Positions 1-64,000 of a DNA stretch of 64,000 nt are shown piece by piece (position 1 is the first letter of the stretch; every line of letters begins with the position of its first letter). The stretch lies in the NCBI RefSeq assembly GCF_009914755.1, contig NC_060933.1; one strand, written 5' to 3'. This DNA is from the human T2T-CHM13v2.0 reference genome, Homo sapiens. Under the pieces are notes generated by a model that was not told the DNA's origin, did not search any database, and was given only the letters and a program-made list of their open reading frames with translations. The translations under genes and the position numbers were made by a program.

Positions 1-612
1 ATTTCTTTCTTTTCTCCTCTTACCTTGACAGAAATATAAGGCCTTTGGCCTCCATTTGGGGACCCCGAGAACTTGGTCCCATTTCTGACTCTGCCATTCA
101 GCCCAAGACATTGGATTTGCAATGTCCTTTCATCAAAGAAACATGCCTGGCCTTTCTCTATATCTGTCCTTTAGATAATGAGTCTCCCTTTCTGTGAAGG
201 CCTTTATCACATGTATTGATTCCTTCTCAGATGCCTCAAGGAAGATCTGAGGACCCCTTTCTTCTTTCCCTCTCAGGTGCCTTAGTGTCTGGTTGAGTAC
301 ACACTTCCCTCACTCTCTGCCCCCATGAATGACAGGGTAATTAAATAAATATCCCCAACCAAGGGACCTATGCTCCTCTATTTCCTCATTGCCTTTTGTT
401 TGCCTTGATCCATGCAGCCATCTCATTCACATCTGTGGGAAGTGGCAGACCTAAATCCGACTTATCACCCTTCCTTCCTCTGAAAATATTCAATCCCCAT
501 GCCCCCAGGCTGCTGTCTTTCCCCTGGGCTGGGTACTAGGAAGTATCACCCCTCCTGCTTCTCAAATAAGCTATGATTACATTAGATGGGGCCCTGCTTG
601 CTGGACGCATTT

Positions 613-1398
<786 letters not shown>

Positions 1399-2269
1399 CT
1401 GGCCAATTGTTTTGGCTGTAGTTTCAATACCAAGTTAATGTTTAGAGCTTTTGCATTGTGATTTCAGACTCTTTGATTAATATGGTGCTGCTGGGAATTC
1501 CACTGCTCCCTGTTAGTGCTGCCTATGGCAGTGGAAGCAGTTTCTCCAGGTTAGGCTACCAGGTGTCTGAGGTATGTGGTGAGGGGTGTGGTAGAATCCC
1601 CCAACCAATGTCCCCTGGCTACTCTGGGGTCATTGGGAAGAGAGTCTTAGGCCTGCAGGGACAAAGCAGCTTCTTAGGCCAGGCCACTTTCTCTACTAGG
1701 TCCCTCTTCCTGATTCTATTTTCCCACCTTTGTGCTTCCTGGTAGAAAAGGAAGCCTCAAGCTGTACTGGGAAGGAGAGCACCTCTCTTAGCATTTCTCC
1801 TAGCTGCTTCTCCTGGATGGTGGTGGGTGTCTCAAGCTAGTGGCTCCTGATTGATCCAAGGGAGGAAGGAGCTTACTTGAGGTATCTTCTGTTGCTAGAT
1901 TGGGGGATTAGGAAAAATAAGTCTGAAGGCCTTCTTCAGGACTTCAGGATACACAAGATGCCTTGCTGTTGTGCTGTTTCACCATTCCTTGCATATCAAA
2001 CTAACTCTTCTTCTGTTTACCTCCATCTCTTAGAGCTTTTTCATGTTAGTCACATGTGTCATTTTCAAAATATACAGTTGTGCATAACAAAAAGAGGCGG
2101 GAAAAACATGGATCTGTGCCATATTGTCTGAATCCGAAGTTCCTTGCATACTTTATACTAAATAAGCTTTATCTGTGAGCTATATTACTAGTATTTTCTT
2201 TGCCTATAATTGTTTCAGGTGTCACATTTAAGAGTTTGCTTGATTATGATATTTAAATATTACAGAATG

Positions 2270-2312
2270 TATTTGCAGAATATATTTGCAGAATAACAAT
2301 ATTCTGCAAATA
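2270..2312. repeat. 13-bp tandem duplication plus inverted copy
   Basis: TATTTGCAGAATA at 2270-2282 and 2283-2295; reverse complement TATTCTGCAAATA at 2300-2312. Confidence 0.9.
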
Positions 2313-2577
2313 ATGCCCTTGATATTAAAATTGAAAATCACTTTTCGTAATAGATCAAGGAAATTAGAACCTAATGATTTAATGGTGTACACAATTGCAG
2401 CATTAGTTTTCTATTCAAAGCAACATAAAATAAATGACAAATTGAAAGAAAAATAGGACTTTATTTACTCTATTCAAATATTAAAATAAATAATAATATG
2501 TCTATTGAAATGTCATAATCAGGATATCATTTATTCCAATTAATTGATTAAATATGTAATCAGTTAAATGTCATAGA

Positions 2578-2854
2578 TTTTATTTTTATTTTTATAGAGG
2601 GAAGATGTCATTCTGTCACCAGGCTGGAGTACAGTAGCTGGATCATAACTCACTATAACCTCAAAAAAGCCTCCCAACTATCTGGGATTACAGGTGTGAG
2701 CCACCACGATAGGCTAATTAAATTTTTTAATTTTCTATAGAGATGAGGCTCTCCCTGTTACCCAGGCTTGTCTTGAACTCCTGGGCTCAAGGGATCCTCC
2801 CACCTCAGCCTCCCAAAGTGATAGGATTACAGGTATAAGCCATCATGCCTGGCC
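2578..2854 (-). mobile_element. AluJ with internal deletion
   Basis: Diverged Alu with the J-type CTCCTGGGCTCAAG.GATCCTCCC motif; about 30 bp missing near 2665. Confidence 0.9.
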
Positions 2855-2949
2855 CTAGAATTTTTAAATTAATGGTGGTTGATACACATATTTACATTGT
2901 ATTTTAGCCAGATTTACTGAGGTATAATTTACTTATGCAAAATTTACTA

Positions 2950-3371
<422 letters not shown>

Positions 3372-3534
3372 TTAGATTATAAAATCCAGTTACCTTTTAG
3401 TATGCTCAAAATTGTGTCAAATAATATTAATTCTTGAGTTAATTATGCATTATAAATTATTGTCTCTTAATAAAATTTCACGTACACTTTCACTCTGTAA
3501 AGCTGGAATGCATGTGGAGTTGCTTCAATTTTTC

Positions 3535-3833
3535 TTTTTTGTTTGTTTGTTTGTTTGTTTGTTTGAGACAGAGTCTCGCTCTGTCGCCCAGGCTGGAGTG
3601 CAGCGGTGGGATCTCGGCTCACTGCAAGCTCCGCTTCCTGGGTTCACGCCATTCTCCTGCCTCAGCCTCCTGAGTAGCTGGGACTACAGGCGCCCACCAT
3701 CGCGCCCAGCTAATTTTTCGTACTTTTAGTAGAGACGGGGTTTCACCATGGTCTCGATCTCCTGACCTCGTGATCCACCCGCCTCAGCCTCCCAAAGTGC
3801 TGGGATTACAGGCGTGAGCCACCGCGCCCGGCC
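3535..3833 (-). mobile_element. AluY, Yd-lineage-like (12-bp left-arm deletion)
   Basis: TTTCACCATGGTCTCGATC lacks 12 bp of AluY TTTCACCGTGTTAGCCAGGATGGTCTCG; TSD TCAATTTTTC at 3525-3534 and 3834-3843; (TTTG)n tail. Confidence 0.9.
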
Positions 3834-6011
3834 TCAATTTTTCAATTGTATTTTCACTTTTCTCTTTTTATGCCTACCTAAATTTGTTCCCATAATTGAA
3901 TTTATCATTTAGGAGTGAACTTTTGTTTAGGAAAATGTAATCTTTTTCATCAGCATACTCAATATTTCAATTTTCCATTATAGATTATAAGAATAAATCT
4001 TTAGGTAATATAGGCAAACAAAATTTAATATATAGAATTAGTTTCTTACACGATTGGAGAGTTGGTGGAGCAGGTCTTGGGCTGATCTTCTAAATGATTG
4101 CTAGAACTCCTCCAGAAAAACGACAGAGCTGGGACTGTTGCTCCTTTTGCCATGACTGAGAAGCTGGAGAATCAGGATCTCCTGTGCAACCACTGGCACT
4201 AAAATTATGCTAACTTTGCTATTTGTTTTTTTCCCAGTTTCAAAGTTTATCTTATTAACTTAAAATTTAAACAAAATTGTTAGTCTAAACATCATTAAAT
4301 GTACTAATGGGAAACATATTTACATAGAGAATAATAAAATAATTTTTTGTAACTTGAGGCACATTGTCCATTTTACAAATGTACTTTTAGAAAAACTGCT
4401 TTGAGAAACAATAATTTTTTCTGTCATCCTTCATAAAAGCTAGACACACATTTCTAATGCAAATTTCTTTTTTTTTCTACTTTGATGTGGAAGCTGGGAA
4501 GCTCGAATGTTTGCATTTTAATTTAACAATACGAAGAAAAATTTCATCTGTTTCTCTCTACATTGTTGGCCTTAGACTTACTGTAGCAGCCTCCATTCAT
4601 ATCTCTTACAGGGGTACCTTATAGTTTCATATCAGGTCATTCCTGTTCCTCTTTCCTTTTGTGATGCACCTCTTCTTGCTAAAGATTTTGGTCACTATCT
4701 TTTGTTTTGTGTTTACTTATTTTAGCTTGTATATAAGTTCTGTTCTACACAACATTTCTGATTTACATGGCAGGAAATGTGTGAAACAGTTTGCCACCTT
4801 CCTGACTGATCTGGGCCTAAACTGTGCCCCTATACTTTGAATAAACAGTTGCATTCTCTAACACATATTTTATTTGATCCAAACAATACATTAGTCCAAC
4901 TACCAAACACACATCTTAGATCCTCTGTAGCTGTAACATTTTCAACAGTCATATTTATGGAATCCATCTCCCTCTGTTATGTTTTTATTGTTATCCAAAT
5001 AGAGGAGATAGATATAAATGAACTCACTCTGGTCAGCCAGGGACCACACAGTGGCTTAAGATATCTTAATCCAGGTATCTGCAGACTAACCCTAACCTAA
5101 CAGTGAGTTGCTACCTTTGTTTTTTTTTTTCTCTAAGCATTAAAATACTTCTGTCATAGCTGCTTGCTTCTTGATCATAGGATCTCAGCCATGGTTCATA
5201 TTTGAATAACACAGAATGTTGGCCACAGAACTAAGGACTGGACATTTGGTCATTTGTGACTGTTGTTACAGGAAAGTAAATGGTTTTGTTACACTGCTTG
5301 TCAGGAAAAAGAATAGGAAGGCACCTTCTATCTCAGGCTCTTTTCCTTAAAGAAGGTAGGTTTAATGTAAAACCTGAATTGTGAGTAAGCCTGGGGATAT
5401 CATTTTTAGCTGTTCCAAATTGAGCAAGTTCTTAGTCAAACTACCAGAGTTTTGGAATATACCTGAGTAAGCCAGTCTGAAATAGCCGATGGTCCAGCTT
5501 AAGACTATTCAATATCCATGCACCTGCCTTTTCTAAAGCTTAAACTTCAAAAGAGTAACAGTAACAAGTACATGATCCTGTCAAATATAATTCAAATATA
5601 TGTTGCACAAATTAAAATGCAGTGGTCCTATCCAAAATAGGTATCCATGATATTCACTCCTCTTCGGATTCAGTCTCAACTATGTCTTAATATCCTGAAA
5701 TAAGATAATAAATTATGAAGTTATTCAAACCAGCCTACCCTAAAAATGATGGGAAAAATGGAAGATAAAATAAGACAAACAATTATATACATGACAATGC
5801 AGAAGAGAAGAAAACCCAAGAATGTATTACACACTTAATTTTATAACTGATCATGGAACTGTGGATGGTATTTGTACCATTCTTTTTATATTATTCATTC
5901 CACACTTCTCTATAGTATCCTAAATTATCCAAGTTTCCACAGCAAGAGCCCACTCTTCATGAACAGTGCCCTTAGTTGTCTTGTCAAATTGGAGTTGTTT
6001 TAATCTTCCAT

Positions 6012-6738
6012 TAATGTTTACCACTTGACAGAAAATCCAAAAGGCATCTGAGGAGTCCAACTCCAGGCAGAAACCCTATGTGTAACCTTTCAGGCCTAAC
6101 CATAGGCCATGACAATGGCTTTACCTGGCAGGCCTCACTAGAGAAAGATACTCTCCCTATACCAGAATTGGCAAACAGCCAGTGCATTACAATATCTAAT
6201 GGGAGCTGCAGTCTAGGACTCATTCCCTGCTAGCCAACCATCCTCCTGTGCATGTCTGCCATTCAAGTCTCAGGCACCCCCATCTGAGCTATCCTTATTA
6301 GGGACCCTCAATAGAAAACCTTTGCAGAGAACTCCTTATGATAGGGAGAGAGGGATAAGGGAGAGGAGAAAGGGGAAACATTGAAATCATTATTCTCTAT
6401 TCTGAATCAGAACTCAGTATTTTCCCATTCTTAGCCCTTCCTCCTCTTTCTGTCCCAAGGACCCAGGTCCATAAGATGAAAGGAGCTTTTTGTTCATGGC
6501 TCCTTGGTCAAAAGATCCTTGCTGAGAAAATTCGCACATCTGCATTTGTGCTGATCTACATGACCTTGGCCTGGAGCTGTTTCATGGGACAAAATGGAAC
6601 ATTGGAGGAGCTAGTGATCTTTCCTCTTTAGTTTCTTGCTTAAACTATCTCAGTTAGTAAAGATTTGACTGTTACTGTCATTTTGGCTTATTGTTTTAAT
6701 TAGCTATTTCAACTCCATGGCAGCTTAGCTCTTGACAG
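6012..6738 (+). mobile_element. Possible ancient LTR remnant, family unresolved
   Basis: GC-richer island with LTR-like layout ending ...CTCTTGACA; no consensus confidently recognised. Confidence 0.3.
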
Positions 6739-6819
6739 CATTCTGGAAAGTACATAGGATTCTAGACATTTTTACTGCTTTTGTTATATGAATTACATGT
6801 CTTCATAATAAGGAATTAA

Positions 6820-7119
<300 letters not shown>

Positions 7120-7195
7120 TAATAAGGATTTAATATCCAAACCATTCTTGTAACATATTTAATATTGCCATTCAGTGGTAAATAAAAATAATATA

Positions 7196-9525
<2,330 letters not shown>

Positions 9526-9989
9526 TACTTATAAGTGAATCCACTGTCATTACTATAGTTCAGGTCACCTTAAGTTTCTTCTTGGACTTGCCAATGAACT
9601 GTGGAATTAAGAAGCTCTCTGCCTACAGTCTTGTTTATCTATTGTAATCTGTTTCTTGTAGTCCCTATTTTAGATCTCATTAATGTCTTGTCACTTCCAT
9701 TAGAGTAAATTATAAACACTTTGGATGGCCTGAAGACATTTGTAATTTATCCTAAACTCATCTCTACTCTCATCGCTTGACATCTCCCTCTTCTACCCAC
9801 ACATATATATTTAAGCCCACGTAATTACTGCAATTACCCCAAATTCTGTACTTCTCACCAGTGTCTTGCAAAACCCACTCCATCTAACTAATAAGACTTT
9901 TCATTTAACTCTCCAGTTGTAGTTGATATTCTAGTTTCAAACTCTATTTTCTCTGTGAAGGCTGTACTGATATCACAATTTTGTTTCTT

Positions 9990-10310
9990 CAGTGTGAGCA
10001 TTGGCAGCCTGTGGCCTATGGTTTTGGTACAGCCTGCAAGGTAATAATGGTTTTTAGAGATTTAAATGATTGAAACAATTTTTTAAAATAACATTTTGTA
10101 GCATATAACGATTGCAGAAAGTAAAAACTGCAGTGTTTTCATAAATAACAAGGTTTTTTTTTGGACACAAGATCATTCACTTACATGTGGTCTATAGATG
10201 TTTTCAGGCTATTATGTCAGAGTTGAGTGGTTGCAACAGAAACTGCATGATTGTCAAAGCCTAACATACTTAAAATCTGACCCTTTGTAGAAAAAGCTAA
10301 CATTTGATCT
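9990..10310 (+). mobile_element. MER58B-like hAT-Charlie MITE
   Basis: Motifs GTACAGCCTGCAAGGTAATAATGGTTTTT, CAGAGTTGAGTGGTTGCAACAGA and ATCTGACCCTTTGTAGAAAAAG. Confidence 0.75.
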
Positions 10311-11103
10311 AAAGTTTTCTGTAAAGATACATCTACATTATGTTTATCGTAATTTATATTTATCTGCCTACTGGTTGCAGTTTTGAAAAACTATAATCTT
10401 CCAGAAAATGGAAACTATAATATTTTTAATTAGACCTCAAGCAAAATTATTTTAAAATGTGGTCTCAATTTTTAAGAAAGTGGGGAAGTATGCTTTTTTT
10501 TCTTTTGTTAAACTTCTTTGCTTCCAGTCCAAGAAGTGACTGTCATTTATTTTTATCTTATTGCTTCCTTTCTCATATTAGCTTGATAAAAAGTAATGAA
10601 ATAATATTCAGGTTTCTTAGTAGAGTCATGTTGTAAACATAAACTTTTTTTTTCTAGCCACTCTCAAAAAATGGAAAGCATCTGCTTTATGAGTCACCTA
10701 ATTAATGACATTGAATTATCTAGTAAGTGGACTCTTCAGGTTAATTAAATATCTTCATTAACTTTTTCACTGCTTTTAAAAATAACATTTACACATTTAT
10801 GCTAATAGGTTCATCATGTGTCCTTAATCAGTTATTTAGCTTTGGTGCAGAGTTAATAATTCCAATATTTGTTCAAACTGAAGAAAATCCAGGACTCAAA
10901 AAAGAAAGGATATTTTATTCAGGTTTTGAGAAAATCATAAGTAAAACCCCCAACTTATTTATCAATAATTGTATGTTACATACATTTCCATATTTACAAT
11001 TTTGATAAAATAGTTAAAATTAATATTTATCTTTAATAATTTAAATATTAATTAGTTATGTATTTATTGGCTCATATTATTTACATTATATATATATTTA
11101 TAT

Positions 11104-12213
11104 AATTTGCAGTCTGACAATGCAATAGAAAAAAAACCAAAACATTTTCTGAGAAGAAATTCAAGCCAGCTGCAGAAATGTGCATAAGTAACAAGAAGCC
11201 AAATCCTAATCATGAAGACAATGGGAAAAATGTCTCTAGGCCATGTCCTAGGTCTTCACAGCAGCCCCTCCCATCACAGACCCAGAGGCCTAGGGGGAAA
11301 AAATGTTTTCTGGGGACAGGCCCAGGGCCCCTCTCTGTGTGCAGTCTAGGGACTTGGTGCCCTACATCCCAGCCACTCCAGCTGTGACTAAAAGGGACCA
11401 AGGTACAGCTTGGGCCAGGTTGTCAGAGGTCGCAAGCCCCAAACCTTGGCAGCGTCCATGTGGAGTTGAGCCTGCATGTGCACAGAAGTCAAGAAGCAAG
11501 GCTTGGGAGCCTCAGCCTAGATTTCAGAGGATGTATGGAAATGCCTGGATGTCCAGGAAGAAGTTTGCTGTGGGGGAGGGGGGGTGATCATGGAGAGCCT
11601 CTGCTAAGGAAGTGGGGAAGGGAAATGTGGGGTTGGAGCCCCACACAGAGTCCCCACTGAGGCGCTGCCTGTGCGAGAAGAGGACCACCATCTTCCAGAC
11701 CCCAGAATGGTAAATCCACTCACAGCTTGCATATGCACCTAAAAAAACCTCAGATGCTCAACACCAGCCTGTGAAAGCAGCTAGGTGGAAACCGTACCTT
11801 TCAAAGCCACAGGGGCAGAGCTGCCCAAGTCCATGGGAGCCCACATCTTGCATCAGCATGACCTGGATGTTAGACATGGAGTCAAAGGAGATCATTTTGA
11901 AGCGTTAAGATTCAACTGCCTTGCTGGAGTTTGGACTTGCATGCGGCCTGTAACCCCTTTATTTTGGCCAATTTGTCCTGTTTGGAATGGGTATAGTTAC
12001 CGAATGCCTGTACCCCCATAGTATCAAGAAAGTAACTAACTTTCTTTTGATTTTACAGGCTTATAGGTAGAAGGGACTTGTCTTGTCTCAGATGAGACTT
12101 TGGACTGTGGACTTCTGAGTTAATGCTGAAATGAGTTAAGACTTGAGGAACTGTTGGGAAGGTATGATTGGTTTTGAAACTTGAGGACACATTTAGAGGG
12201 GACACAGGCAAAA
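11104..12213 (+). mobile_element. THE1 internal sequence, 5'-truncated
   Basis: Typical THE1-int (GAAATTCAAGCCAGCTGCAGAAAT...; CATCAGCATGACCTGGATGT...) leading into a THE1 LTR. Confidence 0.9.
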
Positions 12214-12578
12214 TAATATGGTTTGGCTCTGTGTCCCCACCCAAATCTCATCTTGAATTGTAGTTCCCATAATTGCCATGTGTTATGGAAGGACCTAGTG
12301 GGAGATAATTGAATCATGGAGGCAGTTTCCCCTATACTGTCCTTGTGGTAGTCAGTAAGTCTCACACGACCTGATGGTTTTATAAGGGGTTTCTGCTTTT
12401 GCTTGGTCCCCATTCTCTCTCTTGCCTGTTGCCATGTAAGACATGACTTCTGCCTTCCACTATGATTGTGAGGTCTCCCCAGTCATGTGGAACTGTGAGT
12501 TCATTAAACCTCTTTTTCTTTATAATTTACCCAATCTCAGGTATGTCTTTATCAGCAGTGTGAAAACAGACTAATACA
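12214..12578 (+). mobile_element. THE1 3' LTR (C/D-like)
   Basis: TAATATGGTTTGGCTCTGTGTCCCCACCCAAATCTCATC...GAAAACAGACTAATACA, 365 bp. Confidence 0.93.
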
Positions 12579-13518
12579 CTGTCTTTAACATTTTTTCTAT
12601 TGTTTTGACCTTGGAAACTGATGATTATTTGTCTTCAAGATGATCTTTTTGTGGAGTATCTTACTGAAGTTCTCTGTATTTCTTGAATTTGAATGTTGAC
12701 CTCTCTATCTAGGTTAGGGAAGTTCTCATGGATGATATTTTGATCCATGAGATCAAAAATATCAAAAGTCAACTTTTGCTAAGTTGACTCCATTTTCTCT
12801 ATCCTTTTTAGGTACACCAGTTGTAGATTCAGTCTCTACATAATCCCATATTTCTCAGAGGTTTTGTTCATTCTTTTTCATTCTTTTTTTCTATTCTTAT
12901 CTGCCTATCTTATTTCAGAAAGCCATTCTTTAAGCTCTTAGATTGTTTCCTCCACGTGGTCTATTCTGCTGTTAATACTTACGATTGCATTGTGAAATTC
13001 TTGTGGTGTTTTTCAGCTCTATCAGGTTGGTTATGTTCTCTATACTGGCATTTTGTCTGCCAGGTCATGCAATGTTTTATTGTGATTTTTAGCTCTGTTG
13101 TATTGGCTTACAACATACTCCTATAGCTCAATGAATTTGATTACTGTTTATATTCTGAATGCTATTTCTGCCATTGCAGCCTCAGCCCTGTTCTGAACCC
13201 TGGCTGGAGAGGTGATGCAGTTATGTGGAGGTAGGAAGTTACTCTGGCTTTTTGAGTTTTCAGTATTCTTGCACTGATTCTTTCTCATCTTTGTGCACTT
13301 ATCTAACTTCAGTCTTTGAGATTGCTTACCTTTGGACGGTATTTTGTTTTCTTTCATCCTATTTGATGATGTCGAAGATTTGTTTGTGTTATAAGGTAGA
13401 TTCAGCTGACTGGCTTCATTTCTGGGAGATTTTATGGCACCAACACTCAGCTCCCAACTTCTGGACTGTGTGCTCTAACTCTGGGGGACTTGTATTAGGC
13501 CCCAGCTTTGTTCTCTTG

Positions 13519-14633
13519 TGTTGGGTCCATCCCGCACACTCTGGCTGAGCGACCAATGAAAAAAGTATTCAGACACAGTTATTTTGCCTGAGAATGCAGC
13601 TAGGGGACTGCACTGCTTAGCATCACCAATGAGAGTACAGTCCCACTAAGCCAGAGAACTTTGTATTAATTTAGTACAGATTTGAAGACAAAGGCCTGGA
13701 GCAAACATAATTTGTGGGAAATTAACATTGTTGACCCCTAAGTAGAGAGCAGTCTTGCACATGAATGATCAAAGGTTGGTTTCCTGAGACATAAGTAAAC
13801 CAATTTTTCTAGATATGTTTCTTTACATTCCCTTGTTATCTAACATTTGCCCTTAAGAGAATTTAGCTGCCTTCAGCTAAATTATTCTCCAAAGTTTTTG
13901 GCCTTCCAAGAAGGTTTGCATTTTTCCCTATAACTTTTCTTACATCTTCTCCCATCACCCTTGAGGCTGGAAATTAAAGAAAGAAAAGTAAAATTAAAAA
14001 GAGAAAGAAACAATCTTTCTGTATTAGGCTGACTCATCCCAAAGGCAGTAACAGGCAAAGCCCAGACCCAGACAAAGTCTCGATAGCATTATCTAAGAAG
14101 CTGGGGCTCAAAGAATGTGCTCTGGAGAGTCTCCCAGGGCTCCCTCAACATAGGGAGAAGAAAAACAAATTTTCCTTTCTCTTTTGATTCTGTTATTCAT
14201 CTAAGCAGCACAGTGAAGATCATGAGACACCTGAGCAGGCCTGGATTGCAGTCCCCTAGATGCCATAGCAAATGTTATGAGATAAGCCCATGCAAAGCAC
14301 TGGAACAAGCCTAGATAACAGCTATCTGGGCTGCATAGCAAGAGTCATATGTAAGCCTGAGTTGTGAACTTGTCGTAGTATGATTGACTGCCTTTGTTCT
14401 TCTTCTGTATCCTTGCTTTTGAATCATTATACTTTGCACCACTGTAAGCTTGTTTCAAGTTAGACCACCCCCTTTTAGAAGTGTGCGTAAAAGGCAAGTG
14501 CTGTCTTTGTTCAGGGTCCAGTCTTTGGATATTAATCTGCTGGTTCTGAGTGCACTCAATAAAAATCCTTCTGTTTCACCTACCAATCTCTCCAGTCTCC
14601 TGATTCCCACAACAACCTGATCGATCTCTTACA
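13519..14633 (-). mobile_element. LTR22-like solo LTR (HERV-K HML-5)
   Basis: Removing the nested LTR restores the minus-strand start TGTAAGAGATCGATCAGGGTGATGGG; left end GGGTCCATCCCGCA...CAGACACAG; candidate TSD TTGTG/CTGTG. Confidence 0.7.
13962..14614 (+). mobile_element. ERV1-class solo LTR (LTR15-like) nested in LTR22
   Basis: TGAGGCTGGAAATTAAAG...AATAAA (14558)...CCCACAACA, 653 bp; 4-bp flanks CCCT/ACCT. Confidence 0.65.
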
Positions 14634-16189
14634 CTGTGGCTCCTCGAGATTTGGAGTCCACTGTGCTGGGGATAGCAAACTGCAGTACCTGCAGCAAAGT
14701 ACTAGTGGATATAGGGGTGTCTGCCTCTCTGCAGGTGTTCTCCACAGTATTGGAGGCAAGGCAGCTGTTGGGGGAGCAAGGGCCTTCTGCTGGAGACAGA
14801 GTGCACTGCTGCACTGTAGGTGGTGATGGCTTGGGGTGGGGTGCTGGCCAGTGGAGGTCTTGGCGCCTTATCTGTGGTCTGCAAGCAGGAGCAATTGCTC
14901 AGGTTGTGGGGGGATCCCCTGCTCTGTGTGCAGCACAGCACAAGGGCAGGGCACTGGTGTAGATGGGGCTTGATGACTCTGTGCCCAGCAAGGATCCATC
15001 TGCAGTGGTGGTTGGTGGGGATTATGGGGGGCACACTGCATTCCCATGTGCTGTTGAAGCAAGTAAAGCCCACCCATGCAGATATATGCCAGCAAAGTGA
15101 TGTGGGGAGTTGCTGTCTCATATCATTTTTAATAAATCTTCTGATATTGTCTCAAATCTTGGAAACCTATGTCAGCTCAAAAAGACATCCTTGTATAAAA
15201 CTGAAATGCTTCTACCTTTAAAATGTATATGTGATAGATTATTTATTCATAGTAGCTGAATTTAATGCAATTAATGTTGTAATGAATACAGGACATATTA
15301 ATATGCTAAGAGTAGACTACTTAAATGTTTGCATTTTCAGTAACTCAAATATAAGCATGTCTATACATGAACTAAAACAGAATTTTGCCCAAATCACTCA
15401 AAAAATTAGTTAAATTAAATATGTTTAAAATATACTTAAATACTTTGTATATAATAGATTGTCAAGTAATTAAAATAATTTACATGTTTTATTTAGGTGT
15501 CCTCAACTTTAAAAATATATATCTACATATAATTTACATTATATTACTGACCACATGGCTAAATATGATAGTTTTGCAGAAATCAATTCATATTAATTAT
15601 GAAAGACCTACTTTTGGTAAAAATATTTCTCAAGTTTGATATCAATTCTGACTCTATTATTGACATTGATGTTAAATGTAAACCTCTGTTTTTGTCTAAA
15701 ATTTGATGCTACAAAATATTTCTGTTGTCCATATTCTTCCAGGGACAGAATATCATGAATTAGCATTTTTTTTTACTTATATATCACAATATCACATACT
15801 CAGAAAGCTGTTTTGATAAAATACAACTTTATCAGTCATTGCCCAATACTGCAATTATATGTCACAAATGTATCTGTATAACGAAACGTAACATATGCAA
15901 ATTTTTTTTGCTGATTATAATTAATGAATCAACCAAATGAGAAAAAAACTCTCAATTCGATATTGACTTAAATTTTCCAATTTACTAAAAGTGTTGGTAA
16001 TATTTGTTTTAAATATTTAAATGTTTGAATCATATGAATATGTGAAATGAATAAATATTAACGGTATCTTTTACAAGCAGACACTTCAACATTTTGGAGA
16101 GGTAAGTGCAAACATATTTTTTGTGTGTTCATTCACGTATAAACAATCTGTGATTAACTTTGATCATACTCCTAAAAAGACTAGGATTT

Positions 16190-17510
16190 TTTTCTGTTTT
16201 GTTTATTTTTATATAAAATTTACATAAAATAGGGTGAACAAATTTAAGTAATATTTATAAGTTTTGACAAATGCATATACATATATAATTAAAATATAGT
16301 AATGTTTACTATTATGTTGTAGTAACCATCATACCACAAAGTCCACTCATGTTCTTTCTCATTTAACTGCATCTCCATTCCCAAGGCAACAACTATTCTA
16401 TTTACAATAGAATAGTTTTTGTCTTCCAGAAATTCATATGAATGGAACCATACAACATGTACTTTTGTGTACAGATTAGTTAAAATAATGTTTTTGATAT
16501 TCATAAATGCTGTTGCATATATAAATAGTTGGTCTCTTTCAATAGGTAGGTGGTATTTTCTTGTGTGAATATACCAGATTTTTTTCTATTTGTTGTTGAA
16601 CACATCAGCTTTACTATTTTGGGGTAATTAAAAGTTAATTCATTATTACAATTCTTATTCAAGTCTTTCTGTGGAGAAGAGTTTTTACTCCTTTTGAATA
16701 AGTGCCTAGGAGTGACTTGATTATAGGGAAGTTGGGTGGATGAATAATTACTTTTATAGAAAACAGCCAAATTGGTTTTCAAATAGTTGCAAATTTATTT
16801 AATTTAAATTGTCATTTTGTAAAAGTATTTTTAAACATATTTTTCTTTGGTAGGTTACATGTGACAGTACATGTATAGTAGTTGAATATCTGCTGACATC
16901 TTTATTTTTACAAAAATAAATTCTACTTCCATTCAAGTGCACAAATATGACCCAATAAATTTTCCTAATATCTCTTTCTAGTTAATACCTCTCATTAATG
17001 AAGCAACCACTTTTCTCATATCTGCACAGTAGTTGTATCTGTTTTTGGAATTAAAACAGTGTGCACTAATTTCTGCCTGGCATCTTTTGGTTCAACATGT
17101 GTTTGAGATTAATTGTGTCATTGTGCGTATCAAAAGCTCATTATTTGTTAATTGGTGAAAGGTAATCTCTCTTGTGTGATTACGTCACACAATGTTTATC
17201 CACTTTTCTTTGATAGACATTTAGAATTTTTCAAATTTTTGACTATCTTAAATAAAGTTTCCATATACATGTTTATACAACTTATGTTTGGTTATGTTTT
17301 TTCTGATCGAGGGCCTGTAAACACCTTATAATGGAGTTCTTTGTCATAGTATAGGTGTATGCTTAACATTATGAGAAAATAAGATATTTCCAAAGAGTTT
17401 TCAGAAGTTTTTAAAACATTTTACATTTCTACCATCAAGGTATGAGAGTTCCAGTAGCTCTAAATCCTTACAAAACTTTGTGCTGCCAGTCTCTGTGAAT
17501 CTATTAAAGA
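16190..17510 (-). mobile_element. Ancient L1M (MC/ME-type) 3' fragments
   Basis: Degenerate L1 3'-end motifs (TTTTGACAAATGCATA, AATGGAACCATACAACATGTACTTTTGTG, GTATGAGAGTTCCAGT). Confidence 0.65.
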
Positions 17511-17539
17511 AATTTTAACCTAACTACAGTTTAATATAA

Positions 17540-18260
17540 TGGAAGTTTTTGTTAATGTTATCTTTGTGAGTGCTGGATATTTTGTATTTCTGTACAAAAT
17601 ATGAGCTTTTTCTCTAGGACACAGTTAATTTGTTCAAAACCGCTTGATCCTTTTAGATACTTCTTTTATGATTTTTTGATGCGTTCAACTCAGTACTCAG
17701 TTTAAATCTAATTAATTTCTACCCCTGAGGCAAGACCTTTTAAATTGCTTTACCAAATGCACTGTGAATTGAGCTTTTTTCTTTCATTTGGCTGGCAAAT
17801 ACAGGTATAATCCAGGTCATATGTGAATGTCAGGCACTGGTTTTTGTTGTTGTTATTGTTTGTTTGTTTTTAATCTTTGAAGATGCTTGTTTCCCTGGCA
17901 GTGAGCAGATTACTCACATGTATACACTAATCAGTATTCTGCTAAGCACTGAAAGGAGAACATCTGTAGATATCAGAGATTTCTCTCTTTGAATCTCTAG
18001 CTTCTCAGACCTAGAAACTCTAATTACCTTAGTCTCCTGGAACTCTTGGCTTTGTACAACTCTAGGAGCCCACTTTCTCTGCCCCACTGCTGGAAACTCT
18101 AGCCACTAAATTAGGGCAGTAGCAGGGTTTAACTCCTTTGTTTTCTGTCTTTCGGGAAGTACTTCATTCCCTCATATCCAGAGTCTTGTATTTCTGTGGG
18201 TGTTTCCTTGATTTTGTTTTTCAAGCAAGAAGATAAATCTAGCCTTCGGGTAGTCTTTCT
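17540..18260 (-). mobile_element. Possible ancient L1M 5'-region remnant
   Basis: Degenerate similarity to mammalian L1 5' sequence; boundaries uncertain. Confidence 0.35.
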
Positions 18261-20003
18261 TTAATAATTAGTGAGGGGTACTATTATACCTCATTACATA
18301 TTTGTGTTTCTTCATTCAAAATATTTCTGTTCAGAGTAAATCCTGACATCAGAAGCAAGATATTCTGAACTATTTTGGGGTATTTTGAATTCAGGAACAT
18401 TTCAAAACGGAGCAGCAGGCATGTTGATGGTATTTAACAATGTCATGTCTCTTATTCTCTGAATATTGTCGAAGTGTGAAATTCTCTTAAGAGTCACTTG
18501 AGAGCATAACAAAGCTAAGAGGTGGGCAATAAATATTAAATGTTCAAACTTGCCCTCTTCACATATTTAAACATAGCCTTTCTTTTCACCTACTTCTAAC
18601 ACTCTTTTTAGAGTAAGTCATTAACTAGGAGGAATAACATCTTTGAAAAAGTGAAGCAGTGTAGGATAATGTTTCCCTTATGTTAAGTGTATCTGTTAGG
18701 TTTTCTGGTGTATTTTCAGCAGACTTCAATTAAAATATGTAAATAAAATGTTGTATAGTATCTTTCAAATATAGAATTCTGTTTTAATAAACATGTTTAT
18801 CCAAACATATCATGAAGTAATTATTATAATTATGGCTGATATATCTTTGCTTTATTTAATAAAATGATTAATAACATTAACTTTCTGTTTTCAAAATTTA
18901 AAATATTATATGTTAGCAGAGAGAACAATTTATAGCGATATGTACATTTTTTTCCATTAAGTACACTGGTATAGTTTAATAATAATGCCTAATAAGATCA
19001 ATGGAATTATTTCTTGTTCATTTATATGTCATTTACCTAATTATTCTCAAACTCAGAATGCAAAGGGAAATCAATTATGTTACTATGCCTTTGTCATAAC
19101 TATTGCCTCATAAATAGCATGCATTTAGATACACGCTTCATACTATTGCAATTCAAATACTGTGAAATACCAACTCAATTTACCGTTGTTTTGTAATTTT
19201 TTGGAAATGAAAAATTTCTTATCCACCTAAATGTAATCTTAACTAGAATGCTTTGGTAAACTTTCTTAACAAATTTTTCTTCATTATACTTACATGTATT
19301 TTGTGATATAATACAATGTACGTACAGTTTCAGTTATATCAGTTTTTAAGAAGATTTGTATTTTCCCCCCGATATAATGAAAATTGATTTGGCAGTGACT
19401 ACTAGCATTACAAAGGTGGTTGGCATTTTAATAACTTGAATGAGAAAATCTGCAGCTCCATATCAGTGTGTAGCAACACAAATACATTTTATCAAAAAAG
19501 AAAATAATTTGCCTGAACAGTTAACTGAAGTTAACATTATTTTTATTTTTAATCTTCAAGATTAAATCCGGATAAACAATACCACTATACTAAAAACATA
19601 ATCAACATACTTGATAGTTTTATATATTAGGTAATAGATTTTTGATGTGAATACCTAAAATGGAAAAAAGTGAGTATTTTTAATTCTTGGATTATAAAGC
19701 CTTTATAAGATAAATGATTTCAAATTACTTCCTTCAAGTGTAGCACAAATTTTGAACTTTATCAATTTATTTCCTTTATCTACAGAGGTGATCAAACTCT
19801 TGATTTTTTGGTTTAATCTTTACTACAGGCTTATAGATTATATTATTTTTCTCAATTATTAAGTCTCCACCTGTATCAAAAAATGATGCATATCTACTTC
19901 TGTCAGGTAACGGCAGATAATATTAATAGATATATAAATATTTTATAAAACCTTCTTAAAGGAAGAAAATGGTAAGTATGTAAGGAATTACTTGATCAAA
20001 AAT

Positions 20004-20263
20004 CACTTTGGGAGGTTGAGGTGGGTGTATCACGAGGTCAGAAGTTTGAGACCAGCCTGGCCAACATAGTGAAACCCCATGTCTACTAAAAATACAAAAA
20101 TTTGCTGGGCATGGTGGTGAATGCCTATAGTCGCAGCTACTTGGGAGGCTGAGGCAGGAGAATAGCTTGAACCCAGGAAGTAGAGGTTGTGGTGAGCCAA
20201 GATCACACCAATGCACTCCAGCCTGGGCAGCAGAGCAAGACTCTGTCTCAAAACAAAAAGAAA
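20004..20263 (+). mobile_element. AluS (Sg-like), 5'-truncated
   Basis: Starts at CACTTTGGGAGG; ATCACGAGGTCA...ACCAGCCTGGCCAAC; short A tail. Confidence 0.93.
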
Positions 20264-21602
20264 GTATGAGAATTAATTAGGGCTAAAGTATCTGATATTT
20301 TTCGAGAAGGTTGTTTGATCCAGAAGAAACTCAATGGTGGATAAGTGAGAAGGCAGTAGTAGAAATGTCAGGCAAAAATGGGAAGTTTTCTTGGAAATCC
20401 ACTTCCTAAAACCTGTGCTATTGTTTTAAAGGCCTGAAATATCAGAGTATGTTTAAAACAAACGATTACTGGCCCTTGTCCCTCCACTTCCGGGAAAATG
20501 TGTGGATTGCTGTCCTGAAAATGAATAAACCAGGTTAAATAGTAGAAATGGGAAAAGTTGTGGTTTTGAAGGATAGTCCACAGGCTGGCTGTCACAGCAG
20601 GAAGCTACTAATTTAATTTATATCGTTCTTAAAGTAATCTACAGAGATAACTAGTAAAGATAAAGAAAATGATTCTATATAGGAAGTCATCATTCCAGGA
20701 TTTGAGGAATCCTTCCAAGTAATTTTGGCAGAAGCAGTAAGCATCATGCTTTCAAAGCTAATAAAGAATGCAAGGAAACAGGACACATTTTGCAATAAGT
20801 AGCAGGAAAAATAATGAAAAAAGTCACAAAAATTGCAGATCTGGTATTATTACAGACACATTGAAAAACATGTACTGTATTATGTTCTAAGAAGTAAATT
20901 TGAAAATATCTGCCAAATGAAAACAATACAATGTAATCTTTCAGTTTTAACATGAAACTAATAACAAATTTTAAAGATAAATGATATTATGACTAAAATT
21001 AAACATTAGGAGCATGAGTATGATAATATTTTGGACACAGCAAAAGAGCTAGATCACTGGAAGCTAAATCAGAAAAGCAAATGAGCACAGTTCAATACAG
21101 TGAGATGAAAAAATGGAAATGTAGAAGAGTGGTTATCACAAATAATGAGTTGTGTGAGGTGATATATTTAAATAGAGAGCTAGAATAAAATAAATGGAGC
21201 AGATAAATATGTGAATACTTAATGGTTTAAACTTTCCAAAATGATGAAAGATACACGTGTCCATTCAAGAAACACAGTAAATTTCAAGGAAAAAATAACC
21301 ACTGAATTAACACTTAACAATAAATCTGATGTGAGAGAAAGAGAGAAAATGAGAGCTGGAAAGACAGAGAGTGACAGAGAAAAAGAAATCCTTAAAACAA
21401 CCATAGGGGGAAAAAAAAACACTTTAAAATGTGGCAGCCGTACTACTTATTAAGAGCAACATAGTAACCTAAATACGTTTTATAATTTACTTCCTTTCGT
21501 CACACTAAAGATATCTTGATTTACAATCTTGATTTTTAAACCCAATATATAAATCCTTAATTTATGAACACCTGATACTCACCAAGGAAACCCTAAAAGA
21601 CA

Positions 21603-23436
21603 GAAGAGCCAAAATGGCCATCAAGACAGAGCCAGGAAGATCCTCCACTGAAAGAGCTGACTATCAAGAAAACCAGCACACTCTGAGCAGATCTTCAAAA
21701 GGAAAGCATTGAGAGTGGAAGGAGAGAGGATGGAGACACTGGGCTAAAGGATCAGAAAGCTGGGAACCCAGCATGGGGTTGTGGAGCACCAGGACTCATT
21801 CCTGGCCCTGAAAGGTGAGGGAGGGGGTGAGTTAAATACGATGGAGTGGCTTACTCTTTCCAAAGAGCTCCAGAATCCTAGCTTTAGGAGACTTCACAAT
21901 CCCCATGGACATTCGAGCTAGCAAGGAGAGTTGCTTGGAGAAGTAGCAAAGACAGGATTCCAGTATGTGTAGAGCCCAGATAGTTTGACATAAGAATGGT
22001 TCCAGTGAAGCACAGCCAGGGACACCCATTTCCTAAGGCTTACCACACGCCTCTGAGTGACTTAGGTCATTATTGATTGTCAGACCTGCACAGAGAAGGG
22101 CTGTCTTGCCCATGGGATATGCCAGTGTGATTAGATGCTCTCCTGTCGACTGGACTCTCCTGGGGTCCCCGCCAGGCCATACCCTCTTGGAGGGCAGCTT
22201 TGCATGCCCAACGAGGGTGCTTCTCAGTGGCCATCACCATAGCAGCAGACTCTACTCTGCTCTCATTGGAGAGCTTCTGCAAATATACCTCCAACAGTGC
22301 ACACCTACTTACAGTCCCCCCTCACTGCATTGCCGGCATGCACTGTGCACAGTCTCCAATCACTGTTTCGCCAGTGTGCACATATGCAGAGTCCTCACTG
22401 CAACTGCATGGGCCCCACTGGTGTGTGTGTATAAACCCTGACAACCTGCCACTGCCAGGGTGAGTATGAGTATAACATGCCACACTGCACCCCTGCTGCA
22501 GCTGGTGCACATGTGCGTAAGCATGGACCCCTCAGCAAATGCTCCAATGAAGCACTTTTGTTGGCATCCCCCGTTGGACTGTTGTTGCCAGTGGACTGAG
22601 AATGCTGTGGCCCTGTCAGTGCAGCAGGTACTTCATCTTGAGGGGGCATATAACAAAGCTGTGGGCCAGGTCCCAATCCCCCCAGTGTTAGAGCACACAT
22701 CCCAGGAGAGCTGAGCTGAGCCTTGGCCACCTGAAATCATCCAGAGATGAAGCCAGTCAATTAAATGCAACTTATAGCATAGTAAACCCTTAACGGCATC
22801 AAAGTATACAAGTAAAAAGCCCCATCCAAAACAAACAAACAAACTAACTTCAACGATTAAAGGAACATTAGCTCACAGAGATGAGAAAGAACCAGAACCA
22901 GCATAACTACACTGGCAATTCAATAACCCAGAGTGTCTATTTTTAGATGACCACACTAACTCCCCAGCAACAGCTGTTAACCAGACTGAAAAGGCTGAAA
23001 TAATAGACAGAATTCACAAGCTTGATGGCAATGAAGGTTACTGAGATTCAGGAGACAGTTAAAAGCCCATCCAAAGAATCTAAGGAATCAATTAGAAAGA
23101 AACAAGAGCTAAGAGACGATATAGTCATTTTTTTAAAAGACCCAAACTCTTGCCAGGCACAGTGGTTCACATCTGTAATCCCAGCAATTTGGGAGGCCGA
23201 GGCAGCCAGGTTACCTGAGTTCAGGAGTTCGAGACCAGGCTGGCCAACATGGTGAAACCCCATCTCCACTAAAAATACAAAACTTAGCCAGGCATGGTGG
23301 CACACACCTGTAGTTCCAGCTACTCGGGTGACTGAGGCAGGAGACTGGCTTGAATTCAGAGGTTGCAGTGAGCCGAGATCACACCACTGCATTCCAGCCT
23401 TGGTGCCTTGGTGACAGAGCAAGACTCCATCTCACA

Positions 23437-23469
<33 letters not shown>

Positions 23470-23633
23470 GGAAAGAAAGACAATGACCCAAACTCGTCTA
23501 AGAGCTGAAAAACTCACTATGAGCATTTCATTGTTTAACTGGAAGTATTAACAACAGAAAGGACTAAGCTGAGGAAAAAAACTGAGAGCTGTGAGATGGA
23601 TTCATTGAATCAACTCAGTTAAACAAATATAAA
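21603..23633 (+). mobile_element. Old primate L1 5' UTR and ORF1 start (L1PA15-16/L1PB-like)
   Basis: Starts GCCAAAATGGCC (L1 5' CAAGATGGC motif); GC-rich UTR; ORF1 start ATGAGAAAGAACCAG at 22881; coiled-coil remnant. Confidence 0.8.
23150..23484 (+). mobile_element. AluS with (CA)n/poly-A tail
   Basis: Full Alu; TSD GACCCAAACTC at 23139-23149 and 23485-23495; internal 8-bp duplication GCCTTGGT. Confidence 0.95.
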
Positions 23634-23645
23634 GGGGTGGGTCAC

Positions 23646-24812
23646 TGTATTAGTCTGTTCTCATGCTTCTATAAAGAACTGACTGAGACTGGGTAATTTA
23701 GAATCAAAATAGTTTTAATTGACTCACAGTTCTGCATGGCTGGGGAGGCTCCAGGAAACATACACTTATGGTGGAAGGGGCAGCAAACATGTCCTTCTTG
23801 ATATGGCTGCAGGAGGGAGAAGTGCAAAGTAAAGTGGGGGAAAGCCCCTATAAAACCTTCAGCTCTCATAAGAACTCACTCATTATCATGAGAACAGTAT
23901 GATCCCCATGTCTAATCACCTCCCATGATGTCCTTCCCCCAACATGTGGGGATTACAATTTGCATTACAATTCAAGATGAGATTTTGGGTAGGGACACAA
24001 AGCCAAACTATATTATTCTGTCCATGGCCCCTCGCAAATCTCATGTCCTCACATTTCAAAACACAATTATGCCTTTCCAAGAATCCCCCAAAGTCTTAAC
24101 TCATTTCAGCATTAACCTGAAAGTTTGAGTTCAAAATCTCATCTGAGAAAAGGCAAGTCCCTTCCACCTATGAGCCTGTAACATCAAAAGCAAGTTAGTT
24201 ATTTCCTAGATACAATGGGAGTGCAGATACTGGGTAAATACACCCATTGGAGATAGGAGAAATTGACCAAAACAAAGGAGCTATAGGCCCCATGCAAGTC
24301 TGAAATCCAACAGAGCAGTCATTAAACCTTAAAGTTTCAAAATGATGTCCTTTGACTCCATGTCTCACATCCAGGTCACACAGATGCAAGAGATGGGATA
24401 CCATGGCTTTGGGAAGCTCCACTCCTATGGCTTGGCAGGGTACAGCCTCCCTTCTGGCTGCTTTCACAGGTTGGTGTTGAGTGCCTGCAGCTTTTCCAGG
24501 TGAGTGGTGTGAGCTTTTGGTGGATCTATCATTCTGGGATCCGGAGAATGACGGCCCTCTTCTCACAGCTCCACTAGTCAGTGCCCCAGTGGAGACCCTG
24601 CATGGATGCTCTGACCCCACATCTTCCTTCTGCACTGCCCTAGCAGAGGTCTCCATGAGGGCCCTTCCCCTGCAGCATACTTCTGCCTAGACATTCAGGT
24701 GTTTCCGTACATCCTTTGAAATTCAGGCTGAGGTTCCTAAAGCTCAACTCTTGTCTTCTGCACACCCACAGGCCCAATATCACATAGACTCTACCAAAGG
24801 TTGGGGTTTGCA
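23646..24812 (-). mobile_element. THE1C/D-like 3' LTR (23646-24015) plus truncated internal sequence
   Basis: TGTATTAGTCTGTTCTCATGC...CCAAACTATATTA LTR, then MaLR-int that stops abruptly at about 24812. Confidence 0.88.
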
Positions 24813-25320
<508 letters not shown>

Positions 25321-27576
25321 TATTATGCAAGAAATAAAACCTACTTGATTGTGGTGGATTAGCTTTTTGATGTACAGCTAGATTTGGTTTGCTAGTATTT
25401 TGTTGAATATTTCTTTATCTATGTTCATTAGAAATACTGGTCTGAAGTTTTTTTTTTCATTGCATCTCTGCCAGGATTTGGTATCAGAATGATGTTGTCC
25501 TCATAGAATGAGTTAGTTATGAGTCCCTCCTCCTCAATTATTTTAGATAGTTTCAGTAGGTGTGGTATCAGCTCTTCTTTATACATCTGGTAGAATTTGG
25601 CAGTGAATCCTTTGAGGCCAACACTTTTTCTGATTGATAGGCATCGTATTGCCAATTCAGTTTGGACCTTCCTATTAGTCTGTTCAGAGTTTCATTTTCT
25701 TCCTGGTTCAATCTTTGAAGATTGCTTCCAGGAATTTATGCAGCTTCTCTGGGTTTTTCAGTTTGTGTACATAGAGGTGTTCATAATCATCCCTGAGGGT
25801 TGTTGTATTTCTGTGGGGTCACTGGTAATGTCCCCTTTGTCTCTTTTGTGATTGTGTTTATTTGAATATTGTCTCTTTTTTTTCTTTATAAGTTTAGATA
25901 ATGGCCTATCAACATTATTTTTTCTTTCAAATACCCAACATTCAGTTTTGTTGATTTTTTTACATTTTTTTCTCATCTCCATTTTGTTAATTTCAGTTAT
26001 GATTGTGGCCATTTCTTTTCTTCTACTACCTTCGAGGTTGGTTCTGTTTTGTTTTTTAGGTTCCTCTATCTGTGATGTTAGGTTGCAAATTTGAGATCTT
26101 TCTAGCTGTTGACGTAAGTGTTTAGCACAATCAACTTTCCTTTTAACCATGCTTCAGCTGTGTTCTAGAGTTTCTGGTGTGTTGTATTTTTGTTTTCATC
26201 AGAGTCTAAGAATTTCTTGATTTCTGCCTTGATTTTATTGTTTACACAAAAGTCATTCAGGTTCAGGTTGTTTAATTTTCACTTAATCCTACAGTTTTGG
26301 CAGATCTTCTTGGTATTGATTTGTATTTTTATTGTGCTCTGGTCTGAGAGTGTGGCTGGTAAAATTTTTTTTTTATTTGTTGAGAATTGACTTATAGCTG
26401 AGCATGTGGTTGATTTTAGAATATGTGTCACGTGCAGATGATAAGAATATATATTCTGTTGTTGATGTGTGGAGTGTTCTGCAGATGTCTGTTAGGTGTA
26501 TTTGGCCAAGTGTCAAGTTTAGGTCCCGAATATCCTTGTTAGTTTTCTGCCTCAGTGATCTGTCTTACACTGTCAGTAAGGTGTTGAGGTCTGCCACTGT
26601 CATTGTGTAGTTATGTAAGTTTCTTTGTATATCTCTAAGAGCTTGTTTTGTGAATCTGAGTGCTCCAGTGTTAGGTGCATATATATTTAGGATAGTTAAG
26701 TCTTCTTGTTTAATTGAATCCTTCATCATTACGTAATGCCCTTTATTGTCTGTTTTGATCATCGTTAGTTTAATGTCAGTTTTATCTAAAATAAGAACAG
26801 CAACACCTGTTTTTCTTTGTTTTTCATTTGTTTGGTAGTTCTTTCTCCATCCCTTTACTTTGAACCTATGGGTGTTCTCACATGTGAGATGGGTCTCTTG
26901 AAGACAGCATACAGTTGGGTCTTGATTCTTTATCCACTTTGCCACTCCATGCCTTTTAAGTGGGTGTTTAGCTTGTTTATCTTCAATATTGACATGTGCA
27001 CATTCGATCCTCCCAGCATGTTGTTAGCTGGTTGTTATGTAAACTTGATTGTGTAATTACTTTATAGTGTTGATGGTCTATATACTTGAGTGTGTTTTTC
27101 TGGTGCTAGGTAACAGTCCTTCATTTTCATGTTTAGCACTTTCTTAAGGATCTCTTGTGGTCTCTAAAGGCCTGGTGGTAATAAATTCCCCTAGCTTTTG
27201 CTTATCTGAAATGGATTTTATTTCTCCCTTGTTTATGAAGCTTAGTTTGGTGGGACATAAAATTCTTGGTTCAAAATTTTATTTTTTCAAAAATGCTGAA
27301 TATGGATTCTTAATGTCTTCTGACTGTGGGATATTGCTGAGAGTTCCCCTGTGAGTTTGATGTAGTTTCCACTTTATGTGACCTGCCCCTTGTCGTTAAC
27401 TGCCTTTAATATTTTTTTCTTTTGCATTGACCTTCAAGAATCTGATTACTTTGTGTCTCTGCAATGGTTGTCTTACATAGCATCTTACATAGGTTATCTG
27501 AATTTTCTAAATTTATATGTCAATCTCTCTAGTGAAATTGGGGAAATTTTTTACAGAATCCCTTACTTCTCCAAGG

Positions 27577-27871
27577 TTTTTTCTTTTCTTTTTCTTTCTT
27601 TTTTTTTTTTGAGATGGAGTCTTGCTCTGTAGCCCAGGCTGGAGTGCAGTGGCATGATCTCGGCTCAATGCAAGCTCCACCTCCCGTGTTCCTACCAATC
27701 TCCTGCCTCAGCCTCCTGAGTAGCTGGGGCTACAGGCACTTGCCACCATGCCCAGTGAATTTTTTTTTTTTTGTATTTTTAGTAGAGACAGGGTTTCACC
27801 GTGTTAGCCAGGATGGTCTCAATATCCTCCCAAAGTGCTGGGATTACAGGCATGAGCCACCATGCCTGACC
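27577..27871 (-). mobile_element. AluY-like with left-arm deletion
   Basis: GCAAGCTCC and CCGTGTTAGCCAGGATGGTCTC; about 25-30 bp missing near 27825. Confidence 0.92.
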
Positions 27872-28529
27872 TTTCATTTTTTAAAATTCTTCTTTTCTTT
27901 ATTTATTTTCTGGCAGTGTTAACTTAAATAATCAGTCTTCAATCTCTGAGATTCTTTTCTTGGCTTAGTCCATTCTGCTGTGAATATTTCCAATCATTTT
28001 ATGAAATTCTTGTAGTGTATTTTGTAACTCTACCTGCTAGGTTTGGTTTTAGTTTGTTTGTTTGTTTGTCTTGTTTTGTTTTTTCAAATGGCTAATTTTT
28101 TTCTCTTTAATCATTTTACTGGATTCCTCAGATTCTTGGAAATAGTGTTCAACTTTCTACTGAATTTCAATGATCTTCATTTCCTTCTACCTCTCAGTTC
28201 TATATCTGTCATTTCAGCCATTTCCTTCTATTTAACAACCATTGCTGTAGAACTAGTGCAGTCATTTGGAGGTAAAGTGACACTCTGACTTTTTGAGTTG
28301 CTAGAGTTCTTATGTTGGCTTTTTTCTCATCTGTGTGGGCTGGTGTTTCTTTAACTGTGGTATAATTTGAGCATAGTCAGTTGACTTTGTTTCTGGATGT
28401 TTTCAAAGCACCTTTTTGCATGATCTTTATTAGTAGCTGAATTATTGTCCTGGGTTTCACAGAGGCTTATATTAGCAAAGTAATTTTAGAGTTGAAGTTT
28501 CTGCCGCAATCTGGCTGATGACACTTAGG

Positions 28530-28600
28530 TATAATGGCTGATAGGTAGGCTCTTGTTCAGCCTACCTACCTATAATGGCTGATAGGTAGGCTCTTGTTCA
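28530..28600. repeat. 30-bp direct duplication with inverted spacer
   Basis: TATAATGGCTGATAGGTAGGCTCTTGTTCA at 28530-28559 and 28571-28600; spacer GCCTACCTACC. Confidence 0.95.
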
Positions 28601-29623
28601 TACACAAATATATATTTTCTCACATTTGCAGCCATGCTCCGTGTCAGTATTCTGTGTGTGTAGGCTTCCCTCCTACTGAAATGCTGGCTGCATAGCTTGG
28701 CTTGTCACTGCAGTGCTGCACATCACAGCCCTGGGGTGAGCTCAAGGTTTTTGTTTCCTCACAAGCTTGGGGACAAAAGGGGTGAGGACCTTGGCAGTGG
28801 TAATGTGTGGAGGTCTATCACTTGTCTTTTGCAGCTCCACCATACAGAAATGCAGAGATGCTGCCAAATGGAGTGGTCAACCTTTGATGGGGCCTGTGCA
28901 TTTTGGAACCAAGCTGGGGGACACTACTGGTGATGAGCAGAGGGTGTCAGGGCTTGTGAGAAGACAGATTCATCTCTTCTCTGTAGGGTAGCTGCAGTGT
29001 GCTGGAGGTGTGAGTAAAGCACTTGGGGTCTTGTTCCCTCCCCAGTTGGAGGGCAGCAAGGGCAGTACTGCTGAATAGCGGTTGCAGAAAAACTTTCAGT
29101 TGCTTCTGGGATCTCCACCCCAGAGAAATGCAGAACCACTGCCACTGGGCATTTTCAGCCTGGAGTGGGGCTGCTGCACTATGAGCCTTTGCTGGGACCC
29201 CTGCCTGGTGAAGAGCAGGGGATCAGGGGCTCACAGAGAATAGAGATTGGGCTCCATGCCATATGGTGATCATATGGTAATCATAGTGTGCTGGAAGCAT
29301 GAGTAAAGCATTCAGGCTCTTTTATTTCTTTCCCAGTCTAAGACAGCAAGGGCAGGTACCACTGCATTGGCAGTGGCAGTTGGCTGTCATTTGCCTCTGG
29401 GAGCTCCATCACAGGATAACACAGAGCCACTGGCAATAGAAATGTTCAGCTTGGGTGAGGTAGCTACTCTGCAGGCCCAAGCAAGGAGTTCTGCTTAGTG
29501 AAGGATAGGAGTTGGGAGCTCACAAGGAAGAGAGACTGGGCTCTACGCTATATGGCAGCTGTGTCATGATGAAGGAGCTAGTGAAGCAACCAGGATTTTG
29601 TTCTTTCCCCAGCCCAAGGGGAG

Positions 29624-31930
29624 TTTCTTAGTCCTTTTTTACACTGCTGATAAAGACATACCTGACACTGGACAATTTACAAAAGAAAGAGGTTTAATCA
29701 ATTTGTAGTTCTACATGGCTGAGGAGGCCTCAAACTCATGGCAGAAGTCAAGAAGAGGAGCAAGTCACATCTTACATGGATGACTGCAGCCAAATAGAGA
29801 CCTCGTTTGGGGAAATTCCCATTTTTAAAGCCATCAGATTTCATGAGACCCATTCACTATCATGAGAACAGCATGGGGAAGACTCACTCTCATGATTCAA
29901 TCATTTCCCACTGGGTCCCTCCCACAACATGTAGAAGTTATGGGAACTACAAGATGAGACTTGGGTGGGGACACAGAGTCAAACCATAGTATTATACCCC
30001 TGGCCCCTCCCAAATCTCATATCTTCACATTTCAAAACCAATCATGCCTTCCCAACAGTCCCAAAAAGCCTTAACTAATTTCAGCATTAACTCAAAAGTC
30101 CACAGTCCAAAGTCTCATCTGAGACAAGTCAAGTCCCTTCCACTTATGAGCCTGTAAAATCAAAAGTAAGTTAGTTACTTCCTAGATACAATGGGGGTAC
30201 AGGCATTGGGTAAATACAGCCATTCCAAATGGGAGAAATTGGCCAAAACAACAGGGCTACATGCCCCATGCAAGTGTGAAATCCAGAGGGACAGTCAAAT
30301 TTTAAAGCTCCAAAATGATCTCCCAGTAACTCTATGTCTCACATCCAGGTCATGCTAATGCAAGAGGTGGGTTCCCAAGGTCTTGGGTAGCTCCTCCCCC
30401 GTGGCTGTGTAGGGTACAGCCTCCCTCATGGCTGCTTTCACAGGGTGACATTGAGTGTCTTAGTCTTCTCTAGGTGCACGGTGCAAGCTGTCAGTGGATT
30501 TACCATTCTGGGGTCTGGAGGACGGTGGCCCTCTTCTCACAGCTGCATTAGGCAGTGCCCCAGTAGGGACTCTCTGTGGGGGCTCCAACCCCACATTTCC
30601 CTTCCACACTGCCCTAAACAGTGGTTCTTTATGAGGGCCTCACCCTTGCAGTGAACTTATTCCTGGACATCCAGGCATTTCCATACATCTGAAATCTAGG
30701 CAGAGATTCCCAAACCCCCATTTTTGACTTCTGTGCACTCACAGGCTCAACATCAAGTGGAAGCTGCCAAGGTTTGGGGCTTGTACCCTCTGAAGCCACA
30801 GCCTAAAGTCTACATTGGCCCCTTTCAGCCATGGCTGGAGCAGCTGGGACACAGGGTGCCAAGTCCCCAGGCTGCTCACAGCATGATGACCTTGGGCCTG
30901 GCCCACAAAACCACTTTTTTTCTCCTAGGTCACCAGGCCTGTGATGGAAGGGGCTGCCATGAAGACCTCTGGCATGCCTTAGAGACATTTTCCCTATTGT
31001 CTTGGGGATTAACATTCATCTCCTCATTACTTATACAAATTTCTGCAGCTGACTTAAATTTCTCCTCAGAAAATGGGATTTTCTTTTCTATCACATTGTC
31101 AAGCTGCAAACTTTTTGAACTTTTATGCTCTACTTCCTTTATAAAACTGAGTGACTTTAACAGCACCCAGGTCACATCTTGAATGCTTTGCTGCTTAGAA
31201 ATTTCTTCCATGAGATACCCTAAATCATCTTTCTCAAGTTCAAAGTTCCACAAATCTCTAGGCCTGGAGCAAAATGCCACCAGTCTCTTTGCTAAAACAT
31301 AACAAAAGTCACCTTTGTTCTAGTCCCCAAGATCCTCATCTCCATTGGAGACCACCTCATCCTGGATTTCATTGTCCGTATCAGTAACATCATTTTAGGC
31401 AAAACCATTCAACAAGTCTCTAGGTGGTTCTAAACTTTGCCACATTTTCCTGTCTCCTTCTGAGTGCTCCAAGCTGTTTCAACCTCTGCCTGTTACCCAG
31501 TTCTAAAGTTGCTTCCACATTTTCAGGCACTTTTCAGTAGAGCCCACTCTACTGGTACCAATTTACTGTATTATTCCATTTTCATGCTGCTGATAGACAG
31601 ACCTGAGACTGGGCAATTTACAAAAGAAGGAGGTTTAATCAACTTACAGTTCCACGTGGCTGGGAAGGCCTCACAATCATGGTGAAAGGTAAGTAGGAGC
31701 AAGTCACATCTTACATGGATGGCAGCAGGCTAAGAGAGAGCTTGTGTCAGGAAACTCCTGTTTTTAAAATCATTAGATCTCATGAGACCCATCCACTATG
31801 ACGAGAACAGCATGGGAAATACCCATCCCCATTATTCAGTCATTTCCCACCAGGTACCTCCCACAAAACATGGGAATTGTGGGATCTACAGGATGAGATT
31901 TGAATGGGGACACAGAGCCAAACCATATCA
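29624..31930 (-). mobile_element. Full-length THE1 (A/B-like): LTR 29624-29991, internal, LTR 31567-31930
   Basis: Two ~365-bp LTRs around ~1.57 kb THE1-int; 5-bp TSD GGGAG/GGCAG. Confidence 0.95.
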
Positions 31931-33107
31931 GGCAGCAAGGGTGGTACCACTGTATGTAATGGCAGAGGGGCTGTGGGTTGTCACTGGGAATTCTATCCCA
32001 GAGAAATGCACAGGTGCCACTGTCTGAAGTGTTCAAGTGGTGACAACACCTCCATAAGGCAGATGTGCTGAGCTGAAGACCTGCTATAATCCTTAAGCCT
32101 CTTTGCTATCTCTTGATCTGAGGGCATTATGGGCAGGGGCTATAGCAGGCAAAAACGGCAGGCCTGTCTTATACCTATGAGAGCTCTGTCCCAGGGAAAT
32201 GCAATGCTGCTTCTGGCCCAAGTTGTCAGGCTGAGGTAGGTGGCTGTGCTGGAGGCTCAAGCCAGGAGGCCCTGACCAGTGAGGAGTAGAAGGGGCCATG
32301 ACCAACATTAAAAACTATATGACTGCTTTTCCAGAAGGCAGCTTGCCCTGTGCTGGAGGCCCACAACAGTCATAACACTCTTCACTCCCTCCTGACCTTG
32401 AAGGCAGTTGGGTAGTGGCTGGAGCTGCAATAGCAGCAAAAACAGCAGATATGTCTATTGCATCTGGGAGCTTCATCCCAGAGAAATGCAGAGCTGCTGC
32501 CAGTTGAAGAGGTCAAATGGGTGTTTCATGGCTGTTCTGGAGTTCCAGGTCAGTGTGCCTTGCCTGGAGAGGTTAACCAGAGGCAAGGCATGAAGTCCCT
32601 CTGCTCCTCAGAACCATGAATGTAGCCACTAACTTTTGGCATGCAGAGAACTTGGCGTTCTTGTTGGTGAAGCTATGGCAACTAGCACTGGGGTGCTTAG
32701 GGGTCTAAGACCCCTGGGACTTCTCATGTGCCTGATCTGGAGCTCTGCCCAGATTCTATGCAGCTCTCCTTGTTAGTCTGAAGGCCCCAGGGGGAGGGAC
32801 TCAGGGTGGATCACCTGTGCCTATGATTACAAAGGTCCGTGACAGAAGTATGGGGCCATGGGGCTCTCTCTCAGTCACTATTTCTTTGTGGTAAGGATCC
32901 TCCCCTGACTCCACCCAATCCTGGGTGGGTGGCTGTTGTGTCTTGCTGTTTTTGTTCTCCATGGCTTCTGTTGCTTCCTTGCTGAATCCCAACATGTCCT
33001 CTTGGAAGATCCAGTTGAAGTGCTAGTGTTTACTGGCCAGTCTATTTCCTTTTCACGAGAGTGGAGCATACTAGCTGCTTCTAGTAAGTCATCTTGGCAC
33101 TTGATCA

Positions 33108-33264
33108 CAAAAGACATTTGTTTTTCACAGTTCTGCAGGCTGGCAAGTCCAAGTTAAAGGTGCCAGCAGATTCAATTCTTGGTAAGAGTTCTTCCTGGCT
33201 TGCAGACAGCTGCCTTCTCATTGTATTTTCACTAGGAAGAAAAAAGAAGGTCTAGTGTCTCTTA
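33108..33264 (-). mobile_element. MLT1-type MaLR LTR fragment
   Basis: TCACAGTTCTGCAGGCTGGCAAGTCCAAG...CCTGGCTTGCAGACAGCTGCCTTCTC. Confidence 0.7.
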
Positions 33265-33388
33265 ATTGGATAAATTTTTAAAACCAAAATTATTGAAGGT
33301 GATTCTAATACACCTTTCTCAGTAACTCATATAAATATACCGGATGCATTATTAAGATTATTAGTGTATTTAAAAATATACAATTTCT

Positions 33389-33738
<350 letters not shown>

Positions 33739-34303
33739 CTATATAATTTTGTATAATTATTTTATGATTGCTTATTATTCATTTTAGTGGCCACTTTGAA
33801 AATAATTAATGTTTGTATAAAAATAAACATTAATTTAATAAACTAACAGAATAGCATATAAATTTCCACTAACATCCTATCAAAATTTATATAATTATAG
33901 TATTTTATAAGTCATTTTAGTGCTATATAAAGTTAAGAAAAATGGCCAAAAGTCTAAAAAAATTTAAAAAAATAAAATAGGAATAGAAAAAGGAAGAAAA
34001 TAATTTATTTTTTAAGTTAAAAAATCATTTTTTTAAATGTAGAGAAATACATGTTTTTAAGAGAACACATACCTTTAATCACAAGAAAAAAGTGCCTTTA
34101 AAAATAAAAATATTATATAACATAATAATATAAAAGTTTCTTTTTGAATTTTGAAGTTGTTATAGTTTTAAAATTGTATGTATTTGGCATTTCTTTTATT
34201 TTGCTTTATGTTAACATTCAAATTTCATCTTCGAATTTTAATTATCCTTAAAAATTTCTAGGTGCCTCTTAGTTGAATTCTAGACAAAATTTATCTTTAC
34301 AAC

Positions 34304-34448
34304 TTTTTTTTATTATACTCTAAGTTCTAGGGCACATGTGCAAAATGTGCAGGTTTGTTATATATGTATACATGTGTCGTGTTGGTTTGCTGCACCCATT
34401 AACTCATCATTTACATTAGATATTTCTCTTAATGCTATCCCTCCCCCA
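34304..34448 (-). mobile_element. L1PA (PA5-7-like) 3'-terminal 145 bp
   Basis: TTATTATACTCTAAGTTCTAGGG...ATGCTATCCCTCCCCC. Confidence 0.9.
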
Positions 34449-35412
34449 TCTTTTTATCTGCTATACAAATATATTTTTATGCAATATCAGTCATTAATAT
34501 AGTTAATGATATAGTTAGCATAGTTAATTACAAAACATAGTAATTTTATTGTTAAATATTATAATTTTAAATTATTATTGATGGTTTTTACAATATGTAT
34601 CATATTAGTAATACACCTTAACACACCAAAAGTATGTCAGCCCATAATGATGTTATTTTACTCATTTATTTTAGTTTCGTGTTTGAAATTTTTATGTTCA
34701 GCTAATAGAAAAAAAAATAACAAGACAGAGAAATACAAATATAGCAAATATCGTCCAAGCAATAATCCCCAACTGAACAATGCCAAGATATACATTGTCT
34801 GATTTCTTCTTTCATTTAGATATTTGCATGAATTTTAAAGCTTTTGTATATTTTTTATTTTATTAAAAATAATTTTCTGTCTTGCTTAACATGTTACTTA
34901 TTTAAAAACATAAAATATTTAATCTACTTCATATCATCCAAATATATGAATTAGCTCATTTTCTCTTCTCTATATATGATCTTGTGTCTTTATTCAGACA
35001 AAATAGTTCTGTCATTTAAATGTTTCCTTATCTTTGGCATAGTGTGATTTTTCTTTTTAAAATTATTATAGTTCAATAATATATCAAGCTAGTGGGAGAA
35101 AAGCAAAGGTGAATTAAACTATGTTTCAGTAAAATGTAAAAAAAAAATCTGATTTTAAGTAATTACTAACTATGTACAGTCACGAACTCATGAACCAACA
35201 GTATAGAAGAAATAATTGGTGCGATTTGGGCAAACTAGAAAAAGCCAAGAAAAATGAAAAGATCTTTTTATATGATCATTCTTAATTAGAGCCACTGACA
35301 GTGAATGTAAGAATGTTTAATGTATGTGACCTATAAAGATTTGCTAGATTCTGACTGACTCAGAGGTTATATATTACTTCTCACACTTCTTTATTAAAAT
35401 TATTTTGTTTTT

Positions 35413-35687
35413 TTTTTTTTTTTTTTTTTGAGACGGAGTCTCGCTCTGTCGCCCAGGCCGGACTGCGGACTGCAGTGGCGCAATCTCGGCTCACTGCAAG
35501 CTCCGCTTCCCGGGTTCACGCCATTCTCCTGCCGCCCGCCACCACGCCCGGCTAATTTTTTGTATTTTTAGTAGAGACGGGGTTTCACCTTGTTAGCCAG
35601 GATGGTCTCGATCTCCTGACCTCATGATCCACCCGCCTCGGCCTCCCAAAGTGCTGGGATTACAGGCGTGAGCCACCGCGCCCGGCC
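35413..35687 (-). mobile_element. AluYb8 (human-specific) with 30-bp internal deletion
   Basis: Yb 7-bp duplication (GGACTGCGGACTGC), plus CACCTTGTT, CTCATGATCCACCC, CCGCTTCCC and GCGCAATC diagnostics; TSD ATTTTGTTTTT at 35402-35412 and 35688-35698; CpGs largely intact. Confidence 0.97.
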
Positions 35688-35719
35688 ATTTTGTTTTTAA
35701 CTTAAGCATCATTTTTATA

Positions 35720-35971
35720 ACTAAAGTGACAGTTATACATGAACAAGTATAATAGTTTGTCTAAAATATTTTGTACCAAAGCAGGAAGACTGAAGTGTGA
35801 ATAATCTCAGTAAAAATGTATAAAATATATTTTGGACATGCAGTCACTAAAGTGACAGTTATACATGAACGAGTATAATAGTTTGTCTAAAATATTTTGT
35901 ACCAAAGCAGGAAGACTGAAGTGTGAATAATCTCAGTAAAAATGTATAAAATATATTTTGGACATGCAGTC
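35720..35971. repeat. 126-bp tandem duplication, 2 copies
   Basis: 35720-35845 and 35846-35971 differ at one base (GAACAAGT vs GAACGAGT). Confidence 0.97.
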
Positions 35972-36536
35972 ATTCATTGAAATGTACACATGAAGTAAAT
36001 CAAGTGACCTCATCATTGAATAAATTGAGAAATATATGAGGTTGAATTAATTTCTTCTTCCACAGAATTTTTTTATTTATTTCATTTTTGTTCAATGTTT
36101 CTTGATATAAAATAGATTATTTTCTATTATTTTCAGATGTCTCAGAAATCTTTCCAGTTCTTTCCTACGGTCTTCAATACATTTTTAAAAATTAATGCAA
36201 AATGTGGACCATTTAAAAACTAGATTTTCTCAAAGATTGAGTGTTGAAGGTAGTGCCCCTGGAGATTATTTGTTAAAGAATGTTTAAAACTAACTAGCAC
36301 ATGCCTAGTCTTTGACATGATTTGTTTTGTAAGATCCTTGTCATCATGATATGTATTCAGGAAAAGGAGTATTCTCAGATTACAGATAAAGAAGCTAAGT
36401 CAGACATGTATTGAGTATGTAACTTGATGTGAGCCATAAATAAAAATGTGCCAAATATATTAGGTAATTGTATAAATCTAAAGCATTCTATAACAGTATA
36501 TTATCTCTGGCTGGTGAATCTAGCAAACACAACATA

Positions 36537-36752
36537 TAGTTATCTCTCCATATAGGTGGGGATCAATTCCAGGGGCACCTTCATGTACCAAAATCCACAT
36601 ATACTCAAGTTTCCCAGTTGGCCCTGTGGAACCTGTTTATAGGAAAAGGCAACCCTACAGAAAACACCGCACTTTTTATTGAGTTTGGTTGAAAAAATAA
36701 TATGCATATAAGTGGACCTGCGTAGTGTACACATGTGTTCAAGGGTCAACTG
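36537..36752 (+). mobile_element. MER8 (Tigger-family MITE)
   Basis: TTCCAGG...ACCAAAATCCAC...TACTCAAGT...GGCCCTGTGGAACC...AAGTGGACC...GTTCAAGGGTCAACTG followed by TA. Confidence 0.85.
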
Positions 36753-37423
36753 TAGCTGAAAGCAAACCACATTTAGTTTGTACATATATTTTAGAGAGAA
36801 TATTTGTGAAGTGTTTTATTTTTTAAAAAAAAAAGCTAACTAAAGAACTAAAAGAACCAAAAGCAAACCAAAATATAAAAAATAAACATTTTTCTAGCTC
36901 TGCAATGTAAGACATTTACTTTAAATTATTCAAATGTACCTAAATAGGAATCTAATTTCAAGTTTATGCTATTTTTGAAGTAAGAAACATGCTGTGTCAT
37001 TTATGAAACTAGAAATATATGATTGAAAAAGAGTCTACATAGTGAGAGAACTTGACCATAATCTTTGAAAGTAAAATCAAACGAAAGCTTATGTAAAAAG
37101 TGTGATCATTAGGCTTTAATTTTTAAAATATGATAATAAAATAAGAGATATTGAATGTTGCTAAAATTTTTAAATATGTTATGATAACAGCATACATGGA
37201 ATATTATACATTTATTCAAATTATGTTTTAAAAATAATGACATAAACATACTTCTTATACATTATGATTGAAATGCTGAGGTTTTATTTAATACATAACC
37301 AATAAAGCTAAGAACCCCTTAAAAATCAAGACGTACTCCTTAAATAAAATATTGAGTGAGTACTTATAAGGCAATAAGTTTTGTAAAATATGCTAAAAAT
37401 TTTTAAAAATTCTCTACATATTC

Positions 37424-40091
<2,668 letters not shown>

Positions 40092-42607
40092 TAAGGTACC
40101 AGTACATCACCATGATAGACCCAAACTTTATACCAGGCACTACCGAAAGAGTAAAATTAGCACAACAGTTAGCATAGACAACATGACAACTTTTGTAGGG
40201 CCATAGTATAGTTTCAGATATTGTTCACATTCTCTGCAACAAAAGAAGTTAAGATACATTACAGAAAGGAGAATATGAAAGCAGTATTAGTAAAAGGGAA
40301 TATCCCAACAATAGGAAAGCACCCCATTTGGATATTTACAAAAATTCTAAAAATTATCTTGTGAAAATGTGAAATCCATATTTTAAAGGTCTTCGAAAAA
40401 GAGAAAAATAGACTAAAATTTTATTAATTAAAGTAAATATTAACTCCAATAAATGAGGAGAATTAGAATGCATTAAGGTGTTTTAAAATTATAAAACTTA
40501 CTAAAGTAATTTGGAAAAAAATGTGTATCGATAACACTCATTTAAGAAAACATGGTCACGATTTAGTCAAATCTCATCTTTTGTCCCTTGTTTTTGTTTT
40601 TAAAAGTTGTAATAATAATTGATATTTACTCAATATCTTCATATATTGAGTAAAACCATATACCAAACAAAAATTGCATCCTTTATATAAGTAGAGAAAT
40701 TAGACTTAAAATAAATAACAAGTGAGAGACCATGGTGCCAACCTAGTTTGTCATTTTTCTTTAGAAAATCCTAAGTTATTTGTTGTCAAAATTATCAATA
40801 TTTTATATTTTGTTGCTCTTGCAAGTAAAGCATTTCTAATTAAAGACCTTAGGGCTTCACATATCCTTCAGATAGCTGGTAAAATGCTGCTTTTTGCTAG
40901 AAGCCTTCTCCGCCCTTTCTATATAACAGCAACCTCTCTTCTCAGTTTCTTGTCATCTCCAGTACACCTTCTAGCTGCTTTTCTAATTTTATTTTTCCCA
41001 AGCACAACTTAGCACTTTACTGGAAGTCATCTGTTTTCTGCTTCACAAAGCAAGGACTTGTCTCCGTTGTGCCCAGCTCTAGCCTCAGGGCCTAGAAAAG
41101 TACTCAGCGTGTAATGTGCACCAAATACATGTATATTGGATTAATATTTAAATGTGTATATACTTAGCTGTGAATAAATAGCATCAATATTCTTTTTTTA
41201 AATGTTAAAAATATAAAGTGTATAGCCTTCAAAAGTACACTGTACATAAATAATTTGAAGGTGATGAAGAGGACCCTGAAACAGGAATGGATTCCTAATT
41301 CCTAGCAGGGATTTAATGGCCATCACGGAGCAGCCAGATGTTATAAGATAAGGATATAAGATCTGAGAGGCATGGCAGGTAAGAATAGAGCTAACATACA
41401 TTTTACTTAAAATTTTTGAATTGGCTATATTGAAAAAAGTTTAACACATGTTACCACAGCAAACACTCTAAAAACTCTCTACTAAGAATTTTGGCTTAGA
41501 CCAAGGCCAACATTGCTCTGGACATAAAATGGCCTTTTATACATGATGATGATATTTTCAAAACTAAGTAAGTTAAGTACATTATTTAAAAGATTTTAGT
41601 CCTGTTTTACCTGTTATTTCACTACTAAAGGATTTTTCTACTCTGAGTTCACTTTATCATTCTTTTTTCAGAATTTTATCTGTGCTTATTTTAAATAAAC
41701 ATGAAAATTACTACCATTTAAGATAAATATCCTTTTATCTTTCAATTATTTTTCCAGAGCAGTGCTTTAAGTATTCATATAATTATGAGAGTTTCTAAAA
41801 TTTTACATATTTTATAACAGTTCATTCTGTGTGAGTTTTCTTTTAATTTTTATAAGAAATATCTTGAGAACAGTGATACATAATATATTATGCAAAACCT
41901 GAAAAAAATAGTAAGTGATTTCCAGCATCAAAGGTCATTTATTCTTCTGAGAGCCTAGTGACCTTTAAGTTAATTTCCTATTTTATGGATTTTTATAAAT
42001 TACTTAGTATGTGGGTTATGTGTACAGAAAGCACACCACGTAACTTTAAATTGTTCTCAAATCATTTTGTAAGTCATCAGATAAGTAGCTACTTAAGTAA
42101 TCTATATATTTGTAATAAATATTTGTGTAGAAATAATAGAATGAGGAAGTCCTTCTTCATAACTTTGAATAAAACACTATTTCTCCAGTTAACCTGGAGG
42201 GCAAATAAACCTTTTAAAAATATAACAGAAAAGTTCGATAAGAGCACAAAGTGTGTATTAAGTAAATGTTACAAAGGATAAATGGAAGTGAAATACCTGG
42301 ATTATCCTTACTGAGAATTCAACACCTATAAGTGAATTATAAGTGAAATCACAACTATCACAAACTTTGCTCCATCTCATTTTGGAATTGTAACAGCCTC
42401 AAGGGCATAATAACTTTCAAAAGACGGTCACTGAGTGCCAACTATATGCCAGCCCATATGCTAGGTATGGACTGCTAGGTTTTTTTCTTACTAATTAGAA
42501 TCACTTAACTGCTTGAAAATGTGCATTGGTGGTAAACCTATTATCAGCACTTACTCTATCTTTAAAATTTTAAGTTAAATTTTTGATTTAATGTAGAATC
42601 ATTTTAT

Positions 42608-42623
42608 ACACACACACACACAC
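42608..42623. repeat. (CA)n microsatellite
   Basis: Run of about 8 AC units. Confidence 0.85.
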
Positions 42624-42778
42624 GCCACACACCGAAACATATAACTATTTTTCTTGAAATATCAAAATACCACAAAAGCATTATGATTTTGTTTTCCTAA
42701 AATGTTTTAGTGTAAATGACAGTTAGATCTGTAGTCTGATTGCCTTAAAAAGTTGTTTCATCTCTCTGAACTTGAATT

Positions 42779-43071
<293 letters not shown>

Positions 43072-43129
43072 CTGAACTTGAATTTTTTAATCTGTAAAAT
43101 GACATGATAATATTAATATGCTGATCAAA

Positions 43130-43530
43130 GTTTGTTTGCTCTCAGATCAATTTCCTCAGCAGTTTTCTTTTATTTTTTCACTGTAACAGAAATCTGCATT
43201 TCCCATGCTTCCTTGTCATCTAGTCTTTGGGTAGATTCAGGCAAGGGAAGGCAAAAGCCAAAGATTGAAGGACAGGAAAAGGCAAGGAGAAGGGCCACTT
43301 CTGTTTTCGTTTGTTTGTTTTCTCTGCTTCTAATGACACCTACATCAGAGGTCATATTTCTCCCTGGTCCCATTTCTCACCAGCAGTAATTCTACTGTGA
43401 AATGGCTCATTACTGGATCTCTGGAACTTTAGTTTCTCCCATTGACCTTACTATCATGAGGAAAGGATTAGTTCTCTGCTAGTGCTAATACTTTCATCAC
43501 TATTCCTTGCTTTGTTTCTTAGTTATTTTC
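43130..43530. mobile_element. Possible LTR33/LTR16-like ERVL remnant
   Basis: CTGCATTTCCCATGCTTCCTTG...GGGTAGATTCAGGCAAGGGAAGGC motif; highly diverged. Confidence 0.35.
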
Positions 43531-43819
43531 ACCCTGATGTTACCTGCTCCACATAATAAAATCAGATTGTTTGTAAGTCCTAGACTAGTTTCTGCCTTGC
43601 TGGCTATATCCTCAATGAAGAGCAAATATTTACCTCATGGGAGAAATAGACCTAATGGATTTAGGAGTTTAGCAGTTTACAGGGCACAAATTAAATCTCA
43701 ATAAATATTTACTCTGAGTAAAAAAGTACAAAATAGAAGTACAATTCTTTTTTATTGTCATTGATTTCAGAGCAAAATGAATCAACAGTTGACAAATTAA
43801 GGATTAACTTATGCAAGAT

Positions 43820-44560
43820 TATTCAACAAATATTTATTATTCATTTGCTCTATGCCAGAAATGTGTCTTCATGCCAGGTTAAGAAAAAGAGAAAACAGAA
43901 AAAAAAATAGCTGTCCCTGACTAAAAGAGCTTACGTTCTTTCTTTTTGGGCGAGAAAGGCAGTGAAAAATTAAAAAAAGAAACGCAGTATTAACATGCGG
44001 ATAAGTTCTAGGGTGAAATTTGAATGCAGATCCAGAGTGACTGTCTGCCTCTCAAAAGAATTCTGCTGAGATGTCTAGAAGTAAGTAGAGTAGCAAGCAA
44101 ATATCTACAGCGCGTGTCTCTTTCAAAGACAGAAAAACAAAGTGGTTTTTAAGGTGGGTGAATCTTGGCATTTCCAAGAAATATCAGGAGGCTCTTAAGG
44201 ATAGAATGACCAAAACAATGAGGGCTGTGATAAAATAAATTGGGGGAGGTATGGAGAAGGATCCCATATTGTTGCTTTCACAAACAATGACAAGGTTTTG
44301 GGTTTTACTTTGAGAAGGGGAACAATTAGAAAGCTATGAGCAAGACTGTGAAATTATTTGATTTATGTTTTATAATCATTCTGACTCGTGGCTGAAAAAC
44401 AGCCTCTAGGAATGAAAGTGAGAGAAATAGGGTCATCATTTATGAAGCTATTCCAATGATCCAGTGCTTTGGCAGTTGCCTGGACATGGCTAGTAAGAGG
44501 TAAAAGTAATCTGATACATCTTAAAGGCAGGTGTTCATGGATTTGATATGGCAAATGAAA
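43820..44560 (-). mobile_element. L2 3' fragment
   Basis: ATTCAACAAATATTTATT...TATGCCAG (reverse of the L2 3' end) followed by purine-rich L2-like sequence. Confidence 0.55.
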
Positions 44561-46632
44561 GAAAGAAACCGCTATGTGTTATATTCCTTGAGCCAAAATT
44601 GAGGTGTAAAATAAACATGCTCACATAAATGGTTGATTATGTTCTTAAATGAAGGAGAAAATAGTTGCAGTGATGTTAAGTCATCAACCATTTAAAATGT
44701 TGCTTTTGAAAGAGATGAATCAAGGAAGGGATGGACATGAATTTTCCTTACCTAAAAAGCTAGTGAAAATTAAGAGTGACATGAACAGGATTAAAACTTT
44801 ATTTTATAGTGGTACTGAGATGAAACATCACACTATCTGACTTCATAGCTTAAAAATATAATCACCCCACCAACTTCTCACTCTTTTCAAGGATTTTGTG
44901 AGTAACCAGCTTTAATTTGGAAAACCTAGACTTCTACATACAGATTGTTATGTTTGTGAGTATGATTATTTCTATCATTTTGTTTTACATTGTGCTTTAT
45001 CATTCAATAATTAATATCTATCATTTTCCATTAACTAATTTATTTTATGACCATTTATTATTATTATTACCCTATGGTAGTCAATAATTACTGATACATA
45101 TTCCATTGTTTTTTGGGATTTGATATAGAATCAGAGAAGTTTGTTGCCAACTCCTTTTTAGTTGAATATATATTGTTTTTGTCTTATATTTAGTTTTTGT
45201 AAAACTTCAGATTTTCCATCTTGCCCCACTATTTATTGCTAAAAATCATATCCAAATATGACAAGGTTTAGGAACACACACAGTTAATGAACACATGTTA
45301 AAGTATAATAACACAGAATACATTTTTGAAAGTAAGTTTATTAAAATTAGCAATATATTTCTAGTTATATGCATAAGGATATACCAACATGGATTTTGCC
45401 TGCCCAATATTAATTTTCTCTTAATTTCTTACTTACAGAACTTCAATTTGGTCATGAGTCTAAGCCCCAAATTATGTTTGCTGTCGTATACTCATGACAG
45501 CTCTTTTTCTTGATTTTTCTAGCCTTTATCCATTTGGAAATGTGAACCACCTTTTATAGGTGAGATACAGTATAGCTGAACACTTCTCTAAAGGTTTCTG
45601 TAAAAAAGCATAAATGTACAAGCCTATCATCCCGATTCTATTTAGTTTGCCTTGAATATGAATGTGATAAATGAAGTAAGATCTCACATCTTGCAACATG
45701 AAATGGGAGAAGGGTCAACATAGAAGAAATGTCAGAAGAAATGAACCAATAGAAAATTCCTCATTTGCTAAATTTTGTTAAAAGAAAAAAATAGATTTTA
45801 ATATTAATCTGATCTACACAGGCAAATGTTAACTGCAATGAAAATGTCTTTTAGATAATTCAGAACACTTTCCATCCTTGGTAAAAGTATTCATTTTACT
45901 GACTCACTATTATATATTTTGTTAAGTTAGAAACTCATATTCAATCAAAGGAAATAAAAGTTCCCCCTAATTTCTAGGAATATAAAAAAATAGGTACACA
46001 TAGCTTAGATAATATTTTCTATATTTGTTCAAGTAAATCAGTTTAGTAATTGTTTGAAATACTTCCAATTGATATGAGTCCAATTTTAGAAGGAATTTTA
46101 GTTGGAAGTGTTATTCTCTTTATGAAGATGTAAATGGCTCTGTTTACTGGCCAATATTTACATACACATACAGTCAATGAATGTTAATTTGCACACAGTG
46201 GCATATATAATTCAAAGTTCATTTTATTAGTTAATTTAGATATGGTTCAATGAGAGTTTCAAACTGAGGGCATAGAGTCATATAACATACTCTAGAAGAA
46301 CAACTCACAAAAACTAAAATAAATTGCTTTACCATGTTTGCCTTTGTATTTCACTTTTTGTGTTCTGAAGAATAAGCATGGTAAAATTTACATATATCTA
46401 ATGCATATAATGGGCAATGTATGAATTATTTTACAAATTACTCATAACCAGAAGAGTTCTGTTGGATTTTACCATATGGCCAGATTCATCTTGCCTTTCA
46501 AACTTATGTAAGTAATTTTTCCAAATCTCTTTTTTTCCCATAACATACATGCTGCTGAGTCCACTCCTCCAAACTAAGTAAAGATAGGAATGCTCATGGC
46601 CAAATCATAAGTATAGAAAGTGACTTTTGAAC

Positions 46633-47057
46633 TGATGAAGACTTTCTTCTTGTCTACGCTTTAGTCAGGCTTCTAGGAACACTCTTTTTGACTCTACTTT
46701 GTCCTTGGGCCCTGTCTTTACACTGCCTAGTCCAGCTGTTGCAAGAATGCTGCTAAGTCAGTTTAGAGAGAATCTCCCACTCTTGATATCTGATCACTCT
46801 GGCTTGCCTTCAGCAAGAATCCTCTTACGTTAGCTAACAAGAAATCCCCTACCCTTGATGTCTCCTCTTAGTAATTTGTATTCATTGACAACCTTTCACT
46901 CTGCTCATTAGCTGCACTTCCCAGATATCTTTGCTGTGTTCAGAGTTGAACCTTATCTCTCTTGCCTGTTAGAATCATCTTGACACCTATCATTTTAATC
47001 TTAAATAAAGTGATCCTTAACCATTTTAACAAGTGTTGGAAATTTTTTTATTTAGCA
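46633..47057 (+). mobile_element. MER31-like ERV1 solo LTR
   Basis: TG...CA; CTTTAGTCAGGCT, GCAAGAATGCTGCTAAGTCAGTTTAG, CCCTTGATGTCTCCTCTTAGTAAT, AATAAA; 4-bp TSD GAAC at 46629-46632 and 47058-47061. Confidence 0.85.
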
Positions 47058-47200
47058 GAACTAACAAATTGTTTGCGAACTATTGAAATAGAACTATTCT
47101 ATTACGGCCTGCAGATATTTTTCTCAATTATAATTCACTTTCATACTGTGAAAGTATCTTTGCTTTGTGTATATCTTTTTCATATAAAAACTTTTAATTT

Positions 47201-47505
47201 GGCAGGGAATAGTGGCTCATGCCTGTAATCCCAGAACTTTGGGAGGCCCAGACGAGTGGATCATGTAGGTCAGGAGTTGAGACCAGCCTGGCCAACATGG
47301 CAAAACCCCATCTCTACTAAAAGTACAAAAATTATCTGGGCATGGTTGTGGGCACCTGTATTCTCAGGTACTTGGGAGACTGAGGCAGCAGAATCGCTTG
47401 AACCCAGGAAGCAGAGGTTGCAGTGAGCCAAGATCAGACTGCTGCACTCTAGCCTGAGTGATAGAGTGAGTGAGACTCTGTCTCAAAAAACAAAAAACAA
47501 AAAAA
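47201..47505 (+). mobile_element. AluS
   Basis: Full diverged Alu with (AAAAAC)n tail. Confidence 0.94.
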
Positions 47506-50500
47506 CCTTTCGATTTATTTTCCAGAGGTCTATTTTTAATTTAGTAACAAGATTTTAAAAAATATTTATAAAATTAAATAACAATAGAATGTTAGAACTA
47601 GGCCCTATAAAATATAAAATTGTCAAAATTGGTTAGCATGATTGTAGCTTGAAGGATCCTATTGTTAATGTGGCAACTTCTGAAACCAAACATCATCATG
47701 CTTAGCATCAAGAGCTAAAGTAGTCATGAGTTAATGGAGAAGAACAACTAAGGAATTGGCTGCCGAAGTAAAGTTTATGCTAAATTTAAATGAAATGAAA
47801 TAACAAAGTAGTTTGAAATGAACATTCCATTGATTATTTTTAAAATTTTATTTATTAACAAAGTAGCTTATACTAACTGCCCACTGTCTATCCCAATAGT
47901 TACAGCAATAACATATAGTTAACATTTGTAATTAAATATTTCATTTCATACAAATAGTATTTTAAAATTCAAGTGTTGATTTTTAAGCCTTTGAATGTTT
48001 GGCTGTTTAAAATTTAAGTGCATATAAAAATTGTAGAAAAGGGTCATTATTAATAAAATACTCAAAATATGGTAAATTTTGCATGATGATTTAATATATG
48101 CAAATTGACAAGTGATGTGAATAGTACATTTGAATAGAGAAAATATGTACATAAATGAATGGTATTTCAGAATCTAAGCAAATTGATGACTACATTATGT
48201 ACTTGTCCCCAATGTAAATGAAATATTAATTAGAAAACTTTTTTTTTTCACTAAAGGGCTGAACATAAAGTGTGATGGCAAATTGGTGTGTTCTTGTATT
48301 TCTTGTCTTTGGGGATTCTTTTCAGTATATTTTCACTTAATGTTTTAGCAACATTTTTCGTCATCCTTTTACACTTATAGCTGGACTATGCTTAGTGATA
48401 GAAAATAGTTATATAATGGGATTATACTTGGCCATATGAATTTGATGGTATGAGTTAATCTGTGTTTCATCTTACTTGTGTCTACTTGTAAGTCATTGAT
48501 GCTAATGTTATTAGTAATTTTTAGAGGGTAGAAATGTTTTCTATATGACATTTTTGAGAAAAGGAAGTCAATAAATCCCATTTGATATGCAACAGAAATA
48601 AAGATCTCTTATTTCAATTTTAAAATGCTTTATAACTTACATTGCTTTGTTTTATGCATTATTTGTTTTGATCAGATGCAAAATGAGTCAGTAATGTCAT
48701 CTAACCACAAGTTTGATACATTTTTTTAAAGAAAAATTTCCAAAATACTTTAACTGAGCAATAGGCTAATACTTCATAAATTAAAATATTTAAATACTCA
48801 ATCTTTCTGAGTGGATATTTGTTGCATATCTGATAACTTGGCCTAATTCTGTAATTGGGATGAGAACTACCCAATTTTATTGGTAACCTCTTTTCTGCTC
48901 TGCAACTTTGGAAATACTATGGAGGACTCCAAATTCATTTGAGACAAAAATATTAAAAATGTATCCCCTGATTAGGATTTCAGTTCCAAAGCTCTCCTTG
49001 GAGGGATATAGAGCTGGAGAAAATCACATTTATTTTTCGTCTCTTTAATATTGATATATAAAAGTCAGGTTAAAATTAGTATCAAATTGGGAAGCCTGCA
49101 TGGTAAACCGGCTGGAATAATACACTCTGCAATATGAAGGAAAAAGGAAAAATTTAGTTGATTTATTTACCTAACTATAATTTTTTAAAGAATTTTAAGT
49201 TTCTAATAAATTTAACTATAAATTTTTAATTTTCTATCTTTCATTTAGTACCATCTATATAAACTTTTCCAGGCTACTTCTCTGAATCACCTGGCAAAAT
49301 CTTATAATTTACCACCTAATTGAATAAAACACACACACAAAATAATCTATTTTGAATAATAAACATCATTTATAATTATCTTGTTGAGATTGAGAGTAAT
49401 CATCAGGTGTGGAAAAACTATTGAGGAAATTTTAACAATTTAAAATGTAATAATCTTTTTTGTATTATGTGTGTTTTATACTCAGAAGTGCATATGTTTT
49501 ATAAAATTATGTGAATTTATAAATGTGGTCAATATTAATATTAAATTGTATCTTTTAATAGTATCTTCAATTATCTTTTTTTTTGCTGCTGGATTCCATT
49601 TAGAAAAAAAATGTTCTATATAGCAGTGTTGCTTTCTTTTTCTTTTCTTTTTGCTTTTCTTTCTTTTTTCTATTGATAAAGTATTTACTTGATCTTGGGG
49701 AAGAGGTATATAATCAAGTGACCACATTTTTCTTTGTTACATATTATTAAAAATTTATAATCAATCTTTCCAAATTGTAATCGGTCTGAAACCCATTTGC
49801 TTTACTCAAATTATTTAGTGACTGTAAAAGTTTCAGAAACATATGAAAGTTACAAATTAGCTTTAAATGTGTCATGTTTAAAGCAGTTGTTTTAAAAGCT
49901 AAGTCATTATCCATTATTATGTAACTAGTATTCTAAATATCACATCTTTGCATTGTTTGACTTTTAAGGCATATGAAGTGTTTTGGATCAGAGAAATCAT
50001 TTGCTTCACATCCCTAAGAGACAGACTCTATGGGTACTGAGTCATGCTAACAGTGGCAAAACCTGACAAACAATAAGCATCTTTTTCAAATATTTTAAAC
50101 ATTTCACATAAAAATTTACTTTTAGCATACATTGCAGCCATCGAGGAAGCCTAAAGTAAGGAAAACCTCAGTGAAATATGATGAAGTTAATAAAAAGAAA
50201 TAGCCATCATTTTATTTGTTTAAATTGCCATTATCTCTCATATAATTATGTACAATATATAACATAGGATAATTAAGTCAAACTGTGTACCTACAGATAT
50301 GGAGAGCCTTATATTTTAGGAAAAAGTAAAATGTAAATTAACTGGTAAAGATGAGCTTTTCAATCTATAAGGCATAGACACTTTTCCTTGGTGGATTTGA
50401 AAAGGTTCTTATAAATCTGAAAATAAGATAGTTTTTCTATAATAAATGGTAAAAAACACTTTCACATCTTAACCTTATCATAGTATCACAATGCTGGAAT

Positions 50501-50647
50501 GTTTTTACTAGGAAATAAGTAAGCTAATTCAATTATAAATTGCAGTAGAGGAAAGGATGAAGGTTAAAAAACACTATTCAAATCCTTAGTCATGAGGTTG
50601 AATTCATTGAATCAGAGTGTGAATATATATCTATATTTGAGACAGAA

Positions 50648-50682
50648 TGTGTATGTATGTGTGTGAGTGTGAGTGTGTGTGT
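50648..50682. repeat. Imperfect (TG)n microsatellite
   Basis: TGTGTATGTATGTGTGTGAGTGTGAGTGTGTGTGT. Confidence 0.8.
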
Positions 50683-51477
50683 ACAGTCATTAGACATTTG
50701 CCTCATGGACAGTGGAGGAAAACATTTGCTGAGCTGCTTTCCTACCTTAAAGATTTACAACTGCACTGTTTTCAAGATATACTTTCTATATCTCAAATAA
50801 TTTAATATATTATGTTTAGTTGTTGATATAACAAGATATCTGAATACCCCATAATTGAAATTATACCTGGAAATAAATACTTGAAATACTTGCTTCAGTG
50901 ACATTTGTGGAAGTATACTTATTTAAGTTCAAATTATAGGTATATTGAACAAAATGATATTGGATTCTTCACTGGCTGCATACTTCTGAAACTTGTAAAT
51001 AATTTGAAATTAGTTTCCAAGAACAGAAAGACAAATATTAGATAGGAAATACCAAATTCTTAAGATTCATACATATAAAAGTGAAATAAAAATCAAACTT
51101 AATCTTATCATGAATTTTCTACTGTGGCTTAATTTTAGAACTTGTTATAAAAATAGAAATGCTATTAATTTAATTACATTTATTAAAATCTAAAAATAGG
51201 TGATTATAGCTAGGACATTGACAAATGTAACTATACATGAGTAAATATAACTGAGGATAGCAACACATGAAATATATCATAAAATTGAATTATTCTATAA
51301 ATAGTATTAAGTCTGTATTACTTGGAACTTGATTCCACTTAGAATGTCCCTGCTTTTATTTATTTATTTATTTTTGTAAACAAAATGAACAAGAGGTTAT
51401 TACACTTCATTCACTGAGAAAAGGTAACACTACATCAAAGATAACTCACATACTTGCAGAAATATGGAAGGTAGTTC

Positions 51478-51778
51478 TTTCTTTTTTTTTGTTAAGAAAT
51501 AGGGTCTCACTATGTTGCCCAGGTTGTAGTGCAGTGACTATTCAAAGGGGTCATCCCACTACTGATAAGCAGAGGAGTTTTATTCTGCTCAATTTTTGAG
51601 TTGACCACTCCTTAGGCAACCTGGTGGTCTTCTGCTCCCTGGAAGCTAACATATTGATGCCAAACTTAGTGCAGACACTTCATCAGCATAGTGCATACAA
51701 CCCAGAACTCCTGGGCTCAAGTGTTCCTCCCGCCTCAGCATCCTGAGTAGCTGGGACAACAGGTGTGTGTCACCTGGC
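51478..51778 (-). pseudogene. RN7SL: 7SL (SRP) RNA processed pseudogene
   Basis: Contains the S-domain that Alu lacks: ATCCCACTACTGAT.AGCA.GGAGTTTT, CTCCTTAGGCAACCTGGTGGTC, CATATTGATGCC.AACTTAGTGC.GACAC; Alu-domain ends; poly-T 51478-51493; many substitutions. Confidence 0.95.
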
Positions 51779-52005
51779 TGAAAGGTATTTTTAAATACAA
51801 ATGTTGTCCAGGAGTGACAGAAGCTGGAGAATTGGACTACTTGATGGAGGCTTTGTACAAGCTTTGAACAATAATAACAACAAAATTGAAATGCCAAAAA
51901 TATTGTTTAATTAGCAGTTAACCACCAATAAAAGGAAGCCAGCCATTTCACACAGAGGATTTTGTTAATTGATTGCGTGATTCAAGGAAATAATATTATT
52001 AGGTG

Positions 52006-54410
52006 TGTATTAGTCCATTATTGCATTGCTATAAAGAAATACCCGAGATTGAGTAATTTATAAAGAAAAGAGTTTCAACTGACTCACAGTTCTGCATGCT
52101 GTACAGAAAGAATGTTGCATCTGCTGGGCATGTGGGGAGGCCTCATGAAATGTATAACCATGGTGGGAAAATGAAGAGGGAGCCGGTGCTTCATATAGCG
52201 GGGAGCAGGAAGAAAAGTGAGAGGTGAGGAGGTGCTACACCCTTTTAACAACCAGATTTCATAATAACTCACTCACTCACTATCATAAGAATAGCACCAA
52301 GGAAATGGTATTAAACCATTAAAAAGAAACCACTCCACAATCCAATAACCTCCCATCAGGCCCCACCTCCAACACTGGGTATTACAATTTGACATGAGAT
52401 TTGGTTGGGGACATAGATCCAAACCATATTATTTTGCCCTAGTCCCTCCCAAATTTTGTCTTTCTCAGTTTGCAAAATATAATCATGCCTTCCCATCAGT
52501 CCCTCAAAGTCTTAACTCACTTCAGCATTAACTCAAACATCCAAAGTCTAAAGTCTTATCTGAGATGAGGCAAGCCCCTTCTGCCTAAGACCCTGTAAAA
52601 TTAAAAAAAAAAAAACACCCAAGATATAATGTATAATGGGGGTACAGGGATTGGGTAAATACTCCCATTTCAAAAGGGAGAAATTGGCCAAAAGTAAGGG
52701 GCTACGGGCCCCATGCAAGTCTGAAACCCAGTAGGAAAGTTATTAAGTCTTAAAGCTTAACAATCTCCTTTGACGCCATCCAGGGCATACCACTGCAAGG
52801 GGTGAGCTCCCAAAGCCTTGTGCTGCTCCACTCCTGTGACTTTGCAGGGTTCAGCTCCCACAGCTGCTCTCAAGGGCTGGTGTTGAGTGCTTGCACCATT
52901 TCCAGGCACACGGTACAAGTGCTGGTGGATCTACCATTCTGGGGTCTGGAAGATAGTGTCCCTCTTCTCATAGTTCCCCTAGATAGTGGTCCAGTAGGGA
53001 CACTGTGTGGTGGCTCCAACCCCACCTTTCCCCTCTTCAGTGCCCTCGTAGAGATTCTCCATCAGGGCTCTGACCCTGCAGCAGATTTCTGACTGTACAT
53101 CTAGGTTTGTTCATACATTCTCTGAAATCTAGCCTCAACTCTTGTACTCTGTGCACCCTCAGGCTTAATGCCACATGGAAGCCATCAAGACTTATGGCTT
53201 GAACCCTCTGGAGCAGCATCCTGAGCTGTACCTGGGCCACTTGGAGCCATGGCTAGAGCTGCAACAGATGAGATGCATGTAGTAGTGTCCCATTCTTCCT
53301 TCGTTGTCCTCTGAGCCTGTGATGGGAGGAGCTGCCGCAAAGGTCTCTGAAATGCCCTGGAGGGTATCCCTCATTTTCTTGGCTATCAGCATGTGCCTTC
53401 CTTTTAGTTAAGCAAGTTTCTGCAGCTTGCTTGAATTTCTCTCCTGAAAATGGGCTTTTTGTTCTACCACATGGCCAGGCTGCAAATTTTTCAAGTTTCT
53501 ACACTCTGCTTCCCTTCTAAATATAAGTTTCAGTTTGAGGTCATTTCTTTGCTCACACACATCAAAATAGTTTGTCAGAAGTAGTGAGCTTACCTCCTGA
53601 ATGCTTTGCTGCTTAGAAATTTTTTCCACCAGATACCCACCAGAACTTGAGATACTCTCAAGTTCAAAATTCCACAGATCCCTAGGGCAGACCCACAGTG
53701 CAGCCAACCTTTTTGCTAATGCCTAACTAAAGTGACCTTTGCTCCAGTTCCCATTAAGTTCCTTATCTCCATCTGAGACCTCCTCAGCCTGGACTTCATT
53801 GTGTGTCTCTATCAGTAGCTTGGTCACAACAATGTAACAAGACTCTAGTAAGTTCAAAACTTGCCCTCATCTTCCTGTCTTCTTCTGATCTCTCCAAACC
53901 CTTCCAATCTCTGCCCACTATCCAGTTTCAAAGCCACTTTCACATTTTCCGGTATGTTTACAACAATATCATATTCCTCTACCAATTTTCTATATTAGTC
54001 CTTTCTTACATTGCTCTAAAGAAATACCTGAGACTGGGTAATTTATAAAGAAAAGCAGTTTAATTGGCTCATGGTTCTGCACGTTATACAGAAAGCATGA
54101 TGCATCTGCTGGGCTTCTGCGGGGGCCTCAGTAAGCTAACAATCATGGCAGAAGGTGAAGGGGGAGCCAGCACTTCACATGGCTGGAAGCAGGAAGAAGA
54201 GTGAGAGGTGGGGAGGTGCTATACACTTTTAACAACCAGACTCACAATAACTCACTCACTGTCACAAGAACAGCACCAAGGAGATGGTGCTAAACCATTT
54301 AAGAGAAACCGCCCAATGATCCAATTGCCTCCCAACAGGCCCTACCTCTAACAGTGGGACTTACAGTTTGACATGAGATTTGGGTGGGGACACAGATCCA
54401 AATGATATCA
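52006..54410 (-). mobile_element. Full-length MSTA-like MaLR: LTR 52006-52431, internal, LTR 53991-54410
   Basis: Two ~425-bp LTRs (TGTATTAGTCC...ATATCA type) around ~1.56 kb of internal sequence; 5-bp TSD AGGTG/ATGTG. Confidence 0.93.
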
Positions 54411-56507
54411 ATGTGTTAAAAGGAAAAGGAGATAGCAGTGGGAAATGGATATTTAACTTCAGTTTATGAGTTTTTATTTTAGAGTTCTAAAATTATGTCT
54501 TATACTGCCTATACAAGTGCTAGAATAGTTTCTGTATTAAGTGGTAGATATTAATATCCAAATATCATACTTACCTTCTTTGACCTTGCAGTTTAAGACG
54601 GCATTTTAAGAAAGTAAACAAACACATTGATTTTTTTTTTAAAGGAGACATTTTTCAGTAAAGGATATAAGTATGTTAACATGAGAGATATAGAAAAATT
54701 ACAGATGGACAGACAATCCTACATAGAAACCTAAGGAAGTATTTAACTCAGACACAGAGATTGAGAAGAGTAAAGTGGGTGAAATCTGGGAAAGAATGCT
54801 TCCAGTAGAAGAAACAGAATATTGAAGGAACAGAGATTGATGTCAAGAGTTCAGGGAAACAAACCAGAATAAGAATGTTTAGACAAAAGGCTGATGGTAG
54901 AAGGAAATTAAGACTGAAAGTTATAGAGAGCACAGGCTTACTCGAAAATTAGTAGACAAAAGAACATCTGTAAGTTCAATCATGAAGGAGTGCCAGAATT
55001 AAAGAGAAAATAAGGAAATAATAAAGGGAATCTTTTGATGTGAGGAACCAATTGGGCTACCAACTCAGCCTGCCAGCCTGCCATTCCAGTGACAGTAGGA
55101 AATAAATGTTCTGTAAGTTATTTGGAAATTAGAGGACAAAGTAATTGTTTGTTCTATAGGTAGAGAAGCATTTTTGTAAATGATAATACAGCTGTTCTAC
55201 CGATTTCTCTTAATTTTCAAAATTTTTGAAGGGGTACACATTTTCATGATTTGTTCATTCTGATTTCCAACTCATATTTGTTCATCATTTTCTCTTTACT
55301 TTTTAAAAAGTTGAAAGACATTCGTGTCACAAAATTTTCACAGGATAATTTTTCTAGTTGCAACTGTAGATTTATGTGGATATATACAAATCTCTCTAGT
55401 GACACATCTAAAGATTAATGTTATGTTCTGTTCCATAGGGAGCAAATATACCACATGAAACATTGCAACTATGAATCCAACTAGACTGTATGGGAAACAT
55501 ATATTGAAAAATAAATTAAAATTATAAGTTCTATGAGAAAACACAAACATTTGAGTAAAAAAATGAGAAAGGTTTAGTGGTGACTTCTTCCCATGTTAGA
55601 AAAAAGGATTCATAATGAACAACTTTTTTTTCATGTATTTCCTACAATTGAGTAAAATAATAGGACTAGGTAAGTTTACTGGTTTGCATTTTTTCATCTG
55701 GGTCTGGTTTTTCATTTCAATTGTTAGCCATTGTATTAACTACTTTCACCATTCAAAGGAATGAATGATCTGCCATAGTATTTTCTGCAGTTCCATCTCT
55801 TGTTTTCAGTATCATTCCAATTCTGCATCTATCTAATTTTGATCTCTGTTCTATTTATTTTCCTGATTCATAACATTTTGCTTTGTGCTGAGCTCCTAAT
55901 TGTCTCTCTGTCATTCTCAACATTTTAGCCCTATGGTCTAAAAGATGCCCAAAAGAATGTAGCATATTCTAGTATATCAGTGGGACAACATAAACAACTT
56001 GCTTAATTGTTAATCTATTTAAAAATGAAACAGTGTTTTTCATTTTTTCAATCAATTTAATGCTGACTAGATCCTATAACTACATTCTACTTTTTATAAC
56101 TAAAGAACTCCAGAAAAATAAATGTAATAGCTTTGCTGGAAAAGATTAACCTTACAATGCCTTCCTAATGCCCTTACTTTTTTTTTTTTTTGAAAAGTGT
56201 TTTCTGGTACACAAAAATAATATTCTGAAATATCTCTCTGATATTTGATTGCCGGATTTAACCTACATACCTCTGAACCTTGGTTTTTCAGACATGCAAA
56301 CTGCTTAACAAGTTCCAATGCATTAATCAATGCACCATTGCATAACTTACAGTAAGAAAAGTTGGTAGATATTTCAGCAATGCCATAAAATATGCTTCCA
56401 TTTAACACTTTGAGACAACCAATACACTATTTATATTATTGAGACAAAACAAACCTAAGATCACAGAAAAATATTTATTTTAATAGAATGGTATTTAAGT
56501 AGATAGT

Positions 56508-56799
56508 TTTTTTGTTGTGTTTTTGTTTGTTTGTTTGTTTGTTTGTTTTTGAGATGGAGTCTCCCTCTGTCGCCCAGGTTGGAGTTCAGTGGCCCAGTCT
56601 TGGCTCACTGTAACCTCCCCTTCCCAAGTTCAAGCAGTTCTCCCTGCCTCAGCCTCCTGAGTAGCTGAAATTACAGGCATGCACCACCACGCCTGTTTAA
56701 TTTTTGTGTTTTTAGTAAAGATGGGATGTCACTATGTTGGCCAGGCTCGTCTTGAACTCCTGACCTCAGGTGATCTGCCCACCTTGGCCTCCCAAAGTG
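56508..56799 (-). mobile_element. AluS (Sx-like), 5'-truncated by ~30 nt
   Basis: Ends at CCCAAAGTG; TSD TAAGTAGATAGT at 56496-56507 and 56800-56811; (TTTG)n tail. Confidence 0.95.
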
Positions 56800-57070
56800 T
56801 AAGTAGATAGTCTAAATGATTATGGGTTTCAATAGGTTTTGTTAATTTGTTTTAGTTGACATACAAGAGCACTACAAAACCACATTATTTTATTTTAATT
56901 TTTACCAGTAAACTTCATTATATTAAAGGCCATATTGCCCACTGAATATGATTTTGATAAGCACAACTTCTATAATTTACAACTTACTGTATATGGTCTA
57001 ATATAAATTACATTTAGCTATCTTGAATAAAAGATACGAATCGCCAAAAACTTAATATATAAAATAATTT

Positions 57071-57168
57071 CTACAATCAATTAAGCCACATGGGGCCTGG
57101 TGTGCAAGGGCTGCAAACAGCAGCATCCTAGGTAGTGTGCAGCAGCCTGTTCCTTGCGTACAACAGCC
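57071..57168 (+). pseudogene. SNORA70: Degenerate retrocopy of H/ACA snoRNA SNORA70 (U70)
   Basis: CAATTAAGCC...CATGGGGCCTGGTGTGCAAGGGCTGCAAACAGCAGCATCCTAGGTAGTGTG...GCAGCCTGTT matches SNORA70 as recalled; H box ACAGCA 57117-57122; ACA at 57163; deletions in both hairpins. Confidence 0.85.
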
Positions 57169-57217
57169 TTTGCCATTGGACATTTATGTCTTGGATCTAG
57201 TGCTTTCCCTAGTCTAG

Positions 57218-57580
57218 GTTTAAGACCGGATGTAGTATGCCTTTGGAAAGCCTCAGGACCCAGAGGTCAGAGTTCACATTGGCCATGTTCATCCATACCA
57301 AGCTGCAAACCCTGGAGCATGTGACTGAGGCCTTATTTAGGGCCAAATTCAAGTTCAGTGAATGCCCAAAAAGCCACATCTCAAAGAAGTGCGATTTTAC
57401 TAAGTTTAATGCATATACATTTTAAGACTTGGTGGCTGAGAAACAACTCATCCTGGATGGCTGTGGGGCCAAATATAGCCCTGGAATCATGGGCCCCTGG
57501 ACAAGCAGCTAGCCCTGCATTAGAAAAGAGCTGCCCCCTCTTTACGCATGCCCACCAGTGAATTCTATTTCCTGTACATC
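57218..57580 (+). pseudogene. RPL10: Partial processed pseudogene of RPL10 (uL16): last two coding exons and 3' UTR
   Basis: [44 protein letters not shown] aligns to RPL10 [45 protein letters not shown]; continues VAEKQLILDGCGAKY; upstream frameshift and TAA at 57423; no intron at the last junction (~57371). Confidence 0.93.
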
Positions 57581-57601
57581 TAATAAATCAATCTATTTAT
57601 G

Positions 57602-57602
<1 letters not shown>

Positions 57603-57645
<43 letters not shown>

Positions 57646-57650
57646 ATCTA
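57603..57650. repeat. (TCTA)n tetranucleotide STR
   Basis: About 10 ATCT units at 57603-57645. Confidence 0.95.
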
Positions 57651-60006
57651 AATAATTCAATAATATGCAGTAGATTAAAAAAATAAACACAACTTGATGT
57701 CTAACTACTGTGGATATATTTTGTCAGTTATTAACATTCCCCTTTCAGGTTAATATCAAGTCAACAAAAATTTGGAGTTCTCTTGACCCTTTCCCCAATG
57801 TGTAAATTAGTAATATAATGTCAATATTCAGACAGGCAAATAAACTAAGCTCCCTTTGATGAAAACGACATGCAGTAACGCTTCCCTACTGAGAATCATC
57901 TTAGTTTGTGAAATCATAATCTGGAATGGCTATATCTGCAAAATACATTAAAAGAAAGAAAATATGAAAAACATAATCTACAATACTTTTATGTATATCT
58001 AATCATTTTATATTTCTTTTTTATTATACTACTTGAAATACATACATAAAGGATAAAGAGTTTCAACAAATCTCAAAAAGGAAACCTAATTATGTATAAT
58101 ATTCTGACTGATTTTGTTTGCTCACCAAATTGAAATTGAAAAGAAAAAATACAGCACTCTATAAAAAAAAAAGATTTCAAAATATAATTATTGTCTCCCT
58201 TTGAAAATATAAATGTTTAAATAATGGTGAAATAGAGAACATAAACATTCACAAATATTACATATCCATTCAACATTTTCAGGTATTATTTTGTTTTGTT
58301 CAAACCTCCCCTTCTGTCATTTTTCTCTCCTTTCTTTATCTTTAGCATAACTGAGCTGCTTTCCAAACATCTATAGTTATACCAGACATAGCATTTTCCA
58401 ACATCAAACATGGTTTTTCTTAAACACCAGCTCCAAATATTAATTCCCAGGGAAAATGACATTTTCCATATATGAGAAATATTGGAACCGATATAACAAA
58501 ACTCATTAACATTTATAACATTTGAAAATAATTTCACAAAAGTTTTATTTAAAAAATTATATTGTAAATTTATGTAAGAAATTCTCTATCCATTATATGA
58601 CTTGTATAACATCCACAGTATACTAAGAAAATATTTTTAAAATATAGGATAAGTTGTCTAAATAATAAATTTTTAAGACTGCTTAGAGCCACTATTAAAA
58701 ATCTGAGAATAAAGCATGAATATTTTTTGATCTATAGAGATTATATATCAGCATGCTGGCATTGGCTTTTATTACAGAATAAGCATTTTAATCTTCATTC
58801 ACTCTCATCAATTCACTACAGAAAGCAGCTTAAAAAAAAAGACCATCACTTGTAGAAAACAGTTAGTATTTCGATGGTTTACCTGGAAGTTTACTGGGCA
58901 TAAATTTATAAAATACATTTATTGATGGAAATAAACTGTTTTACTAAACAATATTACAGAATTCTGAATAGATGCTGATTAAGCAGCAAATCAACAAAAC
59001 TGTTTATTTACCAGTTTGGTGGCTATTATGCTAATTAGATCATCTGTTTAAAATGTGTCCATATGGACAATTTTTCTGTAAATGTTTTCTTTATCTCCAC
59101 ATTGTGTGGTAGTATTTTCATATAACCAAGTAGAAATTAACTTAAAAATTAGTTATTTAAAGATGACAATAGAAGGTTTTGAACTTTGAGTTCCAAAAGG
59201 CAAGCAAATATTTCTGAAATAAAATATATTATATATATTTAATTTCTAATTTAATTTACATATGAAATATTTTTAAAATTCAAATGAATTTGAGCTATTT
59301 TCACATTGATTGGACTGTTTTTGTACCTCATTTTGCTTGGTCACACTAAAGTGAGATTCATCATCTTGTGGCACCAAAGGAAAACCAGTGTGATTATAAG
59401 GAAATTATTATAGTTAGACAACTGTGCATTAATTTCATCATTAAGGACCAAACATGTATACAGATATAAATACTTTTCTCAATACATTACTTGCAACATA
59501 TGCACAATTATGTAACAATTATGGTGAACTAAGTCTCCTAGAAATTTCCAAAATAATTTTTTTGTCTTTTTTAACCTCTAAATCCATATAAATCAAGGGA
59601 AAATATTCTTGCACATATGTATATTTAAACATGAACCTAGTCAAAAGTAAGAGAAATTTTAAAAAGTATAACATATCAAAATGTGGAAATTTCTGTGTTT
59701 AGGGAAAAATCTATCCCATTAAGAGCTTGCATTAGAAAAGAAAAATTACCTTGAAATTATGATGAAAGCTTCCAACTTGTTATTATAAAAATGAGAACAA
59801 ATTAATTATGAAGCAATCAGAAAGAAGAAAATAATAAAGGTTAATGAAGAAATAAACAACATTAAATGGAGAAAAATTATATAGCTAAGTAAATTAAACT
59901 AAATTTAGATCTTTGAAGGGATCAATACAATTGTTAAATCTCTGGCCAGACTAAGGAGAAAATAATAGGAAATAAATAATTTACAAATTTTAAGAACGAT
60001 AGAAGT

Positions 60007-60309
60007 GGCTGGGGGTGGTGGCTCATGCCTGAAATCCCAGCACTTTGGGAGGCCGAGGCAGGCGGATCGTTTGAGGTCAGGAGTTCCAGACCAGCCTGGC
60101 CAACATAGTGAAACCCTGTCTCTACTAAAAATACAAAAATTAGCTGAGCGTGATGGCGCATGCCTGTATTCCCAGCTACTCGGGAGGCTGAGGCACAAGA
60201 ATTGCTTGAAGCTGGGAGGTGGAATTTGCAGTGAGTAGAGATCAGGCCACTGCACTCAAGCCCGGGCGACAGAACGGGACTCTGTCTCAAAACAAATAAA
60301 CTACAAAAA
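60007..60309 (+). mobile_element. AluS
   Basis: Full Alu; TSD AAGAA(C/T)GATAGAAGT at 59992-60006 and 60310-60324. Confidence 0.95.
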
Positions 60310-60609
60310 AAGAATGATAGAAGTAACATTTCCGTTGTCCTACAACAGTTTAAGGATAACTAAATGAATACCATGATGAAATTTATAAATGTAAATTAGT
60401 TAATTTAGATTAAGTGTATAAATCCCTCAAAAGACACAAACTAAGGCAAACTCAAAAAGAAAGCAATAACATGCACATCCCTATATATCTGTTTTAAATT
60501 TATTAATACCCACCTAGATAAACGAACTGACAAATTTTACTAATATTTAAGGAGATATAATTTATACATTACACAAAAGTTTAAGAAATAAAAAAGAGGA
60601 AACACTTTT

Positions 60610-61870
<1,261 letters not shown>

Positions 61871-62449
61871 TGAGTCTACCATTACCCCCATACCAAAACC
61901 ATAAAAACGACATTACAAGAAAATGTCCTGTAGACAAATATGTATTTAGATGATGAATTTAGATTTCAAAAACTTCAGCAAAATATTATCCAATTAAATC
62001 CTCTCATGTATGTGTGTGTATGTGTGTGCATGCACGTGTGTTTGTAAAATATATCATTACTAATTGGCATTTATCTTGGGAGTTCAAGATGGTTTCCATA
62101 TTCAATCAACCCATCAATGTGGACTATGGTCACTTGCAAAGACCAGCAAATCCTCTACACAAAAGGCCACTAGAAATTCATTAAAACAGCCTTCCATCAC
62201 TCTCGAAATTGACCAAAGCATTCAACTACCTGAGAAATATTTATGTTTGGAAAGCTATTGAAATGCAATTAAAAATATCAGGAAACCTGTTTTTACCTTT
62301 TGTCCTAATCTTGCTAAATCCTTCTTAATTTTAGGAGACACTGCTTCTCCTTCCACTGTTCTTTTACTTTCTCCTTCCCCTTTGTTTTTGCCTCCCTCTT
62401 CCTCTCCCTTTTCTACATTCCTTCTCTCTCCTAAATGCTGTATAAATTT

Positions 62450-63110
62450 CTACATATATAATCATATTATTTACAAATAGGAACAGTTTTACTTATTTCT
62501 TTCCAGTCTGCATTTATTTTATTCTTCCTTTTTTTCCTTACACACTGGATAGAACTCTAAGTATTATGTTGAAAAAGAGTGATAAAAGCAAACATCTTTG
62601 CTTTATTCCTGAGCATACATGTGGAAAACATTCAGTGTTTCACAGCTAAATATGATGGATTTTTTGTATGCTCTTTATCAAGATGAAGGAATTTTCTGCT
62701 ATTTCTGGTTTGCTGAATTTTTATCACAAGTAACTGTTGAATAGTGTCTTTTTCCCCTGCATTTATTGTACTGTTCATGCATTTTCCTATTTTAGAATAT
62801 TAATATGATGAACTATATTATTAGATCTTTTAAAATATTGCAACTGTCTTGCATTTCTGGAATAAACATGGCTTGGTCATGTGTCACTTTTTTACATAGT
62901 GTCGTATTCAAGTTGTTGAGGATTTTGCATCTAGGGTATATTTGTAGATTTGCATCTAGGTTATGTTGGTCTAAAGTTTTGTTTGTTTGTTTTCCTTTTC
63001 TTTTTTTTATCATCTTTGTCTTCTTCTGTTTAAGTGTCATGCTTGCTTCATAAAATGAATTGAGAAGCATTTCTTCCTCTTCTGTTTCTCGAAAATTGTA
63101 GAGAACTCTT
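62450..63110 (-). mobile_element. Ancient L1M ORF2 (RT region) remnant
   Basis: Minus-strand remnant EEEEMLLNSFYEASMTL...DQAMFIPEMQ. Confidence 0.75.
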
Positions 63111-63169
63111 GTTTTTTTTTTTTGTTGTTTGTTTGTTGTTTTGTTTTTTCTTATTTTTATCCTCATACT

Positions 63170-64000
63170 GAGAACCAAACAGTCTGGAGTGTAAAACATG
63201 GTTCCTCATTCCAGTTAAATCTAGTACACAATGACAACAACCCTCTTGGGTTAAGCATTGGCCTACTAACAGAAAAAAACCTTCAGGGAGATAGATGCTG
63301 ATCTAGGCATTGTGAGAAAAGCTGAATTCATTTTTAATCATGAATGGCTTTTAAGGAAAGAAGATTTATTAACTAAAATAAATAGATTAGAGGGAATTCT
63401 CATCTATGAGAGAGGAAGGGATGGGGATTCAACCTGGAAAAAAATGATGAAGTTTTAGTGAACTTGGTAAGGTAGACTCAACAATTAATGATGGATAATG
63501 CTAGGACCCAACACTGGTAATGAGCTTGTATTATGACTCAATAGCATCACTTTATCACTTTAACACAGATGGAGGCCTAAATAACCATAAGGTAATGGTT
63601 CTTCTTAGATGCAGAAGGACACATTTATATAATCTTAGGGACCCCATCTCTGAGGTCACTCATAACTTATATTAATTCATTGTTATTGCCATTGCCCCAA
63701 GAATAGATAAGGATAAGACATCCTGTAGTACAGGTAGCAGAGATATAAACTATTCTTATTCTTGTGTCTTGTCTATAGGAAGGGAGTGTATCCTGGTGTA
63801 TGACAGCATATAGTAGAGACCATTGTCAATTAGGGCCTGTGAACTAAGACAAGGTGACTGGCTAAGTCCACAACCCATTAGAAACCCAGAAATAATCAAA
63901 TCATGCTGAGTAGTAATAACACTTATTTATAATACTATATGGTATAAAGACAAGAACCAATTATGTTGAGTAGCTGTAACAAATAGCTCTATCATTCATA
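63170..64000 (-). mobile_element. Possible ERVL/MaLR internal remnant
   Basis: Composition and weak pol-like similarity only; family not resolved. Confidence 0.25.

What the first reader, a model, noticed from the sequence alone, without database searches (positions are those of the whole stretch)
57062..57657. Retrocopy of a snoRNA-headed, intron-retaining, spliced and polyadenylated RPL10 RNA (SNORA70-RPL10 chimera)
Seen in sequence, in order: SNORA70-like sequence from its 5' end (57071-57168, H box and ACA kept); a 49-nt intron tail ending in a pyrimidine-rich tract and AG (57169-57217); RPL10's last two coding exons already joined (~57371); the 3' UTR; an A-rich tail; and a candidate TSD AAATAATT (57062-57069 and 57650-57657). 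Established: SNORA70 is hosted in an RPL10 intron, and snoRNA retroposons carrying downstream host exons are a described class. Inference: the template was neither mRNA nor mature snoRNA. It was an RNA whose 5' end was defined and protected by the H/ACA snoRNP, with that intron's 3' splice site unused but the next intron spliced. This is fossil evidence that such a snoRNA-ended poly(A) RNA existed in the germline and was an L1 substrate. The class is known, so this is an instance and not a new system; the copy itself is probably non-functional because both hairpins carry deletions.
Basis: partly seen in the sequence, partly recalled or inferred. Interest (0 to 1): 0.85.

Follow-up and report, generated by a model that had tools for sequence, protein, structure and literature searches.

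The report
Old SNORA70-RPL10 retrocopy, known class
This is a decayed, non-functional retrocopy of an RPL10 RNA that began at the SNORA70 snoRNA, a type of insertion first described for this gene in 2006, so it is ordinary.

Summary
Rfam finds SNORA70 at 57071-57165 (42.4 bits, model 1-135). Alignment to the RPL10 gene on X shows the intron tail ending in AG at 57217, exon 6 at 57218-57371, and exon 7 from 57372 with the 75-nt last intron absent. The 3'UTR ends at the usual poly(A) site, and an 8-nt repeat AAATAATT flanks both ends. Nothing upstream of 57071 matches the intron. One detail is wrong: the tail is not A-rich but an (ATCT)16 microsatellite.

Weber 2006 (PLoS Genet) named these Type-3 U70 snoRTs, counted 30 in human, and proposed the same template RNA. 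My genome search gives 17 other copies starting at snoRNA nucleotide 1, 11 starting inside the snoRNA, 9 exon-only and none starting further upstream.

New here:
- This copy is among the oldest (K2P about 0.23 to the parent).
- It did not insert at this chr9 site. It lies in a duplicon of at least 20 kb, with a chr4 copy at about 135.09 Mb (94-97% identical) and eight copies at 97-99% on chr9, 13, 14 and 21.
- One of the two hairpin deletions arose after the split from the chr4 copy.

Interest is low.

The parts
57062..57069 (+). 5' target-site duplication AAATAATT. It is preceded by ..tatat and an A, so the site reads AT|AAAATAATT, one mismatch from the L1 endonuclease top-strand consensus TT|AAAA.
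   Evidence: Searches give the sequence. One search gives the chance test. One search shows it in all 10 paralogous copies. The consensus is taken from Weber 2006, section 15.
57071..57165 (+). SNORA70-derived segment, from model position 1 to 135, with 15-16 nt lost from hairpin 1 and 23-24 nt lost from hairpin 2. The T at 57070 matches the parent base just before the snoRNA and may be the true first base of the insert. The 3' end is uncertain by about 3 nt (57165-57168) because of a small insertion after the ACA.
   Evidence: 42.4 bits; parent 161.8 bits; which deletions are shared; fold no better than shuffles, z +0.71.
57166..57217 (+). Tail of the penultimate RPL10 intron downstream of the snoRNA, 52 nt against 48 nt in the parent. 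It ends in a pyrimidine-rich stretch and AG, so the 3' splice site was not used.
57218..57371 (+). RPL10 exon 6 (penultimate exon), 154 nt against 163 nt in the parent. It carries a 1-nt deletion near its start and an 8-nt deletion, and the reading frame is broken.
57372..57582 (+). RPL10 exon 7: the end of the coding sequence and the 3'UTR, joined directly to exon 6. AATAAA has mutated to AGTGAA at about 57557-57562. Homology ends at ..cctgtacatcta, the poly(A) site seen in younger copies.
57583..57649 (+). Remnant of the poly(A) tail (ATAAATCAA..) overgrown by an (ATCT)n microsatellite. Its length differs among the paralogous copies, from about 3 to about 17 units.
57650..57657 (+). 3' target-site duplication AAATAATT.

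Best explanation
This is a Type-3 U70 (SNORA70) snoRNA retroposon in the sense of Weber 2006.

How it arose. Long ago an RPL10 transcript was cut upstream of SNORA70 in the penultimate intron and trimmed 5'-to-3' until the assembled H/ACA snoRNP stopped the exonuclease. Its downstream part had the last intron spliced out and was polyadenylated at the normal RPL10 site. The L1 machinery reverse-transcribed this RNA into an AT|AAAA-type target and made an 8-9 nt target-site duplication. That the template had these ends and this splicing is shown by the sequence. That cleavage, trimming and L1 produced it is inferred.

What happened next. The insert decayed. The reading frame broke, AATAAA was lost, and a 24-nt deletion removed part of hairpin 2. 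The poly(A) tail turned into an (ATCT)n microsatellite.

How it reached this window. The insertion did not happen at this chr9 site. The copy arrived inside a segmental duplication of at least 20 kb whose most divergent member lies on chr4 at about 135.09 Mb. A further 15-nt deletion in hairpin 1 then occurred. The block then spread to six chr9 pericentromeric sites and to the short arms of chr13, 14 and 21.

Function. It has no function as a snoRNA or as a coding sequence.
For: Anatomy matches the class:
- it starts at snoRNA nucleotide 1;
- it carries the whole downstream intron tail;
- exons 6 and 7 are joined with the 75-nt intron gone;
- it ends at the usual poly(A) site;
- it is flanked by AAATAATT (chance test: 131 of 20000, 17 of 20000 and 5 of 5000).

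The start point is shared genome-wide. One search searched with the parent stretch L031:3100-3647 and listed 40 matches (48 candidates, 40 scored):
- 1 is the parent;
- 17 start at query 198-207, where snoRNA nucleotide 1 is query 203;
- 11 start inside the snoRNA;
- 9 start at exon 6;
- 2 belong to the window's own family;
- 0 start further upstream in the intron.
One search shows the 17 beginning with CTGCAG-like sequence and flanks unrelated to the intron.

Published class and mechanism. Weber 2006 (PMC1687206; sections 8, 14 and 15 read) reports that 30 of 42 human RPL10 processed pseudogenes are Type-3 U70 snoRTs, 18 with the entire snoRNA and 12 with a partial one.

A living RNA counterpart exists. 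RPL10-SNORA70 full-length and 3' polyadenylated fragments were seen in nanopore data and by ddPCR (PMC12152556, passages read).

Duplication history:
- One search finds nine further loci: eight at 98-99% and the chr4 locus at 90%.
- Flanks are shared over 3.6 kb, at 97.1-98.8% for the eight and 94.0% for chr4.
- The same ten loci match window 44000-48000 and 61900-63900.
- The TSD and the hairpin 2 deletion are shared by all ten, while the hairpin 1 deletion is in nine and absent from chr4.

Decay:
- K2P distance to the parent is 0.228, second highest of the 31 copies measured.
- There are stops in all three frames.
- SNORA70 scores 42.4 bits against 161.8 for the parent.
- The fold z-score is +0.71.
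Against: - The TSD is only 8 nt and lies in 84% A+T sequence, so on its own it is modest evidence.
- No recognisable poly(A) run survives.
- No empty orthologous site could be examined, because no other mammalian genome is on hand. The insertion date and the direction of the chr4-to-chr9 duplication are therefore inferred from divergence only.
- DNA cannot show whether the template's 5' end was uncapped and bound by the snoRNP.
[quoted passage not shown] The RNA species observed in cells may therefore not be identical to the retroposed one.
Confidence: 0.93

Rival explanations
1. It is a retrocopy of a full-length, intron-retaining RPL10 pre-mRNA that was randomly truncated at its 5' end, because L1 reverse transcriptase fell off and happened to stop at the snoRNA start.
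For: 5' truncation is common for L1-mediated inserts (established knowledge). Eleven of the copies do start inside the snoRNA, and Weber 2006 (section 8) attributes those to arrest of the reverse transcriptase. Full-length RPL10-SNORA70 intron-retaining transcripts exist (PMC12152556, passages read).
Against: In one search, 17 independent copies plus this family start within about 5 nt of snoRNA nucleotide 1, and none of the 40 listed matches starts anywhere in the 202 nt of intron upstream that the query covered. Random truncation would scatter the ends. A reverse transcriptase moving 3'-to-5' along the template would meet the snoRNP at the snoRNA's 3' side first, not at its 5' end (inference).
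Confidence: 0.03
2. The template was a capped transcript that started at an internal promoter at or near the 5' end of SNORA70 in the RPL10 intron, not an exonuclease-trimmed RNA.
For: This would also give a fixed 5' end. DNA sequence alone cannot tell a cap from a snoRNP-protected end.
Against: The start coincides with the first position of the Rfam model to within about 1 nt in 15 of 17 copies, as expected from snoRNP-limited trimming. The base before the start is G in only 4 of 17 copies, so there is no excess of the extra G that reverse transcription of a cap often leaves (recalled knowledge). Weber 2006 (section 14) reports that all three snoRT types, from many snoRNAs, share 5' ends matching the mature snoRNA, which a set of coincident promoters would not explain.
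Confidence: 0.03
3. It is a DNA-level partial duplication of the RPL10 gene, or a template-switch chimera that joined a mature snoRNA to RPL10 mRNA.
For: This copy was indeed later moved as DNA by segmental duplication. Template-switch chimeras are a known product of L1 (cited in PMC1802619, passage read).
Against: The 75-nt last intron is precisely absent, which excludes a DNA copy of the gene. The 48-52 nt intron tail lies colinear between the snoRNA and exon 6. A join between a mature snoRNA and a spliced mRNA would lack it.
Confidence: 0.01

Closest known systems
Type-3 U70 snoRNA retroposons (snoRTs) of RPL10, Weber 2006, PLoS Genet 2:e205 (PMC1687206)
   Same: Every defining part is shared: a start at the 5' end of the mature snoRNA, the entire downstream intron sequence, the processed last two exons, a tail and a TSD at an L1-type site. 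Gene and species are the same. My count in T2T (plus this family) is 18 copies starting at nucleotide 1 and 11 partial, against Weber's 18 and 12.
   Different: Nothing differs in kind. This copy is older and more decayed than most, its tail has become a microsatellite, and it exists as ten paralogous copies through segmental duplication. It is not among the 21 U70 copies in Table 1 of Luo and Li 2006 (PMC1802619, table rows read), which has none on chr4 and only one on chr9, at about 119 Mb.
SPA and cytoplasmic SPA lncRNAs (5' snoRNA-ended, 3' polyadenylated RNAs), as reviewed in PMC11028025
   Same: The inferred template has the same architecture and the same proposed origin: a snoRNP blocks a 5'-3' exonuclease and the downstream part is polyadenylated.
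   Different: The known natural SPAs are headed by C/D box snoRNAs. The 2024 review (passages read) says H/ACA-headed SPAs are so far only 'theoretically' possible, apart from an engineered swap. Here the RNA itself is not observed, only its DNA fossil.
RPL10-SNORA70 snoRNA-retaining transcripts, full-length and 3' forms (PMC12152556; class defined in PMC9394076)
   Same: These are polyadenylated RPL10 RNAs that retain the SNORA70 intron, including 3' fragments that end 'in proximity to' the snoRNA. They were detected in nanopore data and by ddPCR in human cells, tissues and plasma.
   Different: The passages I read do not give the exact 5' nucleotide of the RPL10 3' form. For EIF4A1 the 5' end lies in the upstream exon, not at the snoRNA. 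No germline data appear in the passages read.
Ordinary RPL10 processed pseudogenes
   Same: They share spliced exons, the same poly(A) site and L1-mediated insertion.
   Different: They carry exon 5 joined to exon 6 and have no snoRNA or intron tail. Nine such copies were seen.

Membership tests
Type-3 U70 snoRT (Weber 2006) | The 5' end coincides with the 5' end of the mature snoRNA | tested here: met
   Rfam model position 1 aligns to 57071. There is no intron homology upstream. The chr4 paralogue starts with the same bases after the same flank.
Type-3 U70 snoRT (Weber 2006) | Contains the entire intron sequence downstream of the snoRNA | tested here: met
   57166-57217 aligns to parent positions 3437-3484 and ends in AG.
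Type-3 U70 snoRT (Weber 2006) | The downstream exons are processed (last intron removed) | tested here: met
   The exon 6 / exon 7 junction lies at 57371/57372 and is colinear with the spliced parent. The 75-nt intron is absent.
Type-3 U70 snoRT (Weber 2006) | Poly(A) tail at the host gene's polyadenylation site | tested here: inconclusive
   Homology stops at the same site as in younger copies that have clear A tails. Here only ATAAAT(CAA) remains, followed by (ATCT)16.
Type-3 U70 snoRT (Weber 2006) | TSD abutting the insert, at an L1 endonuclease-like site | tested here: met
   An 8-nt exact repeat, with chance estimates of 0.1-0.7%. The site reads AT|AAAA. The repeat is kept in all 10 paralogues. 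It is shorter than the 13-16 bp mode Weber reports.
Functional H/ACA snoRNA SNORA70 (Rfam RF00156) | Score at or above the Rfam gathering score | tested here: met
   42.4 bits against 40, which is barely above. The parent scores 161.8. One paralogue falls below, at 39.4.
Functional H/ACA snoRNA SNORA70 (Rfam RF00156) | Two intact hairpins with guide pockets, flanked by H and ACA boxes | tested here: not met
   16 of 26 and 23 of 34 model positions at the hairpin tops are missing. The minimum-energy fold is not hairpin-hinge-hairpin and is no better than shuffles, with z +0.71 and 151 of 200 shuffles folding at least as well. H-like and ACA motifs remain.
SPA-type RNA as the template | A 5' end without a cap, bound by snoRNP proteins, plus a 3' poly(A) tail | not testable with these tools
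   Only the DNA copy is available. The architecture is consistent.
Segmental duplication | Paralogous copies share flanks well beyond the element, at high identity | tested here: met
   Flanks are shared over 3.6 kb at 94.0-98.8%. The same ten loci match window 44000-48000 and 61900-63900.

The most novel reading that the evidence does not exclude
Type-3 U70 snoRTs, this one included, are genomic fossils of a natural H/ACA-headed SPA-type RNA made from RPL10. A 2024 review of snoRNA-derived RNAs still calls that species only theoretically possible. In the germline this minor RNA was also a better L1 template than the far more abundant RPL10 mRNA: plus this family gives 29 snoRNA-headed copies against 9 exon-only copies. 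That ratio hints that the H/ACA snoRNP, or a cytoplasmic dyskerin-bound state of the RNA, favours capture by L1. The explicit link between Type-3 snoRTs and SPAs did not turn up in my two searches. Those searches used few terms and cover only the held library, so this does not show that the link is out of print.
Probability: 0.5. Interest if true: 0.35.

Novelty: already known. Interest (0 to 1): 0.12.

Why it matters
It matters little on its own.

Two small uses remain. First, the RefSeq table given for the window annotates only the snoRNA-like 95 nt as an uncharacterised pseudogene and lists no RPL10 pseudogene here. The whole 57062-57657 element, and its nine paralogues, could be labelled as a SNORA70-RPL10 Type-3 retrocopy. 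Second, the family as a whole, not this copy, remains the best DNA evidence that an H/ACA-headed polyadenylated RPL10 RNA existed in germ cells. This fits recent reports of RPL10-SNORA70 intron-retaining 3' fragments in human cells.

Tried and rejected
- Downstream poly(A) site. The global alignment paired TGTATCTA in the window's tail with genomic sequence downstream of the RPL10 poly(A) site, which suggested read-through to a later site. I rejected this. The motif occurs only in the window copy; the other nine paralogues lack it. Younger copies all end at parent positions 3932-3938.
- Residual snoRNA function. Rejected on the two hairpin deletions and the fold.
- Residual coding capacity. 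Rejected because all three frames carry stops.
- Dating by orthologues. Not possible, because only this genome is searchable for eukaryotes. The age is therefore an inference from K2P of about 0.23. That figure comes from local BLAST segments, which trim divergent ends and so understate the distance.
- Weber's supplementary lists were closed, so I cannot say whether this exact copy was counted there.
- Earlier findings of this scan were not open.
Full report
**What is there**

An Rfam scan of 56000-58700 gives one SNORA70 hit at 57071-57165 on the + strand. It scores 42.4 bits against a gathering score of 40, with E 3.6e-06. It spans model positions 1-135, but most of both hairpin tops are missing. 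This is the same span as the cmsearch pseudogene LOC124900281 in the gene table supplied with the finding.

The window's own genome could be searched. The query 57062-57657 found the RPL10 exons on X, and I fetched that region as L031. In L031:
- SNORA70 lies at 3302-3436 (161.8 bits).
- The rest of the penultimate intron is 3437-3484.
- Exon 6 is 3485-3647.
- The last intron is 3648-3722 (75 nt).
- Exon 7 starts at 3723.
- AATAAA is at 3913-3918.

**Alignment to the parent**

A global alignment of the window to the unspliced parent, read together with the raw sequence, gives the following:

| Part | Window coordinates |
|---|---|
| snoRNA | from 57071 |
| intron tail, ending ..tctag | to 57217 |
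| exon 6 | 57218-57371 |
| exon 7, joined directly with the 75-nt intron absent | from 57372 |
| AATAAA, decayed to AGTGAA | about 57557 |
| end of homology (..cctgtacatcta) | 57582 |

Younger RPL10 retrocopies start their A tails at the same parent positions, 3932-3938. Nothing upstream of 57071 matches the intron. AAATAATT occurs at 57062-57069 and 57650-57657. An anchored repeat at least this long arose in 131 of 20000 composition shuffles, 17 of 20000 random site pairs in the window, and 5 of 5000 AT-rich site pairs. The site reads AT|AAAATAATT, close to the ttAAAA top-strand consensus that Weber gives for snoRTs.

The stretch 57576-57649 has A at 23 of 74 bases and T at 34 of 74, and it is an (ATCT)16.2 microsatellite. 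Only ATAAAT(CAA) is left of a poly(A) run.

**It is a known class**

Weber 2006 (PMC1687206; sections 8, 14 and 15 read) defines Type-3 snoRTs. [quoted passage not shown] The paper singles out U70/SNORA70 in RPL10. Of 42 human RPL10 processed pseudogenes, 30 are Type-3 U70 snoRTs, 18 with the entire snoRNA and 12 with a partial one.

Luo and Li 2006 (PMC1802619; Table 1 rows and passages read) list 21 U70-related copies and show a retrogene type carrying exon-derived 3' sequence.

**Check of the shared start, done here**

I searched the genome with parent L031:3100-3647, in which snoRNA nucleotide 1 is query position 203. It listed 40 matches, from 48 candidates of which 40 were scored, so the counts are lower bounds:
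- 1 is the parent.
- 17 start at query 198-207.
- 11 start inside the snoRNA, at query 228-288.
- 9 start at exon 6, at query 384-399.
- 2 belong to the window's own family and match in exon 6 only.
- None starts in the 202 nt of intron upstream of the snoRNA.

Printing the junctions shows 15 of the 17 beginning CTGCA or CTACA, directly after flanks unrelated to the intron. With this family added, that makes 18 full-length and 11 partial insertions, close to Weber's 18 and 12. This pile-up argues against random 5' truncation. The colinear intron tail argues against a template-switch chimera. The missing last intron argues against a DNA copy of the gene.

**History of this particular copy**

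One search found nine further loci holding the element with its flanks: five on chr9 and one each on chr13, 14 and 21 at 98-99%, plus chr4:135091920-135092459 at 90%.

Over the 3.6 kb fetched around each, identity to the window is 97.1-98.8% for the eight and 94.0% for chr4. The same ten loci match window 44000-48000 and 61900-63900, with chr4 at 97%. The duplicon therefore covers at least about 20 kb of the window. On chr4 those two pieces lie about 79 kb apart, against about 18 kb here.

A multiple alignment shows:
- both TSD copies and the 24-nt hairpin 2 deletion in all ten loci;
- the 15-nt hairpin 1 deletion in the nine non-chr4 copies only;
- two private deletions in the chr4 copy;
- (ATCT)n lengths from about 3 to about 17 units.

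SNORA70 scores follow the same pattern: chr4 61.3 bits, the others 39.4-45.2, and the window 42.4.

So there was one retroposition event. A DNA duplication followed, most simply from chr4 to the chr9 pericentromere; that direction is inferred, because chr4 is the most divergent copy and the only one that is not pericentromeric or acrocentric. Recent spread came after that.

**Age and decay**

K2P distance to the parent is 0.228 for the window copy and 0.218 for the chr4 copy. The window copy ranks second highest and the chr4 copy third highest among the 31 copies measured. These are local alignments, so the values are underestimates. With a recalled mammalian neutral rate of about 2e-9 per site per year, this puts the insertion on the order of 1e8 years ago, before the primate radiation. 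This is inference, because no orthologues were available.

The copy is dead. There are stops in all three frames, the poly(A) signal is lost, and the remaining snoRNA sequence folds no better than shuffles (z +0.71).

**Link to RNA seen in cells**

Polyadenylated RPL10 transcripts that retain the SNORA70 intron have been reported from nanopore data and ddPCR, both full-length and as 3' fragments ending near the snoRNA (PMC12152556, passages read). Dyskerin-bound cytoplasmic H/ACA intron-retaining fragments are described in PMC9394076 (passages read).

A 2024 review (PMC11028025, passages read) notes that all natural SPA RNAs known so far are headed by C/D box snoRNAs and that H/ACA-headed ones are still expected. 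The U70 Type-3 family is DNA evidence for such an RNA. That is the most novel reading left, but Weber described the same RNA in other words in 2006.

**Verdict**

The novelty is nil at the level of class and mechanism.

**Limits**
- No non-human eukaryotic genome was available.

Noticed in passing
L038, L043, L044, L049, L050, L053, L058 and three places without a locus id: The 'partial' SNORA70-RPL10 retrocopies do not start at random. Nine of 11 start at query 241-260, which is snoRNA nucleotides 39-58, the 3' side of hairpin 1 up to the H box. Weber attributes partial copies to arrest of the reverse transcriptase. A second protected 5' end, with hairpin 2 plus ACA still bound by the snoRNP, would fit as well.
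   Followed up: partly
L031 3303, against L033-L060 and window 57072: Position 2 of SNORA70 is C in the T2T parent (CCGCAG), but none of the 17 independent full-length retrocopies, nor this family, has C there. It is T in 16 of the 17 and in this family, and A in one (L046). The Rfam consensus has U. Either the parent changed T to C after the youngest copy (about 3% diverged), or the CpG decayed in every copy.
   Followed up: no
L033-L060 junctions and window 57070: The base just before snoRNA nucleotide 1 is T in 10 of 17 independent copies and in this family, and the parent also has T there. The binomial tail for 11 of 18 is 0.006 at a T frequency of 0.30 and 0.02 at 0.35. Many templates probably began one base upstream of the Rfam model start.
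   Followed up: partly
window 44000-63900; chr4:135016565-135097476: The window lies in a segmental duplication with ten copies: six on chr9, one each on chr13, 14 and 21, and one on chr4. On chr4 the two tested pieces are about 79 kb apart, against about 18 kb here, so about 60 kb is missing from the chr9 version or was added on chr4. Weber 2006 mentions a similar pattern of chr9 (five copies) plus chr4 for a distant U109 snoRT.
   Followed up: partly
window 58728; L002, L003, L004: Three chr9 paralogues carry an Alu-like insertion of about 300 bp at the position matching window 58728. It gives Metazoa_SRP and mir-1268-type hits and is absent from the window and from the other six copies.
   Followed up: no
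window 56549-56699, minus strand: An Alu element lies about 370 bp upstream of the retrocopy. It appears as sub-threshold Metazoa_SRP (33.3 bits) and mir-1268 (29.8 bits) hits. It is ordinary.
   Followed up: no
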